Assembly: GCF_058153355.1 (NCBI RefSeq)
Contig: NZ_CM177019.1
Strand: one strand, 5' to 3'
Length of the DNA stretch: 64,000 bases
Part shown: positions 1-64,000 of the stretch, piece after piece
How the letters are laid out: each line of letters begins with the position of its first letter
Position numbering within the stretch: the stretch's first letter is position 1
The notes under the pieces: generated by a model
The model's database searches: none
Told to the model about the DNA's origin: nothing
Seen by the model: only the letters and a program-made list of their open reading frames with translations
Position numbers and translations under genes: made by a program

Positions 1-21
1 TATCCCTGACAGGAGTAAACA

Positions 22-1428
22 ATGTCAAAGCAACAGATCGGCGTCGTCGGTATGGCAGTGATGGGGCGCAACCTTGCGCTCAACATCGAAAGCCGTGGTT
101 ATACCGTCTCTATTTTCAACCGTTCCCGTGAAAAAACGGAAGAAGTGATTGCCGAAAATCCAGGCAAAAAACTGGTTCCTTACTATACGGTGAAAGAGTT
201 TGTTGAATCTCTGGAAACGCCTCGTCGCATCCTGTTAATGGTGAAAGCAGGTGCAGGCACGGATGCTGCTATTGATTCTCTCAAGCCATACCTCGATAAA
301 GGTGACATCATCATTGATGGTGGTAACACCTTCTTCCAGGACACCATTCGTCGTAACCGTGAGCTTTCTGCAGAAGGCTTTAACTTCATTGGTACCGGTG
401 TTTCCGGCGGTGAAGAGGGGGCGCTGAAAGGGCCGTCCATCATGCCTGGTGGCCAGAAAGAAGCCTATGAACTGGTTGCACCGATCCTGACCAAAATCGC
501 CGCAGTAGCTGAAGACGGGGAGCCATGCGTTACCTATATTGGTGCCGATGGTGCAGGTCACTATGTGAAGATGGTTCACAACGGTATTGAATACGGTGAT
601 ATGCAACTGATTGCTGAAGCCTATTCTCTGCTTAAAGGTGGCCTGAACCTCACCAACGAAGAACTGGCGCAGACCTTTACCGAGTGGAATAACGGTGAAC
701 TGAGCAGCTACCTGATCGACATCACTAAAGACATCTTCACTAAAAAAGATGAAGACGGTAACTACCTGGTTGATGTGATTCTGGATGAAGCAGCAAACAA
801 AGGTACCGGTAAATGGACTAGCCAGAGCGCGCTGGATCTCGGCGAACCGCTGTCGCTGATTACCGAGTCTGTGTTTGCACGTTATATCTCTTCTCTGAAA
901 GATCAGCGCGTTGCCGCGTCTAAAGTTCTCACTGGCCCGAAAGCACAGCCAGCTGGCGAAAAGGCTGAGTTCATCGAAAAAGTTCGTCGTGCGCTGTATC
1001 TGGGCAAAATCGTTTCTTACGCTCAGGGCTTCTCTCAGCTACGCGCCGCGTCTGAAGAGTACAACTGGGATCTGAACTACGGCGAAATCGCGAAGATTTT
1101 CCGTGCTGGTTGCATCATCCGTGCGCAGTTCCTGCAGAAAATCACCGATGCCTATGCCGAAAATCCGCAGATCGCTAACCTGCTGCTGGCTCCGTACTTC
1201 AAGCAAATTGCCGATGACTACCAGCAGGCGCTGCGCGATGTCGTCGCTTACGCAGTACAGAACGGTATCCCGGTTCCGACCTTCGCCGCTGCGGTTGCCT
1301 ATTATGACAGCTACCGTTCTGCTGTTCTGCCTGCGAACCTGATCCAGGCACAGCGTGACTATTTCGGTGCACATACTTATAAGCGCATTGATAAAGAAGG
1401 TGTGTTCCATACCGAATGGTTGGATTAA
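22..1428 (+). CDS. gnd: 6-phosphogluconate dehydrogenase (decarboxylating)
   Basis: 468-aa ORF with N-terminal NADP-binding motif [15 protein letters not shown]; recognised as Gnd; conserved position next to ugd. Confidence 0.96.
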
Positions 1429-1454
1429 TCTGATCTAACTAACAATAAAATTGA

Positions 1455-1487
1455 GGCCCGGCGTATATTGTGCCGGGCTTTTTTTTG
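1455..1487 (+). terminator. Rho-independent terminator after gnd
   Basis: GC hairpin GCCCGGC...GCCGGGC followed by T-run. Confidence 0.7.
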
Positions 1488-1667
1488 CCAATTATCTTAT
1501 AGACTAAATTTCACTGCTTAATATTAACTTAATAAATATCAGCTATTCTTATAAAGAAAATCTGAATTGTTTTTCGTTGCGTTGACCATCGAACAACGTA
1601 GCGTTAAAACTTTTAGCTCTTATCAGGATGCTAAAAACATCATGATTCACAGTTAAGTTAATTCTGA

Positions 1668-2843
<1,176 letters not shown>

Positions 2844-2989
2844 CATCCTGTTATCAGGGCGATTTTCGCCCTGATTCTCTTATGTTCCCTTTGTAATAAT
2901 TCATTATTTTTATCATATATCCTATAGCATTCATGGCGATTATCGCTAAACTATGGCGACTTAAAATTATTTCGTCCGTTAGGGTAATG

Positions 2990-3967
2990 ATGAGAGTAGA
3001 AAATAATAATGTTTCTGGGCAAAACCATGACCCGGAACAGATTAATTTGATTGATTTACTGGTGCAGTTGTGGCGTGGCAAGATGACAATCATCATCTCT
3101 GTCATTGTTGCTATTGCCCTGGCTATCGGGTATCTGGCCGTTGCCAAAGAAAAGTGGACTTCCACAGCTATCGTTACTCAACCTGATGTGGGGCAAATTG
3201 CTGGTTATACCAACGCGATGAATGTGATCTACGGATCGGCTGTACCGAAAGTCTCCGACATTCAGGCTTCACTTATCGGACGTTACAGCACTGCATTCTC
3301 AGCATTAGCGGAAACGCTGGATAACCAGGAAGAAGCAGAAAAGCTGACCATTGAGCCTACCGTCAAAAATCAGTCATTACCTTTAGCAGTTTCTTATGTT
3401 GGTGAAACACCTGAAGGTGCGCAGAAGCAGCTGGCGAAGTATATCCAGCAAGTTGACGACCAGGTAAATGAAGAACTGGAAAAAGACCTGAAAGACAACA
3501 TCGCGTTGCGTATGAAAAACTTGCAGGACTCTCTGAAAACCCAGGAAGTGGTCGCGCAGGAGCAGAAAGATCTGCGTATCCGTCAGATTCAGGAAGCGTT
3601 GCAGTATGCGAATCAGGCGCAGGTGACAAAGCCACAGGTTCAGCAGACTGAAGATGTGACGCAAGATACGTTGTTCCTTTTGGGGAGCGAAGCGCTGGAG
3701 TCGATGATTAAGCATGAGGCGACCCGTCCGTTGGTGTTCTCACCAAACTACTATCAGACTCGTCAAAACCTGCTGGATATCGAAAGCTTAAAAGTTGATG
3801 ATCTTGATATTCATGCTTACCGTTATGTGATGAAACCGACGTTACCTATTCGTCGCGATAGTCCGAAAAAGGCAATCACCTTGATTCTGGCGGTGCTGCT
3901 GGGCGGCATGGTTGGCGCGGGGATTGTGTTGGGGCGTAATGCTCTACGCGATTACAACGCGAAATAA
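2990..3967 (+). CDS. wzzB: O-antigen chain length determinant (regulator of O-antigen length)
   Basis: ORF 2933-3967; start placed at MRVENNNVSGQNHDPEQI to match known WzzB N-terminus; two TM segments flanking a coiled-coil periplasmic domain. Confidence 0.9.
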   Translation: MRVENNNVSGQNHDPEQINLIDLLVQLWRGKMTIIISVIVAIALAIGYLAVAKEKWTSTAIVTQPDVGQIAGYTNAMNVIYGSAVPKVSDIQASLIGRYSTAFSALAETLDNQEEAEKLTIEPTVKNQSLPLAVSYVGETPEGAQKQLAKYIQQVDDQVNEELEKDLKDNIALRMKNLQDSLKTQEVVAQEQKDLRIRQIQEALQYANQAQVTKPQVQQTEDVTQDTLFLLGSEALESMIKHEATRPLVFSPNYYQTRQNLLDIESLKVDDLDIHAYRYVMKPTLPIRRDSPKKAITLILAVLLGGMVGAGIVLGRNALRDYNAK

Positions 3968-3985
3968 TCTTTGCAGCATTAAAGA

Positions 3986-4023
3986 AAACGGGCAGGGTGG
4001 TGACACCTTGCCCGTTTTTTTTG
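3986..4023. terminator. Bidirectional rho-independent terminator between convergent wzzB and hisI
   Basis: Stem ACGGGCAGGGTG/CACCTTGCCCGT followed by T8. Confidence 0.7.
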
Positions 4024-4063
4024 CCGGATGCGACAACAACATCGCATCCGCTTACCCCGCAAC

Positions 4064-4668
4064 TCACTGATGCCGTTTACGCAGGTTCTCAATCACCGTC
4101 GTTAAATCCAGATCCTGATCCTGCAACAACACCAGCAGGTGATACATCAAGTCAGATGCCTCGTTGGTCAGCTCAAAGCGGTCATGTACCGTTGCTGCCA
4201 GCGCAGTTTCCACGCCTTCTTCGCCCACTTTCTGCGCGATGCGTTTGGTGCCGCTGGCATACAGTTTGGCGGTATAGGAGGTTTCCGGGTCGGCAGTTTT
4301 GCGCTCGGCGAGTAGTTGTTCCAGTTGATACAGGAACAGCCACTGGTGAGCGGTGTTGCCGAAGCAGCTGCTGGTGCCTTTGTGGCAGGTTGGCCCGATG
4401 GGATTCGCCAGCACCAGTAACGTGTCGTTGTCGCAGTCCGGCGCAATACTCACCACATTGAGGAAATTGCCCGACGTTTCGCCTTTGGTCCACAGTCGCT
4501 GTTTAGTGCGGGAGAAAAAGGTGACTTTGCCGCTTTCGATGGTTTTGTCTAAGGCTTCCGGGCTCATATAGCCCAGCATTAGCACTTCGCCAGATACCGC
4601 GTGTTGCACAATCACCGGCATCAGTCCGTCGGTTTTTTCCCAGTCCAGTTCGCGACGTTGTTGTTCTG

Positions 4669-4675
<7 letters not shown>
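4064..4675 (-). CDS. hisI: Bifunctional phosphoribosyl-AMP cyclohydrolase / phosphoribosyl-ATP pyrophosphatase
   Basis: 203-aa ORF, last gene of his operon; overlaps hisF. Confidence 0.95.
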
Positions 4676-6753
<2,078 letters not shown>

Positions 6754-6754
<1 letters not shown>

Positions 6755-7820
6755 TACAGCACTCCTTTCGACGAGGGCAGGGTATCGCCTTCCACGCGGA
6801 TGGCCTGGCGCAGGGTGCGACCAAAAGCTTTGAACAGGCTCTCTACACGGTGGTGATCGTTTTTACCTTTGGTTTTCAGGTGCAGGGTCACGCCCATGGT
6901 GTATGAGAGCGAACGGAAGAAGTGCTCGATCATTTCGGTGCTGAGATCGCCCACGCGCTGGTAGGTAAACTCGGCTTTATATTCCAGGTGCGGGCGACCA
7001 GAGATATCCAGCGCGCAGCGGGCAAGGCATTCGTCCATCGGCAGTACAAAACCAAAGCGGCAAATACCGCGTTTGTCGCCAAGAGCAATTTTTAATGCTT
7101 CGCCCAGCGCCAGGCCGGTATCTTCGACGGTGTGGTGATCGTCGATATAGAGGTCGCCTTTGACGTTGATTTCCATCCGGAAACCGCCGTGGGTGGCGAT
7201 CTGATCCAGCATGTGATCAAAGAAGCCAACGCCGGTGTTAATCTTGCTGCCACCTTCGCGATCCAGCCACACCTGGACGTCAATCTGCGTCTCTTTGGTG
7301 TTGCGCACTACATGGGCGTAACGGTCTCGTTTAGTGAGTTGCTCACCAATCATCGGCCAGTTCAGGGCTTCGCGGTCGTAGCGTAAACCATTAATGCCCA
7401 TGTTTTCCGCCAGTTGAATGTCGGTCGCGCGATCGCCAATCACATAACTGTTAGCGCGATCCATCGCTTGCTCAGCCAGATAACGCTCCACCAGTTTTAC
7501 TTTCGGCTTACGGCAGTCGCACTCATCGGCGGGCAGGTGCGGACAAATCAGCACTTCATCAAACTGCACGCCTTGCGAGGTGAAGATCTGCATCATCAGG
7601 TTGTGCGGGCCATCAAAATCCGCCTGCGGGAAACTTTGTGTTCCCAGACCATCCTGATTAGTGATCATCACCAGTTTGTAGCCCGCTTTTTGCAGCTTCA
7701 GCAGCTGAGGGATCACGCCCGGTTCAAAGGCGAGTTTGTCAAAACGGTCCACCTGAAAATCACTCGGCGGTTCGCTAATCAGGGTTCCATCGCGATCGAT
7801 AAAAAGATACTTCTGACTCA

Positions 7821-7821
<1 letters not shown>
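6754..7821 (-). CDS. hisB: Bifunctional histidinol-phosphatase / imidazoleglycerol-phosphate dehydratase
   Basis: ORF 6754-7824; start trimmed to [13 protein letters not shown]. Confidence 0.95.
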
Positions 7822-10192
<2,371 letters not shown>

Positions 10193-10197
10193 GGCGA

Positions 10198-11097
10198 TCA
10201 CTCCATCATCTTCTCAATCGGCAGGACCAGGATTGAACTGGCACCCAGCGCTTTCAGTTTTTCCATCGTTTCCCAGAACAGGGTTTCGCTACTGACCATG
10301 TGCATCGCTACGCGTTGTTGGTCACCCGCCAGCGGCAGAATGGTTGGGCGTTCGGCACCTGGCAGCAGGGCGATGACTTCATCCAGACGTTCGGTCGGTG
10401 CGTGCATCATGATGTATTTTGATTCGCGCGCCTGGATCACACCCTGAATACGGGTCAGCAGTTTGTCGATCAGTTGCTGTTTGGATTCTTCCATTTCGCC
10501 ATCGCGCTGGATCAGGCAGGCTTTCGAGCGGTAGATAACTTCGACTTCGCGCAGGCCGTTAGCTTCCAGCGTGGCACCGGTGGAAACCAGATCGCAAATC
10601 GCATCCGCCAGTCCGGCACGCGGCGCAACTTCGACAGAGCCGTTCAGTAAGCAGGATTTAAAAGAGATACCTTTCTGGTCGAGATAACGCTTGAGCAGGT
10701 GAGGATAAGAGGTGGCGATACGTTTACCATTTAAGGAGAGCGGACCGTCCCAGGCTTCATCAACCGGCGTTGCCAGCGAAAGGCGGCAGCCGCCGAAATC
10801 CAGACGACGCAAGGTAAAGTAGCGCGGATCTTCACCCTGGGCGCGGCGGTTAAGCAGCTCTTCTTCCAGCACGTTTTCGCCGATAATCCCAAGGTCTACC
10901 ACGCCGTCCATTACCAGACCGGGAATGTCATCGTCACGCACGCGCAGAATATCAATCGGCATGTTTTCTGCCATCGCGATCAGGCGCTGGGTGTGAAGAT
11001 TGATTTTAATGCCACAGCGCGCCAGTAATTCGCGTGAGTCATCACTTAAACGGCCGGATTTCTGCATAGCTATGCGTAAACGAGTGTTGTCTGTCAT
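10198..11097 (-). CDS. hisG: ATP phosphoribosyltransferase
   Basis: ORF 10198-11136; start trimmed to [17 protein letters not shown]. Confidence 0.95.
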
Positions 11098-11144
11098 TTT
11101 CTTATTCCTCTTTAAACCTGTCTGAACCGTTAACAACCGCGCAA

Positions 11145-11181
11145 TAAAAAAGCCCCCGGAAGGTGATCTTCCGGGGGCTTT
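11145..11181 (-). promoter_or_regulatory. his operon attenuator terminator
   Basis: Minus-strand hairpin AGCCCCCGGAAGATCACCTTCCGGGGGCT followed by U-run, between hisL and hisG. Confidence 0.85.
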
Positions 11182-11242
11182 CTCATGCGTTCATGCACCA
11201 CTGGAAGATCTGAATGTCTTCCAGCACACATCGCCTGAAAGA

Positions 11243-11293
11243 CTAGTCAGTATGATGGTGATGATGGTGGTGTTTAAATTGAACGCGTGTCAT
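11243..11293 (-). CDS. hisL: his operon leader peptide with seven consecutive His codons
   Basis: Minus-strand ORF atgacacgcgttcaatttaaa + (cac/cat)x7 + actgactag = MTRVQFKHHHHHHHTD. Confidence 0.92.
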   Translation of the reverse strand: MTRVQFKHHHHHHHTD

Positions 11294-11575
11294 AAAAGTC
11301 TCTGTGAATGTTTATTCAACTGATGTCTTTTAACCTAAACCACTTTCACGTTAGAAAGCAAGGGCTTTTTTATATATTTTATGGCGATGGATTTGTTTAA
11401 TGAATGAGCGGGGAAAGGAGGGGGCTAAGAGGACTGTCCTCTAACTTGACAGCACCAAAAAGAGCAAAGTCTGATTTTTCGTCTCGCTGGCAATGTCTTG
11501 ATCTACAAACTAATTAATAAATAGTGAATTAACACCCATCATTGTACAATGAACTGTACAAAAGAGGAGATTTAC

Positions 11576-11827
11576 ATGCGTACAATTAGCTACAGCGAAG
11601 CGCGTCAGAATTTGTCGGCAACAATGATGAAAGCCGTTGAAGATCATGCCCCGATCCTCATTACTCGTCAGAATGGAGAGGCTTGTGTTCTGATGTCACT
11701 CGAAGAATACAACTCGCTGGAAGAGACGGCTTATCTACTGCGTTCCCCCGCTAACGCCCGGAGATTGATGGACTCAATCGATAGCCTGAAATCAGGCAAA
11801 GGAACGGAAAAGGACATTATTGAGTGA
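11576..11827 (+). CDS. yefM: Type II antitoxin YefM
   Basis: 83-aa [37 protein letters not shown] at 11576; overlaps yoeB start. Confidence 0.93.
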
Positions 11828-12078
11828 AACTAATCTGGTCTGAGGAATCATGGGATGATTATCTGTACTGGCAGGAAACAGATAAGCGAATTGTTAAAAA
11901 GATCAATGAACTTATCAAAGATACCCGCAGAACACCATTTGAAGGTAAGGGGAAACCAGAACCCCTGAAACATAATTTGTCAGGTTTCTGGTCCCGACGC
12001 ATTACAGAGGAGCACCGTCTGGTATACGCGGTTACTGATGATTCACTGCTCATTGCAGCATGTCGTTATCATTATTGA
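11824..12078 (+). CDS. yoeB: Type II toxin YoeB (ribosome-dependent mRNA interferase)
   Basis: 84-aa [25 protein letters not shown]; 4-bp overlap with yefM. Confidence 0.93.
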
Positions 12079-12160
12079 ACAGATTCATTCATAGAATGAA
12101 TTGTCAGTTTTGATACGCTAGCGTAGCCTTATAGATCTAAGGTGTATCAGGAGATAACGG

Positions 12161-12985
12161 ATGAAAAAGGTCGCAATTGTCGGGTTAGGGTGGTTAGGCA
12201 TGCCGCTGGCGATGTCACTTTCAGCGCGAGGCTGGCAAGTCACCGGGAGTAAAACCACACAAGATGGTGTCGAAGCGGCCCGAATGAGTGGCATTGATAG
12301 CTATCTGCTTCGCATGGAGCCTGAGTTAGTTTGCGATTCTGACGATCTGGATGCCCTGATGGATGCCGATGCGCTGGTCATTACGCTTCCGGCACGTCGT
12401 AGCGGCCCCGGCGATGAGTTCTATTTACAAGCGGTACAAGAGTTAGTGGATAGCGCGCTGGCCCATCGTATTCCCCGCATTATTTTTACCAGCTCGACAT
12501 CTGTCTATGGCGACGCGCAAGGCACGGTGAAAGAAACCACCCCGCGTAATCCGGTGACCAACAGTGGACGAGTATTAGAAGAACTCGAAGACTGGCTGCA
12601 CAATTTACCCGGTACTTCGGTCGATATTCTGCGTCTTGCGGGCCTGGTCGGACCGGGACGTCATCCCGGACGCTTCTTTGCCGGAAAAACCGCCCCTGAT
12701 GGTGAACATGGTGTTAATTTAGTCCATTTAGAAGATGTTATTGGCGCTATCACTCTGTTGTTACAGGCACCTAAAGGCGGACACATCTATAATATATGTG
12801 CGCCAGCTCACCCTGCGCGTAATGTTTTCTATCCGCAGATGGCCCGTTTATTGGGGCTGGAACCTCCGCAGTTCAGAAATAGTCTGGACAGCGGCAAAGG
12901 TAAGATTATTGATGGCAGTCGGATTTGTAATGAACTGGGATTTGAATACCAGTATCCCGATCCGCTGGTAATGCCGCTGGAGTAA
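12161..12985 (+). CDS. yeeZ: NAD(P)-binding epimerase/dehydratase-family protein
   Basis: 274-aa ORF with N-terminal GLGWLG Rossmann motif; conserved position. Confidence 0.85.
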   Translation: MKKVAIVGLGWLGMPLAMSLSARGWQVTGSKTTQDGVEAARMSGIDSYLLRMEPELVCDSDDLDALMDADALVITLPARRSGPGDEFYLQAVQELVDSALAHRIPRIIFTSSTSVYGDAQGTVKETTPRNPVTNSGRVLEELEDWLHNLPGTSVDILRLAGLVGPGRHPGRFFAGKTAPDGEHGVNLVHLEDVIGAITLLLQAPKGGHIYNICAPAHPARNVFYPQMARLLGLEPPQFRNSLDSGKGKIIDGSRICNELGFEYQYPDPLVMPLE

Positions 12986-13030
12986 ACGATCACGCCAGCA
13001 GGACGCCGCATACACTGCAAGGGGGCGTGT

Positions 13031-13960
13031 ATGAAACCACTGCTGGATGTGTTGATGATCCTCGATGCCTTAGAAAAAGAAGGCAGTTTTGCGGCGGCGT
13101 CGGCCAAACTCTACAAGACGCCGTCCGCTCTGAGTTACACCGTTCACAAGCTGGAAAGCGACCTTAATATTCAATTGCTTGATCGCAGCGGACACCGCGC
13201 TAAATTCACCCGCACCGGAAAAATGTTATTAGAGAAAGGGCGGGAAGTTCTGCATACCGTGCGAGAACTGGAAAAGCAGGCGATCAAACTGCATGAAGGC
13301 TGGGAAAACGAGCTGGTGATTGGCGTGGACGACACCTTCCCTTTTTCTCTGCTTGCGCCACTCATTGAGGCTTTTTATCAACATCATAGCGTGACGCGCC
13401 TGAAGTTTATCAATGGTGTACTCGGTGGTTCATGGGATGCCCTGACTCAGGGGCGAGCGGATATTATTGTTGGCGCGATGCATGAGCCACCATCTTCCAG
13501 TGAGTTTGGTTTCTCTCGGTTGGGCGATCTGGAACAAGTCTTTGCGGTCGCGCCTCATCATCCGTTAGCCCTGGAAGAAGAACCGTTAAACCGTCGTATC
13601 ATTAAACGATATCGGGCGATTGTGGTGGGGGACACTGCACAGGCCGGCGCTTCTACGGCCTCACAACTTCTCGACGAACAAGAAGCTATTACCGTTTTCG
13701 ATTTTAAAACCAAGCTGGAGCTGCAAATTAGCGGCCTCGGCTGCGGCTATTTACCCCGTTATCTGGCGCAACGTTTTCTCGATAGTGGTGCGTTAATCGA
13801 GAAGAAAGTGGTCGCCCAAACCCTCTTTGAACCCGTCTGGATTGGCTGGAATGAACAGACCGCGGGGCTTGCCAGTGGTTGGTGGCGGGACGAAATTTTA
13901 GCAAATAGTGCGATCGCCGGTGTTTATGCAAAATCTGATGACGGAAAATCAGCCATTTAA
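13031..13960 (+). CDS. yeeY: LysR-family transcriptional regulator
   Basis: 309-aa ORF with N-terminal HTH and LysR substrate-binding domain. Confidence 0.85.
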   Translation: MKPLLDVLMILDALEKEGSFAAASAKLYKTPSALSYTVHKLESDLNIQLLDRSGHRAKFTRTGKMLLEKGREVLHTVRELEKQAIKLHEGWENELVIGVDDTFPFSLLAPLIEAFYQHHSVTRLKFINGVLGGSWDALTQGRADIIVGAMHEPPSSSEFGFSRLGDLEQVFAVAPHHPLALEEEPLNRRIIKRYRAIVVGDTAQAGASTASQLLDEQEAITVFDFKTKLELQISGLGCGYLPRYLAQRFLDSGALIEKKVVAQTLFEPVWIGWNEQTAGLASGWWRDEILANSAIAGVYAKSDDGKSAI

Positions 13961-14226
13961 AGAAAAATTATTATGACAAGCCTCTCATTCTCTTGTCATT
14001 TCCCCCCCATTTAGGCACAATGCGCCGCTGTCAAAAAATGACTAAAAACCGACGTTTAATTAGCGTCGGTTATTTTTTGCTTCAAACCAATCATTCATAC
14101 CAAGAGGCCGGGCTTCGTACCGGATAGATATTTACTAAAAATCGACAGTTGTTGTCGCTGAGGAATCCAAAAAAATGGGGCAATTTTTTGCTTACGCGAC
14201 GGTTATCACCGTAAAGGAGAATGACC

Positions 14227-15585
14227 ATGTCGCATAACGTTACTCCAAACACCTCTCGCGTGGAATTGCGTAAAACGCTTACGTTAGTTCCGGTTGTAAT
14301 GATGGGTCTTGCCTATATGCAGCCGATGACGCTGTTTGATACATTTGGTATCGTTTCAGGCCTCACGGATGGTCATGTGCCGACAGCCTATGCGTTCGCA
14401 TTGATTGCGATCCTGTTTACGGCTCTGAGCTACGGGAAGCTGGTTCGCCGCTATCCTTCTGCTGGCTCTGCATACACTTACGCCCAGAAATCCATTAGCC
14501 CGACTGTCGGCTTTATGGTGGGTTGGTCTTCTCTGCTCGACTATCTGTTCGCGCCGATGATCAACATTCTGCTGGCGAAAATCTATTTTGAAGCTCTGGT
14601 GCCTTCCATCCCATCGTGGATGTTTGTGGTGGCGCTGGTGGCCTTTATGACCGCCTTTAACCTGCGTAGTCTGAAATCCGTAGCGAACTTCAACACTGTA
14701 ATCGTCGTGTTGCAGGTAGTGCTGATCGCGGTGATTCTGGGCATGGTTGTTTATGGCGTATTTGAAGGTGAAGGCGCGGGTACGCTGGCGAGCACTCGTC
14801 CGTTCTGGTCTGGCGATGCGCATGTTATCCCGATGATTACCGGGGCGACAATCCTGTGCTTCTCCTTTACCGGCTTTGACGGCATCAGCAACCTGTCGGA
14901 AGAAACCAAAGATGCAGAGCGCGTGATCCCGCGTGCGATTTTCCTGACCGCGCTGATTGGCGGCATGATCTTCATCTTTGCAACTTACTTCCTGCAGCTG
15001 TACTTCCCGGATATCTCTCGCTTTAAAGATCCGGATGCGTCACAGCCTGAAATCATGCTGTACGTTGCGGGTAAAGCGTTCCAGGTTGGCGCGCTGATCT
15101 TCTCCACCATTACCGTACTGGCGTCCGGTATGGCGGCGCATGCAGGCGTAGCGCGTCTGATGTACGTAATGGGGCGTGACGGTGTGTTCCCGAAAAGCTT
15201 CTTCGGTTATGTACACCCGAAATGGCGTACTCCGGCAATGAACATCATCCTGGTTGGCGCGATTGCCTTGCTGGCAATCAACTTCGACCTGGTAATGGCT
15301 ACGGCGCTGATTAACTTTGGTGCGCTGGTGGCGTTCACCTTCGTTAACCTGTCGGTTATTTCGCAGTTCTGGATCCGTGAGAAGCGTAACAAGACGCTGA
15401 AAGATCACTTCCAGTATCTGTTCCTGCCGATGTGTGGTGCGCTGACCGTTGGTGCGCTGTGGGTTAACCTGGAAGAAAGCTCAATGGTTCTGGGTCTGAT
15501 CTGGGCTGCTATCGGTCTGATTTACCTGGCTTGCGTAACCAAGAGTTTCCGTAATCCGGTTCCGCAGTACGAAGACGTAGCATAA
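14227..15585 (+). CDS. plaP: Putrescine importer (APC-family amino acid/polyamine permease)
   Basis: ORF 14221-15585; start set at [16 protein letters not shown]; 12 predicted TM helices. Confidence 0.9.
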
Positions 15586-15603
15586 TCATCTTTTCTAATA
15601 ATA

Positions 15604-15641
15604 AACCGGAGTCGAATGAACATTTGGCTCCGGTTTTTTTA
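15604..15641 (+). terminator. Rho-independent terminator after plaP
   Basis: AACCGGAG...CTCCGGTT hairpin followed by T7. Confidence 0.7.
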
Positions 15642-15763
15642 TTCTTTTTTATCGAAATCCTCATTAATAACCATTTGTTCTAATTTAGAGAATTTGGTTA
15701 TTGGTCTGCATTCCACCAGTCATGAATAATTTCCCCATTAACATTCATCTGGTTAATTAATTT

Positions 15764-16822
15764 ATGTTTTCAATGATATTAAGCGGGCTAATTTGTGGTG
15801 CTCTGCTGGGATTTGTCATGCAGCGTGGGCGTTTTTGCCTGACAGGTGGTTTTCGCGATATGTATATCGCGAAAAATAATCGCATGTTTTACGCCTTGCT
15901 GATTGCAATTTCGGTACAAAGCGTGGGGGTTTTTGCGTTAATTCAGGCGGGCCTACTGACTTACGAAGCCGGGGCGTTCCCGTGGCTTGGTACTGTTATA
16001 GGTGGGTATCTTTTCGGGCTGGGAATTGTTCTGGCGGGTGGATGTGCCACCGGGACCTGGTATCGCGCGGGTGAGGGATTGATCGGCAGTTGGATCGCGC
16101 TTTTCACTTATATGGTGATGAGTGCGGTGATGCGTTCTCCACACGCCAGTGGTTTAAATCAAACCTTGCAGCACTACACTACTGAACATAACTCTATTGC
16201 TGATACTTTTAATTTGTCTGTGTGGCCGTTGGTTGCCGTTTTGCTGGTGATAACGCTCTGGGTGGTGATGAAAGAGTTGAAGAAGCCAAAACTCAAAGTC
16301 GCGACCTTACCGCCGCGCCGAACCGGGATCGCTCATATTCTGTTTGAAAAACGCTGGCATCCCTTTGTCACTGCTGTACTCATCGGTTTGATTGCGCTTT
16401 TAGCCTGGCCCCTGAGTGAAGCAACCGGACGCATGTTTGGGTTAGGAATCACTTCCCCAACGGCCAATATTCTGCAATTTCTGGTCGCGGGTGACGTGAA
16501 ATACATTAACTGGGGCGTTTTCCTGGTGTTAGGGATCTTCGTGGGGTCATTTATTGCAGCCAAAGCGAGCCGTGAGTTCCGCGTTCGCGCTGCTGATGCA
16601 CAAACAACATTACGTAGCGGGTTAGGTGGTGTACTGATGGGCTTCGGTGCCAGCATTGCAGGTGGTTGCTCTATCGGTAATGGACTGGTCATGACTGCAA
16701 TGATGACCTGGCAGGGCTGGATTGGCCTTGTATTTATGATTCTCGGAGTCTGGACTGCGTCCTGGCTTGTGTATGTTCGACCGCAGCGTAAGGCACGACT
16801 GGCAACTGCTGCGGCAAATTAA
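15764..16822 (+). CDS. yeeE: YeeE/YedE-family inner membrane protein (putative thiosulfate/sulfur transporter)
   Basis: 352-aa hydrophobic ORF with two conserved Cys-containing GxCxxG-type segments; upstream of tusA-like yeeD. Confidence 0.88.
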   Translation: MFSMILSGLICGALLGFVMQRGRFCLTGGFRDMYIAKNNRMFYALLIAISVQSVGVFALIQAGLLTYEAGAFPWLGTVIGGYLFGLGIVLAGGCATGTWYRAGEGLIGSWIALFTYMVMSAVMRSPHASGLNQTLQHYTTEHNSIADTFNLSVWPLVAVLLVITLWVVMKELKKPKLKVATLPPRRTGIAHILFEKRWHPFVTAVLIGLIALLAWPLSEATGRMFGLGITSPTANILQFLVAGDVKYINWGVFLVLGIFVGSFIAAKASREFRVRAADAQTTLRSGLGGVLMGFGASIAGGCSIGNGLVMTAMMTWQGWIGLVFMILGVWTASWLVYVRPQRKARLATAAAN

Positions 16823-16835
16823 GTAAGGTGTAAAG

Positions 16836-17063
16836 ATGGCGATTAAAAAGCTGGATGTGGTGACGCAGGTCTGTCCGTTTCCACTCATAGAAGCAAAAGC
16901 AGCACTGGCAGAAATGGCCAGCGGCGATGAGTTGGTAATTGAGTTTGATTGCACCCAGGCAACTGAAGCAATCCCACAGTGGGCGGCAGAAGAAGGACAT
17001 GCCATCACCGATTATCAGCAGATTGGCGATGCAGCGTGGAGCATCACCGTTCAAAAAGCCTGA
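16836..17063 (+). CDS. yeeD: TusA-like sulfurtransferase
   Basis: 75-aa ORF with CPFP motif (VVTQVCPFPLIEAK). Confidence 0.88.
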   Translation: MAIKKLDVVTQVCPFPLIEAKAALAEMASGDELVIEFDCTQATEAIPQWAAEEGHAITDYQQIGDAAWSITVQKA

Positions 17064-17073
17064 CTCAAAATTG

Positions 17074-17099
17074 TCCTCCGCCGTACCAGCGGCGGAGGC
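17074..17099. terminator. Bidirectional hairpin between convergent yeeD and sbcB
   Basis: CCTCCGCCG tacca GCGGCGGAGG stem-loop. Confidence 0.55.
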
Positions 17100-17105
17100 T
17101 TCACA

Positions 17106-18533
17106 TTAGACAATCTCTTCCGCGTACTGCCAAAGCGCTTTTAACAGCGCCACTTTTTCTTTATCGTCGGCATACTGCTGCGCCAGCATCTGAATCTCTT
17201 CTGCATAGCCTTGTAAAAACTCTGGCGTGAAGACCTGGCGGCGGTGCTCCAGCCAGCGTTGCTGCTCGGCATAATCCAGCGTCCCCGGGAAGTTGCGCGC
17301 CCGATAATTGAACAACAGCTTTTCAATTCGTTTATCAACAAAAGTGATATCCAGTGCCGGTAAATTACGCGGCTCGGTTTCCAGCACAATTTTCATTGCT
17401 GCACGATCGGCGTCACTGAAAAAGCCGTTATAAAGCTGTGCATCCACATTATCTGAAGGTGTAAACGGTTCGGCTTCCACGAATATCGCTACCACTTTTT
17501 CACGCACTTGCGGATTTTCACGCAGAATTTTTAGGTTATCGAGGCAATGCTGACGATTAATTCCCAGTCGGTCGGCATCTTCCGGGCGTAGCGTATTCGC
17601 CTGGGCCAGTACCGGACATTTATTGATATGTACCAGCTTAACCGGAACGGCGGCGTTATCGCCAAGATCGGCTTTTGCGGTATATAAACGCTCGCGCAAT
17701 GTGTCGCTATCCAGCTCCAGTAATGGCGAAATGTCTCCTGCCAAATCCACCATAATTACGGCATTGCGATTTTCAGGATGCCACGCCAGCGGTGCCACCC
17801 AGCTTGTATTGCCGCGCCATGCCCCAAACATTCCGGAAACGTGAACCAGGGGTTTCATCTGAGGAACATCAATCAACGCCATTAGTTTGTGTTTATTACG
17901 ATGGGTAAAGAGATAATCAAACAGGCGTGGCTGACGCGTTTTTACCAGTTTTGCCATCGCAATAGTGGCGTACACATCAGCCATCGCATCGTGGGCGTTG
18001 CTATGTTCAATACCATTCGCTTTGGTTAAATGCTCAAGGCGAAAGCTCGGTAGACCGTCATCATTTTCAGGCCAATTTATTCCTTCCGGGCGCAGGGCAT
18101 AACAGGCACGCATAACATCCAGTAAATCCCAGCGCGAGTTATCATGCTGCCAGCTCCAGGCGTAAGGATCGTAGAAATTACGATAAAAAACGTTGCGTGT
18201 GACTTCGTCGTCGAAACGCACATTGTTGTAGCCCAGAATACAGGTCTTCGGTACGGTAAAAAGCGAGTGAATACGGGCGGCAAACGCGGCTTCGTTTTCT
18301 CCTTTCGCTCGTGCCTCCTGCGGGGTAATACCGGTAATTAATACTGCTCCAGGCTGGGGTAAATAGTCATCCGCGGGCTTGCAGTAAAAGACTTCGGGTT
18401 CGCCGATGACATTGAATTCGTCATCGGTGCGAATGGCTGCGAACTGTGCAGGGCGATCTAACGCGGGGTGCGTGCCAAAGGTTTCGTAATCGTGAAACAA
18501 AAAGGTAGATTGTTGCTTACCGTCATTCATCAT
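17106..18533 (-). CDS. sbcB: Exodeoxyribonuclease I
   Basis: ORF 17106-18581; start trimmed to MMNDGKQQSTFLFHDYETFG (DEDDh exonuclease motif). Confidence 0.93.
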   Translation of the reverse strand: MMNDGKQQSTFLFHDYETFGTHPALDRPAQFAAIRTDDEFNVIGEPEVFYCKPADDYLPQPGAVLITGITPQEARAKGENEAAFAARIHSLFTVPKTCILGYNNVRFDDEVTRNVFYRNFYDPYAWSWQHDNSRWDLLDVMRACYALRPEGINWPENDDGLPSFRLEHLTKANGIEHSNAHDAMADVYATIAMAKLVKTRQPRLFDYLFTHRNKHKLMALIDVPQMKPLVHVSGMFGAWRGNTSWVAPLAWHPENRNAVIMVDLAGDISPLLELDSDTLRERLYTAKADLGDNAAVPVKLVHINKCPVLAQANTLRPEDADRLGINRQHCLDNLKILRENPQVREKVVAIFVEAEPFTPSDNVDAQLYNGFFSDADRAAMKIVLETEPRNLPALDITFVDKRIEKLLFNYRARNFPGTLDYAEQQRWLEHRRQVFTPEFLQGYAEEIQMLAQQYADDKEKVALLKALWQYAEEIV

Positions 18534-18741
18534 TAGGTTAAATCCGTTATTTCTGCTGTCTGCCAGAGTATCAAATATCACCGTGCTAATCAGCTTTAGC
18601 GCGACAATTTGACAGCGAGTGACAACAGATCATGTCAGATAAAAATGAGAGGGTAGTCACATTTTCTTGCACTTTATTCCAGCCAGTTCATAAGTATTTC
18701 CGTAAAAAGAACAGCTATTTGAAACTCCTGAGGGTTTGCTG

Positions 18742-19908
18742 TTGAAACGCCGTCTTATTATTGCTGCTTCTTTGTTCATTTTTAACTTATCGTCTGGTTT
18801 TGCGGCGGAAAACATTCCTTTTTCACCTCAGCCTCCACAGATTCATGCCGGGTCCTGGGTACTGATGGATTACACCACCGGTCAGATCCTCACCGCGGGT
18901 AATGAGCATCAACAGCGCAATCCCGCCAGCCTGACAAAGCTGATGACGGGTTATGTCGTGGATCGCGCTATCGATAGTCATCGCATTACGCCAGACGATA
19001 TTGTCACCGTGGGGCGCGATGCGTGGGCGAAAGATAATCCGGTGTTTGTCGGTTCTTCACTGATGTTTTTGAAAGAGGGCGATCGCGTATCGGTACGTGA
19101 TTTAAGCCGTGGTTTAATTGTGGATTCCGGAAATGACGCTTGTGTTGCTCTGGCTGACTATATTGCCGGTGGGCAACGGCAGTTTGTTGAAATGATGAAC
19201 AACTATGCCGAGAAGCTGCATCTCAAGGATACGCATTTTGAAACAGTGCATGGTCTGGATGCACCTGGCCAGCATAGCTCGGCTTATGATTTAGCTGTGC
19301 TTTCTCGCGCTATCATCCACGGCGAGCCCGAGTTTTATCATATGTACAGTGAGAAAAGTCTCACCTGGAACGGTATCACCCAGCAAAACCGTAACGGGTT
19401 GTTGTGGGATAAAACCATGAATGTTGACGGCCTGAAAACGGGTCATACTTCTGGTGCCGGGTTTAATCTCATTGCTTCGGCTGTAGATGGGCAGCGTCGT
19501 CTCATTGCAGTGGTAATGGGGGCTGACAGTGCAAAAGGTCGTGAGGAAGAGGCAAGAAAATTACTGCGTTGGGGGCAACAAAACTTTACTACGGTGCAAA
19601 TTTTGCACCGTGGGAAAAAGGTCGGAACGGAACGCATCTGGTATGGCGATAAAGAAAATATCGACCTGGGAACGGAACAAGAGTTCTGGATGGTGCTACC
19701 GAAAGCCGAAATTCCACATATCAAAGCCAAATATACCCTTGATGGTAAAGAGCTCACCGCGCCAATTAGCGCCCATCAGCGGGTAGGGGAAATTGAACTT
19801 TACGACCGTGATAAACAGGTGGCGCACTGGCCGCTGGTTACCCTGGAATCTGTCGGGGAAGGCAGCATGTTTTCTCGCCTGAGTGATTATTTCCACCATA
19901 AGGCCTGA
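18742..19908 (+). CDS. dacD: D-alanyl-D-alanine carboxypeptidase (PBP6b)
   Basis: ORF with signal peptide and SxxK motif (PASLTKLMT), SGN motif; likely TTG start at 18742 after GAGGG RBS (18736 alternative). Confidence 0.88.
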   Translation: MKRRLIIAASLFIFNLSSGFAAENIPFSPQPPQIHAGSWVLMDYTTGQILTAGNEHQQRNPASLTKLMTGYVVDRAIDSHRITPDDIVTVGRDAWAKDNPVFVGSSLMFLKEGDRVSVRDLSRGLIVDSGNDACVALADYIAGGQRQFVEMMNNYAEKLHLKDTHFETVHGLDAPGQHSSAYDLAVLSRAIIHGEPEFYHMYSEKSLTWNGITQQNRNGLLWDKTMNVDGLKTGHTSGAGFNLIASAVDGQRRLIAVVMGADSAKGREEEARKLLRWGQQNFTTVQILHRGKKVGTERIWYGDKENIDLGTEQEFWMVLPKAEIPHIKAKYTLDGKELTAPISAHQRVGEIELYDRDKQVAHWPLVTLESVGEGSMFSRLSDYFHHKA

Positions 19909-20026
19909 CCTTTCTTTTGCAGCAGACTGGCAGGAGTGCGAGTCTGCTCGCATAATCAACACTCATTCCTTGTGGTTTTAATTTTGCAACTATACTGTAT
20001 ATAAAAACAGCATCAATGGAGGCGTC

Positions 20027-20500
20027 ATGAACTACGAGATTAAGCAGGAAGAGAAACGTACCGTTGCAGGTTTCCATCTCGTTGGCCCGTGGGAACAGAC
20101 GGTAAAGAAAGGTTTTGAGCAGTTGATGATGTGGGTAGATAGCAAAAATATTGTGCCGAAGGAGTGGGTTGCTGTCTATTACGACAATCCGGATGAAACA
20201 CCCGCCGAAAAATTACGCTGCGACACCGTCGTGACGGTACCGAATAACTTTACGCTCCCCGAAAACAGTGAGGGCGTCATTCTGACAGAAATTTCAGGTG
20301 GTCAATATGCGGTGGCGGTGGCTCGTGTAGTCGGTGATGATTTTGCTAAACCCTGGTATCAGTTCTTTAATAGCCTCTTGCAGGACAGTGCTTATGAAAT
20401 GTTACCAAAGCCCTGCTTCGAGGTTTACTTGAACAATGGCGCGGAAGATGGGTACTGGGATATCGAAATGTATGTTGCGGTGCAGCCAAAACATCACTAA
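20027..20500 (+). CDS. sbmC: DNA gyrase inhibitor
   Basis: 157-aa [27 protein letters not shown]; conserved position. Confidence 0.9.
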
Positions 20501-20697
20501 TTCATCTCAGGGCGGTGTGTTAACGCGAAGACCACTCTTTTTTTGAAAGCGAAAAGAGTAAGATGCGCCTTTCAAATTTTTCGCTCCTGCCGGGAAATTA
20601 CACTGTTCCCGGTATGTCCGTCGGATAACTCAGAGGCGCGCCTTCTGGCCGACAGATGTGTTATGAGCGCTTTTCATCTTCATTACGGAGTTTCTGA

Positions 20698-21756
20698 GTG
20701 TGTGCCGATAAGTCATTAAGCCCGTTTGAAATCCGGGTATACCGCCATTACCGCATTGTGCATGGTACTCGGGTCGCGCTGGCATTCCTGCTCACTTTTC
20801 TCATTATCCGCCTGTTTACTATCCCGGAAAGCACCTGGCCGCTGGTCACCATGGTGGTGATTATGGGGCCAATCTCGTTCTGGGGGAACGTTGTCCCTCG
20901 TGCCTTCGAACGTATTGGCGGTACGGTGTTGGGGTCGATTTTAGGTCTTATCGCTCTGCAACTGGAGTTAATTTCGTTACCGCTGATGTTAGTCTGGTGC
21001 GCGGCGGCGATGTTTCTTTGCGGTTGGCTGGCGCTGGGCAAGAAACCGTATCAAGGATTATTGATTGGGGTGACGCTGGCAATTGTTGTGGGTTCCCCGA
21101 CAGGTGAAATTGATACGGCGTTATGGCGAAGCGGCGATGTGATCCTCGGCTCTTTACTGGCAATGTTGTTTACCGGTATCTGGCCACAACGGGCGTTCAT
21201 CCACTGGCGCATTCAACTGGCGAAAAGTCTGACCGAGTATAATCGGGTCTATCAATCTGCATTCTCACCGAACTTACTCGAACGCCCACGTCTGGAAAGC
21301 CATCTACAAAAACTGCTGACCGATGCCGTGAAAATGCGTGGGCTGATTGCGCCCGCCAGCAAAGAAACCCGTATTCCCAAATCGATATATGAAGGTATCC
21401 AGACCATTAACCGCAATCTGGTTTGTATGCTGGAGTTGCAAATCAATGCGTACTGGGCCACGCGCCCCAGCCATTTCGTGTTATTGAACGCGCAAAAACT
21501 TCGTGATACCCAGCACATGATGCAGCAAATACTGCTGAGCCTTGTTCATGCGCTGTACGAAGGTAATCCGCAGCCGGTTTTTGCCAATACGGAAAAATTG
21601 AACGATGCTGTGGAAGAGCTGCGTCAGTTGCTCGATAACCACCATGACCTGAAGGTTGTGGAAACACCAATCTATGGTTATGTGTGGCTGAACATGGAAA
21701 CGGCACATCAGCTTGAGTTGCTATCGAATCTGATTTGCCGGGCCTTGCGCAAATAA
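20698..21756 (+). CDS. yeeA: FUSC-like inner membrane protein
   Basis: 352-aa ORF, N-terminal TM helices; conserved position. Confidence 0.85.
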   Translation: MCADKSLSPFEIRVYRHYRIVHGTRVALAFLLTFLIIRLFTIPESTWPLVTMVVIMGPISFWGNVVPRAFERIGGTVLGSILGLIALQLELISLPLMLVWCAAAMFLCGWLALGKKPYQGLLIGVTLAIVVGSPTGEIDTALWRSGDVILGSLLAMLFTGIWPQRAFIHWRIQLAKSLTEYNRVYQSAFSPNLLERPRLESHLQKLLTDAVKMRGLIAPASKETRIPKSIYEGIQTINRNLVCMLELQINAYWATRPSHFVLLNAQKLRDTQHMMQQILLSLVHALYEGNPQPVFANTEKLNDAVEELRQLLDNHHDLKVVETPIYGYVWLNMETAHQLELLSNLICRALRK

Positions 21757-21927
21757 TTCCTGAACTTCAGAATCATCTTGCTGCTGCTTCGATTCAGCAA
21801 GGATAAAGGGTATGATAGTGAAAAGGGATAAAAGCATTGTCATCTGCGGCAGCTATGAGTAATGTTGGCCCTAACGAATAGCGGTTGCTTAAACGAATCC
21901 GACTCTCACATTATCAGGGGTATAAAA

Positions 21928-22257
21928 ATGGAAACTACCAAGCCTTCATTCCAGGACGTACTGGAATTTGTTCGTCTGTTCCGTCGTAAGAACAAACTGC
22001 AACGTGAAATTCAGGACGTTGAGAAAAAGATCCGTGACAACCAGAAGCGCGTCCTGTTGCTGGACAACCTGAGCGATTACATCAAGCCAGGGATGAGCGT
22101 TGAAGCAATCCAGGGCATCATCGCCAGCATGAAAGGTGACTATGAAGATCGCGTTGACGATTACATCATCAAAAATGCCGAGCTCTCCAAAGAACGCCGC
22201 GATATCTCCAAAAAGCTGAAAGCTATGGGCGAAATGAAAAACGGCGAAGCGAAGTAA
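21928..22257 (+). CDS. yeeX: UPF0265 protein YeeX
   Basis: ORF 21862-22257; start set at [24 protein letters not shown]. Confidence 0.88.
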
Positions 22258-22357
22258 TTCCCGTTTTATTCAATGAGGGTTGCCCGGCAACCCTCATTGC
22301 TCATTGATTCTTATCTGTGTATCACCGTCATCATTCTCATCTGAGAACCAATCGAAA

Positions 22358-22585
22358 TTAACAACAGCCTTCTTCTGTATGCAGCAAGGCAAAAAGTTCT
22401 GTAACTCCATTGTTATTAACTGCACTGGTTACTAACACGTTGTGCGCTCCAGCTTCCCGTAACCAACTTTTCACCAAAGATATTTGTTCCATGCTGGCTA
22501 AATCTGCTTTGGTTACTACTCCAATGACCGGGTGATTCATGGCCCGGTAGGGCGTTTTTACCTCTAATTCCTGCTTCAGCGCTGA
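22358..22585 (-). pseudogene. Fragment of EutP/PduV-like GTPase (yoeF-like island-edge remnant)
   Basis: C-terminal-like peptide ...NHPVIGVVTKADLASMEQISLVKSWLREAGAHNVLVTSAVNNNGVTELFALL with no intact N-terminus; the upstream part of the ORF is antisense to an IS66-like fragment. Confidence 0.4.
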
Positions 22586-22599
22586 GATTCCTGCTTGTT

Positions 22600-22770
22600 G
22601 CCGGAAAAGCAGGCACCTGCCGTCTGAACGGTATCGATCCGGAAGCGTATCTGCGCCATATTCTGAGCATACTGCCGGAATGGCCCTCCAACCGTGTTGA
22701 CGAACTCCTGCCATGGAACGTAGTTCTCACCAATAAATAAGCGTCAATACGGTGCTCCGTTGACGCTGAT
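22600..22770 (+). mobile_element. IS66-family transposase 3' remnant and terminal repeat tip
   Basis: Encodes ...GIDPEAYLRHILSILPEWPSNRVDELLPWNVVLTNK*, matching the C-terminus of the intact IS66-family TnpC at 41197-42768; end sequence resembles the IS66 terminal repeat. Confidence 0.7.
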
Positions 22771-24280
22771 ATGACTTTCCGTGTCAAACCGGAATCTCTA
22801 ATTTTGACGATTTTCTTTTTAGGTTTAATTCCCTGAGGGCGACGTAGCAGTAAATCCGACGGTGAATCACGCTGATATTCGCGGGTTGGATACCGCATTA
22901 CAGAGGTCCGTCATATGAGCCTGCCACTTTCTTACGTCGCGAATCAGCTTTGTTCCGCCGTCGCCAAGCGCTAACGTGGGTTACTCTTGTACCGGGCTAC
23001 GTCGCCTTCAGGGAACTGGTTATTCTCATTTTTTATTTGTGACATTGTGGTTGTTGTGCGACAGACATTGCTATTCGGCCCATATCCCAGATAAAACCCG
23101 CCAGCTCACGTGCAACAGCAACAATTGTAATATTGACATTCTTTCCTTTGGCCTGAAGTTTTCGATACCTCTTACAAAGCCTGAGTTGAGCATCCCATGC
23201 TCTGTCAATGACGGGGCGGGGTAAATTTTCCTGCCTTTTTTGTATTGCCGGACTGATGCGTGCCGGATGACGGTAACTCCACGCTGCCTCGACCAATAGC
23301 TTTCTGGCATAGCTGTTTCCGGCTTTGGTAATGCTGCCCTGATGTCTGCTTCCACCCGATGAATATTCTGATGGCGTGATACCAAACCATGACATCAGTT
23401 GTCGTGGATGTTCAAAACGGGTCAGATCACCCAGTTCAGAAATTAATCCAACCGCAGTAATAAACTGAATCCCTCGCATGGCTTGCAGCGCCTCTACTAC
23501 CGGATACAGCCTCCATTCGGTAACGGCCTCCTTCAGGGCGGATTCCAGCCGTTCACATTGTGCCTGCCGGTCTTCTATTGTACGACGGTGTTCGTCAAAA
23601 GCTAATTGTCGCCAGGGACTTTCGAATGAGTATTTGCTGAGCCAGCGTCGGTGTGCAGGGCCCCAATCTGCTCGCCCGACATAATGGACCCCATGAACCA
23701 GAAGAAACGATTTCAGACGTTGCCTTGCATGCCGTAAATCATCGCGGGCAGATGCCCATGCCCGGGCCAAATCCCGGAATGCCTCATCTTCAATGCCGGG
23801 TACGTAGACAGCAGAAAGATCTCCTGCACGCAGTGAACGCACAAGTCTGATGGCATCACGGCGATCGGTTTTAACCCGCTCCCCCGGTTTTTTCGGGATA
23901 AGTGAGGGGGCGCAGACCATGCAGTCAAAACCGGATTTCACCAGCCGACGATAAAGTCCATAACCACAGGGCCCCGCTTCATAAACGATACTGACCTGCG
24001 ATGACTTTGACCTGAGACGTTTACAAAGATTCTGAATATCAGTAGGTGATGTGCCAATTTTACCCATCAGTTCAACAGGTTCTGAATTGATAGCATAAGC
24101 GACAGTAATCGATTCTTTGTGAACATCTAACCCGACGTACAATGTGTTATTGTTGTTCATGCTGGCCTCCGTGGTGGAAATACCGGGGTGTAGCAACAGC
24201 TCACCCATGCGGCTCTGACAACGATGTTAACCCGCGTTAAATATCCCACGTTGGCCAGCATCTGTCTCACGGAAAGTCAT
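22771..24280 (-). mobile_element. IS110-family insertion sequence, copy 1 (about 1,510 bp, 13-bp imperfect terminal inverted repeats ATGACTTTCCGTG)
   Basis: Identical to copy 2 at 54561-56070 in inverted orientation; ends atgactttccgtg (22771) and cacggaaagtcat (24268-24280). Confidence 0.85.
23033..24160 (-). CDS. IS110-family DEDD transposase/recombinase
   Basis: ORF 23033-24208; start set at MNNNNTLYVGLDVHK; N-terminal RuvC-like DEDD region (GLDVHK, YEAGPCGY, DRRDA) and C-terminal IS110 domain (ITKAGNSYARKLL). Confidence 0.88.
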   Translation of the reverse strand: MNNNNTLYVGLDVHKESITVAYAINSEPVELMGKIGTSPTDIQNLCKRLRSKSSQVSIVYEAGPCGYGLYRRLVKSGFDCMVCAPSLIPKKPGERVKTDRRDAIRLVRSLRAGDLSAVYVPGIEDEAFRDLARAWASARDDLRHARQRLKSFLLVHGVHYVGRADWGPAHRRWLSKYSFESPWRQLAFDEHRRTIEDRQAQCERLESALKEAVTEWRLYPVVEALQAMRGIQFITAVGLISELGDLTRFEHPRQLMSWFGITPSEYSSGGSRHQGSITKAGNSYARKLLVEAAWSYRHPARISPAIQKRQENLPRPVIDRAWDAQLRLCKRYRKLQAKGKNVNITIVAVARELAGFIWDMGRIAMSVAQQPQCHK

Positions 24281-24398
24281 ACTGCCTTACCTTTTCTCAG
24301 GCTATTTTTGCTTTTTTTTGCTTTTCCCCGCCACTTTATGGTGATTATCACATCAATATACATCGATAGATATTAACGTAACTGAAGTGAGGTGAAGC

Positions 24399-25613
24399 AT
24401 GAAATTTGAACGCCATCATGAAATATTGAAACGACTCAGTAAATTCGGTTCTGTAAAAGTATCCGATCTGTCCAATAGCCTCAATGTAACGAAAGAAACT
24501 ATTCGTTCAGATCTTAATGAACTTGCCAGGCTTGGCTATCTGACTCGATGTCATGGCGGTGCTTTTATCGTCCTAGACTCGCTTGATACTATTGCGAAAA
24601 ATGAAATCGCTTATGCGCTTGAAAATTATGATACAGCCCAGGGAATAAAAAAAGGCCACTCAACTATGAAAAGTCAAGTATGCGTTATTGGTTCGTTTAA
24701 TGTTGATATCATCAGTTATTTGCCGAGGCTTCCCACTATCGGAGAATCGCTTCTGGCAAGTAATTTTATATTTTCACCGGGGGGAAAAGGCTGTAACCAG
24801 GCGCTGGCAGCAAGCTTTGCCGATACTGATGTTTATTTCATAACAAAAGTAGGTACAGATCACTTTAGTGATTATGCGATCAACTTTATGAATTCGTCTA
24901 AGATTTATAAAAGTATAATTTATCAAACGAAAGAAACGCAAACCGGAACTGCCACGATCCTTGTTAATGAAGGTACTGGCGATAATGTTATTGCGATCTA
25001 TCCCGGTGCCAACATGACAATGTCGTCCGATGAAATAACTATTCAGAAAGAAGCGATTATTAATTCTGATGTCATACTTCTGCAGCTCGAAACAAATTAT
25101 ACCGCTCTGCAACAAGCGATCACATTGGCGCAAAAAAACAGTATCCCGGTCACTATTAACCCGGCACCCTATAATGATATCGTCAACGAACTTATTCAGG
25201 ATGTTGATTATATCACCCCCAATGAAACAGAAGCTGGTTTACTGTCCGGCATAGACGTACACGATCTTGAATCAGCTAAACGAGCTGCAGAAGCTATCCA
25301 CAATAAAGGGGTAAAAAACACGGTTATCACGCTCGGTAGCAAGGGCTCGCTCGCATTTGATGGCAAAAAATTCATTCATTCGCCAGCGTTTCCAGCGGTC
25401 GTTAAAAATACGGCAGGAGCCGGGGATGCGTTTAACGGCTCTCTGGCATCAGGACTTGCGAAAGGAAAATCACTGGAATCAGCACTGTGTTATGCCAGCG
25501 CCTTTGCATCCCTAGCGGTGGAGACAAGCAATGCTTCCGACATGCCTGAACATGAATCTGTGATACATCGAATTCAGAGTATACATTATCAGCAAACTAT
25601 TTTTACGCATTAA
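24399..25613 (+). CDS. DeoR-type HTH regulator fused to a PfkB/ribokinase-family sugar kinase domain
   Basis: 404-aa ORF; N-terminal 60 aa HTH (VSDLSNSLNVTKETIRSDLNELA), then PfkB motifs (GGKGCNQA; NTAGAGDAFNGSLA). Confidence 0.75.
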   Translation: MKFERHHEILKRLSKFGSVKVSDLSNSLNVTKETIRSDLNELARLGYLTRCHGGAFIVLDSLDTIAKNEIAYALENYDTAQGIKKGHSTMKSQVCVIGSFNVDIISYLPRLPTIGESLLASNFIFSPGGKGCNQALAASFADTDVYFITKVGTDHFSDYAINFMNSSKIYKSIIYQTKETQTGTATILVNEGTGDNVIAIYPGANMTMSSDEITIQKEAIINSDVILLQLETNYTALQQAITLAQKNSIPVTINPAPYNDIVNELIQDVDYITPNETEAGLLSGIDVHDLESAKRAAEAIHNKGVKNTVITLGSKGSLAFDGKKFIHSPAFPAVVKNTAGAGDAFNGSLASGLAKGKSLESALCYASAFASLAVETSNASDMPEHESVIHRIQSIHYQQTIFTH

Positions 25614-25626
25614 GAAGGGACAGAGA

Positions 25627-26385
25627 ATGAATAACACCAAAAAATCACTAAAAGTGCTCTTTATTGGGGAATCCTGGCATATTCATATGATTCATTCAAA
25701 AGGATATGACAGTTTTACCTCAAGTAAATATGAAGAAGGTGCGACCTGGTTACTCCAGTGTCTGAAAAATAGTCAGGTAGATGTCACCTATATGCCAGCA
25801 CATACGGTACAAATTGCCTTCCCTGAAGATGTGGCACAGTTAGAACAATATGATGCCATCGTTATTAGTGATATTGGTAGTAATACTTTCCTGCTACAAA
25901 ATGATACTTTTTATCAGCTTCGCATAAAACCAAACGCTCTCGAACTGATTAAAGAATATGTGAATAACGGTGGTGGGTTATTGATGATTGGCGGCTATCT
26001 CTCATTCATGGGAATTGAAGCAAAAGCCAATTATAAAAATACAGTTCTGGCTGATGTGCTCCCGGTTACGATGTTAGATGGTGACGATCGTGTCGAAAAA
26101 CCAGAGGGTGTTATTGCACAGCCATCACAACCTGAACATCCAGTTATTAAAGGGTTCTCTGAATATCCTTTTTTCCTAGGTTATAACCGGGCGATCGCTA
26201 AAGAAAATGCTGAGGTGGTATTAACAATAAACAACGCTCCATTACTGGTCTTTGGTAACTATCACAACGGGAAAATAGCCTGCTTTATGAGTGACTGTTC
26301 ACCGCACTGGGGTACACAGCAGTTTATGTCCTGGCCGTTCTATACCGCGTTGTGGGTAAATATACTGACTCATATTGCAAGATAA
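25627..26385 (+). CDS. ThuA-like / class I glutamine amidotransferase-like protein
   Basis: 252-aa ORF; family assignment by recognition of the overall sequence pattern, not verified. Confidence 0.55.
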   Translation: MNNTKKSLKVLFIGESWHIHMIHSKGYDSFTSSKYEEGATWLLQCLKNSQVDVTYMPAHTVQIAFPEDVAQLEQYDAIVISDIGSNTFLLQNDTFYQLRIKPNALELIKEYVNNGGGLLMIGGYLSFMGIEAKANYKNTVLADVLPVTMLDGDDRVEKPEGVIAQPSQPEHPVIKGFSEYPFFLGYNRAIAKENAEVVLTINNAPLLVFGNYHNGKIACFMSDCSPHWGTQQFMSWPFYTALWVNILTHIAR

Positions 26386-26441
26386 TAATAATAATGGGGT
26401 AACTCCAGTTACTCCATTTACTATAATAGAAGGATTGATGT

Positions 26442-27407
26442 ATGAAAAAGAATAAGTACTCAACTCCCTTATGGATGCTTGCCACGATTCTTGCGGGTAT
26501 GCTCTCCCCTATGCAATCAGCGGTGAATGGTCAATTAGGTCACTGGTTACAGGATGGTAATGCATGCGCAGTTATCTCCTTTGCCAGTGGTTTAGTCGTG
26601 ATGTTTTTTATTATTATGGCGCGAAAAGAAACCCGGCAACAATTTGCGGCAATTCCTTCTCTGATTAAAAACCGAAAAGTTCCTCTCTGGAACTGGTTTG
26701 CCGGTCTCTGTGGAGCGATGGTGGTATTTTCTGAAGGCGCATCAGCCAGCGCACTCGGGGTCGCAACGTTTCAAACCGCACTGATCTCCGCGCTATTGCT
26801 GTCTGGTTTACTTTGCGATCGCTTTGGTATCGGTGTCGACGAGAAAAAATACTTTACCCCTTATCGCATCATCGGTGCATTATTTGCGGTTATTGCTACG
26901 ATTTTTGTTGTGTCACCTCAGTGGCATTCTACCTCTTTCATCTTACTTGCCATTCTTCCGTTCTTAGCTGGTTTGCTTGCAGGATGGCAGCCCGCTGGAA
27001 ATGCAAAAGTAGCTGAAGCTACGGGATCCATGCTGGTTTCAATCACCTAGAATTTCATCGTTGGATTTTGTGTTTTAGGCACAGCGCTAGCTATTCGTGT
27101 CGCATTAGGGCACGTCACTGTTCAATTACCAGATGTCTGGTGGATGTATCTTGGCGGCCCGCTTGGACTAATGTCTATCGGTTTAATGGCCATTTTGGTC
27201 AGAGGTCTGGGGTTACTGATGCTGGGGGGTGCTTCAACGGCGGGCCAGTTACTGGGATCAGTATTGATTGACGTATTAATTCCATCGCTGGGCAATAGCG
27301 TTTATCTGGTCACGATCATCGGAACACTGTTTGCACTGGTCGGTGCAATTGTTACCACTATTCCGGAATACAGAACCTCGAAAACAATGAAGAAAATGGA
27401 GGTATAA
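26442..27407 (+). pseudogene. DMT-superfamily (YdcZ/DUF606-like) membrane transporter interrupted by an in-frame TAG
   Basis: Two same-frame ORFs (26442-27050, 27144-27407) separated only by TAG at 27048-27050; frame stays open and hydrophobic across the stop. Confidence 0.65.
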
Positions 27408-27483
27408 TCATGAAAGATTATCTACAAACTGTGACGGGCCCCGTCGCCCGTGAAGATATGGGGCTAACACTTTGGATTTGCCC

Positions 27484-28389
27484 CTATATTTCCAGACACC
27501 TGTTATCACTTAACCCATTACTGGCCTGCTGCCGCAGATATTCCCGTGGCGAGCGATAACCCAGTGCACTATGCGGATGCCATTCGTTATAATGCTCGAA
27601 CGCCTCTGCAAGGTTCTTTGCTGCCGTTAACCCGTCTGGTTTAGGCATGATACTGATGTAGTCACGCTTTATCGTTTTCACGAAGCTCTCTGCTATGCCG
27701 TTACTCTCCGGACTCCGCACCGCCGTGTTCTTCGGTTCAAGCCCCAACATCCGGGCAAACTGCCGTGTTTCATTAGCCCGGTAGCATGAACCATTATCCG
27801 TCAGCCACTCTACTGGAGACGCCGGAAGCTCGTTGCCGAAGCGGCGTTCCACCGCTCCCAGCATTACGTCCTGTACTGTTTCACTGTCGAAGCCGCCCGT
27901 AGTGACTGCCCAGTGCAGTGCCTCACGGTCACAGCAGTCCAGCGCGAACGTGACTCGCAGTTTTTCTCCGTTATCACAGCGGAACTCGAACCCGTCAGAG
28001 CACCATCGTTGATTGCTTTCTTTCACGGCCACTTTGCCAGTATGTGCCCGTTTCGATGGCGGTACAGCGGTTTTTCGCTCAAGCAACAGCGCATTCTGGC
28101 GCATGATCCGGTAAACACGTTTGGCATTGATCGCAGGCATACCATCAAGTTCGGCCTGTCTGCGAAGCAGCGCCCATACCCGACGATAACCATACGTGGG
28201 CAGCTCTCCGATAACATGGTGTATACGGAGAAGCACATCCGTATCATCTGAGTGACGGCTGCGGCGACCATCTTTCCAGTCATCGGTTCGTCTGAGAATT
28301 ACGTGCAACTGCGCACGCGACACCCGGAGACAACGGCTGACTAAGCTTACTCCCCATCCCCGGGCAATAAGGGCGCGTGCGCTATCCAC
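27484..28389 (-). CDS. insD: IS2 transposase OrfB (InsD, DDE integrase domain)
   Basis: 301-aa ORF recognised as IS2 OrfB. Confidence 0.9.
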
Positions 28390-28712
28390 TTTTTTGCATG
28401 CCCGTATTCAACGGCTTCTTTAAGGAGTTCATTTTCCATCGTTTTTTTGCCGAGCAGGCGCTGGAGTTCTTTAATCTGCTTCATGGCAGCAGCAAGTTCA
28501 GAGGCAGGAACGACCTGCTCTCCTGCGGCCACAGCAGTAAGACTTCCCTCCTGGTATTGCTTGCGCCAGAGAAATAACTGGCTGGCTGCCACACCGTGTT
28601 GCCGGGCAACAAGGGAGACCGTCATTCCCGGTTCAAAACTCTGCTGAACAATAGCGATCTTTTCCTGTGTAGTACGCCGTCTGCGTTTCTCCGGTCCTAA
28701 GACATCAATCAT
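28347..28712 (-). CDS. insC: IS2 OrfA (InsC, HTH)
   Basis: [41 protein letters not shown]; overlaps orfB in the -1 frame. Confidence 0.9.
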
Positions 28713-29789
28713 CTGCTCTCCAATGACTAGTCTAAAAACTAGTATTAAGACTATCACTTATTTAAGTGATATTGGTTGTCTGGAGATTCAGGGGGCCAGT
28801 CTACACTTCCTCATGAACATCTGTTCAACGATCTTTCCTCTGTTGTGGATGCTCCTTGCTATCCTTTTTCACAACGGCTTGTTGATAAAAAAGTCACGGC
28901 AGAAATCCAGTGGGCATTAAAACACGATCCTTATTGCTGCGCTGATAATATGGACCGCAAACCTATTGAAGATGTGATCTTCGAAATTAATAACTTTATC
29001 TCGCTCGGTGGTCGCACCATTATTGATGCCACAGGGTCTGAGTCTATCGGACGAGATGCGCAGGCATTACGAGAAGTCGCATTAAAAACAGGTCTGAATA
29101 TTGTTGCTTCCTCCGGTCCCTACCTGGAAAAATTTGAAAACCAGAGAATTCATAAAACGGTTGATGAACTGGCGACAACGATCGATAAAGAATTGAATCA
29201 AGGGATTGGCGATACGGATATTCGTGCCGGAATGATCGGTGAAATAGGTGTTTCACCGACATTTACCGAAGCCGAGCATAACAGCTTGCGGGCTGCCTCG
29301 CTGGCACAGATTAACAATCCTCATGTGGCGATGAATATTCACATGCCGGGCTGGCTTCGTCGCGGTGATGAAGTACTCGACATTGTGTTAGGTGAAATGG
29401 GCGTCTCGCCAAATAAAGTCTCTCTCGCACACTCGGATCCGTCAGGAAAAGACGTGGCGTATCAGCGGAAAATGCTTGATAAAGGTGTCTGGCTGGAATT
29501 CGACATGATTGGCCTAGACATTACCTTCCCGAAAGAGGGAATAGCGCCAGGGGTGCAGGAGACTGCCGATGCCGTCGCTCATCTCATTGAGTTGGGATAC
29601 GCCGATCAGCTTGTTCTCAGCCACGATGTCTTCCTTAAACAAATGTGGGCTAAAAATGGCGGTAATGGCTGGGGATTTGTTCCAGATGTTTTTCTGGCCT
29701 ATCTGGCGGAGCGCGGCGTCGATAAAACGATCCTCAAAAAACTCTGTATCGATAATCCCGGACGATTATTGACCGCATAAAACCATTAT

Positions 29790-29812
29790 CCCCCGGCACA
29801 TTGCGCCGGGGG
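29790..29812. terminator. Hairpin between the Php-like gene and the ggt fragment
   Basis: CCCCCGGC acattgc GCCGGGGG. Confidence 0.5.
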
Positions 29813-29819
29813 ATGTCAA

Positions 29820-30150
29820 TTAATACCCCGCCGTTAAATCATCCACCAAGCGCGAGTCGGATGCGCCGTACAACTCACCATCCGACCCAACCATAATGCT
29901 TTGCGTGCTGCCCATCGCCTCATTCAGCGCCACTTTCTGACCTTTTGCATCCAGCAGCTTGAGCGTATCCGGACTAAACCCTTTTCAACACGCAGCTCGT
30001 CCGGCAACCACTGATAGTGGAAACGAGGCGCATTGGTCGCTTCGGCAACATTCATTCCACAATTGATGCTGTTCACCACCATTTGCAGCACGGTAGTGAT
30101 GATCCAGCTACCGGTAACAAAGTGAGTACATAAAGGCCATACTGTCACGA
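29820..30150 (-). pseudogene. ggt: Gamma-glutamyltranspeptidase 3' fragment (frameshifted, 5' end missing)
   Basis: Minus-strand peptides ...IITTVLQMVVNSINCGMNVAEATNAPRFHYQWLPDELRVEKG and, in another frame, ...DSRLVDDLTAGY* match the GGT C-terminus; fragment abuts the ISL3-like element. Confidence 0.7.
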
Positions 30151-31907
30151 ACAGTGCAAAAGTGGCTCTTCCGCAACCTGGGTGAAGATTTTCATGCCAG
30201 TGGACTCATTACCCTCCGCCTAAGTAGTTCAAGTCCGGCTCGACCATACATCTGGCGTATCAGCACCTTCAGGCGATTTACATGACCTTCGACAACACCA
30301 GTACTCCAGCGACTGCTGATTGCCTCACATATAGCCGCAGCATCAGCTTCCATCCCCGCAGCTACGCACCGAAGTTCTGCTGAGCCGCTTTCGTGGACCC
30401 GAGTGAACCAGCTGCTTAGCTGTGATTTATTTTAGGTTTTCAGAATACGGTAGAACTCGAGTACCAGTTGCTGCGCTATTTTCAACTCCGGTTCTTTTTC
30501 ACACATCAGACTAATAAATCGGAAAGCATAATTTTCTTCACCCCTGATTATTCTCCAGGGCATCAACCAGCGGCTTACCCGGGACACTGAAGGAAGTCTT
30601 GCGGCAGTAGTAACCGGTGGGATCCAGCCTTTACGCCATTTGGCAACAGCATCCCTGACGATGGTTTCACTGCCTGTAACCCCCCTGGCCACCATTTCCC
30701 GCCATATCCGGCCGGAGTTATAATTACCACATTCTCGTTGCTCTTTTAACCACTCCCTCCATGGGTCCAGAAGCCCTCGCTTTGGAGGCCTAGTTGACAT
30801 TTCAGGGAATGTTCCTGAACCCACCCAGCGACTGACTGTCACTCGCGACAGGCCTGTAATACGGGATATTTCCCTGAAACTACATCCCTTGTTATGCAGG
30901 GCCATAACCTCTGTCCAACGCTGATGCCGTTTTTTGCGGATGTGCTGTTTAAGGCGTTCCAGACGACGGAGCGATGCTACAGGCACAGATATTTCTGGCT
31001 CAGGTGATTTCTTCAGTGATAACTCTCTGACAACAAGACGTATCAGAGGCATATGTCTGTACATCATTCGTTCAGGCTCATCACCAATATTTTTTAGCAG
31101 GTGCCATCGATCGGCCACCTGTCTGGCCTGAGGTGCACCTTCACGTGCTGCTGTCGCATAGACTCCACTGCGATCACGCGAGACAACCTGTATTTCCGGA
31201 TATTTTCTGAACCAGGTCGCCAGCGTACGCTGATCACGGCCGGGAAGCAGGACGAGGGGACGGTGAGTATCAAGATTGACTATTAACATACCGCAGCAGT
31301 GGCCCCGATGCCACGCCCACTCATCAATACCGACATGAGGCGCGCCTGACTGTTTCGTCTCCGGGGTATTGATAACCCTGCGAAGAAGAGTATCAGCACT
31401 GCAACGGAGACCCGCTGCCGTTGCAGCCCGTTTTCCAGCCTCACCTCCAGCTATTAATCCCAGTTGACGTTGTAAATTTTGTAACGCCTGTGAAGACTGC
31501 TGGTGTGAACCGGCGAAGGGAGCAAGCGACTCGGCAAAAATTTTACGTGAACAAGCCGGGTTACGGCAGTACCAGTGGCGGACGGAAAATACAAGCCATA
31601 GCGTCTGCCCTGAGCAGGGTAGATGCTGTATCCGGCGCCGACGACAACTATGAACAGAGTCGCTACGCTTAAAGCATTCAGGACATTGTGCTGTTTTGCG
31701 TTTTCCGTGGAGATGGAGGGTTATACCGTCAGAGCTAATAATTTGTCGACTGCATCGCCATCCGCAAGGTAACTGTAGAAGTGTCTTAAGAGAGTGCATT
31801 GCGTTGCCCATAACTTAAAACAGCTTAGATCCTTGTTCGCCAGAAAGTTTCATCCATTTTCTTCCACCCAGGTTGCGGAAGAACCACTTTTCATCCGTCG
31901 TTGACAG
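30142..31907 (-). mobile_element. ISL3-family insertion sequence with about 43-bp imperfect terminal inverted repeats
   Basis: Ends ctgtcacgaacagtgcaaaagtgGCTCTTCCGCAACCTGGGTG (30142-) and its inverted complement ending at 31907; encloses the transposase ORF. Confidence 0.75.
30432..31811 (-). CDS. ISL3-family transposase
   Basis: 459-aa ORF with N-terminal zinc-ribbon pattern (CPECFKRSDSVHSCRRRRIQHLPCSGQ...RHWYCRNPACSRKIFAE) typical of ISL3 transposases. Confidence 0.8.
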   Translation of the reverse strand: MGNAMHSLKTLLQLPCGWRCSRQIISSDGITLHLHGKRKTAQCPECFKRSDSVHSCRRRRIQHLPCSGQTLWLVFSVRHWYCRNPACSRKIFAESLAPFAGSHQQSSQALQNLQRQLGLIAGGEAGKRAATAAGLRCSADTLLRRVINTPETKQSGAPHVGIDEWAWHRGHCCGMLIVNLDTHRPLVLLPGRDQRTLATWFRKYPEIQVVSRDRSGVYATAAREGAPQARQVADRWHLLKNIGDEPERMMYRHMPLIRLVVRELSLKKSPEPEISVPVASLRRLERLKQHIRKKRHQRWTEVMALHNKGCSFREISRITGLSRVTVSRWVGSGTFPEMSTRPPKRGLLDPWREWLKEQRECGNYNSGRIWREMVARGVTGSETIVRDAVAKWRKGWIPPVTTAARLPSVSRVSRWLMPWRIIRGEENYAFRFISLMCEKEPELKIAQQLVLEFYRILKT

Positions 31908-32094
31908 ATGTGAAGTATGCGGGAGAAAAAGTGAATATCTAACTGTAATAACTCAGACCGGTACGAGTACTCGGAACGTCTACAATCATTCAGGGCAAAG
32001 TGCTAAAATTTCTCTATCCCGGGATGCCCCTACCAACGCAGCACTCCCGGAGATATCATTACAGCTCTGCAACTGATTTCCGCGACTGAACCGC

Positions 32095-32505
32095 TCAGTT
32101 CCTATCCTTCCAGTTGCCTTCCTGCAGCCCCCCCTCCCTGCTGTATACCCCGGTACCACAACGCGGGCAGCACTTTTCTCCTTCATAATCTTCGTCACAC
32201 ATCACACAAAACCACTTTCTCACCTTCACCGTATAATCCGGAACCGTCATACCCTGCAGATGCAAACGACGGGCCTCTTTCTCTGCCGGGTCAAGCCAGG
32301 TGCATCGCAGCAGGATTTTCTCAGCGACAGTCATCTGGTCATGTTCAAACCACGGTGGTTGTCCGTCATTGCCCCGCTGAAGTGTTAACGGGCATCCACA
32401 GGACACACAGCACAAAACGTCCTGGCGGTTGTGCTTCGCTGCTTCTTTCGCCGTAACAAAATGGCCTTTGCTGTCATTCGCCATATAACAGTTCAGAATT
32501 CGCAT
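32095..32505 (-). CDS. Cysteine-rich putative zinc-binding protein (paralog B)
   Basis: Start MRILNCYMANDSKGH after GGAGGAA RBS; CxxC...WFEH...CxxC-x7-CxxC pattern; tandem paralog of the upstream gene. Confidence 0.6.
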   Translation of the reverse strand: MRILNCYMANDSKGHFVTAKEAAKHNRQDVLCCVSCGCPLTLQRGNDGQPPWFEHDQMTVAEKILLRCTWLDPAEKEARRLHLQGMTVPDYTVKVRKWFCVMCDEDYEGEKCCPRCGTGVYSREGGLQEGNWKDRN

Positions 32506-32900
32506 ATTTCCTCCTGAGTTGTCCGGGGAATACTGAATCCTCCGGTCTGGCAGTGTGTGCAGTACCGCTCCCCATAATAATCGTGGTGACATTGTCTGCA
32601 GTGCCAGCTGGCTTTACGCACCACGGGTAAGGCACCCGGTACGAATTGCTGCAGACGTTTAATCAACTGTATTTCTCTGCGCTCCGGCCTGACATAAGGG
32701 CACTGTTGACCGTGCTCTGTCAGCCTGTCGTCAGTGTGTTCAAACCAGGGAAGTTCAGTGTCGTATTGCGGATGGTATCTGAGTGCACTGCCACACAAGT
32801 GGCAGGTGTAGTTAGCATAAGGTGCGGCCTGTGCAGTACGGGCGCCCGTCAGACGTCCGTTGCCATCAAGAGCGATAAAGGATTTTGCGTACATAGCCAT
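32493..32900 (-). CDS. Cysteine-rich putative zinc-binding protein (paralog A)
   Basis: 135-aa ORF MAMYAKSFIALDG...; CHLC...WFEH...CRQCHHDYYGERYCTHC; overlaps the start of paralog B. Confidence 0.6.
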   Translation of the reverse strand: MAMYAKSFIALDGNGRLTGARTAQAAPYANYTCHLCGSALRYHPQYDTELPWFEHTDDRLTEHGQQCPYVRPERREIQLIKRLQQFVPGALPVVRKASWHCRQCHHDYYGERYCTHCQTGGFSIPRTTQEEICEF

Positions 32901-33153
32901 ATTCCTCAGCCGCCAGACGACACGCAGGCAACAGCCGTCCCGGTACGGGCAGCGTGGTCAGGGTGTGAATGGCGGTTCAGTTAAAATCTGGACTGGAGTT
33001 TGGGTAAAGCAGGCTGGTTGCTGTTACAGCACTGTGGTTGTCACACAATGGAACACTGACGTAAAAAACAGTCAGTGGGCGAGTGGATACATCGTTGCCG
33101 CCAGACAACAACCCATACTTTTGGTTTGCCGGATATTGGCGCGCCAGTCGTGC

Positions 33154-33723
33154 TCAACTCCGGCTACAGCCAAAATTGCGCTCACCGGTGCAGTGAGCTT
33201 TGGTATGTTCCTTCGCCAGATAGTCAGCACGTTCCAGCACCTGCTGAAAGCCAGTGTCATCATCGCGTTCCAGCCACACCGCCGGCCAGGCCGGAAAATG
33301 CACCAGCGTGGCATGGCACCCGACATCCACTCCCAGGGCACTGCACCACGCCTGTTTAATCATCCCGGCCAGTGATCCCGGAGCACGGTAATCACCGGCA
33401 CGACACCAGGTATCCCGGTTAACCAGCAGCATCAGGTGATAGTGTTTTTTACCTTTGCACTCCCCAAACTCCCGGGCCCAGACGTAATGCAGGGTTGTGG
33501 GATGCACGCGTTTACCTTCCCGATGCTTACGTTTCTGGTAAGCGTCGATTCGGGCTTTCAGGGCATTGATGAAGCGGGATATCACAGCTGCGTCCGTTGC
33601 TGCCGGTACATCCGGGAAACGCAGGTCAACCCGCAATGCCGTCAGGCGGGGATGAACATTCAGTGCGTGCCGCACCGTCTCACGAATACGTTGCTGCCAG
33701 AAGGGGTTGTATTTGTAGGTCAT
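33154..33723 (-). CDS. YagK/YfjJ-family (inovirus Gp2-like) island protein
   Basis: ORF 33154-33759; start at MTYKYNPFWQQRIRETVRHALNVHPRLTALRVDLRFP, matching the YfjJ/YagK N-terminus. Confidence 0.7.
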   Translation of the reverse strand: MTYKYNPFWQQRIRETVRHALNVHPRLTALRVDLRFPDVPAATDAAVISRFINALKARIDAYQKRKHREGKRVHPTTLHYVWAREFGECKGKKHYHLMLLVNRDTWCRAGDYRAPGSLAGMIKQAWCSALGVDVGCHATLVHFPAWPAVWLERDDDTGFQQVLERADYLAKEHTKAHCTGERNFGCSRS

Positions 33724-35248
33724 GGTTAAATCTCCGTATGGTTCATACGGAATAGCCACGTCGTAAAAAATGCGCAGAGTCCCTGAAGTGACCTCCGGCA
33801 GGACACTGTCTCAGGCACTCTGTGATACCCCAACTATCGTCTCCGGACTGACGGTTGAATTTTCAGCGTTGTTTTTTTAATGTAAAAAACCGGTTACGGG
33901 TAAGGCTGTGAGGAGGGAGTGATGGTGATACGCAAAAAGAAGTGCAGGGACTGTGGAAACGCGATTACTCATAATACATGTTGCCCGTATTGTGGTTCTG
34001 TCGACCCCTTCGGCTATTACCGGAATACAGACCGTATCGTTACCATACTGCTGGCACTGATTATTGTGGTCCTGCTGACTACTGTCAGCGTCAGTCAGTG
34101 TGTATATACTGTGTAGCTGGTGAGATAACGGTTCATGTATCCCCTGAGCTGACAGTGTACCGGGTATATTAAGCGTAACCGACAGGTTCTCCTTCATACC
34201 ATATTAAATTTTTCCAGGTATTGCCGCTGCCTTATTTCGTCCCATACAGGAAAACTCGTCTGGGTTTCTGACAAATACGCGAAACTCACAGCCCCTCAAT
34301 ATCAACCACACGCTGTAAGCCGGTAATACCTGAAAATCAGCCTATTACCGCCCGCGCCTCCGTTACCGAACGCTCAGGTGACCAGACTGAAGCCCAGCAC
34401 GCACTCGTAAAATTTGCGGTCAGTTCCGTCAGTCAGTGGGCAACCGCAGAGTTACGGGCTTCCAGGTCCACAGGAGTGAGTCTATAACGCGTGTGGGAAA
34501 TCATTTTTTCTGGCGTTGACAGAACGCCTTACGGGCTGCCACTTACCCGGTGTCCCGCAATACAGCCTTAGTGTTCCGTTATCGGGGATCAGGACGCACC
34601 GCAACAACCGGGGAAGTATTTCTGGTTAGAGCTGTGTCAAGAGGGATTTCTCAGCCCCTCACTCACCGGCTCAGTCTCAGGGCAGAAGCATTAATACGCT
34701 CAGTTCATGTCTTATACAGGAATGGGCATGGGGGGAGCTGGCGTGTCACTGCTGATTTTACGCATCAGCGTTCATGTATCTGCACTCTGATACAGAATGC
34801 TTCACAGCGCTCTGTTACCGGAGAGATTTACTCTCTTAGGTTATTCTGGCAAATCCTTTACGTTACTCTCTGATGACTTCTTATATTTATAATACCAATC
34901 AGACAACCTTATCCCATCGGTGATATCAGTCTCCTGCTCGCCAGGAACGGGCTGACTCACTGTAACCACCTCCGAAAACAACTCTGCAATTATCAGAACG
35001 CCTGCTTCTCTCCCTGTCCTCACGAAAACTATCCCCTCTTTATCGCGCGTGCGTGCGGAAGCATCTTTTCGCAACAACCCCCCCGGGATTCCGCTACGGC
35101 TCTGCCATCGCAATCCCCCCGTTTATCTCCGGACAGCCACATTCCCGATTATTTTTTACGTTTCTCCCCGGTTGTTATGCCGGTGAAGGTGGCGCGCTGT
35201 TTTCATGACCACACCGGCTGGTTTAACAACATCCGGAGGAACATTCTC

Positions 35249-35455
35249 ATGGCTACCCCAGTTTCGCTGATGGATGACCAGATGGTCGACATGGCGTTTA
35301 TCACTCAACTGACCGGCCTAACCGATAAGTGGTTTGACAAACTCATCAAAGATGGGGGCTTTCCTGCGCCCATCAAAATGGGGCGCAGCTCCCGCTGGCT
35401 GAAAAGTGAAGTGGAAGCCTGGCTGCAGGCGCGTATTGCACAGTCCCGTCCGTAA
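35249..35455 (+). CDS. AlpA-family prophage regulatory protein (excisionase-like HTH)
   Basis: MATPVSLMDDQMVDMAFITQLTGLTDKWFDKLIKDGGFPAPIKMGRSSRWLKSEVEAWL; GGAGGA RBS 8 nt upstream. Confidence 0.8.
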   Translation: MATPVSLMDDQMVDMAFITQLTGLTDKWFDKLIKDGGFPAPIKMGRSSRWLKSEVEAWLQARIAQSRP

Positions 35456-35548
35456 TTTTTAACCACTAACCCTTCGCCCACAGCAGACGCAATCTCCGGC
35501 CTGCCGGCGGCGCTCTGCTGCCTGTTATCCCCCGTGAGGAATATGAAA

Positions 35549-36151
35549 ATGAAACAACAGTATCAGACCCGTTACGAGCTGCTCCATGAAAACTACCAGA
35601 AATGGCTGACCGGCTTCACCCGGCACGCCGTATCATGGGGCGTGTGTCATCCGAATATCTACTATTTCCATAATCTGACGCCCGGGTGGGTGTCATTCAA
35701 TGGCGAAAAACCGGAGATTGCCATCGTTCCCCAGAGTCTGCACCGGCTGATTTATGGTCCGGACAAACGGAGCTCCCCGTCCCTGGATGATGATCTGGTG
35801 GTGAATTTATGCACCAGCGAACACCTGCTGGTTCATCATCCGATGCTGGAAGGGATCCTGCTGTCTGAATGTGAGCGCCTGAAGCAACATTCTCTGGCAA
35901 ACAAACTGATCAGCCTCTTCCGTCAGTTTGGCGGCACGGAGTTACGTCTCAAACTGGTCTGGCTCTGCTGGCTTGACTTAATGACCGGAAACAGCCTTGA
36001 CGACTGGACGAAAAACCTGAAACACAAATCAGAAAAAGATCTGGAGCAATGGATCATTGCACGTCAGGGTCAGAGTGAACCACTGACAAATCTGATGGAT
36101 CAGTACGTGCTTATGGCATACCGTACATCGGTTGATGCCGCTCACAGTTGA
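35549..36151 (+). CDS. Hypothetical island protein
   Basis: About 200-aa ORF directly downstream of the alpA-like gene; no family recognised. Confidence 0.5.
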   Translation: MKQQYQTRYELLHENYQKWLTGFTRHAVSWGVCHPNIYYFHNLTPGWVSFNGEKPEIAIVPQSLHRLIYGPDKRSSPSLDDDLVVNLCTSEHLLVHHPMLEGILLSECERLKQHSLANKLISLFRQFGGTELRLKLVWLCWLDLMTGNSLDDWTKNLKHKSEKDLEQWIIARQGQSEPLTNLMDQYVLMAYRTSVDAAHS

Positions 36152-37012
36152 TGTCTGAGAACCACAGGCTGGCAGCAGAAAACCAGCCCTGTGGTAAAAT
36201 ACAGTAATAGCGGCGTACATCAGGCACGCCGCTCACTCGTCCACAGATCATATACGTCATTATACTGCGCGATAACGGAGGGCTTCAGCACCCGGTCATT
36301 TCTGAGCGGGTATGAATACCATTGATGATGCGAAGCAGCCACGGGCAGAAACGTTCTTCACAACCAGGTGCCTCCATCTTCACTGCAGTCTGAATGTGCC
36401 GGCTTGTTATCCACCAGAAATGGTATGCTCCGGTACATGCATACCCCGGAGACTATAAACGCACTGAATCATAGCCTCCCACCTCAGCAGGAGGCAGTCA
36501 GCTTTCAGGCGGAAAAACGTTGCAGTTAAAGATCGTGAGAATCGCTGTTTCGTTGCATAGCAACCCGAACAGTTGTAGTGAAACATTTTACCTGCATCAG
36601 CACATGGTCAGGCGCCGTCTGTATGGCGTGGAATACTGATGTTTCGGCTGATGGCAAGCCTCATTCTCTGTGGAAACAGGGGCGCGCATTAGCTTCTCAA
36701 CCAGAGAGTGTCACAAAGACAAATATTGCTGAAAATCGCATTCATCGTTCAGGCGTGAATGCCCGGAGACAAAAGCCGCTGTCCACACAGTCCCCCTCTG
36801 ACCTGAACAAAAAGCATACACACAACAGGCTCACCTGACCCCGAAAAACCATAACTTCAGCAATACCAGTGACACCAGCACGTTACCTCAGTGCCACATC
36901 TTCAGACCGCGATCAATCTGAAATGTGACTATCGGGGCAATATCCCTGCTTTGTGGTACACGATAACCAGAAAACATCCCCTGAACCGCCAGCCAGAAAG
37001 ACTGGCCACAAA

Positions 37013-38970
<1,958 letters not shown>

Positions 38971-40404
38971 AAGGGGTAAGCTGAAATCGTTTATGGATTA
39001 CATCGACATATGCCTGGCAGAGAATGTCCGGAATGACGAGGTTATCTTTGCGGAGATTAAGGCAATGGTATACGGGCCGACGTTCCATGCCGCGTTACTA
39101 CATTCAGCCCGGACGTAAAATGCGCCCGTCAAAAAGAACGGTTCGCTTCGAAACTCAGCCAGGATACCACCTCTCCGCCACACCCGAGAAGAAGTTGATA
39201 TGGTGGTTGCCGGACAACAGCGCTCCTGGATTGACTGCTGCATCACTCAACCACGCTGAATATCAAAGGAGAGCGTTACCGGTTAAAAGAGAAACGTAAA
39301 GCTGTGGTGATGACCCAAAACGCAACGCCTGTCAGTGAGGATGAAATGGTGAAAAGCGGACAGCATCAGTAACGGAAGTATCTTAGCGGGTACGAAAATG
39401 GCAGGATCGTGACATTGACAGAATATCTCCTGATCATCCTGAATGACTGCAGTTGCTGTAGAAAAGTAAGCTGTCTCCACCCACGGCACCACTTAACAGG
39501 CATTCCGTAACTTCCCCCAGACTTACTATGACGCATTATCGGTGCACTGAAAACGGGAGAGTGCGCTTAAAACCGCAGACCGCATGCGGGTGTTACTGCA
39601 TGACAGTCTGGCCGTATTGTGAGATGTCGGCAGGAACCGATGTCCGCGCAGGGGGGAACTTCCTGCAGTACCTGACGCTTCAAATGGTATTAACCGTAGG
39701 GTGTTGTTGGTTCCGGATCGCGGAAATGGGAGCACAGGTCTGCTACGGGGTGTACCTCTGACAGTATATCCGGCTCGCTCATCTGACAGCCTCTCTCCCG
39801 GAAAAGACCAAAAATGAGATCGTCTCCTCAACAGCAGAGAAGAGGTCTTGACAGACAGGCTACATTGCATACGATTTATGAAGAAAAAGACAGCAAATAT
39901 GGAGGTTATAGCGGAGAATACCCTACGAAATTCCTATGAAAAACGATTGAAAAAAATATCAAATTCGATTCGTTTTTATATGCTTTTTGGGAGCGTGGCG
40001 ATGACGAACTGTTGCATGTGCAGAGGAGAATGCACCCGGAAGCACCAGAATCATCCAGAAAGGCAGAACGATTACGCATCAAACCAGGAGACAGCAATAT
40101 CAAGGTAATATACTGATTTAAAATGAATTTACAGCAATACGTAAAAACATTTTTTACTTAAAGGAGACAGATGCGCTGAAGAGAGTGCAGGTATTTTTAT
40201 ATAAAAATGAGAAGTTTACGGGATGTATATCCGGCACACTATGACCGGAGAATATCAGTCAAGCTTAAAAAGACAATAAATACAGTGAGTTAAATACACA
40301 GAGAAAACGTAGTATCAGAGGGTACATCTGTAAGCGTCTTATCAGGACCGTCTGGCAAATTCCCGATGCTTTGGACAAAGTATCCACCACTAAATTAATA
40401 GTGG

Positions 40405-40833
40405 GTGATAAAAATGTCAGATATACAAAAAAATGCCTCTCCGGGAAGGCCTAAAGGGTGCCTGAATTATCCTCCTGAATTCAAACAACGACTCATAGAA
40501 GCATCATTCCAGCCAGGTGTTTCAATTTCCAGACTGGCCCTGGACAATGGTATTAATGCCAATCTGTTGTTCAAATGGCGTCAGAAATGGCGGCAGGGGA
40601 AGATAAAATTGCCATCATCAGAATCAGGCAGAGAATCTCAGTTAATTCCTGTCACTATTGATGCCCAACTCCCAACTGCTCCGGCTAATGAGCCACTGAC
40701 CGCAAGACCGTCAGTAACACCGGAAATACACAGCATCTCCTGTGAGATTACGTTCAGAAACGGCACCCTTCGGTTGAACGGGGCAGTGAATGAAAATCTG
40801 CTGTCCTTGCTTATACAGGAGCTGAGACGGTGA
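40405..40833 (+). CDS. IS66 family accessory protein TnpA (Orf1)
   Basis: 142-aa ORF, first gene of the IS66 module. Confidence 0.85.
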   Translation: MIKMSDIQKNASPGRPKGCLNYPPEFKQRLIEASFQPGVSISRLALDNGINANLLFKWRQKWRQGKIKLPSSESGRESQLIPVTIDAQLPTAPANEPLTARPSVTPEIHSISCEITFRNGTLRLNGAVNENLLSLLIQELRR

Positions 40834-41177
40834 TATCTCTCCCTGCAGGTTCGCGTATCTGGCTGGTTGCAGGTATCACCGATATGCGAAATGGCTTTAA
40901 CGGCCTGGCCTCAAAAGTTCAGAACGTCCTGAAGGATGACCCGTTCTCCGGGCATCTGTTCATCTTCCGCGGACGCCGGGGTGACCAGATAAAAGTGTTG
41001 TGGGCTGACAGTGACGGACTGTGCCTCTTCACCAGACGCCTGGAGCGGGGCCGCTTCGTCTGGCCGGTCACCCGTGACGGCAAGGTGCACCTTACTCCGG
41101 CCCAGTTATCCATGCTTCTTGAGGGCATCGACTGGAAACACCCGAAACGAACGGAACGCGCTGGCATCCGCATATAA
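40830..41177 (+). CDS. IS66 family TnpB (Orf2)
   Basis: 115-aa ORF MISLPAGSRIWLVAGITDMRNGFNGL typical of IS66 Orf2. Confidence 0.88.
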   Translation: MISLPAGSRIWLVAGITDMRNGFNGLASKVQNVLKDDPFSGHLFIFRGRRGDQIKVLWADSDGLCLFTRRLERGRFVWPVTRDGKVHLTPAQLSMLLEGIDWKHPKRTERAGIRI

Positions 41178-41196
41178 CCCGTTGTAAAGTGAGGAT

Positions 41197-42768
41197 ATGG
41201 ACACCTCACTTGCTCATGAGAATGCCCGCCTGCGGGCACTGTTGCAGACGCAACAGGACACCATCCGCCAGATGGCGAAATACAACCGCCTGCTCTCACA
41301 GCGGGTGGCGGCTTATGCTTCCGAAATCAACCGGCTGAAGGCGCTGGTTGCAAAACTGCAGCGCATGCAGTTCGGTAAAAGCTCAGAAAAACTTCGTGCA
41401 AAAACCGAACGGCAGATACAGGAAGCACAGGAGCGAATCAGCGCTCTTCAGGAAGAAATGGCGGAAACGCTGGGTGAGCAATATGACCCGGTACTGCCAT
41501 CTCCCCTGCGCCAGTCTTCAGCCCGTAAACCGTTACCTGCCTCACTTCCCCGTGAAACCCGGGTCATCCGTCCGGAAGAGGAATGCTGCCCGGCCTGTGG
41601 TGGCGAACTCAGTTCTCTGGGATGTGATGTGTCAGAGCAACTGGAGCTTATCAGCAGCGCCTTTAAGGTTATCGAAACACAACGTCCGAAACTGGCCTGT
41701 TGCCGGTGCGACCATATCGTGCAGGCTCCGGTGCCTTCAAAACCCATTGCACGCAGTTATGCCGGAGCGGGGCTTCTGGCCCATGTTGTCGCTGGAAAAT
41801 ATGCAGACCATCTGCCGTTATACCGCCAGTCAGAAATATACCGTCGTCAGGGCGTGGAGCTGAGCCGTGCCACACTGGGGCGCTGGACAGGTGCTGTTGC
41901 TGAACTGCTGGAACCGCTGTATGACATCCTGCGCCAGTATGTGCTGATGCCCGGTAAAGTCCATGCCGATGATATCCCCGTTCCGGTCCAGGAGCCGGGC
42001 AGCGGTAAAACAAGGACTGCCCGGCTGTGGGTCTACGTTCGTGATGACCGTAACGCCGGTTCGGAAATGCCTCCGGCGGTCTGGTTCGCGTACAGCCCGG
42101 ACCGGAAAGGTATCCATCCACAGAATCATCTGGCCGGTTACAGCGGAGTGCTTCAGGCCGATGCTTACGGTGGTTACCGGGCGTTGTACGAATCCGGCAG
42201 AATAACGGAAGCCGCATGTATGGCTCATGCCCGGAGAAAAATCCACGATGTGCATGCAAGAGTGCCCACCGACATCACCACGGAAGCCCTGCAGCGTATC
42301 GGTGAACTGTATGCCATCGAGGCAGAGGTCCGGGGCTGTTCAGCAGAACAGCGTCTGGCGGCAAGAAAAGCCAGAGCCGCGCCACTGATGCAGTCACTGT
42401 ATGACTGGATACAGCAACAGATGAAAACACTGTCGCGTCACTCGGACACGGCAAAAGCGTTCGCATACCTGCTGAAACAGTGGGATGCACTGAACGTGTA
42501 CTGCAGTAATGGCTGGGTGGAAATCGACAACAACATCGCAGAGAACGCCTTACGGGGAGTGGCCGTAGGCCGGAAAAACTGGCTCTTCGCGGGTTCTGAC
42601 AGCGGTGGTGAACATGCTGCGGTGTTGTACTCGCTGATCGGCACATGCCGTCTGAACAATGTGGAGCCAGAAAAGTGGCTGCGTTACGTCATTGAACATA
42701 TCCAGGACTGGCCGGCAAACCGGGTACGCGATCTGTTGCCCTGGAAAGTTGATCTGAGCTCTCAGTAA
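41197..42768 (+). CDS. IS66 family transposase TnpC (Orf3)
   Basis: 523-aa ORF with leucine-zipper N-terminus, CxxC zinc motif, DDE domain, C-terminus ...[10 protein letters not shown]. Confidence 0.9.
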
Positions 42769-42967
42769 ATATCAATACGGTTCTGGCGAGCCGCTTACGT
42801 ACATCTTACAACAGAGACTGAATTTCCGGTTTTTCATAACCGGCGCATTCCGGAAAGTGCAGGCGGCCCGGAGGTTTTCTGACGCCACTACCTGGTAGAT
42901 TGTTCTGTACATCATGTACGGAGGTTTTTGTTTGCTTTTTTAAAATCTGCAAATGTGAGAAAAGCAG

Positions 42968-44131
42968 GTGAGGTGTATTGTGGGAAAGGAACTGGATGAT
43001 ATCTGCACCAGCTGTCCGTATATCGATGCTGTAAAACGGCACAAACAACAGCTCGGTGCCATAGAGGAATATACACAGTGGTTAAAAAAAGAACCACGGG
43101 CATCTTATTTTTTTCTGTTCCAGCTGTATACCCGCATTCACAATACATTTTTCTCCCAAAAGCAACAACTCCCGTTCACTCCCGGTGGCACTCACTGCCC
43201 GGAACCTGATGTCACCCTTCGGGACTTAACGCTTTCCCCTGGCTACCACAGTGATTATGCCCCTCAACCCATTCCGGAGATGGACAGTTCTGCTGTTGTT
43301 CCCCCAACTAATGAAAACACCTCGCCTCCGGAAGATACTCCCGACAACACTCCGGCCGGAGGCAATACCGGACAAGCGGAAAAGACCAGAAACGCAGGAC
43401 TCACACCCATTCCTGAAAAACGTTCAGGAATGCCCCCGGAACATCTGCGGTTTGCCACGGGGTTTCCATCGCAACCGAAGATTGCCGGTCCCAGAGAAAA
43501 GCCGATGCGCACCGTGCATCCGGATAAAATCTACCGTGAAATTATATGGTTCTGCTCCAGTTACCTGCTGAAATCCGGACCAGAGGCTACGAGGACGATT
43601 ATCAACTCAGTATTCTCTGAATGGGCCAGCATAAACAATGATTACCCCTCCCCCTTTTCGTGGGTGGACAGCAGGGACAGTGAACAGTGTGACTGGTTAT
43701 GGAACGCCATGCAGGTCCGGTGTGTGGGAACCCCGCTGAATCCCCTTACCCCGGAGCAGAAATACTGGTTTGCCTGCGCCACGTTTGATAACTGGGAGGG
43801 CTGGAATGAGCAACAGGTACAGTTTTTACTGGAAAGTAATCCCAGACGGAACAGAGCGAAGTTTACGCAGGTCTCCTTCCAGGCCCCCAGGATTCAGCAT
43901 AAAGCGATTCTTCTTGATGAGCTGAAAAGTGCCCGGGAGCAACAAAAAAGGCGTGATGAACGTGCTGATGGTTCCGTCCCTCTGAAACTGTCCGGAAAAA
44001 TCCACAAACAGCTTGAAAGTATTGCCCGAAGTCGTGGTGTCCTCCCAAAAAAACTGCTGAATGAAATGATTGAGCAGGCGTACCATGATTTGGTGGCAAC
44101 CAGGCAGAACTGCCAAATCGATTCCAGATAA
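42968..44131 (+). CDS. Hypothetical protein with Pro/Thr-rich linker and C-terminal ribbon-helix-helix-like segment
   Basis: 387-aa ORF; no ATG near the 5' end (GTG start at 42968 or 42980 assumed); low-complexity PPTNENTSPPEDTPDNTPAGG region. Confidence 0.5.
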   Translation: MRCIVGKELDDICTSCPYIDAVKRHKQQLGAIEEYTQWLKKEPRASYFFLFQLYTRIHNTFFSQKQQLPFTPGGTHCPEPDVTLRDLTLSPGYHSDYAPQPIPEMDSSAVVPPTNENTSPPEDTPDNTPAGGNTGQAEKTRNAGLTPIPEKRSGMPPEHLRFATGFPSQPKIAGPREKPMRTVHPDKIYREIIWFCSSYLLKSGPEATRTIINSVFSEWASINNDYPSPFSWVDSRDSEQCDWLWNAMQVRCVGTPLNPLTPEQKYWFACATFDNWEGWNEQQVQFLLESNPRRNRAKFTQVSFQAPRIQHKAILLDELKSAREQQKRRDERADGSVPLKLSGKIHKQLESIARSRGVLPKKLLNEMIEQAYHDLVATRQNCQIDSR

Positions 44132-44159
44132 TTTCAGACAGATATTATTTCCGTGAATC

Positions 44160-44198
44160 CCCCGCCACCTTTCCGGTGCGCGGGGTTTTGTCTTTTTT
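44160..44198 (+). terminator. Rho-independent terminator between the 387-aa ORF and the YeeP-like GTPase gene
   Basis: CCCGCCACC...GGTGCGCGGGG stem followed by GTTTTGTCTTTTTT. Confidence 0.6.
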
Positions 44199-44214
44199 CA
44201 CCGGGAATACATGT

Positions 44215-44874
44215 ATGAATCCGTCTGATGCCATTGAGGCAATTGAAAAACCGCTCTCCTCCCTGCCTTACTCACTTTCCCGTCACATCCTGGAACATCT
44301 GCGCAAACTCACCAGTCACGAACCCGTGCCTGGCATTATGGGTAAAAGCGGGGCCGGTAAATCCTCACTCTGTAATGCGCTGTTTCAGGGGGAGGTCACC
44401 CCGGTCAGTGATGTTCACGCCGGCACCCGGGAAGTGCAGCGCTTCCGTCTGAATGGCCATGGTCACAGCATGGTTATCACTGACCTGCCCGGGGTGGGCG
44501 AGAGCCGGGACAGGGATGCAGAGTATGAAGCCCTGTACCGTGACATTCTGCTCGAACTGGACCTGGTACTGTGGCTGATTAAAGCCGATGACCGTGCCCT
44601 GTCTGTGGATGAGTATTTCTGGCGACACATCCTGCACCGGGGACATCAGCGGGTACTGTTTGTGGTGATGCAGGCCGATAAAACGGAGCCCTGCCATGAA
44701 TGGGATATGGCCGGTATTCAGCCTTCTCCCGCAGAGGCACAGAACATTCGCGAAAAAACGGAGGCGGTATTCCGTCTGTTCCGGCCCGTACATCGGGTTG
44801 TTGCCGTATCGGCCCGCACCGGCTGGGAACTGAACCCGGTGGTGATGTACCAGGCTGTTGTTACAGATTTTTAA
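44215..44874 (+). CDS. Small GTPase of the YeeP/YfjP/YkfA island family
   Basis: Start MNPSDAIEAIE; P-loop GIMGKSGAGKSS, DLPG switch II, QADK-type G4; K-12 has yeeP at the equivalent island position. Confidence 0.8.
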   Translation: MNPSDAIEAIEKPLSSLPYSLSRHILEHLRKLTSHEPVPGIMGKSGAGKSSLCNALFQGEVTPVSDVHAGTREVQRFRLNGHGHSMVITDLPGVGESRDRDAEYEALYRDILLELDLVLWLIKADDRALSVDEYFWRHILHRGHQRVLFVVMQADKTEPCHEWDMAGIQPSPAEAQNIREKTEAVFRLFRPVHRVVAVSARTGWELNPVVMYQAVVTDF

Positions 44875-45050
44875 CTCCATGAAAACACTATGCAAACGCA
44901 GCCATACCCGGGTTGTCCCCTTGCGTTGTGTTTCTCAAGTTAATAGAATACATCAATCGTTACTATCATATCGATCGTTATAAACAATCGTTTGTAGTAA
45001 ATGACCTCCTCCGTGGTTGTCATGAAAATGCGTCTTAGGAAGGTTAAATA

Positions 45051-47447
45051 ATGCACGAAAAGAACATCGCCCTGCTTTGTGATGAAGCCGACCGACTTTT
45101 GCAACTGAACATTAATCTGCTCCGGCAAATGGTTGAGGAGCCAGATGTGTTATCTGACAGTAAGAACGAAAACAGACTGCTTTTTGATAAACAGAAAGCA
45201 CTGAAAAGAATTGAGGAGCTGGAGGGCGAACAAATCAAAACCGCCCGCAGGGAGATGGTGCTGGCTGTTGTCGGCACGATGAAAGCAGGCAAATCAACCA
45301 CCATCAACGCCATTGTGGGGCAGGAAATTCTGCCTAACCGTAACCGCCCCATGACCTCTGTACCGACGCTCATCCGCCACGTTCCCGGAAAAACTGAGCC
45401 GGTTCTCCATCTGGAACATATTCAGCCTGTCCGCAATTTATTAATCACACTGCAGGAAAAACTCGCCACCCCGGCAGGACAGCAGGTCGCACAGACCCTG
45501 CAGCAAACCGGGGATACCCGCGAACTGCTGGATATTCTGACGGATGATGGCTGGCTCAAAAATGAATACCACGGGGAGGAGGAAATCTTTACCGGACTGG
45601 CATCGTTAAACGATCTGGTTCGTCTTGCTGCGGCAATGGGGACTGAATTTCCTTTTGATGAATACGCAGAAGTGCAGAAACTGCCGGTGATCGACGTGGA
45701 ATTCAGCCATCTGGTGGGGATGGATGCATGCCAGGGAACACTCACACTGCTGGATACCCCCGGCCCTAATGAGGCCGGACAACCGCAGATGGAAGTGATG
45801 ATGCGGGATCAACTGCAGAAAGCCTCTGCGGTTCTGGCTGTGATGGATTACACCCAGATGAACTCAAAAGCGGATGAAGACGTCCGTAAAGAGCTTAATG
45901 CCATTGCTGACGTATCAGCCGGCCGCCTGTTTGTACTGGTCAATAAATTTGATGAGAAAGACCGCAATGGCGATGGGGCAGATGCCGTACGCCAGAAAGT
46001 TCCGGCAATGCTGAACAGCGATGTGCTGCCCGCCTCCCGCGTTTATCCCGGATCCTCACGCCAGGCATACCTGGCTAACCGTGCGCTTCATGAGTTACGG
46101 AAAAACGGAACCCTTCCTGTTGATGAAGCCTGGGTCGATGATTTTATCAGAGGTGCCTTCGGTTGCATGAAAAAAGAATACGTCTGTAAAGACAGTGAAC
46201 TGGCAACTGAAGGGGCGACAGACCTGTGGGAAGGCTCACTTATCGATCAACTGATAACGGAAGTCATACAGAGCTCACATTCCAGAGCTGCGGCACTGGC
46301 GGTTGACTCTGCCGCCGCAAAACTGATGCAGAATGCAGAAAATATCAGTGAATACCTGTTGTTACGCCATCAGGGGCTACAGCAAAGCATTCAGTCACTG
46401 CAGTCGCATATCACCAGCCTGCTTGCGGATATCCGGGAAATCGCGGACTGTCAGGAGCAGATGACCACTGATGTCAGAATGGCCATGGAGGAGATCGATA
46501 CTAAAACCCGGGAATTACTGACGGGGGTCTGCACCTCACTGGAAGAGGAGCTGAATGACTATTTCAGAAGCGGTAAACGCAAAGAACAGCAAATGCTGGA
46601 GGAAGAAGACGCAGAACAACGAAGGTCTCAGTCCGGATTATGGGGGAAAATTTCTCAATGGTCCGGTATCAACAACCAGGGCCGGGAGGATTACAGGAAA
46701 CGAGATTTTGCCCCGGACAGCCCCGAAATAAAATTCAGTGATCGCAGGGAAGCCCTTGAACTGATGACGCAAATCGAATCGACCGTGACCAGCCTGCACC
46801 GTGAGGCTGAAGCACAGTTCCGGCCTGAGCTGGAGAAAATCGTCAGCGGGATTGAAACAGGTTTTCGTGGCACGGCCCTGTACGCCACAGAAAACATTGC
46901 CGGTCGCATCAATGCCCGCCTGGAGGATGAGGGCTTTACCGTAAAAATCAGTTTTCCGGCAGTCAGCCAGTTACAGACCCGGCTCGCGGTAAAAATAAAT
47001 CTGAGTGCGCTTATGGAGGAAAGAACGGAGACCGTCACCCGTCGCCGTCGGCAGAGTGGCGTATGGGGAACCGTTTGTCGATGGTTTGGCACCAGTGACC
47101 TGGGCTGGGAAAACTATGACGAGGATGTGAGTCGCAGCGTGATCAATATCAACAAGGTCAGAGAGGAAGTTATGTCACTGACCCGGGCATATTTCGGGGA
47201 GCTGCAGGCATCCATTGAGCAGGATATTAACCAGCCCGTCCGCCAGGAAATCGATGCCTTTTTCTGCGCATTCAGGGAGAAAGTTGAACAACTGCGTAAC
47301 ACGCTGATTCAGAGCTCTGAAGATCATAAACGCGATCAGCAGGCGCAGGAACGGCTTACCGGGCGACTTCAGGCATTAAATGAAAGGGTTCCTGAGCTCA
47401 TTACTGACAGTAAGGCGCTGAGGGAAGAGCTGGAGACAATGCTGTGA
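45051..47447 (+). CDS. Bacterial dynamin-like large GTPase
   Basis: 798-aa ORF; GTPase motifs G1 GTMKAGKST, G3 DTPG, G4 NKFD in the N-terminal third; long helical, coiled-coil-rich C-terminal region; AGGAAGG RBS. Confidence 0.8.
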   Translation: MHEKNIALLCDEADRLLQLNINLLRQMVEEPDVLSDSKNENRLLFDKQKALKRIEELEGEQIKTARREMVLAVVGTMKAGKSTTINAIVGQEILPNRNRPMTSVPTLIRHVPGKTEPVLHLEHIQPVRNLLITLQEKLATPAGQQVAQTLQQTGDTRELLDILTDDGWLKNEYHGEEEIFTGLASLNDLVRLAAAMGTEFPFDEYAEVQKLPVIDVEFSHLVGMDACQGTLTLLDTPGPNEAGQPQMEVMMRDQLQKASAVLAVMDYTQMNSKADEDVRKELNAIADVSAGRLFVLVNKFDEKDRNGDGADAVRQKVPAMLNSDVLPASRVYPGSSRQAYLANRALHELRKNGTLPVDEAWVDDFIRGAFGCMKKEYVCKDSELATEGATDLWEGSLIDQLITEVIQSSHSRAAALAVDSAAAKLMQNAENISEYLLLRHQGLQQSIQSLQSHITSLLADIREIADCQEQMTTDVRMAMEEIDTKTRELLTGVCTSLEEELNDYFRSGKRKEQQMLEEEDAEQRRSQSGLWGKISQWSGINNQGREDYRKRDFAPDSPEIKFSDRREALELMTQIESTVTSLHREAEAQFRPELEKIVSGIETGFRGTALYATENIAGRINARLEDEGFTVKISFPAVSQLQTRLAVKINLSALMEERTETVTRRRRQSGVWGTVCRWFGTSDLGWENYDEDVSRSVININKVREEVMSLTRAYFGELQASIEQDINQPVRQEIDAFFCAFREKVEQLRNTLIQSSEDHKRDQQAQERLTGRLQALNERVPELITDSKALREELETML

Positions 47448-48349
47448 CTTCACCATTTATTCAACAAATTGCTGATAACCGGGTATGTCAGGTACTCACC
47501 TGTCTTCCTGAAAAATTTGTGGTTGATTTCGCAAACGGAATCGATGTTGCACAGGAGCATATCCGCACGGCCGGAGAGAGCACGTTCTTCCGGCGTTTAA
47601 AAGAGGGGCTGACCGGCGAAGGCGCTGCACGGCAGAATGCCATCAATGCGTCGCTTGCACAGGGCGTTGAGGCGTCCCTGCGCTGGCTGACGGAGATGAC
47701 AACGTCACTTGCCACCACAAACTACGCGATTACCCGGGTAAACGACAGGGTCAGTTCACTGGTCAGTGATACAGCCAGGCTGGCGCATTATTCCGCAGAT
47801 ACGCGGGAGCAGTTACTCACCCTGGCCGATCAGGTTCACCATAAACTGAATCATCTTGAAGAAAAACTCCACCGTGTTGACCAGGTTCAGCGGGCGCAGT
47901 TACATCTTGAGCAGATATTCTCATGGTGGAGCGCCGGGCGATATGCGTCATTTTCCCCTGCCGGACGTTGTTATGTGGCACTTGAAGAGCTTCGCTGGGG
48001 CGCGTTTGGTGATGTGATACGTCAGAGCGAAACAGGCCAGGTTAACCAGCTACTGGATATTCTCAGACATAAAGCATTAACGCAGATGGCACAGGAGAGT
48101 GGCGGTAGTGCAACCGTGCGTCTGAACACTCTGGACTGGCTTGGTGGTCAGGGCCGGGAGCAGGCAGATAACGAGTGGCATGACGCGATTAACTGGCTGG
48201 GAGACTGGTGCAGTGAAGAGCAGCATCCGGTGATCTGGTCAACCACGCAGGCTGCAGAACACTTACCGGTTCGCATGCCTCGCCTCTGCTCTGCAGAACG
48301 CCTCTCTGAAAGTATGGTCGATGAAATATTTCAGAAGGGGGCTGCATGA
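47444..48349 (+). CDS. Helical partner protein of the dynamin-like GTPase (no nucleotide-binding motif)
   Basis: 301-aa ORF; start overlaps upstream stop (ATGA) and its stop overlaps the downstream start. Confidence 0.7.
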   Translation: MTSPFIQQIADNRVCQVLTCLPEKFVVDFANGIDVAQEHIRTAGESTFFRRLKEGLTGEGAARQNAINASLAQGVEASLRWLTEMTTSLATTNYAITRVNDRVSSLVSDTARLAHYSADTREQLLTLADQVHHKLNHLEEKLHRVDQVQRAQLHLEQIFSWWSAGRYASFSPAGRCYVALEELRWGAFGDVIRQSETGQVNQLLDILRHKALTQMAQESGGSATVRLNTLDWLGGQGREQADNEWHDAINWLGDWCSEEQHPVIWSTTQAAEHLPVRMPRLCSAERLSESMVDEIFQKGAA

Positions 48350-49416
48350 GTACAGAAATGAAAACGGGGCTGGTGCTGTCCGGTGGCGGGGCGGTGGGCG
48401 CTTATCAGGCGGGAGTGGTTAAGGCACTGGCAGAGTGTGGTACACAGATCAGCATGGTTTCAGGGGCCAGCATTGGCGCATTCAATGGTGCCATTATCGC
48501 GGCCTCTCCCGATCTGTCAGAAGCTGCCGTACGCCTGGAGGCGCTCTGGGATCATCTGGGGAATAATCAGGTGCTGTCGGTAAACAGATTGGTTTACTTT
48601 TCATTGCTGAAAAAATTGTTCCAGGCAATGAACCTCTGCCAGATCCCCGGACGTGCAGGAGCACTGCTTACGACGCTTCTTCGCCATATATCGACAATCA
48701 ACGGGTTTGACAATCTGATGGCTCAGCCGTTGTTGTCAGATGAGCCCCTGACAGCGCTGATGGATCATTATCTTGATACTGATGCTCTGGCAGACGGGCT
48801 ACCGCTGTATGTGTCGCTGTACCCCACAGAAGGGGGCATGCAGGATATTATTGACTGCATTCGTGCTGAACTGGGTGTCGGAACCACGAAAAACGCCGTT
48901 TTTCAGCATATCCAGAGCCTGCCCCGCGGACAGCAGAAAGAGGCTCTGCTTGCGTCAGCCGCGCTGCCCCTGCTGTTCCGTCCCCGTGAGGTTCAGGGGA
49001 CAATGTTCGGTGATGGTGGTATGGGAGGATGGCGAAATATGCAGGGAAATACCCCTGTGACGCCTCTGGTCGATGCCGGATGCAATATGGTGATTGTGAC
49101 GCATCTGAGTGACGGTTCTTTATGGGATCGCCAGGCTTTTCCGGACACCACAATCCTTGAGATCCGTCCCCGGAAAAGGCTGAAATATGCAGGTGATGGT
49201 GGCAACAGCGGCGGTCTGCTCAGTTTTACATCGGCACATACCGACGCCTGGCGTCAGCAGGGCTATGAAGACACGATGCTGGCGATGGAGCATATCCGGA
49301 AACCGCTGGCAGCACGTCAGGCACTGACCCGGTCAGAGGCGGTATTGCAGAAAAGCCTGGATATAACGGAAGAGGCAGATTTGGCACTGAGAAACGCGAT
49401 GGCCCGGATTAAATAA
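48346..49416 (+). CDS. Patatin-like phospholipase
   Basis: 356-aa ORF with oxyanion-hole motif SGGGAVG, nucleophile elbow GASIG (GxSxG) and catalytic DGG (FGDGGMGG). Confidence 0.85.
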   Translation: MSTEMKTGLVLSGGGAVGAYQAGVVKALAECGTQISMVSGASIGAFNGAIIAASPDLSEAAVRLEALWDHLGNNQVLSVNRLVYFSLLKKLFQAMNLCQIPGRAGALLTTLLRHISTINGFDNLMAQPLLSDEPLTALMDHYLDTDALADGLPLYVSLYPTEGGMQDIIDCIRAELGVGTTKNAVFQHIQSLPRGQQKEALLASAALPLLFRPREVQGTMFGDGGMGGWRNMQGNTPVTPLVDAGCNMVIVTHLSDGSLWDRQAFPDTTILEIRPRKRLKYAGDGGNSGGLLSFTSAHTDAWRQQGYEDTMLAMEHIRKPLAARQALTRSEAVLQKSLDITEEADLALRNAMARIK

Positions 49417-49746
49417 AGACGCCCCAAAGAAACGCCACCGCCTGTGGTGGTGTTTTTCCTGTCTGGTGTTATTGAAAATATTTTCATATATATATTACCT
49501 GAGAGAAAGTTTTACCCCTCACCTGTCAATTCACTCACTGGAAATTTAATTATGAAATTACCTGTAAAGTTATTAATGAGCCTTATATCTCTGGTCAGCG
49601 TTATTGCACGTGCCGGGGAATATAAAAATTACAGCCGGGATGAAATAAAATACTGGCGATATACATCATACAAGGGGGGGAAACTTCCGGAAGGTTTCAC
49701 TGATGAGAAATTTTCCAGCGCCATTTACAACGGAAGAATATTTACA

Positions 49747-50235
49747 ATGAAACGTTTACATACCCTTATGTTATTTCTGGCGGTTCTGTTCACGGGCTTT
49801 AACTTTAACGCAGAAGCGGCTACCGTAAAACAAGCTCTTAGTTGTAACCCGGAAGCCTGGGCTGAACAACCTGGAGCGTGTCCATCAACGTACGAGTTGT
49901 ACGAAGGTGACGCTACCTACAAAGCCGCTATCGACAAAGCATTAAAACCGGTCGGACTGAGCGGCATGTTCGGTAAAGGCGGCTATATGGATGGCCCTGG
50001 TGGAGGTATCACGCCAGTAAACATTAACGGTACAGTCTGGTTCCAGGGCGACGGTTGCAAAGCCAATACCTGCGGCTGGGACTTTATCGTAACACTCTAT
50101 AACCCAAAAACCCATGAAGTTGTTGGCTACCGTTACTTTGGTTTAGATGACCCGGCCTACCTGGTTTGGTTCGGTGAAATTGGCGTGCATGAATTCGCGT
50201 ATCTGGTGAAAAACTACGTAGCTGCGGTTAACTAA
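49747..50235 (+). CDS. Secreted protein, possibly Ivy-like (inhibitor of vertebrate lysozyme fold)
   Basis: Signal peptide MKRLHTLMLFLAVLFTGFNFNAEA; loop GDGCKANTCGWDFIV resembles the Ivy CKPHDCG motif; same frame is open upstream to an ATG at 49552 with a second signal-like segment, so the start is uncertain. Confidence 0.5.
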   Translation: MKRLHTLMLFLAVLFTGFNFNAEAATVKQALSCNPEAWAEQPGACPSTYELYEGDATYKAAIDKALKPVGLSGMFGKGGYMDGPGGGITPVNINGTVWFQGDGCKANTCGWDFIVTLYNPKTHEVVGYRYFGLDDPAYLVWFGEIGVHEFAYLVKNYVAAVN

Positions 50236-50250
50236 TTTAAGGAGTCTATC

Positions 50251-50661
50251 ATGAAAACTTTTATCAAAACTTTACTCGTTGCTGTAACTATTCTGTTCTC
50301 TGTCTTCGCTACTGCGAAACAAGTAAAACTGCCAAATAACATCAAATACGTTAATACTACAGAAGCGTTTTCCTGTACCGAAATTGACGGTATGAATTGC
50401 CAGACAAAGAATCAGTTCAACTATAAAGATAACAGCTATGTTTTCGTGCTTGAACGTGGTGGTGCCTGGTGCTACGACTACACTGTCTCGGTAGTTAACC
50501 TGAAAACCGGGAAAGCACAAATGATTGAATACGGGGACAATCAACTGTGCTCAGGTAGCAACAAACCGTTCTTCGAAATCAAAAATGGCGTACCGACGGT
50601 AGGAGTCATCGACACATCCGGAAAACCTGTCGTTGTAGCCCAGGACAAACTTAAAATCTAA
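50251..50661 (+). CDS. Small secreted protein with four cysteines
   Basis: 136-aa ORF with signal peptide MKTFIKTLLVAVTILFSVFATA; AAGGAG RBS. Confidence 0.6.
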   Translation: MKTFIKTLLVAVTILFSVFATAKQVKLPNNIKYVNTTEAFSCTEIDGMNCQTKNQFNYKDNSYVFVLERGGAWCYDYTVSVVNLKTGKAQMIEYGDNQLCSGSNKPFFEIKNGVPTVGVIDTSGKPVVVAQDKLKI

Positions 50662-50804
50662 GGAGTAAACCATGCGTTTCTCTGCACATTATTAATATCA
50701 AAGGTAAATACAGCCCCAGCCATTGTTACCGGAAAGCCGCTTAATGCGTGGCTCGCCAGTGAAAGGCCTCTCAGACAATAAACCTTATTCATTTCACCCG
50801 TCAG

Positions 50805-50836
50805 GCCGCGTCTTCTCCGGGAGACGCGGCTTTTTT
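50805..50836 (+). terminator. Rho-independent terminator closing the dynamin/patatin/secreted-protein block
   Basis: GCCGCGTCT tctccgg GAGACGCGGC followed by T6. Confidence 0.75.
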
Positions 50837-50881
50837 CATTTATTGCACCAGTAAATCTTAACCACCGATAAGGAGCAAAGT

Positions 50882-51703
50882 ATGCGATTAGCAAGTCGTT
50901 TTGGTTATGCTGCAAACCAGATACGCCGTGACCGTCCGCTGACACATGAAGAACTGATACGCCATGTACCCAGTATTTTTGGGGAAGACCGGCACACCTC
51001 CCGCAGTGAACGGTATGCGTACATTCCCACCATTACCGTCCTGGAAAATCTGCAGCGGGAAGGCTTTCAGCCGTTCTTCGCCTGCCAGACCCGTGTGCGC
51101 GACCCGGGCCGCCGGGGATACACAAAACACATGCTGCGTCTGCGGCGGGCCGGAGAGATAAACGGAGAACATGTCCCTGAAATTATTCTGCTCAACTCTC
51201 ATGACGGTACCTCCAGCTACCAGATGCTGCCGGGTTACTTCAGGTTCGTCTGCCAGAACGGGTGCGTCTGTGGCCAGTCTCTGGGGGAAGTGCGTGTTCC
51301 ACACCGGGGAAATGTAGTGGAGAAAGTTATCGAAGGGGCTTACGAGGTGGTGGGCGTGTTTGACCGGATAGAGGAGAAGCGTGATGCCATGCAGTCGCTG
51401 GTCCTGCCGCCACCGGCACGCCAGGCGCTGGCACAGGCGGCACTGACTTACCGTTATGGTGACGAACATCAGCCCGTCACCACCGCCGACATTCTGACGC
51501 CGCGACGCCGGGAGGATTACGGTAAGGACCTGTGGAGCGCATATCAGACCATCCAGGAGAATATGCTGAAAGGCGGGATTTCCGGTCGCAGTGCAAAAGG
51601 AAAACGTATCCATACCCGGGCCATTCACAGCATTGATACCGACATTAAGCTCAATCGCGCATTGTGGGTGATGGCAGAAACGATGCTGGAGAGCCTGCGC
51701 TGA
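50882..51703 (+). CDS. DUF932-family island protein (YfjQ-like)
   Basis: 273-aa ORF MRLASRFG...EIILLNSHDGTSSYQMLPG; recognised as the conserved CP4-type island family. Confidence 0.75.
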   Translation: MRLASRFGYAANQIRRDRPLTHEELIRHVPSIFGEDRHTSRSERYAYIPTITVLENLQREGFQPFFACQTRVRDPGRRGYTKHMLRLRRAGEINGEHVPEIILLNSHDGTSSYQMLPGYFRFVCQNGCVCGQSLGEVRVPHRGNVVEKVIEGAYEVVGVFDRIEEKRDAMQSLVLPPPARQALAQAALTYRYGDEHQPVTTADILTPRRREDYGKDLWSAYQTIQENMLKGGISGRSAKGKRIHTRAIHSIDTDIKLNRALWVMAETMLESLR

Positions 51704-51784
51704 TGCCGTTTCCCTGAGTGAGGGAATCATTCAGCTTTCGTTCCTGAAAAACACACATTTATTTGTTATTTAAGGAGTTATCTC

Positions 51785-52264
51785 ATGAAAACCGTTTCTC
51801 AGAATACCCCCACAATTTATTCAGCTACAACACCAGAGAATAATCCGCCTCAGTTGGTTGCCAGCCTCGTCCCTGATGAACAGCGCATCAGCTTCTGGCC
51901 GCAGCATTTTGGCCTCATTCCACAGTGGGTGACCCTGGAGCCCCGTGTCTTCGGCTGGATGGACCGTCTGTGCGAAGACTACTGCGGTGGTATCTGGAAT
52001 CTGTACACCCTGAACAACGGCGGGGCATTTATGGCACCCGAACCGGATGACGATGATGACGAAACATGGGTACTGTTCAATGCCATGAACGGTAACCGCG
52101 CAGAAATGAGCCCGGAAGCCGCCGGTATTGCCGCCTGTCTGATGACGTACAGTCATCATGCCTGTCGTACGGAGAATTATGCCATGACGGTCCATTATTA
52201 CCGGTTGCGGGATTACGCCCTGCAGCATCCGGAATGCAGCGCCATTATGCGCATCATCGACTGA
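51785..52264 (+). CDS. Antirestriction protein (KlcA/ArdB-like, YfjX family)
   Basis: 159-aa ORF with acidic DDDDDE stretch and the WPQHFG...CEDYCGG pattern of island antirestriction proteins. Confidence 0.75.
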   Translation: MKTVSQNTPTIYSATTPENNPPQLVASLVPDEQRISFWPQHFGLIPQWVTLEPRVFGWMDRLCEDYCGGIWNLYTLNNGGAFMAPEPDDDDDETWVLFNAMNGNRAEMSPEAAGIAACLMTYSHHACRTENYAMTVHYYRLRDYALQHPECSAIMRIID

Positions 52265-52279
52265 ATGGAGAGAAGCACA

Positions 52280-52756
52280 ATGCAACAACTTTCCTTTCTG
52301 CCCGGAGAGATGACGCCCGGCGAGCGCAGCCTCATTCAACGGGCCCTGAAAACCCTGGACCGCCATCTTCATGAACCCGGCGTGGCCTTCACCTCCACCC
52401 GTGCAGCACGGGAATGGCTGATTCTGAACATGGCGGGACTGGAGCGTGAAGAATTCCGGGTGCTGTATCTGAACAACCAGAATCAGCTGATTGCCGGTGA
52501 AACCCTCTTCACCGGCACCATCAACCGCACGGAAGTCCATCCCCGGGAAGTGATTAAACGCGCCCTGTACCACAATGCCGCTGCCGTGGTACTGGCACAC
52601 AATCACCCGTCCGGTGAAGTCACACCCAGTAAGGCAGACCGGCTTATCACCGAACGTCTGGTACAGGCACTGGGCCTGGTGGATATCCGGGTGCCGGACC
52701 ATCTGATAGTCGGTGGCAACCAGGTTTTCTCCTTTGCCGAACATGGTCTGCTTTAA
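52280..52756 (+). CDS. yeeS: RadC-like JAB-domain protein
   Basis: Start MQQLSFLPGEM; JAMM-like motif HNHPSGEVTPSKAD. Confidence 0.85.
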   Translation: MQQLSFLPGEMTPGERSLIQRALKTLDRHLHEPGVAFTSTRAAREWLILNMAGLEREEFRVLYLNNQNQLIAGETLFTGTINRTEVHPREVIKRALYHNAAAVVLAHNHPSGEVTPSKADRLITERLVQALGLVDIRVPDHLIVGGNQVFSFAEHGLL

Positions 52757-52818
52757 CCCTTCACAACCACATCACACCTGTTTTCACTTTTATCTTCTGT
52801 CTTCAGAGGTATCCCATT

Positions 52819-53040
52819 ATGAAAATTATCACCCGTGGTGAAGCCATGCGTATTCACCAACAACATCCGACATCCCGTCTTTTTCCGTTCTGTACCGGTA
52901 AATACCGCTGGCACGGCAGTGCTGAAGCGTATACCGGTCGTGAAGTGCAGGATATTCCCGGTGTGCTGGCCGTGTTTGCTGAACGCCGTAAGGACAGTTT
53001 TGGTCCGTATGTCCGGCTGATGAGCGTCACCCTGAACTGA
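52819..53040 (+). CDS. yeeT: DUF987 protein YeeT
   Basis: 73-aa ORF MKIITRGEAMRIHQQHP...; conserved position before cbeA. Confidence 0.85.
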   Translation: MKIITRGEAMRIHQQHPTSRLFPFCTGKYRWHGSAEAYTGREVQDIPGVLAVFAERRKDSFGPYVRLMSVTLN

Positions 53041-53113
53041 GTGGGAATTCTGATGAGCAGAATTATCGCCACTACCGGACCATTCTTAGCCGATTTTCTG
53101 TAAGGATTTTATC

Positions 53114-53482
53114 GTGTCAGACACACTCCCCGGGACAACACTTCCCGACGACAATCACGACCGCCCCTGGTGGGGGCTGCCCTGCACCGTGACGCCCTGT
53201 TTCGGGGCACGTCTGGTGCAGGAGGGTAACCGGTTGCATTACCTTGCCGACCGCGCCGGTATCAGAGGCCTGTTCAGCGATGCAGATGCGTACCACCTGG
53301 ACCAGGCCTTTCCGCTGCTGATGAAACAACTGGAACTCATGCTCACCAGCGGTGAACTGAATCCCCGCCATCAGCATACCGTCACGCTGTATGCAAAAGG
53401 GCTGACCTGCAAAGCCGATACCCTCAGCAGTTGTGGTTACGTTTATCTGGCTGTTTATCCGACGCCCGAAATGAAAAATTAA
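53114..53482 (+). CDS. cbeA: Type IV antitoxin CbeA (YeeU)
   Basis: 122-aa ORF matching CbeA/YeeU. Confidence 0.88.
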   Translation: MSDTLPGTTLPDDNHDRPWWGLPCTVTPCFGARLVQEGNRLHYLADRAGIRGLFSDADAYHLDQAFPLLMKQLELMLTSGELNPRHQHTVTLYAKGLTCKADTLSSCGYVYLAVYPTPEMKN

Positions 53483-53570
53483 CTCTCCAGAATAGCCTTC
53501 TGCTACGGCCTGGTGTTTTCACCACGCCACTTTTCCATTTTTATATCTGCATATCAGGAAAATCTTCAGT

Positions 53571-53944
53571 ATGAAAACATTACCTGTATTACCCGGGCAG
53601 GCGGCCAGTTCTCGCCCGTCTCCTGTTGAAATCTGGCAGATACTGCTGTCCCGACTGCTGGACCAGCACTATGGCCTCACACTGAATGACACACCTTTTG
53701 CCGATGAACGTGTGATTGAGCAGCATATTGAGGCAGGCATTTCACTGTGTGATGCGGTGAACTTTCTCGTGGAAAAATACGCGCTGGTGCTACCGACCAG
53801 CCGGGATTCAGCGCCTGTACCCGCTCTCAGTTAATAAACAGCATCGATATCCTCCGGGCTCGCAGGGCGACCGGCCTGATGACCCGCGACAATTACAGAA
53901 CGGTAAATAACATTACCCTGGGTAAGTATCCGGAGGCGAAATGA
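53571..53944 (+). pseudogene. cbtA: Type IV toxin CbtA (YeeV), frameshifted
   Basis: ORF stops at 53834 after 87 aa; N-terminus matches CbtA and the C-terminal third continues in another frame to TGA at 53942-53944. Confidence 0.7.
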
Positions 53945-54135
53945 TGACACTGGAAGCCGACAGCGTTAACGTACAGGCGCTGGATATGGGGCACATTGTC
54001 GTTGACATTGATGGTGTTAATATCACTGAACTGATTAATAAGGCCGCTGAAAACGGTTATTCACTCCGCGTGGTGGATGACCGTGACTCTACCGAAACAC
54101 CGGCAACTTATGCCAGCCCTCACCAGTTGCTGTAA
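53941..54135 (+). CDS. yeeW: CP4-44-type island protein YeeW
   Basis: 64-aa ORF MMTLEADSVNVQALDMGHIVVDIDG; overlaps cbtA stop. Confidence 0.8.
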   Translation: MMTLEADSVNVQALDMGHIVVDIDGVNITELINKAAENGYSLRVVDDRDSTETPATYASPHQLL

Positions 54136-54490
54136 GACAATGCAGTGATGCAGGGTATAGTGCCATTAACCACAGAAACAGCACTGTTGTCCTGTATTAA
54201 GCAGGCAAGAGAAGATGTCCTTACCCTGCGCCATCTGCAGCTTCTGCACCAGAACCGGTGAATCTCACTCAACAGGCTTCATTTCCCCTGACGCCAGCCT
54301 GAATACAGCTGGCGTTTTCATTTATAAACAGAAAGGAAAACCGATAATAATGGAATGGACGCCCCGACCATGAAGCAACGGTAGGATATTACTGATAAAC
54401 CTTCCAGTGGAGGTGCGTTATGGCCGTTTTAACGATTAGCATTGACCTGACAAAAAATGAATTCCAAATCCACGGTCTGGGTAGGAACAG

Positions 54491-54552
54491 AAAAATCTAA
54501 GCTCAGAAAACGGATTAAAGTAAAAATCTAAGCTCAGAAAACGGATTAAAGT
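54491..54552 (+). repeat. Perfect 31-bp tandem duplication (2 copies) abutting the left end of IS110-family copy 2
   Basis: aaaaatctaagctcagaaaacggattaaagt at 54491-54521 and again at 54522-54552. Confidence 0.9.
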
Positions 54553-54560
54553 AAGGCAGT

Positions 54561-56070
54561 ATGACTTTCCGTGAGACAGATGCTGGCCAACGTGGGATAT
54601 TTAACGCGGGTTAACATCGTTGTCAGAGCCGCATGGGTGAGCTGTTGCTACACCCCGGTATTTCCACCACGGAGGCCAGCATGAACAACAATAACACATT
54701 GTACGTCGGGTTAGATGTTCACAAAGAATCGATTACTGTCGCTTATGCTATCAATTCAGAACCTGTTGAACTGATGGGTAAAATTGGCACATCACCTACT
54801 GATATTCAGAATCTTTGTAAACGTCTCAGGTCAAAGTCATCGCAGGTCAGTATCGTTTATGAAGCGGGGCCCTGTGGTTATGGACTTTATCGTCGGCTGG
54901 TGAAATCCGGTTTTGACTGCATGGTCTGCGCCCCCTCACTTATCCCGAAAAAACCGGGGGAGCGGGTTAAAACCGATCGCCGTGATGCCATCAGACTTGT
55001 GCGTTCACTGCGTGCAGGAGATCTTTCTGCTGTCTACGTACCCGGCATTGAAGATGAGGCATTCCGGGATTTGGCCCGGGCATGGGCATCTGCCCGCGAT
55101 GATTTACGGCATGCAAGGCAACGTCTGAAATCGTTTCTTCTGGTTCATGGGGTCCATTATGTCGGGCGAGCAGATTGGGGCCCTGCACACCGACGCTGGC
55201 TCAGCAAATACTCATTCGAAAGTCCCTGGCGACAATTAGCTTTTGACGAACACCGTCGTACAATAGAAGACCGGCAGGCACAATGTGAACGGCTGGAATC
55301 CGCCCTGAAGGAGGCCGTTACCGAATGGAGGCTGTATCCGGTAGTAGAGGCGCTGCAAGCCATGCGAGGGATTCAGTTTATTACTGCGGTTGGATTAATT
55401 TCTGAACTGGGTGATCTGACCCGTTTTGAACATCCACGACAACTGATGTCATGGTTTGGTATCACGCCATCAGAATATTCATCGGGTGGAAGCAGACATC
55501 AGGGCAGCATTACCAAAGCCGGAAACAGCTATGCCAGAAAGCTATTGGTCGAGGCAGCGTGGAGTTACCGTCATCCGGCACGCATCAGTCCGGCAATACA
55601 AAAAAGGCAGGAAAATTTACCCCGCCCCGTCATTGACAGAGCATGGGATGCTCAACTCAGGCTTTGTAAGAGGTATCGAAAACTTCAGGCCAAAGGAAAG
55701 AATGTCAATATTACAATTGTTGCTGTTGCACGTGAGCTGGCGGGTTTTATCTGGGATATGGGCCGAATAGCAATGTCTGTCGCACAACAACCACAATGTC
55801 ACAAATAAAAAATGAGAATAACCAGTTCCCTGAAGGCGACGTAGCCCGGTACAAGAGTAACCCACGTTAGCGCTTGGCGACGGCGGAACAAAGCTGATTC
55901 GCGACGTAAGAAAGTGGCAGGCTCATATGACGGACCTCTGTAATGCGGTATCCAACCCGCGAATATCAGCGTGATTCACCGTCGGATTTACTGCTACGTC
56001 GCCCTCAGGGAATTAAACCTAAAAAGAAAATCGTCAAAATTAGAGATTCCGGTTTGACACGGAAAGTCAT
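54561..56070 (+). mobile_element. IS110-family insertion sequence, copy 2 (inverted relative to copy 1)
   Basis: Ends atgactttccgtg (54561) and cacggaaagtcat (to 56070); internal sequence identical to copy 1 over all inspected ORFs. Confidence 0.85.
54681..55808 (+). CDS. IS110-family DEDD transposase/recombinase
   Basis: Same 375-aa protein as copy 1; GGAGG RBS at 54671. Confidence 0.88.
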   Translation: MNNNNTLYVGLDVHKESITVAYAINSEPVELMGKIGTSPTDIQNLCKRLRSKSSQVSIVYEAGPCGYGLYRRLVKSGFDCMVCAPSLIPKKPGERVKTDRRDAIRLVRSLRAGDLSAVYVPGIEDEAFRDLARAWASARDDLRHARQRLKSFLLVHGVHYVGRADWGPAHRRWLSKYSFESPWRQLAFDEHRRTIEDRQAQCERLESALKEAVTEWRLYPVVEALQAMRGIQFITAVGLISELGDLTRFEHPRQLMSWFGITPSEYSSGGSRHQGSITKAGNSYARKLLVEAAWSYRHPARISPAIQKRQENLPRPVIDRAWDAQLRLCKRYRKLQAKGKNVNITIVAVARELAGFIWDMGRIAMSVAQQPQCHK

Positions 56071-56740
56071 ATCAGCGTTAATGGAGAATCATATTGATGC
56101 TTATTTATTGGTGAGAACTACGTTCCATGGCAGGAGTTCATCAATACGGTTGGAAGGTTATTCCGGCAGTACGCTCAGGATATGGCGCAGATACGCTTCC
56201 GGATCAATGTCGTTCAGAAGGCAAGTGCCGATAAGCCCATACAACAGTGCACTGCGCTCGCCGCCGAAGAACATAAAGTTTTTATTTCCGAGACAGATGG
56301 CACAAAGGGCTTTTTCCGCGGCATTATGTCTGCCTCCGCCTGACCGTCAACACTGTAATAACAGAGTGCGCCCCACTGATTCAGTACACAGCTGAACCAT
56401 TCTCCCAGTCTGGATTTTTGGATAGCGTGGCATTTTTCTCCACCATGCATGCAGTGAGTCCAGTAACAGTTTGCTCTTCTTCTGCCTGACCACAAGATGT
56501 GCTGGACTGGTAAACGATGGGGATACCTGCTTACGCGAGAGCAATAAGTGGCTGGCCACAATTCTCGGTACAAAACTCTGCTGAATAGCAGCGATTTTCC
56601 CAGCGTGGTGCGTCGTTTGCATTTTACTGGTTCTAAGTTAACAATTATCTGTTCACTAATGACTACTCTAAAAACTTGTATCAGGACTATCACTTATTTA
56701 AGTGATATTGGTTGTCTGGAGATTCAGGGGGCCAGTCTAT
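56071..56740 (-). mobile_element. Composite IS remnant: IS66-like tnpC 3' fragment plus IS2-like terminal fragment
   Basis: 56071-56400 encodes an IS66 TnpC C-terminal tail on the minus strand, about 85-90% identical to the remnant at 22600-22770; 56650-56740 is an IS2-type terminal repeat (GGGGGCCAGTCTA). Confidence 0.65.
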
Positions 56741-58012
56741 AAACTTTTTACAAAAGGATGAATGCAGAAGGTTACTCTAATGGCCAGAGTGATGACAATG
56801 ATGGTCAGACGTTGACCTGCAGAAACTGCATTTTAATTGGTCTATAAAGTCTGCAAGAGGAATCAGGGTCAGATCAGTGAGTCTTATCGCGGCCCGAAGC
56901 TATGACTGAAAGAAGGCTGGATACAGAATTGCAACAATTTGGCAATGTCAGAACACAGAAGCTTTGCAAGCAGGTGAAAGGTTATGTCTAGCAAAAGGAG
57001 TATATCAGAATACATCTACTGATGTACAAAACACAACAATAGCTTCATGATATATAAATACGTGATGACGAGTGGTACTCCGCATGGTTATTTAACTTCT
57101 CAGCACCACTAATGATCCTGAGCAACTTCGTATTTGGGCCATTGCCATGGAGTAGAAAGCTGTGTCTGAGAATGCAGAATTTGAGAAAAGAATTCGCTTT
57201 CTTGGAGAGCTTCTGAAAATGGCACGCTAACAACGTTTTGTTAAAAAATGTGAATCACTTGCCGGGGCTGCATTTTCTATTCGAGGAGAATGTTGACGTA
57301 GATATTACAGAAATCTCAGCGCATCAGGATAAACTGCTACCTTAGGTCAACCACCAAAAGAAAATACAATACGTCCAGTTTGTATGCCTTTAATAACACA
57401 TCTTTTAAATGTTGAAGAATTATCCCGCCTGCTGAAGAACGTTGCTCTGAGTGTGATAAACCTTTTTATTCTTGATGATGTCAGCGAGAAGATGGAATAT
57501 ATCCCCGACTGGGTCGTGGTTACCCGGTTAAACATCTGGTGGCGCTAATAAATCTGGCAAGTCACATTCTGTTGAATGCTGTGACAGTGCCTTACCGAGA
57601 GAGCGAAATTGTGGTGTTCTAGTGCATAGTCGCCACCATTCCGGATAATTCTATTGCGTTGTTTTACAAGTTCTTTTACAGCGCAGATCTGTCGCTGACG
57701 TTGAATCAATAGCCTGGATTTCAGAACACAATGCCCGTTTGCTGGTTGGTCCGGCAGTAGCATTAATTCATTATCTGAATGAAATGTGTCAATCCACAGA
57801 AACCGCTGTCAATGACACATTTTGTCGGACGTTAACACGAGAAAGTCTGGCTATTCCGTAATGCCATCTTATTTCGTAATGGATTGAGAATGCTGGATTT
57901 TTAATTATATTACGCGCAGTATTAATCGCGTAAATGTTTTGCGGTCAGCAACGGTGGGGGATCCATTGTTCTGTTCAATGAATACCATCATACATTTGAA
58001 TCAGGAGTCGGT

Positions 58013-58558
58013 ATGATGATTTTGGTGACGGGGGGCGCACGGAGCGGGAAGAGTCGCCACGCAGAGGCGCTTATTGGGGACTCTTCACAGGTTCTGTATA
58101 TCGCTACCTCGCAAATCCTTGATGATGAGATGGCTGCACGGATAGAACATCATCGGCAAGGCCGCCCGGCGCACTGGCGCACAGTGGAGCGCTGGCAACA
58201 TCTTGATGAATTAATTCATGCAGACATTAACCCGAATGAGGTTGTGTTGCTGGAATGCGTTACCACAATGGTGACTAATCTGTTGTTTGATTATGGCGGC
58301 GATAAAGACCCTGATGAATGGGATTATCAGGCGATGGAACAGGCGATTAATGCTGAGATTCAGTCGTTGATTGCTGCCTGCCAACGTTGCCCCGCAAAGG
58401 TTGTATTAGTGACTAACGAAGTGGGAATGGGGATTGTGCCGGAGAGTCGTCTGGCACGACATTTTCGTGATATTGCCGGGCGGGTAAATCAGCAGTTGGC
58501 CGCTGCGGCAAATGAAGTATGGCTGGTGGTTTCGGGTATTGGAGTAAAAATCAAATGA
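58013..58558 (+). CDS. cobU: Adenosylcobinamide kinase / adenosylcobinamide-phosphate guanylyltransferase
   Basis: 181-aa [21 protein letters not shown] with P-loop. Confidence 0.93.
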
Positions 58559-59322
58559 GTAAATTATTTTGGGCGATGCTCTCATTTATTACGCGTCTGC
58601 CTGTACCGCGTCGCTGGTCCCAGGGACTGGATTTCGAGCATTATTCTCGCGGTATTATTACTTTTCCTTTAATTGGATTATTGCTTGGCGCGATTAGCGG
58701 GCTGGTCTTCATGGTGCTGCAGGCATGGTGTGGCGTACCACTGGCGGCACTGTTTAGCGTACTTGTGCTGGCGCTGATGACCGGGGGATTCCACCTGGAC
58801 GGCCTCGCCGATACCTGTGATGGCGTATTTTCTGCACGTAGCCGCGATCGCATGTTGGAAATCATGCGTGATAGCCGTTTAGGCACCCATGGCGGTCTGG
58901 CATTGATTTTTGTTGTACTGGCAAAGATTCTGGTATTAAGCGAGTTGGCTCTGCGTGGCGAACCGATCCTTGCATCGCTGGCGGCAGCATGTGCGGTCAG
59001 CCGCGGGACTGCCGCATTATTGATGTATCGTCATCGTTATGCGCGGGAAGAAGGGCTTGGCAATGTGTTCATTGGCAAAATTGATGGGCGACAAACCTGC
59101 GTCACACTCGGCTTAGCCGCTATTTTTGCTGCCGTATTATTGCCGGGTATGCATGGTGTGGCTGCTATGGTGGTGACGATGGTGGCGATTTTCATCCTCG
59201 GTCAGCTTCTCAAACGTACGCTGGGCGGGCAAACCGGCGATACGCTGGGAGCTGCTATAGAGCTTGGTGAACTGGTCTTCCTGCTGGCACTGCTATCTGG
59301 CACTGCTATAAAGAGACGTGAC
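58555..59322 (+). CDS. cobS: Cobalamin synthase; no stop codon, reads through in frame into cobT
   Basis: [17 protein letters not shown]...; ORF tool reports one 627-aa ORF 58519-60402; 13-bp direct repeat CTGGCACTGCTAT at 59284-59296 and 59297-59309 sits where the stop is expected. Confidence 0.8.
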
Positions 59323-60402
59323 ATGCAAACACTTGCCGATTTACTGAATACGATCCCTGCTATCGATCCTGCCGCTATGTCGCGTGCACAACGGCATATT
59401 GACGGGTTACTCAAACCTGTTGGTAGCCTGGGAAGGCTGGAGGCGCTTGCCATACAACTGGCGGGAATGCCGGGGTTGAATGGCATACCGCATGTGGGCA
59501 AAAAAGCGGTACTGGTTATGTGTGCCGATCACGGCGTCTGGGAGGAAGGGGTCGCTATTTCCCCAAAAGAAGTGACAGCCATTCAGGCTGAAAATATGAC
59601 CCGCGGAACAACCGGCGTGTGTGTGCTGGCAGCACAAGCGGGCGCTAACGTCCACGTAGTTGATGTTGGTATTGATAGTGCTGAGCCTATCCCCGGGCTT
59701 ATCAACATGCGTGTCGCACGAGGTAGCGGCAATATTGCTTCAGCTCCGGCAATGAGTCGCCGTCAGGCTGAAAAGTTGCTTTTGGACGTCATATGTTATA
59801 CGCGGGAGCTGGCAAAAAACGGTGTCACGCTGTTTGGTGTAGGTGAACTGGGGATGGCAAACACGACACCGGCAGCGGCAATAGTCAGCACAATCACTGG
59901 CCGGGATCCTGAAGAAGTGGTTGGGATTGGCGCAAACCTGCCGACAGATAAACTGGCTAATAAAATTGATGTTGTGCGCCGGGCGATTACGTTGAATCAA
60001 CCAAATCCGCAGGATGGCGTTGATGTCCTGGCAAAAGTGGGTGGATTTGATTTGGTCGGAATGGCTGGCGTGATGTTAGGCGCTGCTTCCTGCGGTTTAC
60101 CCGTGTTGCTGGATGGATTTCTTTCTTATGCTGCCGCGCTCGCAGCCTGCCAGATGTCTCCTGCAATCAAACCGTATCTCATTCCTTCTCACCTGTCGGC
60201 AGAAAAAGGGGCGCGTATTGCGCTGTCGCATTTGGGGCTGGAGCCTTATCTCAATATGGAGATGCGTTTAGGTGAGGGGAGTGGCGCAGCTCTGGCGATG
60301 CCCATCATCGAAGCTGCCTGTGCGATATATAACAACATGGGCGAACTTGCTGCCAGTAATATTGTTCTACCGGGGAATACGACTTCTGATTTGAACAGTT
60401 AA
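59323..60402 (+). CDS. cobT: Nicotinate-nucleotide--dimethylbenzimidazole phosphoribosyltransferase
   Basis: Region beginning [40 protein letters not shown], 359 aa to stop at 60402. Confidence 0.9.
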
Positions 60403-60466
60403 AAACGAAAAGTCTGATAAAAGCTATACTTAACGGATAGCTTTCGCGACTTAGGAAAGGGACATG

Positions 60467-61399
60467 ATGCGTCGTGTAAATATTTTTTGCTCATTTGCTC
60501 TGCTTTTTGCCAGCCAAAATAGCCTGGCGGTAACTTATCCATTACCTCCAGAGGGTAGCCGTTTAGTGGGGCAGTCGCTTACTGTAACTGTTCCTGATCA
60601 CAATACTCAGCCGCTGGAGACTTTTGCCGCACAATACGGGCAAGGGTTAAGTAATATGCTGGAAGCGAATCCGGGCGCTGATGTTTTTTTGCCGAAGCCT
60701 GGCTCACAACTCACCATTCCGCAGCAACTGATTTTGCCCGCCACTGTTCGTAAAGGGATTGTGGTTAACGTCGCTGAAATGCGTCTTTATTACTATCCGC
60801 CAGACAGTAATACAGTGGAAGTCTTTCCTATTGGTATCGGCCAGGCTGGGCGAGAAACCCCGCGTAACTGGGTGACTACCGTTGAACGTAAACAAGAAGC
60901 ACCAACCTGGACGCCAACGCCGAACACCCGGCGCGAATATGCGAAACGAGGGGAGAGTTTGCCCGCATTTGTTCCTGCGGGGCCCGATAACCCCATGGGG
61001 CTGTACGCGATTTATATTGGCAGGTTGTATGCCATCCACGGTACCAATGCCAATTTTGGTATTGGGCTCCGTGTAAGTCAGGGCTGTATTCGTCTGCGTA
61101 ATGACGATATCAAATATCTGTTTGATAATGTTCCTGTAGGCACTCGTGTACAAGTTATTGATCAGCCAGTGAAATACACAACGGAACCGGATGGTTCAAA
61201 GTGGCTGGAAGTTCATGAGCCGCTGTCGCGCAATCGTGCAGAATATGAGTCTGACCGAAAAGTGCCATTGCCGGTAACCCCATCTTTGCGGGCGTTTATC
61301 AACGGGCAAGAAGTTGATGTAAATCGCGCAAATGCTGCGTTGCAACGTCGATCGGGAATGCCTGTGCAAATTAGTTCTGGTTCAAGACAGATGTTTTAA
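60467..61399 (+). CDS. ldtA: L,D-transpeptidase
   Basis: ORF 60464-61399; signal peptide, LysM-like and YkuD catalytic domain (HGT...SQGCIRL). Confidence 0.9.
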
Positions 61400-61421
61400 G
61401 AGCGTTGATAATTAGAAAGTA

Positions 61422-61450
61422 AAAAGCCTGCTCGAAAGCAGGCTTTTTTG
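61422..61450. terminator. Hairpin terminator between ldtA and tRNA-Asn
   Basis: AAGCCTGC tcgaaa GCAGGCTT followed by T-run. Confidence 0.7.
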
Positions 61451-61454
61451 AATT

Positions 61455-61530
61455 TGGCTCCTCTGACTGGACTCGAACCAGTGACATACGGATTAACAGT
61501 CCGCCGTTCTACCGACTGAACTACAGAGGA
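61455..61530 (-). tRNA. asnV: tRNA-Asn (GTT anticodon)
   Basis: Minus-strand 76-nt sequence TCCTCTGTAGTTCAGTCGGTAGAACGGCGGACTGTTAATCCGTATGTCACTGGTTCGAGTCCAGTCAGAGGAGCCA. Confidence 0.95.
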
Positions 61531-61856
61531 ATCGTGTGAACGGGGCGCATATTAATGGCAGTGCATGGTGATGTCAAAGGGTGAAATGCATTTTTTTGTT
61601 TGTTTGCTGCCAATTTCAACAAAGTGGTGAGCTTTCAATCTTATTGGGTAATGAACCATCGTGGTGCATACCCTCCTTTTATAGGGCAGGTGAATGCGAC
61701 TGCAGATAAAAAGAGCCAATGACGAATCTATCATAATCTCTTATTTGACAGTTGGTTAGCTTGCGCATCAACGCCAAAATAGAACTGGCAAGCATCTTGC
61801 ATTCTGGTTGTAAGTAATGGCGGCACTTGGGCCGACTCTTAAAAACCGGAGGCAAC

Positions 61857-62774
61857 ATGAACTTCAGACGCCTGAAATACTTCGTAAAAATTGTAGATAT
61901 TGGTAGCCTGACCCAGGCTGCTGAAGTATTGCATATCGCACAACCAGCGCTCAGCCAGCAGGTTGCCACACTGGAAGGTGAGTTTAATCAACAACTTTTG
62001 ATTCGCACAAAACGGGGCGTTACGCCAACTGACGCCGGAAAAATTCTCTATACCCATGCGCGGGCCATTTTACGTCAGTGTGAGCAGGCCCAACTGGCGG
62101 TGCATAACGTTGGTCAGGCATTATCGGGGCAAGTCTCGATTGGCTTTGCGCCAGGAACCGCTGCGTCATCCATCACCATGCCCTTATTACAGGCGGTTCG
62201 CGCTGAATTCCCGGAGGTCGTTATCTATCTTCATGAAAATAGCGGTGCAGTGCTTAACGAAAAACTGATAAATCACCAACTCGATATGGCGGTGATTTAT
62301 GAGCATTCCCCTGTGGCTGGTGTATCCAGTCAGGCTTTACTGAAAGAAGATCTTTTCCTGGTAGGGACTCAAGATTGTCCGGGGCAAAGCGTTGATGTTA
62401 ATGCTATTGCGCAAATGAACCTCTTTCTTCCCAGTGATTACAGTGCTGTTAGACTTCGTGTTGATGAGGCTTTTTCCCTACGGCGACTCACGGCAAAAGT
62501 CATTGGTGAAATTGAGTCTATTGCCACGCTTACCGCAGCGATTGCCAGCGGCATGGGCGTTGCAGTATTACCCGAATCGGCCGCGCGTTCGTTATGTGGC
62601 GCAGTAAACGGGTGGATGTCACGCATTACCACACCTTCCATGAGTCTCTCTTTGTCATTAAATTTACCCGCCAGAGCGAACTTATCACCACAGGCACAGG
62701 CAGTGAAAGAGTTGTTAATGTCAGTGATGAGTTCTCCAGTGATGGAAAAAAGGCAGTGGCAATTGGTGAGCTAA
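61857..62774 (+). CDS. nac: Nitrogen assimilation control protein (LysR family)
   Basis: Start MNFRRLKYFVKIVDIGSLTQAAEVLHIAQPALSQQV; ORF 61827-62774. Confidence 0.88.
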   Translation: MNFRRLKYFVKIVDIGSLTQAAEVLHIAQPALSQQVATLEGEFNQQLLIRTKRGVTPTDAGKILYTHARAILRQCEQAQLAVHNVGQALSGQVSIGFAPGTAASSITMPLLQAVRAEFPEVVIYLHENSGAVLNEKLINHQLDMAVIYEHSPVAGVSSQALLKEDLFLVGTQDCPGQSVDVNAIAQMNLFLPSDYSAVRLRVDEAFSLRRLTAKVIGEIESIATLTAAIASGMGVAVLPESAARSLCGAVNGWMSRITTPSMSLSLSLNLPARANLSPQAQAVKELLMSVMSSPVMEKRQWQLVS

Positions 62775-62875
62775 GCGTTATATCGGGATGGAATAAGATG
62801 CGGGTTTTTATTATTTGTTATGCCGGGCATTAGACTTTAACAATAACGGAAAATCTGAACTGCCCGGAGTTTACC

Positions 62876-63826
62876 GTGAATTTCCAACAACTAAAGATAA
62901 TCCGCGAGGCTGCACGTCAGGATTACAACCTGACAGAGGTTGCGAATATGCTTTTTACCTCACAGTCCGGCGTCAGCCGTCATATTCGGGAACTGGAGGA
63001 TGAACTTGGCATCGAAATATTTGTTCGACGAGGTAAGCGACTGCTGGGCATGACTGAACCGGGCAAAGCATTACTGGTCATTGCAGAACGTATTCTGAAT
63101 GAAGCCAGTAATGTTCGTCGGCTTGCAGACCTGTTTACCAACGATACGTCTGGCGTTCTCACTATTGCAACGACGCATACTCAGGCACGTTATAGTTTGC
63201 CAGAGGTCATTAAATCTTTTCGCGAACTTTTCCCGGAGGTTCGGCTCGAGCTAATCCAGGGGACGCCACAGGAAATTGCGACGTTGTTGCATAATGGTGA
63301 AGCTGATATTGGTATCGCCAGCGAGCGTTTGAGTAATGACCCGCAGCTCGTCGCCTTCCCGTGGTTTCGTTGGCACCATAGTTTGCTTGTTCCACTCGAT
63401 CATCCCTTGACGCAAATTACACCATTGACGCTGGAATCAATAGCGAAGTGGCCGTTAATCACTTACCGACAGGGGATTACGGGGCGCTCACGTATTGATG
63501 ACGCATTTGCCCGCAAAGGTTTGCTGGCAGATATTGTATTAAGTGCGCAGGATTCTGATGTCATTAAAACCTATGTTGCTCTTGGGCTTGGGATCGGAAT
63601 AGTTGCCGAACAATCCAGCGGTGAACAAGAGGAAAAGAATTTAATCCGCCTGGATACGCGGCATCTTTTTGATGCTAATACTGTCTGGTTGGGACTGAAG
63701 CGAGGACAACTTCAGCGTAACTATGTCTGGCGCTTTCTGGAACTTTGTAATGCAGGGCTTTCAGTTGAGGATATCAAGCGGCAGGTGATGGAAAACAGTG
63801 AAGAGGAAATTGATTATCAGATATAG
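62876..63826 (+). CDS. cbl: CysB-like LysR-family regulator
   Basis: 316-aa ORF MNFQQLKIIREAARQDYNLTEVANMLFTSQSGVSRHI; conserved position between nac and tRNA-Asn. Confidence 0.88.
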   Translation: MNFQQLKIIREAARQDYNLTEVANMLFTSQSGVSRHIRELEDELGIEIFVRRGKRLLGMTEPGKALLVIAERILNEASNVRRLADLFTNDTSGVLTIATTHTQARYSLPEVIKSFRELFPEVRLELIQGTPQEIATLLHNGEADIGIASERLSNDPQLVAFPWFRWHHSLLVPLDHPLTQITPLTLESIAKWPLITYRQGITGRSRIDDAFARKGLLADIVLSAQDSDVIKTYVALGLGIGIVAEQSSGEQEEKNLIRLDTRHLFDANTVWLGLKRGQLQRNYVWRFLELCNAGLSVEDIKRQVMENSEEEIDYQI

Positions 63827-63828
63827 CA

Positions 63829-63856
63829 AAAAGCCCGCTATAAAAGCGGGCTTTTC
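63829..63856. terminator. Hairpin terminator after cbl
   Basis: AAAGCCCGC tataaaa GCGGGCTTT. Confidence 0.65.
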
Positions 63857-63863
63857 AGAAATT

Positions 63864-63939
63864 TGGCTCCTCTGACTGGACTCGAACCAGTGACATACGG
63901 ATTAACAGTCCGCCGTTCTACCGACTGAACTACAGAGGA
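63864..63939 (-). tRNA. asnU: tRNA-Asn (GTT anticodon), second copy
   Basis: Same 76-nt minus-strand sequence as 61455-61530. Confidence 0.95.
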
Positions 63940-64000
63940 ATCGCTGTTGAGGCACATCTTAACGGCGAAAAATCTTTTGTCAAACCCGATTTTTAATTTT

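Follow-up and report, generated by a model that had tools for sequence, protein, structure and literature searches.

Within a genomic island in the stretch of DNA analysed here (the window, 64,000 nucleotides of contig NZ_CM177019.1, NCBI RefSeq assembly GCF_058153355.1) lies a compact group of genes that a preliminary description, made from the sequence, took for a decayed islet for the use of a sugar derivative. Is this cluster new, what would it do, and does it still work? Positions 24304 to 30113 are the Escherichia coli copy of the Salmonella rikA(STM3547)-STM3548-STM3549-STM3550 cassette. The four-gene cluster is thus not new, having already been described as the rikA to STM3550 operon (PMC13432705), and as a broken copy of a described operon the finding is real yet ordinary. 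The cassette is a roughly 4.5-kb operon, horizontally acquired, into which a 1.3-kb IS2-type element has inserted in this genome (Table 1). The best explanation joins the identity of the cassette, its encoded functions, the catabolism of a ribose-type conjugate and a dead pathway in this genome; taken together, these are given a probability of about 0.7.

Table 1. Features of the rikA cassette in the window, with the basis of each assignment.
Feature	Position	Strand	Remarks and basis
T-rich motif ATTTTTGCTTTTTTTTGCTTTT	24304..24325	+	left cassette edge; upstream alignment, 8 orthologous loci
Palindrome GTGATTATCAC	24341..24351	+	conserved upstream region; phylogenetic footprint
Four-gene cluster	24399-29780	+	all co-directional; ORF list and sequence
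rikA	24399..25613	+	intact ORF, 404 aa; Pfam, NCBIfam
DeoR-type HTH of rikA	24411-24566	+	PF08220 HTH_DeoR, residues 5-56, 56.4 bits
PF07090 GATase1-like protein, STM3548 orthologue	25627..26385	+	intact ORF, 252 aa
Tandem-YdcZ DMT permease, STM3549 orthologue, pseudogene	26442..27407	+	Pfam, PGAP 'internal stop' flags
Hydrolase 5' fragment, codons 1-21 (STM3550/Pmi1525 orthologue)	27410..27472	+	sequence, reconstruction
IS2-type element (IS3 family), 1331 bp	27473..28803	-	ORFs, match to IS2-annotated copy
Transposase ORFs, 136 aa and 301 aa, overlapping	28347-28757 and 27484-28389	-	ORF list
Hybrid ORF	28776-29780	+	TTG start inside IS end
Hydrolase 3' part, codon 22 to stop, with right CACTT	28804..29780	+	sequence
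Terminator-like hairpin, GC-rich, 12-bp stem	29788..29814		right after hydrolase gene; terminator scan
Gamma-glutamyltransferase 3' fragment	29820..30113	-	right cassette end; homology boundary, PGAP pseudogene in E. coli relatives

The genes follow one another in the order HTH-PfkB fusion, PF07090 protein, tandem-YdcZ DMT permease and PTE-family hydrolase, with spacers of 13, 56 and 2 nt. The shortest spacer, earlier called a near-overlapping boundary at 27405-27412, separates the permease stop codon (TAA, 27405-27407) from the hydrolase ATG (27410-27412). Checked against the ORF list, the sequence and Pfam, the four genes, their order, strand and all coordinates had been given correctly. By blastn, the E. 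coli cassette is colinear with those of Salmonella and Citrobacter over 4.47 kb at ~76% nucleotide identity. The homology begins at the T-rich motif ATTTTTGCTTTTTTTTGCTTTT, 94 bp upstream of rikA, and runs into ggt. Amino-acid identity to the Salmonella proteins is 81-85% for RikA (0.81-0.83, HTH and kinase parts) and the hydrolase. Escherichia is named among the genera with a rikA cluster in the Salmonella study (PMC13432705), and the kinase is already called RikA in some E. coli NCBI records. The conserved upstream motifs are kept in the window, as seen in the alignment of 8 orthologous loci; in this conserved region, the palindrome GTGATTATCAC could be the operator to which the RikA HTH binds.

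In the window, the cassette occupies that end of the CP4-44-type island (between tmaR/yeeX and cobU) which normally lies next to cobU. It is annotated in about 2179 of the 5426 complete E. coli genomes (~40%) and in many other genera, so the cluster is not a product of chance. Intact orthologous clusters were found, for example in Nissle 1917 (TGG at codon 203 of the permease gene, see below) and ATCC 11775. The orthologous genes are widely found together, and domain searches left the proteins in the families proposed, apart from the qualifications given below for the second and fourth genes.

The first gene combines, as proposed, a regulator and a kinase in one polypeptide: PF08220 is followed in the 404-aa ORF by PF00294 (PfkB, residues 92-382, 216.7 bits against a cut-off of 25.8). 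RikA is not a standard DeoR-family regulator; HTH_DeoR is present, but a PfkB kinase follows it where such regulators have DeoR_C, a sugar-phosphate sensor domain. The catalytic Asp343 (the Asp of GAGDAF) and an internal Met90 (codon 24666-24668) are both conserved between the window and Salmonella proteins. The preliminary description had considered the fusion unusual, a view that did not survive the comparison. The same architecture is found in 24 of 80 species-level loci as well as in the SPI-2 paralogue orf408, and the HTH codons of rikA are under purifying selection (dN/dS 0.05-0.25); being conserved and selected, the HTH-kinase fusion is no oddity.

Against the PDB, RikA matched RbsK at E 4e-52. 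It falls below the cut-offs for an RbsK equivalog (TIGR02152, 281.1 vs. 299.65 bits; NF008353, 251 vs. 341), and weak matches to the NCBIfam models for pseudouridine kinase, fructoselysine kinase and YeiI-type proteins score far below theirs. Ribose kinase activity has been demonstrated for the Salmonella orthologue only; this protein phosphorylates ribose with a Km of 2 mM, similar to RbsK, Asp343 being essential, and the chromosomal copy of rikA is by itself sufficient for growth on ribose (PMC13432705). In kcat/Km for ribose, RbsK is ~50-fold better; the value for RikA is on a par with that of DeoK, an enzyme that takes ribose as a side substrate, and the authors of the study suspect that ribose is an off-target substrate (PMC13432705). 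The Salmonella RikA is, hence, a demonstrated but modest ribokinase. The same study recovered only a 35-kDa RikA product, starting at Met90 and without the HTH (PMC13432705). For Salmonella, BioCyc predicts two operons.

These data bear on the idea of a third ribose-salvage module, in which the permease would import ribose or common ribonucleosides, RikA would be a true ribokinase and the other two proteins would be accessory. The growth on ribose, the RbsK-like Km and the 281 bits against TIGR02152 are in agreement with it, as is the replacement of the DMT permease by Rbs-type ABC transporters in Firmicutes. Nevertheless, such a module is improbable: the catalytic efficiency is DeoK-like, the TIGR02152 score remains under the curated cut-off, and free ribose would call for neither a hydrolase nor the invariably linked PF07090 protein.

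The second protein, highly conserved, corresponds to the crystal structure of STM3548 (PDB 2GK3, E 7e-145) and has a GATase1-like fold. Its earlier designation as ThuA-like holds for the fold, of which ThuA-like proteins (PDB 1T0B, 4JQS, 4E5V; 14-20% identity) are the nearest neighbours only, and not for the family: a Pfam search gave no PF06283 (ThuA) match at E <= 0.001, which places the PF07090 protein in a different Pfam family. In an alignment inspected by eye, the elbow region reads GGYLSF, without the usual GATase nucleophile Cys; the invariant SDCxPHW motif is located elsewhere in the sequence, outside the elbow region.

The third gene encodes a DMT permease, as recognized before, with two PF04657 DMT_YdcZ repeats (E 5e-32, residues 10-154; E 4e-9) on either side of an internal TAG. 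For the fourth gene, taking out the insertion sequence together with one copy of CACTT gives back an ORF of 344 aa, in which GLTL is followed by PHEHLF. The product belongs to the PTE family (PF02126, E 5e-47) and shares 85-87% of its residues with the orthologues from Salmonella and Citrobacter. Its closest structural counterpart is Pmi1525 of Proteus mirabilis (PDB 3RHG/4QSF), with 73.5% identity to 3RHG over the full length (E 3e-174). In P. mirabilis, the corresponding cluster has as its fourth gene the one for 3RHG itself (100% identity); the window gene differs in being split by the insertion. The next PDB match is Rsp3690 (3K2G, E 8e-68), followed at a distance by animal PTER (9EFA, 'phosphotriesterase-related protein', E 8e-37) and E. 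coli Php (YhfV; 1BF6, E 1.5e-24), both members of the same family with the HxH motif. The name "Php-like amidohydrolase" was, thus, right as to the PTE family, but Pmi1525, Rsp3690 and PTER are all much nearer to the protein than Php is, and a score of 108.4 bits against the Php equivalog model NF007373 (cut-off 486) indicates that it is not Php. Pmi1525 is said to show carboxylate and methylphosphonate ester activities, from substrate-library screening by Xiang et al. (Biochemistry 2015). Another paper mentions it as a metal-stimulated esterase (PMC5341072). PTER is an N-acetyltaurine hydrolase, an amidohydrolase (PMC11374699); by this distant likeness, an amidase role may be inferred for the window hydrolase.

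The neighbourhood of PF07090 genes gives a broader view of the substrate. In 69 of the 80 species-level loci that contain a PF07090 homologue, a PfkB kinase lies within 8 kb. Other partners vary: M20 deacylases occur in 44 loci, an RbsA-like ABC ATPase in 43, a Pmi1525-type PTE in 32 and a YdcZ DMT permease in 25, and alternatives include NupC, cytidine deaminase, an ArgE/DapE deacylase, a carbamoylase-family amidase, a proline-iminopeptidase-family hydrolase and an amino-acid permease. In Firmicutes, the Rbs-type transporters that stand in for the DMT permease are binding-protein-dependent and accompanied by LacI-type sugar regulators; some loci carry a second PfkB kinase and BtpA/SgcQ-type proteins. 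A recurrent PF07090-PfkB pair among changing transporters and C-N or ester hydrolases points to the catabolism of ribose-type conjugates. A detoxification or export module is, by comparison, very improbable. Its YdcZ exporter and promiscuous ester/phosphonate hydrolase would act on a xenobiotic, with the kinase-regulator serving mainly as a sensor, and it could draw on Pfam, which names the YdcZ family putative inner-membrane exporters (Pfam entry), and on the esterase activities reported for Pmi1525. The core in Firmicutes, however, sits with importers and sugar regulators, and the second kinase and BtpA/SgcQ-type proteins likewise point to sugar catabolism.

From the genes present and their setting in other species, the most likely course of this catabolism can be proposed. 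The permease would take up a ribose-type (pentofuranosyl) compound carrying an ester- or amide-linked group, which the binuclear-metal, Pmi1525-type hydrolase and the PF07090 protein would strip or split off. RikA would then phosphorylate the pentose at its 5-OH, allowing entry into pentose-phosphate metabolism, and full-length RikA would, by way of its HTH, couple operon expression to the same ligand. A more far-reaching version, offered tentatively and rather doubtful as a whole, is that the PfkB kinase and PF07090 protein, as an invariant pair, lie at the heart of a pathway, so far undescribed and spanning phyla, by which N-linked ribosyl compounds are used. If so, candidate substrates would be modified or damaged nucleosides, for example ring-opened or ureido ribosides, and PF07090 would be a hydrolase of a new type, acting on N-ribosyl or amide bonds. 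The PTE-type enzyme, M20 deacylase, carbamoylase, proline iminopeptidase and cytidine deaminase would tailor the range of aglycones, and RikA would be a dual-isoform 'trigger enzyme', a ligand-sensing repressor at full length and a plain kinase when started at Met90.

In the window genome, the pathway encoded by the cassette no longer works, with a permease that ends at Trp203 and a hydrolase interrupted after codon 21. The preliminary description had an amber codon and an IS2 insertion at codon 21 as the causes, and both were confirmed. A single in-frame TAG (27048-27050, codon 203) replaces a codon that is TGG in Salmonella, Klebsiella and Orbus and encodes Trp in 24 of 24 orthologues. Intact orthologues are 321-323 aa long and have a fused 10-TM form; the window chain would measure 321 aa. 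In 2038 E. coli records with this site, TGG is present in 1428 and TAG in 599 (~70% vs. ~29%). The insertion is flanked by a clean 5-bp CACTT target duplication (27468-27472 on the left, 28804-28808 on the right), and it aligns over its entire length, boundaries included, with another copy annotated as IS2 (95.6% identity), which identifies it as IS2 or a close isoform. The exact junction was encountered in only two of the 5426 complete E. coli genomes, and in both, rikA is frameshifted and the PF07090 gene has an IS1 deletion. These two genes are, hence, lost as well in the closest relatives, while both ORFs are still open in the window.

Decay may reach further than two genes: in the conservation alignment, the window alleles of all four proteins carry substitutions at otherwise invariant positions, such as V263G in the permease; in the PF07090 protein, D204A replaces an Asp found in 73 of 74 homologues. 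That the islet still functions is, thus, very unlikely. It would require the first 202 residues of the permease, its N-terminal half with one complete YdcZ repeat, to work as a homodimer in the manner of stand-alone YdcZ, and the hybrid ORF to be active minus 19 N-terminal residues. The truncated permease does retain the complete first YdcZ domain, PGAP calls the hybrid ORF an intact protein (WP_000012229.1), and the HxH metal motif (PHEH) is kept beyond the junction. Against this stand the invariant Trp and the fused 10-TM form in all 24 orthologues, the antisense element between the operon promoter and the hydrolase 3' fragment, the substitutions at invariant positions, and the further gene loss in the two genomes sharing the junction, as expected of an unselected locus.

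The combination of a transporter, a PfkB kinase and a conjugate-splitting enzyme is known from psuK-psuG-psuT, for pseudouridine, and frlABCD, for fructoselysine; YeiI is an HTH-PfkB protein. The window cluster resembles the psu and frl operons in outline, by analogy only, and contains no homologues of PsuG, FrlB or FrlC. A paralogous core exists in Salmonella SPI-2, adjoining ttrBCA (orf408-orf245-orf32-orf48): a DeoR-HTH/PfkB fusion of 408 aa is followed by a PF07090 protein of 245 aa (STM1381, PDB 3SOZ), ~65% identical. It is accompanied by an alpha/beta hydrolase of the proline-iminopeptidase family and by an amino-acid permease, where the window has a PTE-type hydrolase and a DMT permease. 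Such partners, the M20 deacylases of the 44 loci and the match of RikA to the fructoselysine 6-kinase model (E 4e-16) would fit an frlABCD-like deglycation pathway for ribose-derived Amadori compounds or N-ribosyl amino acids, with a permease, a PfkB kinase for the glycated compound, PF07090 as 'deglycase' and peptidase-type partners trimming glycated peptides. This pathway is, however, hardly probable, as NupC, a nucleoside transporter, and cytidine deaminase in other versions speak for substrates resembling nucleosides, the cluster has no SIS/FrlB-type or FrlC-type gene, and the activity of PF07090 is only putative.

The catabolism of a ribose-type conjugate, thus, remains the preferred reading, and the closest known system is the Salmonella rikA cluster itself, whose four genes correspond to those of the window in order and orientation. 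The Salmonella cassette occupies the chromosomal yhhY-ggt site, with a complete ggt after STM3550, whereas that of the window lies inside a CP4-44-type island and is followed by a ggt fragment only. Unlike rikA-STM3550 of Salmonella (McCormick, Jabbar & Escalante-Semerena, Mol Microbiol 2026, PMC13432705), the window copy has two disrupted genes.

The islet holds a pseudogenised allele of the rikA-STM3548-STM3549-STM3550 cluster, which is known from Salmonella, published and widely distributed. The factual statements of the preliminary description all hold against the ORF list, the sequence, Pfam, the reconstruction of the interrupted gene and the IS match, beginning with the four co-directional genes in 24399-29780. 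Many genomes have the same genes in their PGAP annotation, some of them with the first already called 'ribokinase RikA', a name that goes back to the 2026 description of Salmonella STM3547 (PMC13432705). The Salmonella enzyme has a Km of 2 mM for the phosphorylation of ribose and a kcat/Km about 50-fold lower than that of RbsK, its activity needs Asp343, and chromosomal rikA alone makes growth on ribose possible; the sole product recovered was a 35-kDa protein starting at Met90 (PMC13432705). The four genes are conserved in Citrobacter, Escherichia, Budvicia and Proteus, the true carbon source of the pathway is stated as unknown, and the authors state that they came across no published work on homologues of the three genes downstream of rikA (PMC13432705).

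Features of the islet and its surroundings (window coordinates), followed by three loci retrieved in the neighbourhood survey (coordinates of the retrieved locus)
Feature	Coordinates	Description	Basis
Inverted repeat copies	22612-24293; 54548-56229	1682 nt, 99% identical, IS110-like ISSso6 transposase gene	
Gene 1, rikA	24399-25613	HTH_DeoR (residues 5-56) and PfkB (residues 92-382), one 404-aa ORF	Pfam
Gene 2	25627-26385	PF07090 GATase1_like, E 1e-111	Pfam
Hairpin	26395-26420	imperfect, AATGGGGTAACTCCAGTTACTCCATT, in 56-nt gap between PF07090 and permease genes	
Gene 3, permease	26442-27407	two DMT_YdcZ repeats	Pfam
Amber codon	27048-27050	TAG, single in-frame stop of the permease	sequence
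Gene 3/4 boundary	27405-27407; 27410-27412	permease stop; hydrolase start; 2 nt between	sequence
Gene 4, hydrolase	27410-27472 plus 28809-29780	PTE family	Pfam
IS2-type element	27473-28803	1331 bp, CACTT at both flanks; IS3-family transposase ORFs on minus strand	sequence
Hybrid ORF	28776-29780	334 aa, TTG start inside IS end, in frame with hydrolase 3' part	
ggt fragment	29820-30113 (minus)	gamma-glutamyltransferase 3' fragment adjoining the islet	
ISL3-family transposase ORF	30432-31811 (minus)	directly after the ggt fragment	
L003	6775-7988	Salmonella enterica GCA_900478435.1, rikA as two called genes (304 and 87 aa)	
L004	5508-9200	Salmonella contig with IncFII repA and Tn3-type transposon, mobile core version	
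L007	6763-11055	Salmonella SPI-2, beside ttrBCA and pykF, paralogous core orf408 and orf245	

The second protein matches the crystal structure of STM3548 (2GK3, E 7e-145). Its earlier designation as ThuA-like stands as a description of the fold only, as Pfam assigns the sequence to PF07090 and not to ThuA; NCBIfam has a family neither for this protein nor for the two halves of the DMT permease. For the hydrolase, the match is Pmi1525 of Proteus mirabilis (3RHG/4QSF, E 3e-174), cited in PMC5341072 as a metal-stimulated PTE-family esterase. With the 3RHG sequence, gene 4 of the P. mirabilis cluster shares 100% identity and the reconstructed window hydrolase 73.5%. Pmi1525 thus belongs to the rikA cluster, a link drawn here from these sequence matches and absent from PMC13432705. 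Functional studies of STM3548, DUF1355, PF07090, STM1381 and STM3550 were looked for in the literature, and none was found.

Both inactivations proposed in the preliminary description are present, the amber codon in the permease and the IS2 insertion after codon 21 of the hydrolase, and the boundaries of these two genes nearly overlap. The inserted element matches an IS2-annotated copy of a related genome end to end (95.6%). When it is deleted in silico together with one CACTT copy, a 344-aa hydrolase ORF is restored, open through the PHEH metal motif. In two genomes PGAP records the hybrid ORF as the intact 'phosphotriesterase-related protein' WP_000012229.1, probably an artefact of annotation.

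The cluster is present in about 40% of E. coli, mostly with an intact Trp203 codon: 2179 of 5426 complete genomes contain the initial 3.2 kb of the islet, and 2038 records the site of the amber codon. By exact 61-mer, TGG accounts for 1428 of these records and TAG for 599; the protein cluster representatives P0001 and P0002 are unsuitable as a basis for such frequencies. An ancestral or recoded TAG in E. coli was rejected in view of the number of TGG records and the invariance of Trp in other genera. The exact IS junction occurs in only two of the 5426 genomes, O121 strain 201805972 and VL7S7, in both of which rikA is frameshifted and the PF07090 gene has suffered an IS1-associated deletion. 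Other genomes carry IS2 or IS1 at other positions of the islet, and all four genes are annotated as intact in Nissle 1917 and the type strain ATCC 11775. The window proteins also deviate at nearly invariant sites: D204A in the PF07090 protein (Asp in 73/74 homologues), V263G in the permease (Val in 24/24 orthologues) and V93I in the hydrolase (Val in 30/31). Taken together, lesions, allele counts and substitutions amount to the stepwise decay of an unselected locus: the amber codon is old and shared, the IS insertion recent, and sister strains show further losses. The cluster seems to be decaying in other lineages too, given the split rikA of L003 and a Providencia alcalifaciens locus (L024) from which intact kinase and hydrolase ORFs are apparently missing.

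The intergenic hairpin downstream of the PF07090 gene forms a perfect stem of 11 bp in Nissle 1917, and may explain the two predicted transcription units of the Salmonella cluster.

The E. coli cassette is ~76% identical in nucleotide sequence to those of Salmonella and Citrobacter, the similarity starting 94 bp upstream of rikA and ending ~333 bp beyond the hydrolase stop, inside the 3' end of ggt. Salmonella has a complete ggt downstream of STM3550, and E. coli only a fragment at the same place, so the cassette was captured from a locus of the yhhY-ggt type, the arrangement of Salmonella, and the fragment is the footprint of that origin. Directly beyond it, the ISL3-family ORF counts as a pseudogene, broken by an internal stop, in the annotation of every relative inspected, so that the islet is bracketed by IS remnants, at its rikA end by IS66' in other strains.

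In E. coli the cassette lies at the cobU-proximal end of a CP4-44-type island, which extends from tmaR/yeeX to cobU. The whole island is inverted in the window relative to close relatives, between the two 1682-nt inverted repeats, which enclose 30,254 nt, the islet included. VL7S7 and O121 201805972 have a single repeat copy and the usual island order, and the inversion looks like a recent, IS110-associated event with gain of a copy. As its breakpoint is only 113 bp upstream of rikA, loss of the promoter was considered as a third lesion. It was rejected, because homology with Salmonella and Citrobacter starts only 94 bp upstream and all conserved upstream motifs are kept, among them a T-rich motif and the GTGATTATCAC palindrome in these 94 bp. 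A sigma-70 consensus scan was uninformative, with sites no more numerous than in shuffled sequence.

Over rikA codons 2-60, dN/dS is 0.05-0.25 with saturated dS, and the kinase part is similar. The HTH is therefore under constraint and translated, in spite of the Met90 product obtained in the laboratory. Met90 itself is kept in Escherichia, Salmonella, Citrobacter, Budvicia and Klebsiella, and not in Proteus and Providencia. A dual role of RikA, as regulator and kinase, would be the simplest reading.

An alignment of PF07090 homologues, scanned against one genome per species, gave 415 relatives; 80 of the loci were retrieved. The family is unusually conserved, with ~60% identity between E. coli and Paenibacillus and many invariant polar residues. 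Neighbours within 8 kb of the PF07090 gene were counted by tblastn, since greedy longest-ORF calling had produced spurious antisense ORFs (clusters c27 and c37). A PfkB kinase is present at 69 of the 80 loci, fused to an HTH at 24 (and also in the SPI-2 paralogue), followed by an ArgE/DapE-type M20 deacylase (44), an RbsA-like ABC ATPase (43), a Pmi1525-type PTE (32; 36-41% identical even in Bacillaceae), a YdcZ DMT permease (25), a ureidoglycolate-lyase-like protein (23) and a BtpA/SgcQ protein (15). The Enterobacterales operon (HTH-PfkB, PF07090, DMT, PTE) recurs in Succinivibrionaceae, where the kinase is unfused and the regulator of the AraC type, and Bacillaceae and Paenibacillus have LacI, Rbs-like ABC transporters and amidohydrolases. 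Kinase and PF07090 protein form the constant part of the operons, and an importer and a C-N or ester hydrolase the variable one. This division, with the ribokinase-like specificity of RikA, supports a pathway that imports and degrades a ribose-type conjugate. Orthologous clusters and their neighbours, proposed in the preliminary description as a route to the substrate, do not pinpoint the compound.

Three of the four cluster proteins have a structure or an assay. The PfkB-PF07090 core (69/80 species), the Rbs-type, NupC or amino-acid-type transporters and the variable hydrolase narrow the field of candidate substrates to ribose-type conjugates that contain an amide or an ester linkage. Natural knock-outs (the TAG lineage, the IS2 and IS1 alleles) and intact alleles (Nissle 1917, ATCC 11775) of closely related E. 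coli provide ready pairs for phenotyping. What is new here is modest: the Pmi1525 link, the cassette origin suggested by the ggt fragment, the lesion allele frequencies, selection on the HTH, and a cross-phylum core with variable partners.

Other versions of this core are found in Salmonella and Serratia. On the plasmid-type contig L004, HTH-PfkB, a NupC-type nucleoside transporter, PF07090 and a tetrameric-type cytidine deaminase adjoin a Tn3-family transposase, and the Serratia proteamaculans chromosome (L061) combines NupC, PF07090 and Cdd. The SPI-2 genes orf245 and orf408 were listed as needed at pH 3 in one Tn-seq study. Like the islet, SPI-2 encodes an HTH-PfkB fusion (orf408) and a PF07090 protein (orf245; STM1381, PDB 3SOZ), but this core has its own partners, a proline-iminopeptidase-family hydrolase and an amino-acid permease.

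Follow-up and report, generated by a model that had tools for sequence, protein, structure and literature searches.

The locus examined here raises the question of what has become of a transporter gene that is interrupted by one stop codon and is otherwise open: whether it is still in use, whether the stop is a recent accident or an artifact, and how the stop arose. The window, by which we mean the whole 64,000-nt stretch of DNA that was analyzed (from contig NZ_CM177019.1 of assembly GCF_058153355.1), carries on its plus strand a frame of 321 codons, from 26442 to 27407, that terminates with TAA at 27405–27407 and contains a sole internal stop, TAG, at codon 203 (27048–27050). Retranslation confirmed the description in an earlier note, made from the letters of the sequence, of a transporter frame that is continuous apart from this codon. 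The list of open reading frames breaks the frame in two, one part covering 26442–27050 (202 aa) and the other an in-frame ORF that begins with ATG and covers 27144–27407 (87 aa). Codons 204–234 were searched for an in-frame ATG, GTG, or TTG and none was found, the first start being ATG 27144 (Met235). Codons 1–202 (26442–27047, plus strand) encode the complete first 5-TM repeat, TM6, and a loop as far as ...GSMLVSIT, and the untranslated rest (27051–27407, plus strand) comprises codons 204–321, encoding TM7–TM10, and the terminal TAA.

Homology on the two sides of the stop indicates a single protein family. Compared with Pfam, the full translation matches DMT_YdcZ (PF04657) twice (E=3e-45; 154 bits, with a cut-off of 24), the first repeat at residues 10–154 and the second at residues 169–303, and the stop lies about one quarter of the way into the second. 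The 202-aa N-terminal part by itself gives E=5e-32, the second repeat gives E=2e-16 when the Trp is restored, and the 87-aa tail alone still matches the family (E=6e-5). A chance open frame is excluded because PF04657 homology flanks the stop on both sides. NCBIfam has no model for the transporter, nor for the GATase1_like protein encoded next to it. An AlphaFold model of the intact allele is an all-helical bundle of 10 helices of moderate confidence (pLDDT 70, pTM 0.69), in which W203 falls within a predicted helix, residues 197–221, that corresponds to TM7. In a Foldseek comparison with the PDB, the top 30 matches are all DMT-fold transporters with TM-scores of 0.5–0.64, the best of them being 6oh3, 5y78, 7paf, and 5i20 (0.58–0.64). 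From this moderate-confidence model, the transporter is predicted to have the 10-TM DMT fold with two inverted 5-TM repeats, and the earlier assignment to the DMT family of permeases agrees with both the predicted fold and the two PF04657 matches.

The identity of the original codon is clear from intact alleles. In UPEC strain 536 the protein is intact at 321 aa (WP_000739817.1) and codon 203 is TGG, from which the window differs by a G>A transition at 27049; TGG is also found in nine further sampled genomes. Trp203, which stands within the conserved motif TGSMLVSITWNFIVGF, is invariant when 22 full-length homologs are aligned, these belonging to Citrobacter, Salmonella, Klebsiella, Pectobacterium, Proteus, Anaerobiospirillum, Bifidobacterium, and Lactobacillaceae. 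More broadly, 116 of the 120 homologs retrieved, from Salmonella to Lactobacillaceae, have Trp at this position; of the remaining four, one has Arg, one is the truncated product from E. coli, and two are alleles with frameshifts. The earlier note had named as contrary evidence orthologs that also end at this codon, with a separate gene downstream; this arrangement was looked for in alignments of 24 and 120 homologs, which rule it out. TGG was one of its three guesses at the original codon (CAG, TAC, or TGG) and is the correct one, as judged by the intact E. coli alleles and the Trp of the homologs. Since intact E. coli alleles carry TGG, the stop is indeed a nonsense mutation of a sense codon, with the features of a nonsense pseudogene: a stop at a codon that is sense in intact alleles and in orthologs, and homology that resumes in frame beyond it. 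Apart from the stop, the window's frame is little changed, at 99.6% identity to intact alleles. Downstream from the stop, the homolog alignment also reveals a T>G change at 27229 (plus strand; GTT>GGT, V263G) within a conserved LGV/LASTAGQ motif, at a residue that is V or L in every aligned homolog; among the sampled genomes, NT1F10 alone has the same change as the window.

Of 5426 complete E. coli genomes, 2123 have the 966-nt frame at 95–100% identity, with the annotation “DMT family transporter”; in more than 2000 the DNA is collinear over the full 966 nt and 99–100% identical. It is the third gene of four, in the order rikA, GATase1_like, DMT, phosphotriesterase-related. In the window, rikA (24399–25613, plus strand) is intact and encodes a ribokinase-like kinase of the PfkB family that is fused to a DeoR-type HTH (PfkB E=6e-64, HTH_DeoR E=3e-15); PGAP names this kinase “ribokinase RikA,” and in NCBIfam it scores under the ribokinase equivalog cut-offs. 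The GATase1_like gene (25627–26385, plus strand; PF07090 E=1e-111) is also intact, and the phosphotriesterase-related gene, whose product matches PRK09875 weakly, starts at 27411, 3 nt past the stop codon of the transporter. The gene order of PfkB/DeoR kinase, GATase1_like, DMT, and phosphotriesterase-related is conserved in the window, in E. coli genomes, and in the description of the Salmonella cluster. Judged by sequence, the transporter is orthologous to STM3549 of Salmonella, and the cluster to STM3547–STM3550, with rikA corresponding to STM3547, the GATase1_like gene to STM3548, and the phosphotriesterase-related gene to STM3550. Ribose kinase activity has been demonstrated for RikA, and the other three genes of the cluster are without known function (McCormick et al. 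2026, PMC13432705); the literature found to mention STM3549 (PMC13432705) reports neither a function nor a substrate for it. In MG1655 (K-12), the CP4-44 element lies between cobU and tmaR, and the rikA cluster is absent at the locus. The cluster is a horizontally acquired islet amid IS remnants. The flank of the window from 1 to 24000 is 100% identical to strain VL7S7, in which the island is differently arranged and less decayed. A scan of 24200–30000 for promoters and terminators found sites no commoner than in shuffled sequence.

The distribution of the two codons was determined in the same 5426 complete E. coli genomes with 55-mers centered on codon 203, a design in which each 28-nt megablast seed spans the variable base. 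The TAG 55-mer occurs in 610 genomes and the TGG 55-mer in 1430. Carriers of TAG include O104:H4 and O121 strains, and their sources, spread over several continents, include humans, pigs, poultry, cattle, water, and wild birds; in every sampled carrier the RefSeq/PGAP annotation gives a pseudogene with an internal stop. All 14 of the TAG copies sampled (the window included) are on one haplotype with linked markers across the four genes, and one of them is a 3' recombinant. The markers of the TAG haplotype are T477 and G857 in the transporter gene; T108, G402, G1032, and T1042 in rikA; and G132, G291, and C611 in the GATase1_like gene. Across the four genes, diversity within the TAG group amounts to 1.06 differences per kb (maximum 2.4), compared with 4.05 per kb against B2-type alleles. 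Because it is common to a large and diversified lineage, the stop is old enough to have been inherited lineage-wide and is not private to a strain. The same observations, 610 genomes with O104:H4 and O121 among them and a haplotype diversified by approximately one difference per kb, are at odds with the earlier description of the mutation as “very recent.”

The history of the allele is not entirely simple. A synthetic query that joined the B2-type marker to the stop (G477+A608) had zero exact matches in the 5426 genomes, and recurrence of TAG on the B2-type haplotype was rejected on this basis. The converse combination, T477+G608, which represents TGG in the TAG haplotype, has an exact match in four genomes, and all four genes of the cluster are intact in the three of these that were examined. 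Further, two of the TGG genomes, SW07096 and AF43, have the derived A277 and C372 of the phosphotriesterase-related gene in common with the TAG genome DETEC-E223, and these shared derived markers make a strictly single origin untenable unless at least one reversion, hotspot recurrence, or short-tract recombination has also occurred. TAG is nearly fixed in its haplotype (610 genomes vs. four with TGG), and its spread accompanied that of the lineage.

The position of the mutation suggests how it arose. The intact transporter gene contains exactly one CCWGG (Dcm) site, CCTGG at nt 605–609, and the mutation is the change of nt 608 from G to A within it, which converts CCTGG to CCTAG opposite the inner, methylatable C of the bottom-strand CCAGG. 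The remnant, CCTAG, occupies 27046–27050, and its bottom strand, CTAGG, is a CTWGG deamination product. Nonsense codons could arise in this gene through 124 different single-base changes, 30 of them transitions, and among these the nt 608 G>A change alone falls at a Dcm 5mC position. The T:G mismatches in the CTWGG/CCWGG context are deamination products targeted by very-short-patch repair (PMC2715241). In the mechanism we propose, the bottom-strand 5-methylcytosine of CCTGG/CCAGG would have deaminated to give CTAGG and escaped very-short-patch repair by Vsr, leaving G>A at 27049. Dcm is widespread in E. coli. The most likely origin of W203* is thus 5-methylcytosine deamination at the sole Dcm site of the gene, an origin that we infer from the position of the mutation alone, as we do the methylation of the site.

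The expected consequence of the stop is severe. Translation would end at the start of TM7, leaving a product of TM1–6 in which only one of the second repeat's five helices remains; because both inverted repeats build the DMT transport cavity, as judged from the fold, the truncated product should be unable to form it. Indirectly, the evidence points to a dead allele, and some residual function may persist given the 99.6% identity elsewhere in the frame. Effects may also extend beyond the transporter. The ribosome-binding site of the downstream phosphotriesterase-like gene lies within the last codons of the transporter, and the stop leaves 357 untranslated nt ahead of this tightly coupled gene, which makes Rho-dependent polarity plausible; polarity of W203* probably lowers expression of the phosphotriesterase-like gene.

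Decay of the cluster is not confined to the stop. At least 10 independent secondary lesions are present across the clusters of the 14 sampled TAG genomes; eight of these genomes have further cluster lesions, nearly all of them distinct, and six retain the other three genes intact, with the caveat that sequencing or assembly errors may account for some of the single-base frameshifts in genomes assembled from long reads. The transporter itself has lost 1 nt at nt 39 in EH08-18-36 and is interrupted by IS3 at nt 92 in 2-C14-1, and among the 14 genomes TAG alleles also show A43T and R142C at family-invariant residues. Lesions elsewhere in the cluster include, in rikA, a 1-nt deletion at nt 129, a G6>G5 contraction at nt 385, and the loss of 4 nt at nt 972; in the GATase1_like gene, IS1, the loss of 1 nt at nt 117, and the gain of 2 nt at nt 207; and in the phosphotriesterase-like gene, insertions of IS2 and IS3 and the deletion of 14 nt. 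Two of the 10 TGG genomes are damaged (UTI89, and strain 572 through an IS1-mediated deletion), so that the excess of lesions with TAG (8/14 vs. 2/10) is in the expected direction but, in this small sample, not significant (Fisher p=0.10). The transporter has been lost by other routes as well: Q25* (CAA>TAA) occurs in 39 genomes of the UTI89/NU14/UM146 type, together with a G6>G5 frameshift in rikA, and further independent knock-outs in other lineages involve IS1 and IS3 events.

In the window, the additional lesion is an IS2 insertion. The first 20 codons of the phosphotriesterase-related gene (27411–27472, plus strand) are cut off by a 1331-bp IS2 on the minus strand (27473–28803), with a 5-bp target duplication, CACTT, at 27468–27472 and 28804–28808. 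The remainder of the gene (28804–29780, plus strand) continues from ...TLPHEHLF with its metal-binding HxH motif kept and is open from a TTG at 28776, which lies within the end of IS2; in strain 201805972, the corresponding ORF after IS2 is annotated by PGAP as a 334-aa protein. The exact IS2 junction occurs in only 2 of 5426 genomes, and the insertion is therefore recent. The IS2 hit pointed out in the earlier note is thus real, but it costs the neighboring gene only 20 codons and its native start, leaving the body open. The wider suggestion of ongoing inactivation holds, the cluster having been knocked out repeatedly and independently by IS elements, frameshifts, and Q25*. Since W203* arose, the rest of the cluster has gone on decaying through separate events, namely frameshifts, deletions, and insertions of IS elements, and the IS2 in the window is one of these.

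Taken together, these data lead us to interpret W203amber (TGG>TAG) as an inherited loss-of-function allele of a 10-TM DMT_YdcZ-family transporter, with a probability of about 0.87. As a nonsense pseudogene passed down within a lineage, in an accessory islet rich in IS elements, W203* is ordinary, and RefSeq already flags its internal stop.

Several other accounts of the stop deserve consideration. The one to which we still allow a small chance is that W203* is a selected loss that recurs at the Dcm hotspot with occasional reversion, or else that low-level read-through of the UAG sustains a trickle of transporter. If true, the lone CCTGG would be a slow, reversible on/off switch of the transporter across E. 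coli lineages, with the four TGG genomes inside the TAG haplotype group as a trace of it. Another adaptive account, which we rate slightly lower and regard as improbable, is that W203* rose because import of the substrate is costly in some niches. Near fixation in the haplotype (610 vs. four genomes) accords with such an advantage, as does the independent loss of the same gene through Q25* in the 39 UTI89-like genomes and through IS1 and IS3 elsewhere. However, hitch-hiking and drift of a dispensable, horizontally acquired, IS-flanked islet predict the same pattern, and TGG has been kept in 1430 genomes.

It has also been suggested that the amber codon is suppressible, and a gene in use could be maintained if a natural suppressor tRNA, or leakage at UAG-A, allowed enough full-length transporter to be made. 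The 118 codons past the stop are still open and 99.6% identical to intact alleles, six of the 14 sampled TAG genomes have the remaining three cluster genes intact, and an A immediately after the stop (UAG-A) is a context reported as favoring amber suppression. Basal leakage at UAG-A may occur. A supE44-type glnV 55-mer is found in 158 of 5426 genomes, and the 40 matches listed, which include C600, DH1, JM109, TG1, and J53, are all K-12 laboratory derivatives or transconjugants, and the K-12 strain MG1655 is without the rikA cluster at the locus. Natural TAG carriers are for this reason not known supE backgrounds, and we consider supE suppression in nature unlikely, supE44 having been seen among the matches listed only in K-12 laboratory derivatives or transconjugants. 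The window itself contains two tRNA genes, both for tRNA-Asn. Further, Trp203 is almost invariant, so that insertion of Gln, Tyr, or Lys may not restore function, and TAG alleles have gained a frameshift, an IS3 insertion, A43T, R142C, and V263G. The restriction of the stop to a single haplotype of E. coli, and its absence from other homologs, argue against programmed recoding. With TAG alleles decaying and supE44 seen, among the matches listed, in K-12 laboratory derivatives or transconjugants, the proposal of a suppressible or read-through stop finds no support here, and we regard functional read-through as quite improbable.

Less probable still, and in our view very doubtful, is a working split or half transporter, formed by the 202-aa product alone or as a dimer, or by its pairing with an 87-aa fragment re-initiated at Met235. 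Single-repeat proteins of the YdcZ type exist, the 202-aa product contains a complete PF04657 repeat (residues 10–154, E=5e-32), and the truncated ORF is common, with 685 member sequences in cluster P0114. Against this, the stop falls inside the second repeat (residues 169–303) and not at the boundary between repeats; TM7 would be lost, since codons 204–234 offer no in-frame start; and GGTGG directly abuts ATG 27144, where normal Shine–Dalgarno spacing is absent. Moreover, the 5+5 halves of DMT proteins are inverted, and a half of fixed topology would be unlikely to act as an antiparallel homodimer. The N-terminal part has also been hit (the 1-nt deletion at nt 39 and the IS3 at nt 92). A clean split of the domains into two half-transporters was rejected, given a stop within the second PF04657 repeat and no start before Met235. 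Finally, an otherwise nearly undamaged gene might suggest that the mutation is very recent and private to one strain, or that it is an error of sequencing or assembly. This has a negligible chance of being correct, as the same TAG with its flanks, down to an identical 55-mer, is found in 610 independent complete assemblies, which represent many serotypes, hosts, and countries, on a diversified haplotype annotated by RefSeq with an internal stop in each sampled carrier, and as O104:H4, O121, and many unrelated isolates contradict restriction to one very recent clone.

Reading W203* as an inherited loss-of-function allele has practical implications. For annotation, neither the 202-aa nor the 87-aa ORF should count as a gene. 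Through W203*, about 30% of the complete E. coli genomes with the cluster are naturally null for the transporter, and the Q25* clade adds more; for comparison with the TAG haplotype, four near-isogenic TGG genomes exist, among them NB4833, SW07096, and AF43. W203* is thereby of modest practical value as a natural null for work on the rikA/STM3547–3550 pathway, and it is a clean natural instance of the mutational signature of Dcm 5-methylcytosine.

Comparison with known systems places the allele in several contexts. In fold, the transporter is predicted to be like the solved DMT transporters YddG (5i20), LicB (7paf), TPT (5y78), and the CMP-sialic acid transporter (6oh3), and like the DMT_YdcZ family it matches PF04657, as two tandem repeats. 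E. coli YdcZ is a single-repeat protein of ~150 aa; in contrast, the window protein is a fused double repeat that is cut inside its second repeat. The closest described counterpart is the STM3549 cluster of Salmonella Typhimurium, in which the transporter is 93% identical over its full length and the four genes have matching order and Pfam families; however, STM3549 is intact, with Trp at the equivalent position, whereas the copy in the window carries W203* and V263G and has a downstream neighbor cut by IS2. The mutation itself resembles the classical Dcm hotspots, such as the lacI amber hotspots at CCAGG that are subject to Vsr repair, in its CCWGG context, in the G>A change opposite the inner C, and in its amber outcome. 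It differs from them in that the lacI-type change is CAG>TAG, whereas here TGG became TAG on the strand opposite the deaminated C, and in that the event and the methylation are those we infer. Q25* of the UTI89/NU14/UM146-type genomes is likewise a single-base nonsense mutation in the same gene and is inherited within a clade, but it affects another codon, lies off the Dcm site, is on a B2-type haplotype, and has a much lower frequency. W203* is thus the same in kind as other lineage-fixed nonsense or IS-disrupted pseudogenes of E. coli accessory islets.

Four genomes carry the haplotype on which the transporter's Trp203 codon is otherwise replaced by TAG, and yet have TGG at that position; in all three of those examined (NB4833, SW07096 and AF43; loci L032-L034), the four genes of the cluster are intact. 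Two of these genomes, SW07096 and AF43, share the derived downstream markers A277 and C372 in the phosphotriesterase-like gene with one TAG genome, a pattern that implies that the codon reverted, that the Dcm site mutated more than once, or that a short tract was exchanged by recombination. In two homologous proteins from different species, the E. coli-like P0094 and the Citrobacter-like P0120, the reading frame shifts immediately after Thr202 (...SITEFHR and ...SITELHR, respectively). Both frameshifts are compatible with a 2-nt deletion at the Dcm site itself (CCTGG/CCTAG), so mutations of different kinds may tend to arise there; alternatively, the two could be assembly artefacts.

The transporter has a second, independent nonsense allele, Q25* (CAA>TAA), found in UTI89 (locus L016, 3921-4886) and fixed in UTI89/NU14/UM146-type strains (39 genomes). 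This allele is accompanied by a frameshift in a G run of rikA (G6>G5), which two genomes of the TAG-type haplotype have as well. In the window, rikA (24399-25613) has a strong match to a DeoR-type helix-turn-helix (HTH) domain over its N-terminal 56 residues (Pfam, E=3e-15), and the conservation of this domain suggests that RikA is a fused regulator-kinase. Met90 has been proposed as the translation start of Salmonella RikA (PMC13432705), in which case the HTH domain would be lost.

An IS2 copy (27473-28803) cuts the phosphotriesterase-like gene, at a cost limited to its first 20 codons. The remainder (28776-29780) is still open, beginning at a TTG within the IS2 end and continuing as ...TLPHEHLF with the HxH motif kept; PGAP annotates the equivalent ORF as a 334-aa protein, and IS2-derived signals could still drive expression of the gene. 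The region directly after the cluster (29800-32000 and flanks; homologous to L001, 8043-10034) contains a gamma-glutamyltransferase fragment, together with a pseudogene for an ISL3 transposase that carries an internal stop. Because TAG-type and B2-type genomes have both in the same decayed state, this part decayed before the haplotypes split.

The transporters of Enterobacteriaceae and of Gram-positive gut and food bacteria are 64-68% identical, and neighborhoods were compared at L025 and L027 (Lentilactobacillus, Bifidobacterium) and L029/L030 (Anaerobiospirillum). The transporter gene always adjoins a GATase1_like gene and a hydrolase gene, the latter phosphotriesterase-like in Proteobacteria but CBAH (Ntn amide hydrolase) in Lactobacillaceae/Bifidobacterium. 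The regulator varies (LacI, AraC or DeoR-kinase). Thus, the conserved core comprises amidotransferase-like protein, transporter and hydrolase, with the kinase outside it. These comparisons give a hint of horizontal transfer and of a substrate that contains an amide or a lactone.

On either side of the entire island (∼24286-54500) lies a copy of an IS110-family element (∼22768-24285 and ∼54522-56229; annotation ISSso6-like), the two in opposite orientations; strain VL7S7 has only one at this locus. The sbcB-side flank is 100% identical to that of VL7S7 over 24 kb, but the ∼30-kb island, between tmaR and cobU, has the opposite orientation. Beyond cobUST, two minus-strand tRNA-Asn (GUU) genes (61455-61530 and 63864-63939) match the asn tRNA cluster that adjoins the same integration hotspot in K-12.

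What the first reader, a model, noticed from the sequence alone, without database searches (positions are those of the whole stretch)
30142..31907. ISL3-family element whose outer 22 bp at both ends match IS100 termini
The ISL3-type inverted repeats (GGCTCTTCCGCAACCTGGGTG) are extended outward on both sides by about 22 bp, CTGTCACGAACAGTGCAAAAGTG on the left and the inverted complement of TGTCAACGACGGATGAAAAGTG on the right, which are nearly identical to the two terminal repeats of the IS100 copy at 37013-38966. Either the ISL3 element inserted into a miniature IS21/IS100-end-derived element, or a hybrid end has been built by recombination. No 8-bp target duplication is visible, and the element truncates a ggt gene.
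Basis: seen in the sequence. Interest (0 to 1): 0.45.

Follow-up and report, generated by a model that had tools for sequence, protein, structure and literature searches.

The report
ISEc38 nested between IS100 ends
A 1722-bp jumping gene of the ISL3 family (ISEc38, here a dead copy) sits exactly between the outermost 21 bp of the two ends of a different jumping gene, IS100. The same arrangement recurs from E. coli to soil Actinobacteria, which points to a subfamily of ISL3 elements that seeks out IS21-family ends.

Summary
Window 30143-31906 reads [21-nt IS100 IRL-type tip][1722-bp ISEc38 core, GG...CC][21-nt IS100 IRR-type tip]. The tips are not native ISL3 repeats. The reference ISEc38 is the 1722-bp core alone. 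Relatives in other genera carry tips identical to the ends of other IS21-family elements (ISSen3 and a variant). Some relatives have no tips or only one. The core transposes on its own with an 8-bp duplication, and it lands at positions 14-21 of IS21-type terminal repeats. One E. coli strain has a full IS100 with the core in its right end. At the same chromosomal site, other strains have tip-core-tip, so at that site the chimera occupies a former IS100 insertion. Thirteen tip-core-tip units are flanked by IS21-type 5-bp duplications. These were either inherited from the IS21 insertion or made when IstA/IstB moved the chimera. The ISL3 transposase carries an insert inside its DDE domain that is homologous to IstA's HTH1-HTH2 end-reading module. 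This insert is a plausible reader of the IS21 end. Actinobacterial metagenomes show the same three forms: IS21 element, ISL3 with tips, and mini-IS21. The window copy has an in-frame stop, no duplication, and abuts a ggt fragment.

The parts
30143..30163 (+). Left tip: the outermost 21 nt of an IS100 IRL-type terminal repeat (TGTCACGAACAGTGCAAAAGT). It differs at 2 positions from the IRL of the IS100 in the window.
30164..31885 (-). ISEc38 core, 1722 bp, GGCTCTTCC...GGAAGAACC. This is the ISL3-family insertion sequence as defined in the reference. The transposase is on the minus strand.
   Evidence: The 1722-bp reference length comes from the coordinates in PMC6963479.
30164..30186 (+). ISL3-type terminal inverted repeat on the 3' side of the transposase gene.
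31863..31885 (-). ISL3-type terminal inverted repeat on the 5' side of the transposase gene (GGTTCTTCCGCAACCTGGGTGGA).
30192..31811 (-). ISL3 transposase reading frame, 539 codons in intact copies. Here it is a pseudogene with an in-frame TAA at 30432-30434 (codon 460).
   Evidence: RefSeq notes 'internal stop' for the identical copy in S88.
30618..30908 (-). Codons 302-398: the insert inside the ISL3 DDE domain that is homologous to the HTH-1/linker/HTH-2 end-reading module of IS21-family IstA.
   Evidence: Domain limits of IstA are from PMC10122671.
31886..31906 (-). Right tip: the outermost 21 nt of the IS100 IRR-type terminal repeat (TGTCAACGACGGATGAAAAGT on the minus strand). It is identical to the IS100 end at 37013.
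29820..30112 (-). gamma-glutamyltransferase pseudogene fragment lacking its N-terminus, to the left of the unit. There is no target duplication, so the junction is a rearrangement and not a clean insertion.
   Evidence: annotation of strain S88, offset 21141; the same context in L228
37013..38966 (-). Complete IS100 (istA 37858-38880, istB 37079-37861) with a 5-bp target duplication ACAAA at 37008-37012 and 38967-38971. It is the donor type of the tip sequences and a possible helper.

Best explanation
The element is ISEc38, a 1722-bp ISL3-family insertion sequence, here inactivated by a stop codon. It lies precisely between the outermost 21 bp of the left and right terminal repeats of IS100, an IS21-family element. 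The tips are IS100 DNA, not part of the ISL3 element.

The arrangement recurs because this 'long' ISL3 subfamily integrates into IS21-family terminal repeats at a fixed place. The core moves by its own transposase, makes an 8-bp duplication, and the duplicated target is positions 14-21 of the repeat. One junction therefore always falls after tip nucleotide 21. These steps are shown.

A copy with tips on both sides is an IS21-family element, or a miniature of one, whose interior has been replaced by the ISL3 core. This is shown for one E. coli site. The route is inferred. The most conventional route is a hit in one end, a local hop of a second copy into the other end, and then recombination between the two cores. 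A one-step replacement is not excluded.

The 5-bp duplications that flank many such units are of IS21 type. They were either inherited from the original IS21-family insertion or made when IstA/IstB of a resident IS100-type element moved the chimera as a non-autonomous passenger. This is inferred and not resolved.

This is inferred from homology and from the fixed junction position.
For: **1. Tips are IS100 DNA, and the reference element lacks them.**
- Identities are 22/22 and 20/22, with a chance expectation of 0.
- ISEc38 coordinates in PMC6963479 span 1722 bp, and the flanks AAAAGT/ACTTTT are listed there as 'inverted TSD'.

**2. Tips track the partner IS21-family element.**
- The Klebsiella/Enterobacter relative (74% nucleotide identity, L004, L039) has tips identical 22/22 + 22/22 to the ISSen3 ends (L224).
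- The C. amalonaticus relative (L038) matches an ISSen3-like variant (L225) at 22/22 + 22/22.

**3. The core moves alone, with an 8-bp duplication, into IS21-type ends.**
- L017...GTGGATC ACTTTTCA|GG-core-CC|ACTTTTCA TCCGTCGTTGACA.
- L230: a full IS100 with istA and istB that lacks its last 13 nt and is joined ...CACTTTTCA|GGTTCTTCC to the core. This junction is in 11 genomes.
- Rhodococcus L047: duplication GTTTTTCA next to a tip.
- Plain 8-bp duplications occur in tip-less relatives L056, L058, L066, L099 and L100.

**4. Replacement in place.**
- The unit in L226/L227 has the same 1222-bp left flank and the same IRL variant as the IS100 in L230.

**5. Copies encoding an identical transposase carry different tip combinations and damaged tips**.

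**6. IS21-type 5-bp duplications flank 13 units.**
- L002 GTTGT, L018 CCTCC, L022 CCTCC, L229 ATTAC, L026 GCTCC, L031 GGTGC, L037 GTTTC, L038 TGGTG.
- L053 CGTGG, L057 GACGA, L060 GGAGT, L116 ACCCG, L206 ACCAT.
- The empty site for L022 is 395/395 identical to intact ISEc11.

**7. The same three forms occur in Actinobacteria.**
- The tip TGTCAACGACGCTCGAATTTT occurs on IS21 elements with istA/istB, on ISL3 cores joined after nucleotide 21, and in 34-90-bp mini-elements with 5-bp duplications.

**8. The transposase insert.**
- Residues 302-398 match IstA residues 10-107. These are the only PDB sequence hits (8Q4D, 8B4H; E = 2e-10).
- They are 36% identical to IS100 IstA.
- The Pfam DDE_Tnp_ISL3 profile is split around the insert.
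- In IstA this module binds the terminal repeats (PMC10122671).
Against: - The window copy itself has no duplication of either length, so its own history cannot be read.
- The 8-mers next to the core are inverted, not direct. No single standard integration explains the two-tip form, and the route remains inferred.
- Single-hit intermediates look rare compared with units. One junction type was found in 11 genomes, against units in about 3000. This does not fit a slow two-hit route.
- Purified IstA of IS5376 needs two direct repeats per end in vitro (PMC10122671). The tips carry only the outermost repeat, and the adjoining ISL3 repeat does not mimic the second one. This weighs against mobilisation by IstA/IstB.
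- No IS100 was found at the L022 and L229 unit sites in 5426 genomes. This weighs against replacement in place at those sites.
- The IstA-like insert is present in the whole long-ISL3 subfamily, more than 2000 clusters, and many of its members sit at ordinary sites without tips. It is no closer to the cognate IstA than to a distant one.
- Nothing was tested experimentally.
Confidence: 0.62

Rival explanations
1. The chimera spreads mainly as a non-autonomous IS100 derivative. Once formed, tip-ISEc38-tip is moved as a whole by IS100 IstA/IstB supplied in trans. That is the reason for the 5-bp duplications and for multi-copy genomes, and targeting of IS21 ends by the ISL3 core is only the rare founding event.
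For: - 5-bp duplications flank units at 13 sites.
- The empty site for L022 is an intact ISEc11.
- No IS100 is seen at the L022 or L229 sites in 5426 genomes.
- IS100 is present in 3143 of 5426 E. coli genomes and lies 5 kb away in the window.
- Mini-elements of 34-47 bp with the same tips and 5-bp duplications occur at many sites.
- IstA can use two left or two right ends.
- The same doubly mutated left tip occurs at two different sites, on cores that differ by 4.5%.
Against: - IstA needs two repeats per end in vitro, and the tips hold one.
- The L226 unit shares its site with an IS100.
- Tips match the local IS21 partner exactly in three lineages whose cores differ by about 26%. This is hard to reconcile with tips inherited along with the core.
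- Cores encoding an identical transposase carry varied and damaged tips.
Confidence: 0.3
2. The 43-bp repeats are the native ends of this ISL3 lineage. The ISL3 transposase, with its IstA-like module, binds the IS21-like outer part and cuts at TGT...ACA, making this a true chimeric IS with its own hybrid ends.
For: - The transposase contains an IstA-type end-reading module.
- Tips are found on relatives in several phyla.
- BLAST matches between copies run to the outer ends.
Against: - Duplications at the outer ends are 5 bp, while the same transposase lineage makes 8-bp duplications at the inner GG...CC ends.
- Cores exist with no tip or one tip (L014, L017, L028, L043, L230).
- Tip combinations A..A, B..B, A..B and B..A occur on cores with an identical transposase.
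- Tips equal the ends of whichever IS21 relative is local.
- The reference element is 1722 bp.
Confidence: 0.05
3. The resemblance is a local accident. A single illegitimate recombination in this pathogenicity-island region joined IS100 end fragments to an ISL3 copy, and it has no general meaning.
For: - The window copy lacks a duplication and sits among IS debris and a truncated ggt.
Against: - The same architecture is found in 3393 of 5426 E. coli genomes, on plasmids and in other genera. It also occurs with other IS21 partners in Actinobacteria, always with the junction after tip nucleotide 21.
Confidence: 0.01

Closest known systems
ISEc38 (ISL3 family, ISfinder/NCBI name)
   Same: The core 30164-31885 is ISEc38. 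It is 1722 bp, with GG...CC ISL3-type repeats and an ISL3 transposase (NCBIfam NF033550, 259 bits). It is 95.5% identical to copies that NCBI names ISEc38 and 100% identical to copies in S88, 55989 and O104:H4.
   Different: The reference definition stops at the GG...CC ends. The 21-nt IS100 tips that accompany almost every copy are not part of it. In the literature I could search, they appear only as an unexplained 'inverted TSD' in one table. The window copy carries a premature stop.
IS100 / IS100kyp, with relatives ISSen3 (IS21 family)
   Same: The outer 21-22 bp of both ends, the TG...CA termini, and the 5-bp duplications around many units.
   Different: The unit has no istA or istB. It carries only the outermost repeat of each terminal repeat, while IS21-family ends have at least two. 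The interior is an unrelated IS.
Miniature or non-autonomous IS derivatives that carry cargo (MITEs, Tn3-derived TIMEs, mobile insertion cassettes)
   Same: Two terminal repeats of a transposon family without that family's transposase, flanked by that family's duplication length. A cargo-free counterpart exists: the 47-bp mini-IS100, and 34-90-bp mini-IS21 elements in soil metagenomes.
   Different: The cargo is itself a complete autonomous IS of another family. It appears to have placed itself there by targeting the ends, and the ends are cut to one repeat each.
Insertion sequences that target repeated or IS-end sequences (IS1397/ISKpn1 into REP/BIME units; IS30 and IS911 targeting sequences like their own ends). 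This comparison rests on my own knowledge.
   Same: Site-specific integration at a fixed position of a short repeated sequence recognised by the transposase.
   Different: Here the target is the terminal repeat of a different IS family. The candidate reader is a DNA-binding module homologous to that other family's own transposase, and the outcome can be loss of the targeted element's interior.

Membership tests
ISL3 family (the core, as ISEc38) | DDE_Tnp_ISL3 catalytic domain and ISL3 zinc ribbon in a single transposase | tested here: met
   Pfam PF01610 (121 bits in the intact copy) and PF14690; NCBIfam NF033550 at 259 bits against a cut-off of 180
ISL3 family (the core, as ISEc38) | Terminal inverted repeats beginning GG(C/T)TCTT | tested here: met
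   GGCTCTTCCGCAACCTGGGTG / GGTTCTTCCGCAACCTGGGTG at 30164 and 31885
ISL3 family (the core, as ISEc38) | 8-bp target duplication at the GG...CC ends | tested here: inconclusive
   Absent at the window copy; the flanks are inverted 8-mers. Present at other copies and relatives: L017 ACTTTTCA, L047 GTTTTTCA, L056, L058, L066, L100.
ISL3 family (the core, as ISEc38) | Length and sequence of the named reference (1722 bp) | tested here: met
   The core is 1722 bp, and the ISEc38 coordinates in PMC6963479 span 1722 bp. It is 95.5% identical to NCBI-named ISEc38 copies. ISfinder itself was not available.
IS21 family (the whole 1764-bp unit as an IS100 derivative) | Terminal repeats ending TG...CA that match a family member | tested here: met
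   22/22 and 20/22 to the IS100 ends
IS21 family (the whole 1764-bp unit as an IS100 derivative) | Two or more direct repeats (L1-L2, R1-R2) in each terminal repeat | tested here: not met
   Only the outermost 21-22 bp are present. Positions 23-60 show no similarity to IS100 beyond shuffles. The requirement is described in PMC10122671.
IS21 family (the whole 1764-bp unit as an IS100 derivative) | istA and istB genes | tested here: not met
   The interior encodes only the ISL3 transposase. An IstA-like HTH module is embedded in it, but there is no IstA DDE domain and no IstB.
IS21 family (the whole 1764-bp unit as an IS100 derivative) | 4-5-bp (here 5-bp) target duplication | tested here: inconclusive
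   Absent at the window copy. Present at 13 other units. The window's IS100 has ACAAA.
Non-autonomous IS21 miniature with cargo (works like a MITE) | Moved in trans by the family's transposase | not testable with these tools
   Only indirect evidence: the empty site for L022, and no IS100 at the L022/L229 sites. Against it: the in vitro need for two repeats and the site shared by L226 and L230.

The most novel reading that the evidence does not exclude
A large subfamily of ISL3 transposases captured the end-reading head (HTH1-linker-HTH2) of the IS21 transposase IstA. It uses this head to home into the terminal repeats of IS21-family elements. With one head on each end of the victim, it replaces the IS21 interior in a single reaction, and the resulting chimera can then ride on the victim's ends. 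This would be a transposon that specifically preys on, and then impersonates, another transposon family, from Proteobacteria to Actinobacteria.
Probability: 0.3. Interest if true: 0.85.

Novelty: new variant of a known kind. Interest (0 to 1): 0.66.

Why it matters
**Annotation.** ISEc38 is one of the commonest insertion sequences reported in E. coli and Klebsiella genome surveys, yet its real genomic unit (1764 bp with IS100 tips) and its 'inverted TSD' have gone unexplained. Annotation pipelines that look for 8-bp duplications will misread it. They will also miss 21-nt IS100 tips and 34-47-bp mini-IS21 elements.

**Biology.** The data suggest a specific interaction between two transposon families. 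One integrates into the ends of the other at a fixed nucleotide, can erase the other's genes, and ends up carrying the other's ends.

**Mechanism.** That bears on how target specificity evolves and on engineering targeted transposases.

**Genome evolution.** It would also bear on IS100 dynamics in Yersinia and E. coli, and on rearrangements of virulence plasmids and islands where both elements cluster.

Tried and rejected
- **First guess of Yersinia IS1661.** Dropped. The window is E. coli and the element is ISEc38.
- **The IstA-like region as a recent ISEc38-specific chimera tied to the tips.** Rejected. More than 2000 50%-identity clusters of 530-560-aa ISL3 transposases align over their full length. 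The module is no closer to the cognate IstA than to distant ones.
- **Simple insertion into the 47-bp mini-IS100, or into 34-bp overlapping mini-IS21 elements, with an 8-bp duplication.** Rejected. The flanking 8-mers are inverted, not direct, in every two-tip unit examined.
- **The mini-IS100 as a footprint of ISL3 excision.** Rejected. Its centre, GTGGATCAC, is IS100 sequence, not ISL3 termini.
- **The ISL3 repeat mimicking the second IstA-binding repeat of IS100.** No similarity beyond shuffles.
- **Empty site for L002.** Not found in the collection.
- **IS21 genes next to the Rhodococcus L047 and Microtetraspora L053 loci.** None found.
- **L017 left flank as a full IS100.** Only about 25 of 28 nt match, so it is a solo end remnant. 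L014 looks like a decayed copy of the same junction.
- **The look-up of encoding contigs with P0033.** It gave mostly one plasmid context.
- **Limits.** No structure prediction was run.
Full report
**What is in the window**

Positions 30143-31906 form a unit bounded by TGT...ACA. It has a 43-nt imperfect inverted repeat at each end.

- **Outer tips.** The outer 21-22 nt on the right (TGTCAACGACGGATGAAAAGTG on the minus strand) match the end of the IS100 copy at 37013 at 22/22. The outer 22 nt on the left (TGTCACGAACAGTGCAAAAGTG) match the other IS100 end at 38966 at 20/22. Shuffled windows give no such match.
- **Core.** Inside the tips is a 1722-bp element (30164-31885) with GGCTCTTCC.../GGTTCTTCC... 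repeats and a minus-strand ISL3 transposase gene.
- **State of the gene.** This copy has an in-frame TAA at 30432-30434. The frame continues to the normal stop at 30192.
- **Flanks.** There is neither an 8-bp nor a 5-bp duplication. A ggt fragment lies about 30 bp to the left.
- **The IS100.** It is complete and flanked by a 5-bp duplication, ACAAA.

**Identity**

The window is E. coli. Identical copies occur in S88, 55989 and O104:H4, and 3393 of 5426 complete genomes contain the element. NCBI names intact copies (539-aa transposase, about 95.5% nucleotide identity) 'ISL3-like element ISEc38'. A genome paper lists ISEc38 at coordinates spanning exactly 1722 bp, with flanks AAAAGT/ACTTTT noted as an 'inverted TSD' (PMC6963479). 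The reference element is therefore the GG...CC core, and the tips are outside it.

**The tips are IS21-family DNA and track the local partner**

- A Klebsiella/Enterobacter relative with only 74% nucleotide identity has tips TGTTACCAACGGTGCAAAACTG and TGTCAACAACGGGTAAAAAGTG. These are identical at 22/22 each to the two ends of ISSen3, an IS100 relative, in a Klebsiella plasmid.
- The Citrobacter amalonaticus relative carries the ends of an ISSen3-like variant, again 22/22 each.
- E. coli copies that encode exactly the same transposase carry different tip combinations: IRL/IRR, IRR/IRL, IRR/IRR and IRL/IRL. Some tips have internal deletions.
- Some relatives have no tips (L028, L043) or one tip (L033, L034).
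- A 47-bp mini-IS100 without any ISL3 insert, TGTCACGAACGGTGCAATAGTG-GAT-CACTTTTCATCCGTCGTTGACA, flanked by CTGTC, sits in an IS3-family gene in 67 genomes.

**The core moves by itself and lands in IS21 ends**

- In L017/L020 the core is flanked by a direct 8-bp repeat, ACTTTTCA. The left flank continues as IS100 interior sequence and the right flank as the outer 13 nt of the IS100 right end. The target was therefore positions 14-21 of that end.
- In E. coli SMBL and ten other genomes, a complete IS100 with istA and istB lacks its last 13 nt and is joined ...GTGGATCACTTTTCA|GGTTCTTCC to an ISEc38 core.
- Rhodococcus koreensis shows the same kind of event (duplication GTTTTTCA next to a tip). 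Tip-less distant relatives show ordinary 8-bp duplications.
- Among about 29 enterobacterial contexts read, the few ends without a recognisable tip showed no clean 8-bp duplication at an ordinary site. An 8-mer preference alone would not explain this.

**Two-tip units**

The 8-mers next to the core are inverted, not direct, in every two-tip unit. A single standard integration into a mini-element cannot have made them.

At one chromosomal site the history can be read. The unit in mouse E. coli strains (L226, L227) has the same 1222-bp left flank and the same left-end variant (…AAAAGTG) as the IS100 of strain SMBL (L230). That unit therefore occupies a former IS100 insertion whose interior was replaced.

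The conventional route would be a hit in one end, a second copy hopping locally into the other end, and recombination between the two cores. I could not show this route. The rarity of single-hit intermediates leaves room for a one-step reaction.

**The 5-bp duplications**

- Thirteen units are flanked by 5-bp direct repeats. Eight are in Enterobacterales: GTTGT, CCTCC twice at different sites, ATTAC, GCTCC, GGTGC, GTTTC and TGGTG. Five are in Actinobacteria or metagenomes: CGTGG, GACGA, GGAGT, ACCCG and ACCAT.
- Five base pairs is the IS21-family length: IS100 here, ISSen3 with CTGAT, and IS5376 in vitro.
- For L022, joining the flanks with one copy of the repeat gives a sequence 395/395 identical to intact ISEc11.
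- These duplications are either inherited from an IS21-family insertion that was later converted, or made when IstA/IstB moved the chimera.
  - For mobilisation: no IS100 is found at the L022 or L229 sites in 5426 genomes; some genomes hold up to 13 copies; mini-elements lie at many sites.
  - Against mobilisation: IstA needs two repeats per end in vitro, the tips have one, and the ISL3 repeat does not mimic the second.
- I leave this point open.

**Generality**

- A genome scan with the transposase found the same architecture in E. albertii, Trabulsiella, Citrobacter, Serratia, Tenebrionibacter, Pantoea and Enterobacter. It also found it in relatives with 30-37% amino-acid identity in Rhodococcus, Microtetraspora, Nonomuraea, Sphaerisporangium and Microbispora, and in Candidatus Regiella.
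- A metagenome scan for one actinobacterial tip, TGTCAACGACGCTCGAA, returned three kinds of locus:
  - genuine IS21-family elements, with IstB ending about 112 nt inside the tip;
  - long-ISL3 cores joined after tip nucleotide 21 (…CGAATTTT|GGCTCTGGCAC, versus …CGAATTTT|GACCCCC in the IS21 element);
  - many mini-IS21 elements of 34-90 bp with 5-bp duplications.
- The junction position is the same in both phyla.

**The transposase**

- ISEc38 transposase residues 302-398 align with IS100 IstA residues 9-98 at 36% identity and hit the NCBIfam IS21 model.
- Their only sequence matches in the PDB are IstA of IS5376, residues 10-107. In that protein, HTH-1 (1-39) and HTH-2 (55-104) read the terminal repeats (PMC10122671).
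- The Pfam ISL3 DDE profile is split around this insert: profile 1-135 matches residues 160-295 and profile 117-240 matches residues 414-534.
- The insert is old. More than 2000 clusters of 530-560-aa ISL3 transposases share it.
- It is not specially similar to the cognate IstA.
- That it reads IS21 ends in the target is an inference from homology and from the fixed junction. It has not been shown.

**Verdict**

The IS100 origin of the outer ends is supported, but 'insertion into a miniature element' in its simple form is not. The window copy is a dead, rearranged example of a widespread arrangement that I did not find explained in the searchable literature. ISfinder and TnPedia could not be consulted.

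Noticed in passing
L011 2501-2547 (E. coli SMS-3-5, NC_010498.1 4867603-4867649): A 47-bp mini-IS100 made only of the two IS100 end tips, flanked by a 5-bp duplication CTGTC. It lies inside a frameshifted IS3-family transposase gene and is present in 67 complete E. coli genomes, all at what looks like one site.
   Followed up: partly
L104-L223 (JGI metagenome contigs), e.g. L138, L144, L126, L155, L180, L190, L122: Many very small mini-IS21 elements (34-90 bp). Each consists of two IS21-type tips back to back, some overlapping through a GAATTC-like centre, with 5-bp target duplications, in soil-type metagenomes. How elements with one repeat per end move is unclear, given that IstA needs two repeats in vitro.
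   Followed up: partly
window 37008-38971: A complete IS100 (istA, istB) with a clean 5-bp duplication ACAAA, 5 kb from the ISEc38 unit. Strain S88 has the identical ISEc38 region but no IS100 at this place, so the IS100 insertion is strain-specific.
   Followed up: partly
L016, L018, L021 (E. coli contigs): Tips with short internal deletions next to the core: TGTCACGAACGG-ATAGT, TGTCACGAA-TAGT and TGTCAACGACGG-AAAAGT. They sit on cores that encode an identical transposase. This may be imprecise joining or repair at the junction.
   Followed up: no
L021 142-2869: A partial ISEc38 copy (315-aa truncated transposase) is followed directly by an IRR-type tip and a complete second core. It shares the outer flanks of L018, so it is a nested or tandem arrangement of two cores within one unit.
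   Followed up: no
L013, L023, L024, L025, L229 (plasmids of mouse and bovine E. coli): One unit inserted into the istA gene of ISEc12, a different IS21-family element, with duplication ATTAC. In the mouse-strain plasmids, recombination between three ISEc38 copies has since separated the two halves of that gene and shuffled the tips.
   Followed up: partly
L228 (E. coli Z1322HEC0010) versus window 30143-31906: The same ggt/zinc-ribbon site as the window, but the transposase gene is intact and the right tip carries one change (…GAATAGTG). The stop codon in the window copy is therefore a later mutation at this site.
   Followed up: no
L050 2306-4046 (Amycolatopsis eburnea): A long-ISL3 core with an 8-bp duplication TGAATTTC, inserted in a 21-bp near-palindrome TGTCAG-TGAATTTC-GACGGCA. 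It resembles a very reduced pair of IS21-type tips.
   Followed up: no

Follow-up and report, generated by a model that had tools for sequence, protein, structure and literature searches.

In Salmonella enterica (STM3547–STM3550) and in the Citrobacter freundii complex, four genes encoding, in this order, a DeoR-PfkB kinase (rikA), a GATase1-like protein, a DMT transporter, and a phosphotriesterase (PTE)-family protein form a cluster next to ggt, the gene for gamma-glutamyltranspeptidase (GGT). The kinase has recently been characterized in Salmonella, and the cluster is conserved in Citrobacter, Escherichia, Budvicia, and Proteus (PMC13432705); the cluster itself is poorly understood. The S. 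enterica gene order is yhhW-yhhX-yhhY-rikA-GATase-DMT-PTE-ggt-yhhA-ugpQ, and S. bongori presents the same order plus a small insertion between the PTE gene and ggt. Three Citrobacter species carry a convergent, full-length ggt (580 aa) directly after the PTE gene, with yhhA-ugpQCEAB beyond it, as in K-12, while S. enterica subsp. diarizonae presents the same start of the PTE-ggt arrangement within the stretch examined; the Citrobacter and diarizonae loci were chosen by a PTE-protein scan of species-representative genomes, followed by tblastn with GGT. E. coli K-12 carries yhhZ-yrhA-IS1-yrhD-yrhB at the rikA slot, and its ggt (b3447) is intact, with yrhB downstream. A comparison of a K-12-type ggt locus (L006) with S. 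enterica (L095) placed yhhZ (Hcp-like tssD)-yrhA-IS1-yrhD-yrhB exactly where the rikA cluster would be, suggesting that one cassette may have been replaced by another between yhhY and ggt. A further, partial ggt in E. coli is already known, with thousands of RefSeq genomes carrying it as an annotated pseudogene; PGAP labels it [quoted passage not shown] in all strains inspected (e.g., 042, 720632, and 98198). The literature yielded no account of the junction between the PTE gene, this partial ggt, and the insertion sequence beside it, or of a link between STM3550 and ggt; ISEc38, the closest relative of that insertion sequence, was found only in lists of mobile elements.

The window analyzed here, a stretch of 64,000 nt from contig NZ_CM177019.1 (assembly GCF_058153355.1), carries gnd-ugd-…-his operon-…-yeeA in its left third and cobU-cobS-cobT-ldtA at its right end. 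The island between the yeeA side and the cobU side contains a block (24304–30119, plus strand) that is collinear with the yhhY-…-ggt region of Salmonella and Citrobacter, as indicated by blastn, gene order, and family matches. This block includes rikA (24399–25613; DeoR-PfkB kinase, PfkB ribokinase), a GATase1-like gene encoding an amidotransferase (25627–26385), a DMT transporter pseudogene (26442–27407), and a PTE-like homologue of STM3550 split by an IS2 (27410–27472 and 28804–29780), which is the order of genes that defines the rikA/STM3547–STM3550 cluster. The PTE-like gene, the last of the four, matches the phosphotriesterase family (PF02126, E = 7.8e-45) and is convergent with a 3′ remnant of ggt (hereafter ggt′), and a hairpin separates the two stop codons, as in Salmonella and Citrobacter. 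The same block in another E. coli locus (L001, positions 3851–8324, equivalent to 24304–30113 of the window) gave a single unbroken 4.47-kb blastn alignment with ~76% identity to the three Citrobacter species and S. enterica subsp. diarizonae; this alignment extends from 95 bp upstream of rikA across the PTE gene and the intergenic hairpin and ends exactly at the end of ggt′. In Salmonella and Citrobacter, a complete ggt (580 aa) has yhhA-ugp as its neighbor, while the island copy retains the last 103 codons and lies near cobU; the E. coli block is found away from the yhhY-ggt-yhhA-ugp locus and accompanied by a ggt stub only.

Two genes of the block are visibly damaged in this strain. The IS2 (27473–28803, minus strand; NCBIfam IS2 TnpB, 706 bits), whose junctions were placed by comparison with the uninterrupted L001, lies after about codon 21 of the PTE-like gene; it is flanked by a 5-bp target duplication, CACTT (27468–27472 and 28804–28808), and the first codons of the gene (MKDYLQTV...) are kept at 27410–27472. 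This IS2 is a later simple insertion into the PTE-like gene. The DMT transporter gene presents an internal stop that leaves ORFs of 202 and 87 aa, and the same defect is annotated in two other E. coli loci (L001 and L086); the rikA cluster therefore appears to be decaying in E. coli, and, with the internal stop in the DMT gene and the PTE gene split by IS2, in this strain.

The ggt′ remnant (29820–30119, minus strand) was delimited by blastn, Pfam, tblastn, codon analysis, and the PGAP annotation, and is non-functional; its stop codon is the reverse complement of 29820–29822. Against K-12 ggt, blastn returned 272/295 identities (92%, E = 1e-122) with one single-base gap, and the frame-repaired peptide matches PF01019 (G_glu_transpept, an Ntn-hydrolase family) at profile positions 420–509 of 512 (E = 3.6e-20; 72.7 bits, with a cut-off of 27). 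The resemblance to ggt that the initial annotation had proposed from the letters alone is strongly supported by database searches, at a level far above chance, and the full-length ggt genes of K-12, Citrobacter, and Salmonella all align with ggt′. The remnant shares with K-12 ggt 92% nucleotide identity over the last 295 nt and the C-terminal motif ...VDDLTAGY*, but the K-12 gene is intact and at a different locus, while ggt′ adjoins the PTE gene and lacks residues 1–477. Only the 3′ end of the gene is present, as initially annotated, although the count of about 110 codons given at that time is reduced to ~103; ggt′ corresponds to GGT residues 478–580 of 580 plus the stop codon (tblastn alignment, residues 477–580).

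Two lesions were found within ggt′. The internal frameshift noted in the initial annotation was traced by blastn and codon analysis to a 1-nt deletion in a T-run at 29982–29985 (4 T as compared to 5 T in native ggt), which splits ggt′ into two frames and leaves no intact reading frame; in a three-frame translation, the C-terminus (...GELYGASDSRLVDDLTAGY*) lies in one frame and the preceding stretch (...IITTVLQMVVNSINCGMNVAEATNAPRFHYQWLPDELRVEKG) in a different one. The second lesion is an in-frame 6-nt deletion at ~30113/30114, located between GCTACCG direct repeats, beyond which ggt′ continues for 6 nt more, to 30119. Because it begins at about residue 478, ggt′ has no large subunit, and it does not encode a full-length precursor with an autoprocessing site and catalytic threonine; Thr391, the self-cleavage and catalytic threonine of E. 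coli GGT, lies inside the absent residues 1–477. With these residues missing and the frame broken, ggt′ can encode no enzyme. A tblastn search with the 580-aa GGT found no other ggt sequence in the whole 64-kb window, including the far side of the insertion sequence, in line with the earlier statement that the rest of the gene is absent there.

The insertion sequence next to ggt′ is a defective ISEc38-like element of the ISL3 family (1764 bp, 30143–31906, minus strand), delimited by homology to independent copies, its inverted repeat, Pfam, and NCBIfam. It is ~95.5% identical to annotated ISEc38 copies from E. coli plasmids, with homology limits at query positions 24–1787, and comparison with copies in four independent contexts placed the unit between TGTCACGAAC... 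at 30143 and ...CGTCGTTGACA at 31906. In independent ISEc38 copies (plasmid pUTAK-18-1 [L091] and L003–L005), the common sequence extends 21 bp past what look like the canonical ends, GGCTCTTCC...GGAAGAACC, which results in the 1764-bp unit. The terminal inverted repeats consist of 43-nt imperfect arms (30142–30184 and 31865–31907) that are 81% complementary and whose ends coincide with those of the independent copies. The transposase presents both ISL3 domains (PF01610, DDE_Tnp_ISL3, and PF14690, Zn_ribbon_ISL3, the latter an N-terminal zinc ribbon) and scores 259 bits against NCBIfam NF033550 (transpos_ISL3; cut-off 180). The local element has the terminal inverted repeats and the 540-codon transposase frame (30192–31811) of ISEc38, with ~95.5% DNA identity over 1764 bp; unlike ISEc38, its frame is broken by a premature stop, Q460*, at 30429–30431 and carries 37 other amino acid changes, so that no intact transposase is encoded. 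The Q460* stop is common to three E. coli chromosomal copies (L001, L002, and L086) and is remarked as "internal stop" by PGAP; its presence in the chromosomal copies of other strains indicates that this ISEc38-like copy is old and dead. Also unlike ISEc38, this copy occupies a single, fixed chromosomal position across thousands of genomes and represents a fossil, not an active element.

The arrangement of PTE gene, ggt′, and ISEc38-like element was found in 2520 of the 5426 complete E. coli genomes, i.e., about half (at least 80% coverage of a 1101-nt query); the ggt′ junction is old. The closest described copies of the remnant, in E. coli 042 (EC042_RS28025) and 720632 (CXX37_RS00985), present 0 mismatches to the window over 323 nt and have the same neighbors, a phosphotriesterase-related gene on one side and an ISL3 pseudogene on the other; further out, the window differs from 042 by the IS2 in its PTE gene, where 042 has a different, frameshifted IS3-family element, and from both strains by the inversion of the whole island. 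Across E. coli, ggt′ copies differ by ≤~1.6%. One sampled variant, in strain H2, has a different apparent breakpoint; the candidate alternative truncation point in H2 and in strain 22872 was rejected, as it results from a secondary, later ISEc23 insertion inside ggt′. The ggt query was matched in 5425 of the 5426 genomes, with every best place listed spanning a full-length annotated ggt, and genomes carrying ggt′ have two ggt matches; the working ggt of the cell should be an intact gene at another chromosomal position.

The source of ggt′ is most likely a genome of the Escherichia lineage distinct from the present E. coli ggt allele, as judged from distances over only 294 nt. Over this common stretch of 294 nt, the identity of ggt′ is 92.5% with K-12 ggt, 80–82% with the ggt of Citrobacter and S. 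diarizonae, and 83–86% with that of S. bongori and S. enterica; K-12 ggt is itself ~84% identical to the Citrobacter and S. diarizonae genes. The island PTE protein shows 85–88% identity to its Salmonella and Citrobacter counterparts. Fourteen of the 22 substitutions that separate ggt′ from K-12 ggt fall at third codon positions, and 12 are synonymous and 10 non-synonymous, a pattern suggestive of purifying selection in another lineage during part of the divergence and of neutral pseudogene decay during another part. The searches found no donor genome whose ggt ends in a near-identical copy of ggt′; with the frame-repaired peptide as query, a protein search returned short fragments only, with up to 94% identity, and PTE homologues left a gap between ~99% (the E. 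coli island) and 88% (S. bongori and Citrobacter), with one exception at 92%. This 92% match (P0127) was rejected as a donor, as it sits in the same island beside cobU. The small difference among ggt′ copies indicates that ggt′ had diverged from native ggt before the island spread among E. coli strains, and points to a single relocation that would have preceded this spread.

It is very probable that ggt′ is an inert passenger pseudogene that marks the right breakpoint of a 4.5-kb rikA-GATase-DMT-PTE segment relocated from the yhhY-ggt position to the cobU island. At the right edge, ggt homology ends at 30119 and the ISEc38-like element begins at 30143, after a 23-bp filler, AAGTGAGTACATAAAGGCCATAC (30120–30142, no strand). 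This filler did not align with native ggt of E. coli, Citrobacter, or Salmonella and is absent from independent ISEc38 copies; in a short-word blast against the window and more than 90 loci, it matched only the same locus in other E. coli. The initial annotation had the remnant ending exactly where the ISL3-family element begins; ggt′ does end beside this element, but the 23 bp between them mean that it does not end exactly at the IS end. In canonical strains, an IS66-family element terminates at the left edge (…TAACGCTTAC, a GTAAGCG inverted repeat in reverse complement), 13 bp left of the start of homology. This site (L001 3828–3850, represented in part by 24286–24303 of the window) contains a short filler of no assigned origin, as at the right edge. 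The block thus adjoins IS ends of two different families and is flanked neither by copies of one IS nor by target-site duplications.

According to the relocation reading, the 4.5-kb block would have been excised from its ancestral position between yhhY and ggt, with a ggt-side cut ~310 nt ahead of the stop codon of ggt that would have carried the tail of the gene and the intergenic hairpin along. The block would then have landed in the mobile-element-rich island beside cobU, and ggt′ would have acquired the frameshift and the 6-nt deletion afterwards. Since both block edges lie within 13–23 bp of IS termini, an IS-mediated rearrangement is the most likely mover or trimmer of the block, through capture between two elements, cointegrate resolution, or adjacent deletion, although this step is inferred. 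Equally compatible with these data, the whole ggt may have been captured and then trimmed by the ISEc38-like element; the 23-bp filler is a slight argument against a deletion that begins right at the terminus of the IS.

Simple insertion of the ISEc38-like element into an intact gene was excluded in the initial annotation in favor of an IS-associated deletion, and the first part of that claim stands, as the element has no target-site duplication and the missing 5′ 1.4 kb of ggt are not found across it. The second part changes in character, since ggt′ is read here as the edge of a relocated 4.5-kb block and not as a resident gene truncated in place. A deletion in situ, in which a complete second ggt would have resided on the island beside the PTE gene until the ISEc38-like element inserted and the 5′ 1.4 kb and sequence beyond were lost, is rather unlikely. 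It would account for the proximity of the IS terminus to the end of ggt homology (23 bp) and for the lack of anything ggt-like across the element, while a junction sequence of 23 bp that belongs to neither ggt nor the IS would be unexpected if the deletion started at the IS end. It would also fit the flanks of the element, as the 8 bp on each side (GGCCATAC and GATGTGAA) differ. ISL3-family elements typically generate an 8-bp target-site duplication, and the nearby IS2, with its clean 5-bp duplication, shows that intact insertions are recognizable in this region. However, seven ISEc38 copies in four independent plasmid contexts presented no consistent target duplication (one context has a possible 5-bp GTACT), so that a missing duplication at the ggt′ junction is weak evidence and not diagnostic of a deletion. 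No longer version was found in the 5426 complete E. coli genomes: a 2825-nt Citrobacter PTE+ggt query, run in distant mode, had no place with ≥80% coverage, i.e., a PTE gene beside a full-length ggt was found in 0 of 5426 genomes. The undeleted arrangement that the initial annotation proposed to look for in related strains does exist in relatives, but at the native ggt locus of Salmonella and Citrobacter; as an E. coli arrangement it was rejected.

A second alternative, that ggt was truncated by illegitimate recombination when the block was captured and that the ISEc38-like element inserted alongside later by chance, appears doubtful, and less probable than deletion in situ. The 23-bp filler that separates ggt′ from the element would fit such an origin, and so would the comparable 13-bp filler on the left, which lies beside an element of another family. 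A chance insertion is harder to reconcile with the lack of a target duplication around the element, with the fact that none of the sampled genomes has an IS-free version of the ggt′ junction, and with the 213 bp to the right of the element (31907–32119), which are specific to this locus and could be related neither to the filler nor to paralogous islands. These paralogous islands, found elsewhere in E. coli and containing zinc-ribbon and inovirus-Gp2-family genes, lose homology left of 32120 and have in turn been truncated by other IS elements (e.g., IS66 in L087); they were therefore rejected as a source for the pre-insertion sequence to the right of the element.

We also considered a function for ggt′ on the island. 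Between the convergent PTE-like gene and ggt′, a G+C-rich hairpin (29788–29814, minus strand) was identified as an inverted repeat and terminator-like site; it has 12 pairs, nine of them G-C, is predicted to be an intrinsic terminator on the ggt strand but not on the PTE strand, and is present at the equivalent position in the Citrobacter and Salmonella alignments. Given this orientation, transcripts running out of the PTE gene could in principle continue as RNA antisense to the 3′ end of native ggt mRNA (complementarity of 92% over ~300 nt), or a small residual ORF could be expressed, and the retention of ggt′ in ~2500 genomes could be taken to support such co-option; if true, the antisense RNA would let the island modulate glutathione and gamma-glutamyl metabolism in trans. 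We regard this as very improbable, as scans of the region returned no promoter-like site and no Rfam match, the substitutions, the frameshift, and the secondary IS insertions in ggt′ resemble neutral decay, the upstream PTE gene is itself split by IS2 in this window, and retention is accounted for by linkage to the rikA cluster. The least probable reading, that ggt′ is the only ggt of the organism, destroyed by the insertion sequence so that the strain has no gamma-glutamyltranspeptidase, fits the lack of another ggt in the 64-kb window but can be practically dismissed, as native ggt lies at a different chromosomal locus (yhhY...ggt-yhhA-ugp), genomes with ggt′ present two ggt matches (5425/5426 genomes match the ggt query, with the best places listed full-length), and ggt′ differs by 7.5% from the native allele. 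The best reading is that ggt′ has no function and persists through its linkage to the rikA cluster.

As a gene, ggt′ is a routine pseudogene remnant, of modest worth as a mark of provenance. In that capacity, it indicates that the rikA-STM3550 cluster of E. coli originated at a ggt-adjacent locus that is still present in Salmonella and Citrobacter, and that a copy of the cluster probably reached the cobU-side island once, ahead of its dissemination, as part of this island, across about half of E. coli. In genome annotation, a second "ggt" match in E. coli should be taken neither as a paralogue nor as a loss of ggt.

The island in this window has the opposite orientation to that of canonical E. 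coli. The reversed stretch of ~30 kb is bracketed by two inverted copies of an IS110-family element (22612–24294 and 54548–56229; 1683 bp, 98.9% identical), so that the rikA block is turned toward yeeA/his/gnd and away from cobU; a match of ≥80% in one place to the stretch from 18000 to 42000 was found in none of the complete E. coli genomes of the collection. The IS110-family copies encode a 391-aa "RNA-guided transposase" (NF033542). Further along the island, 37079–38880 contains a homologue of IS21-family istA (340 aa, NF033546) and an adjacent 260-aa ORF that is presumably istB, at the position occupied by IS100 in strain 98198, and 41197–42768 is ~96% identical to an IS66-family tnpC. Downstream of this tnpC, as in 98198, the island encodes a 798-aa dynamin-like protein (with a weak, sub-threshold match to the CrfC family) and an RdcB-family protein.

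Follow-up and report, generated by a model that had tools for sequence, protein, structure and literature searches.

MatP, the Ter macrodomain protein (PDB 4d8j, 3vea, 7nyw), packs a four-helix bundle, a ribbon-helix-helix (RHH) domain and a C-terminal coiled coil into about 150 residues, and true MatP proteins carry both the PF06303 (N-terminal) and the PF17414 (C-terminal) domain. Repressors of the CopG/Arc/MetJ type, including the tandem RHH proteins AvtR and TraY, are 45 to 110 amino acids (aa) long and consist mostly of the RHH. RHH proteins are also the usual centromere binders, and ParR, ParG and omega occur with a neighboring NTPase gene and phased upstream repeats. The SaPI repressor Stl and the lambdoid immunity repressors are HTH proteins. 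Integrative islands of the CP4 type are found in most Escherichia coli genomes, often in several copies. Their cargo includes Ag43, the CbtA/CbeA toxin-antitoxin pair and dynamin-like putative defense operons, among others.

Here we analyzed a 383-aa protein, labeled X, encoded in a CP4-type island within a stretch of 64,000 nucleotides (the window; NCBI RefSeq assembly GCF_058153355.1, contig NZ_CM177019.1). MatP was the best, albeit marginal, solved-structure match of X both by sequence profile and by Foldseek (TM 0.15/0.30; E 6.3). Like MatP, X has a helical domain N-terminal to its predicted RHH; however, this domain is larger and does not align, and MatP residues 54/75-128 match only the basic helix and RHH region of X. 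Neither PF06303 nor PF17414 matched X or 25 of its relatives, and X is placed outside the MatP family (the MatP-seeded protein search made for a MatP profile returned near-identical E. coli sequences only). Compared with the CopG/Arc/MetJ-type repressors, X has approximately 330 extra residues and scores below the Pfam RHH thresholds. With ParR, ParG and omega it shares the RHH, predicted in the case of X, a neighboring NTPase gene and, at some homologue loci, phased upstream repeats. However, the neighbor of X is an MMR_HSR1/YeeP-type GTPase and not ParM/ParA, no cognate ParA/ParM NTPase was found, the two genes stand in the opposite order with a terminator between them, and X also occurs without the GTPase. 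Finally, a functional analogy can be drawn to SaPI Stl and the lambdoid immunity repressors, as homologues of X may lie divergent to excision/replication genes, diverge very fast between similar elements and are replaced by other alleles at a fixed slot; X differs from these in its predicted RHH, and no inducer is known.

The gene and its predicted fold

In the open reading frame (ORF) list of the window, the ORF spans 42968..44131 on the + strand and comprises 387 codons when counted from GTG. GTG codons are present at codon 1 (42968) and codon 5 (42980), the first ATG is codon 105, and an in-frame stop at 42956 blocks any 5' extension. The original prediction had stated that no ATG occurs within the first 100 codons and that a GTG must be used. 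Indeed, a non-ATG start is required, as the conserved N-terminal helices (WLKxxPRA motif; pLDDT >90) are encoded 5' of the first ATG. The more likely start is GTG 42980, which is preceded at 6 nt by the Shine-Dalgarno-like sequence AGGTGAGG and is equivalent to the PGAP/RefSeq start of an identical sequence (383 aa; product "hypothetical protein"). A 77%-identical E. coli paralogue likewise keeps the 42980 start as GTG, while the GTG at 42968 is not conserved in frame. Distant homologues have ATG starts behind good Shine-Dalgarno sites. Judged by sequence conservation, the ORF is a real and intact gene rather than a chance ORF, since identical or near-identical copies are annotated as coding sequences in RefSeq, the protein belongs to a 90% cluster of 4,098 members, and full-length homologues exist in other genera. 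The features of the gene and its surroundings are compiled in Table 1.

Table 1. Coordinates of gene X, its predicted domains and its flanking features in the window
Feature	Coordinates	Strand	Details
IS66-family insertion	40330..42798	+	tnpA 40405-40833, tnpB 40830-41177, tnpC 41197-42768
Native upstream region left after the IS insertion	42799..42979	+	83% identical to the upstream region of the paralogue
Coding sequence of X (383 aa)	42980..44131	+	Start GTG 42980; alternative GTG 42968 gives 387 aa
N-terminal helical hairpin, residues 13-63 (predicted)	43016..43168	+	W34/R40 motif WLKKEPRA family-wide; pLDDT 91-95 for residues 21-50
Disordered Pro/Thr/Gly-rich linker, residues 69-175 (predicted)	43184..43504	+	pLDDT ~40; 20 Pro and 11 Thr per 107 residues
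Core helical domain, residues 176-302 (predicted)	43505..43885	+	Invariant W215, W228 (PFSW), W239 (QCxW), D270 (ATFDxW)
Long basic helix, residues 303-330 (predicted)	43886..43969	+	HKxxLLxELxxAxxQQxxR; K308, A318, Q321, R325 conserved
Predicted RHH domain, residues 331-375	43970..44104	+	Strand VPLKL, helix 339-352, Gly turn, helix 356-382
X-GTPase junction/leader	44121..44214	+	Box ATTCCAGATAATTTCAGACAGATATTATTTCCGTGAAT, GC hairpin 44159-44185, T-tract 44186-44198, Shine-Dalgarno region
YeeP/YkfA/YfjP-type small GTPase gene	44215..44874	+	Conserved downstream partner of X

The X gene was detected by megablast in 3,701 of 5,426 complete E. coli genomes, at a median of two and a maximum of seven places per genome, and the members of the 4,098-sequence cluster are named hypothetical or uncharacterized in every source. 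When 1.8 billion representatives were searched exhaustively with HMMER, only 60 proteins were returned, about 20 of which were full-length relatives (18 to 33% identity) from Klebsiella/Enterobacteriaceae, Kosakonia and Vibrio. A genome scan with a narrower alignment yielded only five loci and added Yersinia, Serratia, Kluyvera, Hafnia and Enterobacter. No homologue was found in K-12 CP4-44, CP4-57 or CP4-6 by tblastn and HMM searches. The window protein had zero matches in Pfam and NCBIfam at E<=1 and no usable match in PADLOC or PHROGs, and a profile built from E. coli sequences only matched no PDB sequence. The invariant residues of the family are W215, W228, W239 and D270, while W34, R40, F226, W272, K308, A318, Q321, R325 and L345 are nearly invariant.

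The AlphaFold2 model of X, based on a 25-sequence alignment, had a mean pLDDT of 76.6. In this model, residues 13-63 formed a confident helical hairpin, residues 69-144, within the linker, were disordered, and the helical core extended over residues 181-296. The Pro/Thr-rich stretch pointed out in the original prediction (PPTNENTSPPEDTPDNTPAGG, 43301-43363) belongs to this linker, which is hypervariable between paralogues, yet holds a short conserved PPEHLRFATG (an ANG motif in distant homologues). For the core helical domain, no structural or sequence relative was detected. In alignments with MatP, the long basic helix falls on the helix ahead of the MatP RHH.

An RHH-like C-terminus had also been proposed, on the basis of a segment that we located at 43976-44083 (VPLKLSGKIHKQLESIARSRGVLPKKLLNEMIEQAY), with HHpred-type searches or structure prediction as the suggested check; both profile and model comparisons returned this fold. 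When the C-terminal family profile was compared with PDB sequences, the matches were mainly RHH proteins (MatP three times, CopG twice, Reg576, 56B and MazE7), with marginal E-values of 0.007 to 0.65, and hhalign aligned residues 334-372 with the MatP RHH (E 3e-4). In the monomer model, residues 331-338 form a coil, followed by helices at 339-352 and 356-382. The strand of an RHH forms only in the dimer, and therefore two copies of the C-terminal region were joined by a Gly/Ser linker and folded by AlphaFold2 as one chain with the family alignment. The resulting model showed the strand-helix-helix order twice (E8-12, H14-27 and H31-55 per copy; pLDDT ~80), with just two strands, one per copy, paired as in an RHH ribbon; the ribbon was seen only in this artificially linked two-copy model. 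No curated Pfam RHH model scored above threshold for X or 25 family members, the best sub-threshold matches being RepB-RCR_reg (E 0.02; 4 of 25 members) and RHH_1 (E 0.054; 1 of 25). Overall, the C-terminus of X very probably is an RHH DNA-binding domain, as predicted by profile and model. Going by these sequence and model comparisons, X is best described as a new family in which a known DNA-binding fold is joined to an approximately 300-residue helical domain without a detected relative.

Island context and the junction with the GTPase gene

The window covers the CP4-44 locus (cobU ... yeeA/sbmC) with an island variant larger than that of K-12. Two tRNA-Asn(GTT) genes on the - strand (61455-61530 and 63864-63939) lie near the right window end, consistent with the asn-tRNA region that adjoins the CP4-44 locus. 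The IS66-family element ends 181 bp 5' of the X start and belongs to the context and not to the gene. Copies of an 8-bp target duplication, GTACATCT, border it on both sides (40322-40329 and 42799-42806), and the insertion is further supported by matches in other E. coli genomes that start at 42799 and by strain WCHEC040047, which is collinear over the insertion point. WCHEC040047 instead carries an ISCro1 copy at 44214-44221, right at the GTPase start. The 181 bp of native DNA left upstream of X (42799..42979) yielded no consensus sigma-70 promoter. A terminator-like hairpin with a T-run at 42903-42923, 57 nt 5' of the X start, is kept in the upstream region of the paralogue. Together with the terminator downstream of the gene, this hairpin leaves X bracketed by terminator-like structures.

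Genes of CP4-type islands include a P4-like integrase, AlpA and a YagK/YfjJ Gp2-like Rep, followed later by DUF932, an antirestriction protein, RadC and CbeA/CbtA. Homologues of X were always found in islands with an integrase, AlpA or Gp2-like Rep gene. We compared approximately twenty loci in some fifteen distinct island contexts (Escherichia, Klebsiella, Kosakonia, Yersinia, Serratia, Kluyvera, Hafnia, Vibrio and metagenomes), and across these X adjoins AlpA or the YagK Gp2-like gene, or the integrase in minimal islands. Its position beside alpA, yagK or int was conserved independently of cargo. In loci outside E. coli, the genes upstream of X are alpA, a gene for a 200-aa protein and the YagK/YfjJ Gp2-like gene, in divergent orientation and with an intergenic region of 0.5 to 0.8 kb; the E. 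coli arrangement differs, as alpA there shares the orientation of X at a distance of 7 kb and yagK is also far from X. Five islands with a short form of X lacked the GTPase (one in Vibrio diazotrophicus and four in metagenome/read-archive assemblies), and in these X has yagK or alpA on one side and the integrase or the end of the island on the other, or else lies before DUF932.

At all Enterobacterales loci examined (window, L001-L003, L005-L011, L015-L018, L021, L029), X lies directly 5' of an approximately 290-aa YeeP/YkfA/YfjP-type GTPase gene. The window copy of this gene is 3' truncated: approximately 252 bp are deleted relative to VL7S7 (L001 8035-8285), with the junction near 44830, and the ORF encodes 219 aa compared with 290 aa when intact. 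K-12 CP4-44, CP4-57 and CP4-6 keep the GTPase in the absence of X. What follows the GTPase gene varies: a dynamin-like/RdcB-like/patatin operon in the window (45051-49416), an Ag43 autotransporter in L005, a WYL protein in L008 and DUF932 in L021. The original prediction had offered X either as a dedicated regulator of the downstream system or as an unrelated island protein. Neither option is supported by these observations. As the cargo of the X-GTPase pair varies and X also occurs without the GTPase, X is a gene of the island backbone rather than one tied to the dynamin cargo; judged by synteny and sequence comparison, it is a conserved, fast-evolving core gene of CP4-type islands.

Between X and the GTPase gene, where a terminator hairpin had been noted, there is indeed a strong, bulged, 10-bp, GC-rich hairpin, followed by the T-tract and the GTPase ATG at 44215. 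The junction was compared in the window, L005, L008, L015-L018 and L029. Its box of approximately 40 nt (ATTCCAGATAATTTCAGACAGATATTAT...; ATTCCA(A/G)ATAATTTCAGACAGATATTATcTCC) is near-invariant across genera, while the flanking X sequences are only about 30% identical; the hairpin sequence differs between loci with its folding retained, and the T-tract and Shine-Dalgarno region come next. The 3' part of the box (ATCTCC) is able to pair with GGAG of the GTPase Shine-Dalgarno region, as an anti-SD/SD pair. The leader had no Rfam match, and the box is absent 5' of the X-less K-12 GTPase genes yfjP, ykfA and yeeP. It may serve as an operator, promoter or attenuator, or may mark a recombination junction.

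Other candidate DNA targets lie upstream of X homologues. Helically phased direct repeats of TTTAC(T) were found 80 to 160 bp 5' of homologues in islands of Yersinia, Kluyvera and Hafnia and in one metagenomic island, spaced by 11 to 12 or 21 bp and in some cases by up to 55 bp. In L015 (9809-9890), six copies are located at -156, -145, -134, -122, -101 and -80, while L011 (7878-7917), L017 and L018 have three copies each. The motif density upstream of X homologues was 9.4 per kb, compared to 1.3 per kb elsewhere in the loci. The array is absent upstream of the window X and in L005. These repeats are suggestive as candidate X operators. A motif, AGACAGAT, that seemed common to the junction box and to repeats upstream of the L026 homologue failed to generalize and was discarded.

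Sequence divergence and allele replacement

When E. coli islands were compared with those of Yersinia, Serratia, Kluyvera, Hafnia and Klebsiella, X was 27 to 33% identical, in contrast to 57 to 59% for the GTPase, approximately 74% for AlpA, 58 to 64% for the 200-aa protein and 70 to 73% for DUF932. By this measure, X diverges much faster than the neighboring island genes. Within E. coli, dN/dS between X and its 77%-identical paralogue was 0.37 (N-terminus), 0.40 (core), 0.49 (C-terminus) and 0.77 (linker). The linker dS (0.50) also exceeded that of the rest of the gene (0.08 to 0.25) and was four to six times that of the core and C-terminal parts, while the adjacent GTPase gene was 96.6% identical at the nucleotide level in the same paralogue comparison. 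The high linker dS suggests mosaic recombination or relaxed constraint.

In E. coli MP1 (NZ_CP139039.1), the slot of X is occupied by a gene (L029 16530-17447) for a 305-aa protein that is only 18% identical to X. It is recognized by the family profile (E 1.6e-29) and retains the PFS-W/Y, C-x-W-x-W, FD-x-W and RHH motifs. From 44121 onward, 10 nt before the X stop, the window and MP1 are homologous at the DNA level, at 96 to 97% through the GTPase and dynamin genes. The MP1 slot gene is intact, while the MP1 GTPase gene is frameshifted. This type of allele was present in 1,409 of the 5,426 E. coli genomes. A fixed slot with very different alleles, together with several islands per cell, is a pattern from which we infer a specificity or immunity determinant. 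An insert at residues 273-305 appeared at one stage to track the presence of the GTPase, as it was missing from five short-form loci and present in every long-form locus. This idea was dropped because the MP1 allele is a short form and nevertheless lies upstream of a GTPase gene.

Expression data are available for the same strain. In published RNA-seq of E. coli MP1, the genes of the five-gene cluster SID94_19700-19720 are reported to be the most induced in Kapi1 lysogens (PMC12922286). If the tags of that paper equal the RefSeq SID94_RS tags, RS19700-RS19720 comprise two hypothetical genes, patatin, RdcB-like and dynamin genes, while the GTPase gene (RS19725) and the X slot gene (RS19730) fall outside the induced range.

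Possible roles of X in CP4-type islands

The most likely role of X, to which we give about even odds, is that of an RHH DNA-binding regulator and specificity module that belongs to the island itself and acts on neighboring backbone promoters. X would then be a dimeric RHH protein of the CP4-type island backbone that most likely contacts DNA through its C-terminal 50 residues and the preceding basic helix, while the N-terminal ~300 residues (hairpin, linker and helical core) would receive a partner or a signal. It would autoregulate and control neighboring backbone genes, with the divergent alpA/yagK excision-replication module of less rearranged islands and possibly the GTPase leader as targets, in a manner resembling the control of repB by CopG or that of a satellite master repressor. 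DNA binding, targets and sign of regulation are here all inferred. The predicted RHH fold, the backbone position next to varying cargo, the fast divergence with allele replacement, the up to seven copies per genome, the phased repeats upstream of homologues and the dN/dS values of 0.37 to 0.49 in the folded parts count in favor of this role. Counting against it are the absence of a Pfam RHH match at threshold and of a ribbon outside the linked model; the lack of an upstream repeat array, obvious operator or promoter at the window copy; the alpA of E. coli, which is not divergent from X; and the phased repeats, which could belong to AlpA or an origin instead.

Alternatively, X could serve the YeeP-like GTPase as its DNA-anchoring adaptor or regulator, with the RHH on a repeat array or the junction box and the N-terminus recruiting or stimulating the GTPase. 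The pair would then form a module for partition-like functions or maintenance whose logic parallels that of ParR/ParM, ParG/ParF or TubR/TubZ. Such a role would suit the GTPase gene directly 3' of X at every Enterobacterales locus examined, the near-invariant junction, the 11-bp-phased arrays upstream of homologues, which are reminiscent of parC, and the part RHH proteins play at centromeres. However, five islands have X without any GTPase and K-12 islands have the GTPase without X, the GTPase is of the MMR_HSR1 type and no known cytomotive NTPase, an intrinsic terminator separates the two genes, and X is intact where the GTPase is truncated (window) or frameshifted (MP1); we consider this role unlikely. 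An accessory function at an origin or oriT, as for TraY, TrwA or NikA, in which X would aid the Gp2-like Rep/nickase in rolling-circle replication or mobilization, is quite unlikely. TraY is among the best structural matches of X, but many RHH folds match equally well; and while minimal islands have X divergent from the yagK/Gp2-like gene across 380 to 550 bp of shared intergenic DNA, and RepB-RCR_reg, a family of RCR-plasmid regulators, gives a weak match, X is far from yagK in E. coli and no nick site or origin was identified in support.

We consider it very improbable that X has become a decaying or non-DNA-binding remnant, with an RHH-like tail that serves only dimerization or protein binding and with no function left in a rearranged island. 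The island is full of IS elements, the neighboring GTPase is truncated, no promoter was detected upstream of X, and dN/dS is only moderately below 1; however, the frame is intact in the 4,098-sequence cluster and in homologues across genera, and the conserved residues and confident folding favor a function. The least credible reading, to which we give little chance, makes X a dedicated transcription regulator of the dynamin-like/RdcB-like/patatin operon, for example via the three ATCGTT repeats at 44940-45050. Proximity, a shared strand and a promoter-like site (44940-44969) among these repeats, 5' of the operon, would allow this. Against it, X-GTPase pairs are found with Ag43, WYL or DUF932 in place of the operon, an 18%-identical allele precedes a 96%-identical dynamin operon in MP1, and, under the tag equivalence assumed above, the induced MP1 cluster ends at the dynamin gene.

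If X is the island regulator, its copy in the window may be partly orphaned, since the switch architecture is broken there, with the IS66 element 181 bp upstream, IS100 and pseudogene debris between X and alpA, and a truncated GTPase. A bolder version of the regulator reading, which we think improbable, would make X the immunity or specificity determinant of the commonest E. coli island family. As such it would be a rapidly evolving master repressor of the RHH type, equipped with a large sensor domain, that silences the AlpA/Gp2-like excision-replication module until a signal (e.g., a helper phage) arrives and that is wired to the GTPase in Enterobacterales, and its swappable alleles, 18% identical at the same slot, would define island incompatibility groups. 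CP4-type islands would in that case carry a satellite-like switch built on an RHH protein and a GTPase instead of an HTH repressor.

K-12 is the strain of most E. coli genetics. The loss of X from its CP4-44, CP4-57 and CP4-6 islands is probably why this gene, although present in about two thirds of the complete E. coli genomes, lacks a name, a Pfam family and a literature. With its predicted RHH domain, fixed backbone position and immunity-like allele diversity, X is a concrete, testable candidate for the as yet missing regulator of CP4-type islands.

Follow-up and report, generated by a model that had tools for sequence, protein, structure and literature searches.

Organization of the operon

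The window, the whole stretch of 64,000 nucleotides analyzed herein, carries a three-gene operon and associated elements, all on the plus strand, as follows.

44215-44874, plus strand: YeeP-like small GTPase gene of the island backbone, given for context only (comparison with loci L001 and L087 of other strains)
44925-45010, plus strand: regulatory region, homologous to the Dam-OxyR switch of agn43(flu)/cah (alignment with flu, cah and dynamin upstream regions; promoter scan)
45037-45043, plus strand: Shine-Dalgarno sequence AGGAAGG, 7 nt 5′ of the ATG of the GTPase gene (direct sequence reading)
45051-47447, plus strand: gene for an RdcA/CrfC-like dynamin-like GTPase, 798 aa (Pfam, NCBIfam, identity, AF2, Foldseek)
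47444-48349, plus strand: gene for an RdcB/YjcZ-family partner, 301 aa, GTG start (Pfam YjcZ, identity, AF2)
48346-49416, plus strand: gene for a patatin-like phospholipase, 356 aa (Pfam Patatin, catalytic residues, fold matches)
49436-49458, plus strand: intrinsic-terminator-like hairpin (49436-49452) followed by a T-run, at the operon end (terminator scan)

The three reading frames are intact and translationally coupled, precisely where the initial annotation had placed them, with stop and start codons overlapping by 4 nt at both junctions (GTGA between the GTPase and YjcZ genes, ATGA between the YjcZ and patatin genes). The CP4-44-type island context had also been called correctly. The block 44215-49416 delimited at that time does contain the three frames, but its left end is the start of the YeeP-like GTPase gene, and the operon itself begins downstream. 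The YeeP-like gene lacks approximately 252 bp at its 3′ end relative to the strains carrying L001 and L087; no homologue of it was found beside the cassette outside Escherichia, and thus it does not belong to the conserved cassette. After clustering of the flanking ORFs, no fourth gene was generally conserved, and the two secreted proteins encoded downstream in the window showed no linkage to the cassette outside Escherichia. The RefSeq annotation gives family names only for all three genes.

The dynamin-like GTPase

The domain calls made previously for the GTPase and the lipase were right, as the proteins matched Pfam Dynamin_N (E=1.6e-17) and Pfam Patatin (E=7.4e-24), respectively, and the motifs quoted for both are present and invariant in the 25-28 orthologues compared. 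For the GTPase these are G1 GTMKAGKST (residues 75-83), T102, DTPG (235-238) and NKFD (298-301), invariant in 25 orthologues. The G domain, approximately residues 68-335, is followed by a long helical stalk, modelled by AF2 (pLDDT 79) with helices of 60-80 residues, and a β-hairpin tip (656-699) carries the conserved basic/Trp motif RRRR..WG..C.WF..D(W)GWE.Y at residues 664-689. Foldseek search with this model gave full-length matches to BDLP (1e-12), SynDLP, IniA and mitofusins, together with matches to Cj-DLP1/2 and LeoA (4aur, E=2e-6); differences in conformation hold the TM scores to DLP folds at only about 0.3. Two hallmarks of a dynamin-like protein (DLP), the G1-G4 motifs in the sequence and a helical neck/trunk after the G domain in the AF2 and Foldseek results, were therefore found. 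The NCBIfam model CrfC (NF007368) aligned over the full length but scored 556 bits, below its curated cut-off of 1146, so that the equivalog level was not reached.

Among E. coli alleles the GTPase varies chiefly at residues 351-600, dN/dS being 0.3-0.6 there and 0.05 for the G domain. Positive selection was considered for the stalk and rejected, since dN/dS never exceeded 1; dS is uneven along the gene, and recombination mosaicism thus accounts for much of the allele pattern.

The fold of the GTPase raises an alternative, that the operon serves membrane maintenance or remodelling. The DLP would then bind damaged or curved inner membrane, like B. subtilis DynA and mycobacterial IniA, and the lipase would yield lysolipids and fatty acids or clear damaged lipids, aiding repair, fission or LeoA-like vesicle release, with any effect on phage being indirect. 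We consider this role unlikely, albeit deserving of some weight. It agrees with the full-length matches to remodelling DLPs, with the basic/Trp motif at the stalk tip, for which membrane contact is plausible, and with one lineage of the family in which two GTPase modules are fused in tandem, as in DynA; the cassette is also found in free-living environmental bacteria with no obvious island context. The points against it come from the relatives, distribution and neighbours of the operon, given below.

The YjcZ partner and the patatin phospholipase

The second gene had been described as encoding a 301-aa helical protein of no stated family. The reading frame stands, but its product belongs to a known family, with a match to Pfam YjcZ over the whole protein (E=4.4e-70). 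The N-terminal peptide CLPEKFVVDFANGIDV is conserved, and the AF2 model shows one helix approximately 105 residues long and a globular C-terminal domain with ELRWGAFGD; no solved structure or fold relative of this protein was found.

The lipase carries all the signature elements of patatins, namely GGGxxG, GxSxG and the DG[GA] dyad. The GGG of the oxyanion hole (13-15), G40-A-S42-I-G44 and D223-G-G are invariant in 28 sequences, and from these motifs Ser42 and Asp223 were assigned as the catalytic dyad; the C terminus is a helix of about 60 residues. The best fold matches were PlpD (TM 0.62 on target), CapV and CapE of CBASS, and VipD. No signal peptide or translocator domain was detected in the lipase, which is predicted to be cytoplasmic. 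An AF2 model of an RdcB-(GGGGS)6-patatin fusion, made with 25 paired sequences, gave pLDDT 73 and pTM 0.52, and thus predicted no confident interface.

The nearest sequence and fold relatives of the lipase include PlpD, VipD and ExoU, and in UPEC and STEC the cassette is borne on islands of the pathogenicity type, as would suit a virulence or antibacterial effector locus from which the lipase is exported onto host or competitor membranes. This reading is highly improbable: the lipase lacks both a signal peptide and a translocator domain, secretion-system genes are not part of the conserved unit, the trio is present also in methanotrophs, iron oxidisers and purple sulfur bacteria, and probiotic Nissle 1917 carries the cassette too.

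The upstream agn43-type switch region

In the switch region, the promoter scan detected a promoter-like TTAATA-18-TATCAT sequence at 44940-44969. After alignment with the upstream regions of K-12 flu, O157 cah and the dynamin genes of Nissle and E. albertii, the GATC sites were found in register. In the window, site I (44955-58) reads AATC, site II (44973-76) GATC and site III (44986-89) AATC, that is, one GATC plus two AATC, as against all three sites intact in 8/8 other E. coli strains. The junction between switch and dynamin gene was found in 1976 genomes. Transcription in most E. coli carriers thus appears to start from an agn43-type Dam/OxyR switch, and expression is probably phase-variable. 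This switch suggests phase-variable immunity, and through it the published 'induction in lysogens' could be explained in another way.

The proposal that the cassette occupies the Ag43 slot was borne out in part. The operon is indeed fused to an agn43-type promoter/GATC switch, but in O157:H7 the Ag43 homologue cah is retained and the cassette lies 3′ of it, without replacement.

Distribution and conservation

The cassette was identified in 2442 of 5426 complete E. coli genomes (approximately 45%), including Nissle 1917, O157:H7 and ST131, with up to 5 copies per genome. In a species-level survey, the order Dynamin-YjcZ-Patatin was the same in all loci of the window-type RdcB clade (28/28), whereas K-12-type rdcAB loci carried no lipase gene (0/51). 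The initial annotation had staked its proposal on the co-occurrence of the three genes in other genomes, and such co-occurrence was found. The trio is spread over Gamma- and Betaproteobacteria, including the methanotrophs, iron oxidisers and purple sulfur bacteria mentioned above, in Pantoea, Erwinia, Budvicia, Pseudomonas, Allochromatium, Thiodictyon, Methylomonas, Gallionella, Macromonas, Aquaspirillum, Paenacidovorax and Yanghanlia, and also in HdN1; even a distant family member (E ~1e-38 to the family profile) has all three genes. Settings of the cassette include integrase/DUF927 islands, islands of the CP4 type and plasmids. The trio is strictly co-inherited as one unit, and the cassette moves horizontally; the dN/dS of 0.08-0.33 for the cassette genes indicates that they are under purifying selection. 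In view of its frequent position beside known anti-phage genes (see below), the trio is probably an uncharacterised defence module and not a chance gene neighbourhood. The patchy, island-borne and multi-copy distribution is not what housekeeping membrane repair would predict.

The YjcZ family comprises 466 clusters at 50% identity, and 138 of the 150 best-scoring clusters are nearer to the lipase-linked than to the K-12 type. A dynamin-less DUF3944-YjcZ fusion with patatin (L093) was considered as a second architecture; being a singleton in 5.8 billion proteins, it was given little weight. The cassette was absent from 50,697 phage genome records, a result neutral for a role in defence.

In Enterobacteriaceae the cassette is always island or plasmid cargo, near CbtA/CbeA toxin-antitoxin and antirestriction genes, and encodes a potentially lethal enzyme. 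It could accordingly be a selfish stabilisation or competition module, in which the lipase would act as an addiction-type toxin with protein regulators, or it could be an anti-plasmid or anti-island exclusion device, in either case under selection for maintenance of the element and not for phage defence. Such a role has little probability in our estimate, because mobile-element genes are lacking near many of the non-enterobacterial loci, a GTPase of 798 aa would make an elaborate antitoxin, and the specific neighbours of the cassette are phage-defence genes.

Relation to K-12 RdcA and RdcB

On sequence grounds, the first two genes are deep paralogues of K-12 rdcA(yjdA/crfC)-rdcB(yjcZ), with 33% identity between the window GTPase and K-12 RdcA/CrfC(YjdA) and 30% between the YjcZ partner and K-12 RdcB(YjcZ). 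This paralogy was overlooked in the initial annotation, and gives the best mechanistic model. K-12 RdcA/RdcB is a GTPase switch controlling a diguanylate cyclase: RdcA binds RdcB and the effector DgcE, its GTP-bound form being inactive and its nucleotide-free form activating (PMC6510439). RdcA is also reported to be soluble, a signalling switch and not a remodeller (PMC6510439), and as the closest characterised relative of the window GTPase it argues against membrane remodelling.

In both operons a dynamin-like GTPase, homologous over its full length, precedes a YjcZ-family protein to which it is translationally coupled. The G1-G4 motifs and the catalytic Thr (T102 in the window, T103 in RdcA) are the same, and the basic/Trp stalk-tip motif is kept in both clades. 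They differ in the patatin lipase, always the third gene of the window-type trio; in location, since rdcAB is a two-gene unit at the core phn-proP locus whereas the trio is island- or plasmid-borne; and in control, by a flagellar regulon promoter for rdcAB and by the agn43-type switch for the window operon. Candidate clamp-binding-like QLxLL strings of K-12 RdcA (putative CrfC motifs) are not conserved in the window clade, a comparison that is indicative only. In a midpoint-rooted NJ tree, the lipase-linked and K-12 types formed two cleanly separate sister clades, a topology that sets no polarity between them; a derived, lipase-less rdcAB nested within the lipase clade was considered and not adopted on this basis.

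As K-12 RdcA/RdcB serves in housekeeping signalling, the window paralogue could also be regulatory. The pair would in that case control an enzyme bound to the membrane, for example a diguanylate cyclase, and the lipase would provide a regulated output in lipid signalling or turnover, acting on biofilm or motility and not on immunity. The full-length homology of both proteins, the switch type shared with the biofilm adhesin Ag43 and the RefSeq names all agree with this proposal. We nevertheless hold it to be quite improbable, for identity to the K-12 proteins is low and the clades are cleanly apart, there are carrier taxa and plasmids without an evident DgcE context, and the contrast in lipase linkage between the two types of locus points to the lipase as the cognate output.

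Defence genes next to the cassette

Outside Escherichia, defence-associated genes are immediate neighbours of the cassette at about 11 of 27 loci, a raw count, uncorrected for the genome-wide background. The classes represented are JukAB, type I R-M, PDC candidates (S04/S17/S24/S48) and HTH-WYL-WCX regulators. JukA and JukB lie directly 3′ of the cassette in Erwinia (2e-58 and 4e-112), and JukA is also located 3′ of it in Pseudomonas P7548 (1e-31). In P. putida it adjoins a type I R-M system (1.5e-188), PDC-S24 and DEDDh/PDC-S48 flank it in HdN1, and PDC-S17 and PDC-S04/SoFic adjoin it in Allochromatium. Regulators of the HTH-WYL-WCX (BrxR/CapW-type) family, known to co-localise with defence islands (PMC9122601), are located 5′ of the cassette at 5 loci in 5 genera. 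Defence neighbours were absent at several loci, in Methylomonas, in Yersinia and on an IncF plasmid.

That Juk, R-M, PDC and WYL genes recur beside the cassette is not predicted by membrane remodelling. Because PADLOC v2 has no model for the trio, the defence-island argument is one of guilt by association; the defence role suggested initially gains real support from these neighbours, the function itself being what we infer. The operon was described as a putative dynamin defence system, without test, in a 2026 transcriptome paper, and no experimental test of phage protection by the cassette was found in the literature searched.

Proposed function

With moderate confidence, we interpret the operon as a GTPase-gated phospholipase module carried as cargo of mobile islands, most likely anti-phage and of the abortive-infection type; from the evidence above we infer its mechanism, defence function, signalling order and trigger alike. 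The RdcA-like dynamin GTPase would serve as a nucleotide-state or assembly switch, which the obligate RdcB/YjcZ-type partner would link to the cytoplasmic patatin phospholipase. The lipase would be held inactive until a trigger, for which infection, a falling GTP pool and membrane perturbation are candidates, alters the state of the GTPase; once freed, it would hydrolyse inner-membrane phospholipids from inside the cell. If lethal, a lipase present at up to 5 copies per genome must be under very tight control.

The same components might instead form a direct, membrane-targeted immune device and not a suicide switch, destroying the phage compartment by means of a recruited lipase, which we regard as improbable. 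Here the GTPase would recognise a 'non-self' intracellular membrane state, for example highly curved lipid vesicles or membrane lesions arising on injection by certain phages such as jumbo phages, and the RdcB-like adaptor would bring the patatin lipase onto the target membrane; expression would be phase-variable via the agn43-type Dam/OxyR switch, and K-12 RdcA/RdcB would be a lipase-less sister lineage recruited to c-di-GMP signalling.

If the GTPase-gated module is confirmed, E. coli would possess an immune module that is very common yet uncharacterised, with a new logic in which a GTPase switch of the dynamin family governs a phospholipase effector. The YjcZ family would then gain a functional context, and K-12 RdcA/RdcB would be seen as sister to a lineage linked to a lipase.

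Comparison with known systems

The initial annotation did not recognise the arrangement as a named defence system, in agreement with PADLOC v2, which contains no model for the three-gene system nor for its YjcZ middle gene. Its distinction from LeoA/LeoBC (Eleos, formerly 'Dynamins') also holds, as the PADLOC LeoBC match covers only 60 residues round the P-loop (residues 29-89, E=8.6e-5) and the PADLOC LeoA profile did not match the GTPase. Eleos likewise includes a bacterial dynamin-like GTPase and is island-borne in E. coli, but it has two or three dynamin-like proteins and neither lipase nor YjcZ, whereas the window operon has one DLP gene only. The dynamin-like protein DynA of B. subtilis, for which population-level phage protection is reported as cited in PMC12922286, resembles the lineage of the window family with the tandem GTPase fusion, but works alone by membrane repair or stabilisation, with neither a lipase nor a YjcZ partner.

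CapV and CapE of CBASS, among the best structural matches, are cytoplasmic patatin lipases with the same catalytic dyad, and are likewise lethal membrane-degrading enzymes that must stay inactive until a signal arrives. The window lipase scored 18.3 bits with NCBIfam CBASS_lipase (cut-off 200) and its matches to PADLOC CBASS effectors were weak (1e-4). Unlike CBASS, the operon has no CD-NTase cyclase in or beside it and no cyclic-nucleotide sensor within it, and the activator herewith proposed is the GTPase/YjcZ protein pair instead of a nucleotide second messenger. VipD, a patatin phospholipase of Legionella, is switched on by binding the GTPase Rab5 (cf. the title of PDB 4kyi), and is thus a GTPase-activated phospholipase to which the window lipase is related in sequence and fold. 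VipD, however, is a secreted effector that responds to a small GTPase of the host, whereas the window proteins are bacterial and predicted to be cytoplasmic, the GTPase is large and dynamin-like, and a third protein is always present.

Organization and identity of the three-gene operon

The initial annotation described three translationally coupled genes, for a dynamin-like GTPase, a helical partner and a patatin-like phospholipase. The features of the operon and its surroundings are as follows.

45051-47447 (+): GTPase gene, 798 aa, intact
47444-48349 (+): YjcZ-family gene, GTG start, 301 aa, intact
48346-49416 (+): patatin-like lipase gene, 356 aa, intact
49436-49458: hairpin and T-run, 3' of the lipase-gene stop
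49552-50235 and 50251-50661: two small signal-peptide genes, just 3' of the operon in a low-GC (43-45%) stretch
23033-24208 (-) and 54633-55808 (+): inverted copies of an IS110-family element, enclosing 24286-54523, the whole island of ~30 kb

Stop and start codons overlap by 4 nt at both gene junctions (CTGTGACT and GCATGAGT), and a ribosome-binding site, AGGAAGG, lies 5' of the ATG of the GTPase gene. Pfam search gave Dynamin_N (1.6e-17) for the GTPase, YjcZ over the whole length of the middle protein (4.4e-70) and Patatin (7.4e-24) for the lipase. Since the reading frames, the overlaps and the Pfam domains all check out, the earlier description is accurate except for the "helical partner": its 301-aa frame stood, and the protein presented without a family belongs to the named family YjcZ.

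The GTPase was aligned over its whole length with the NCBIfam model of CrfC (also YjdA or RdcA) at 556 bits, against an equivalog cut-off of 1146, and BLASTP gave 33% identity with K-12 RdcA across 744 residues and 30% identity between the middle protein and K-12 RdcB (YjcZ) across 281 residues. Because of this whole-length alignment and these identities, the GTPase and YjcZ-type genes are, by sequence comparison, deeply paralogous to rdcA-rdcB of K-12.

Conservation of the trio

By megablast, at least 80% of the cassette is present in 2442 of the 5426 complete E. coli genomes, in up to five copies per genome, and the carriers include Nissle 1917, O157:H7 and ST131. RefSeq names the products "dynamin family protein", "diguanylate cyclase regulator RdcB family protein" and "patatin-like phospholipase family protein". 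For a cross-species survey, one genome per species was scanned with a YjcZ alignment, and the 79 loci detected were sorted by phmmer, with a clean split, into 28 of the lipase-linked type found in the window and 51 of the K-12 type. The order Dynamin-YjcZ-Patatin was kept in all 28 lipase-linked loci, as far as the available DNA reaches, whereas a patatin gene was found at none of the 51 K-12-type rdcAB loci of this survey, all of Enterobacteriaceae. This neighbourhood check refutes the possibility, raised at the outset, that the three genes do not co-occur in other genomes. The hosts include Pantoea, Erwinia, Budvicia, Pseudomonas (six species), Allochromatium, Thiodictyon, Gallionella, Macromonas, Aquaspirillum, Paenacidovorax, Yanghanlia and strain HdN1, among others, and 4-nt overlaps were kept at most gene junctions. 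Separate look-ups with precomputed Pfam labels again gave the trio in Methylomonas, Pseudomonas aestuarii, Allochromatium and Pectobacterium, and also in a sample resembling Yersinia and in a distant member from a metagenome. The search of flanking genes for another consistently linked gene found none.

The YjcZ family is a small one: among 1.84 billion proteins it amounts to 466 clusters at 50% identity. The lipase-linked profile outscores the K-12-type profile in 138 of the best 150 of these clusters, and the two types form sister clades in a midpoint-rooted tree.

Three variant layouts were observed among loci from other genomes. In Methylomonas a 99-aa frame without family match lies between the dynamin and YjcZ genes (L004:7617-7916, L005:1774-2073). 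In one metagenome-assembled genome, labelled Synergistaceae, two RdcA-like modules are fused in tandem into a trio GTPase of 1688 aa (L032:1290-6356), a double-module layout resembling that of B. subtilis DynA. One genome carries a DUF3944(YaaW)-YjcZ fusion that occurs only once in the protein database; a patatin gene follows it, the dynamin gene being absent (L093:8001-10630).

Residue conservation and predicted structures

The catalytic motifs reported as intact in the window were indeed present, and among 25-28 orthologues the GTPase G1, G2-Thr (T102, the counterpart of RdcA T103), G3 and G4 motifs and the oxyanion glycines, Ser42 and Asp223 of the lipase were invariant. The dN/dS ratio was 0.24-0.33 within E. 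coli and 0.08-0.10 versus Pectobacterium. The E. coli GTPase alleles are recombination mosaics (45051-47447 of the window compared with L096 and L095, two loci from other genomes); for the O157 allele, dS was 0.27 in codons 2-350 and 0 in codons 601-798. Most amino-acid changes between alleles are concentrated at stalk residues 351-600, where dN/dS was 0.3-0.6 as against 0.05 in the G domain.

As modelled by AF2 without its partners (28 sequences, pLDDT 79), the GTPase consists of a G domain, stalk helices of 60-80 residues and a beta-hairpin tip. The basic, Trp-rich motif on this tip, which includes R664-R667, W672 and W686, is the best-conserved element in the C-terminal half, and is common to K-12 RdcA. 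Foldseek matched this model to BDLP, SynDLP, IniA, mitofusins, Cj-DLP1/2 and LeoA. In the AF2 model of a fusion of the RdcB-like protein and the lipase (pLDDT 73, pTM 0.52), no interface was predicted with confidence; the model shows a single helix of ~105 residues in the RdcB-like protein and a C-terminal helix of ~60 residues in the lipase. The N-terminal peptide of the RdcB-like protein (residues 18-35), CLPEKFVVDFANGIDV, is strongly conserved and of low AF2 confidence. Fold matches of the lipase part were PlpD, CapV and CapE of CBASS, VipD in its complex with Rab5, and ExoU; the search with the RdcB part of the fusion model gave none. No solved structure exists among relatives of the GTPase or of the YjcZ-type protein.

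Defence genes next to the cassette

The genes immediately flanking the cassette at non-Escherichia loci were assessed by PADLOC. The cassette is adjoined by JukA (2e-58) and JukB (4e-112) in Erwinia, starting 40 nt past the lipase gene, by JukA (1e-31) in Pseudomonas sp. P7548, by JukA-like fragments in Pantoea conspicua, by a type I restriction-modification methylase (1.5e-188) and specificity subunit (1e-69) in P. putida, by PDC-S24 (2.8e-178) and DEDDh/PDC-S48 in HdN1, and by PDC-S17 (1e-62) and PDC-S04/SoFic (1e-28) in Allochromatium, where cassette and PDC genes are squeezed between ileS and lspA. In P. aestuarii, Macromonas, Aquaspirillum, Paenacidovorax and Gallionella the cassette is preceded, on its own strand, by a gene for an HTH-WYL-WCX regulator; this regulator family co-localises with defence islands, and the paper describing it mentions neither dynamin nor patatin (PMC9122601). 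Defence-type neighbours were absent at the Methylomonas, Yersinia and IncFIA-plasmid loci.

JukA lies 40-60 nt 3' of the lipase gene at three loci of three genera (L034:10004-11784, L019:9993-10730, L010:10034-10840), and this tight spacing raises the question of co-transcription or cooperation between the two systems. P. conspicua (L010:942-5483) and Erwinia (L034:906-5471) share a conserved gene pair that immediately precedes the cassette on its strand and codes for a protein of 655-663 aa, whose ZacB-like match is weak, and an 857-aa SNF2-family helicase. This pair may be another defence candidate.

Island setting and a putative agn43-type switch

The cassette was proposed to occupy the Ag43 slot of a CP4-44-type island. 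The island order in the window is YeeP-like GTPase, cassette, two small secreted proteins, DUF932, antirestriction, yeeS, yeeT, cbeA, cbtA (frameshifted) and yeeW; the order in K-12 CP4-44 is yeeP, isrC, flu, yeeR, yeeS and onward. In closely related strains this island is found at the CP4-44 site, with cobU on one side and tmaR/yeeA on the other. The proposed island context holds; the replacement of Ag43 does not hold for O157:H7, in which the cassette follows the Ag43 homologue cah. In Pectobacterium the cassette lies at the far end of a CP4-like island. Relative to THO-010, WCHEC040047 and K-12, the island is inverted with respect to the flanking his/yee and cob/ldtA genes, which looks like an IS-mediated event.

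The YeeP-like GTPase gene (44215-44874) is ~252 bp short at its 3' end compared with other strains, the intergenic region 5' of the dynamin gene being intact. The cbtA toxin gene (53571-53834) is frameshifted (87 aa against the usual ~124) and the cbeA antitoxin gene is intact; RefSeq flags the same cbtA defect in related strains. The two small signal-peptide genes gave no Pfam, NCBIfam or PADLOC match, and are not linked to the cassette outside E. coli or in E. albertii.

The 86 nt 5' of the GTPase gene (44925-45010) can be aligned to the operators of flu and cah so that the positions of the three Dam GATC sites coincide, and the junction of this switch with the gene is present in 1976 genomes. 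In agn43, Dam methylation at the GATC sites competes with OxyR repression, and by this analogy cassette expression is predicted to be phase-variable in most carriers. All eight other E. coli strains inspected have the three GATC sites and are otherwise near-identical in this region, while in the window the G of sites I and III is replaced by A (44955 and 44986), giving AATC at 44955-58 and 44986-89 and leaving GATC only at site II. The switch of the window is by the same analogy predicted to be in an altered, perhaps locked, state; either it is such a locked phase-switch allele, or the two AATC are miscalled bases at GATC sites with atypical methylation. The operon was reported as the "strongest up-regulation in Kapi1 lysogens", and phase variation was not considered there (PMC12922286).

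Possible mechanism and comparison with known systems

Our observations comprise only the genetic linkage, conservation and context of the trio, and we infer the steps from GTPase to lipase by analogy. Patatin lipase activation by a GTPase has a precedent in VipD-Rab5. In K-12, RdcA binds RdcB and the MASE1 domain of DgcE; its GTP-bound form is inactive, its nucleotide-free form is activating, and GTP hydrolysis is required (PMC6510439). If this logic is carried over, the lipase would be the likely output of the GTPase/YjcZ pair, because its gene always accompanies the lipase-linked clade. As the lipase has no export signal, its target would be the cell's own inner membrane, as for CapV and CapE.

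No function of the cassette was reported in the literature searched. Since a 2026 paper described the operon and suggested defence (PMC12922286), and another lists its genes within an island, the cassette is already noticed yet uncharacterised. In agreement with the initial view that it is not a recognised named system, PADLOC v2 gave only a marginal LeoBC match confined to the P-loop of the GTPase and weak matches of the lipase to CBASS lipase effectors, with none of its profiles matching the middle protein. Assignment to Eleos, to CBASS and to RdcAB proper was rejected on testing, the CrfC score of the GTPase being below the cut-off in the case of RdcAB. We rate the cassette as a variation on dynamin-family defence and on the patatin effector.
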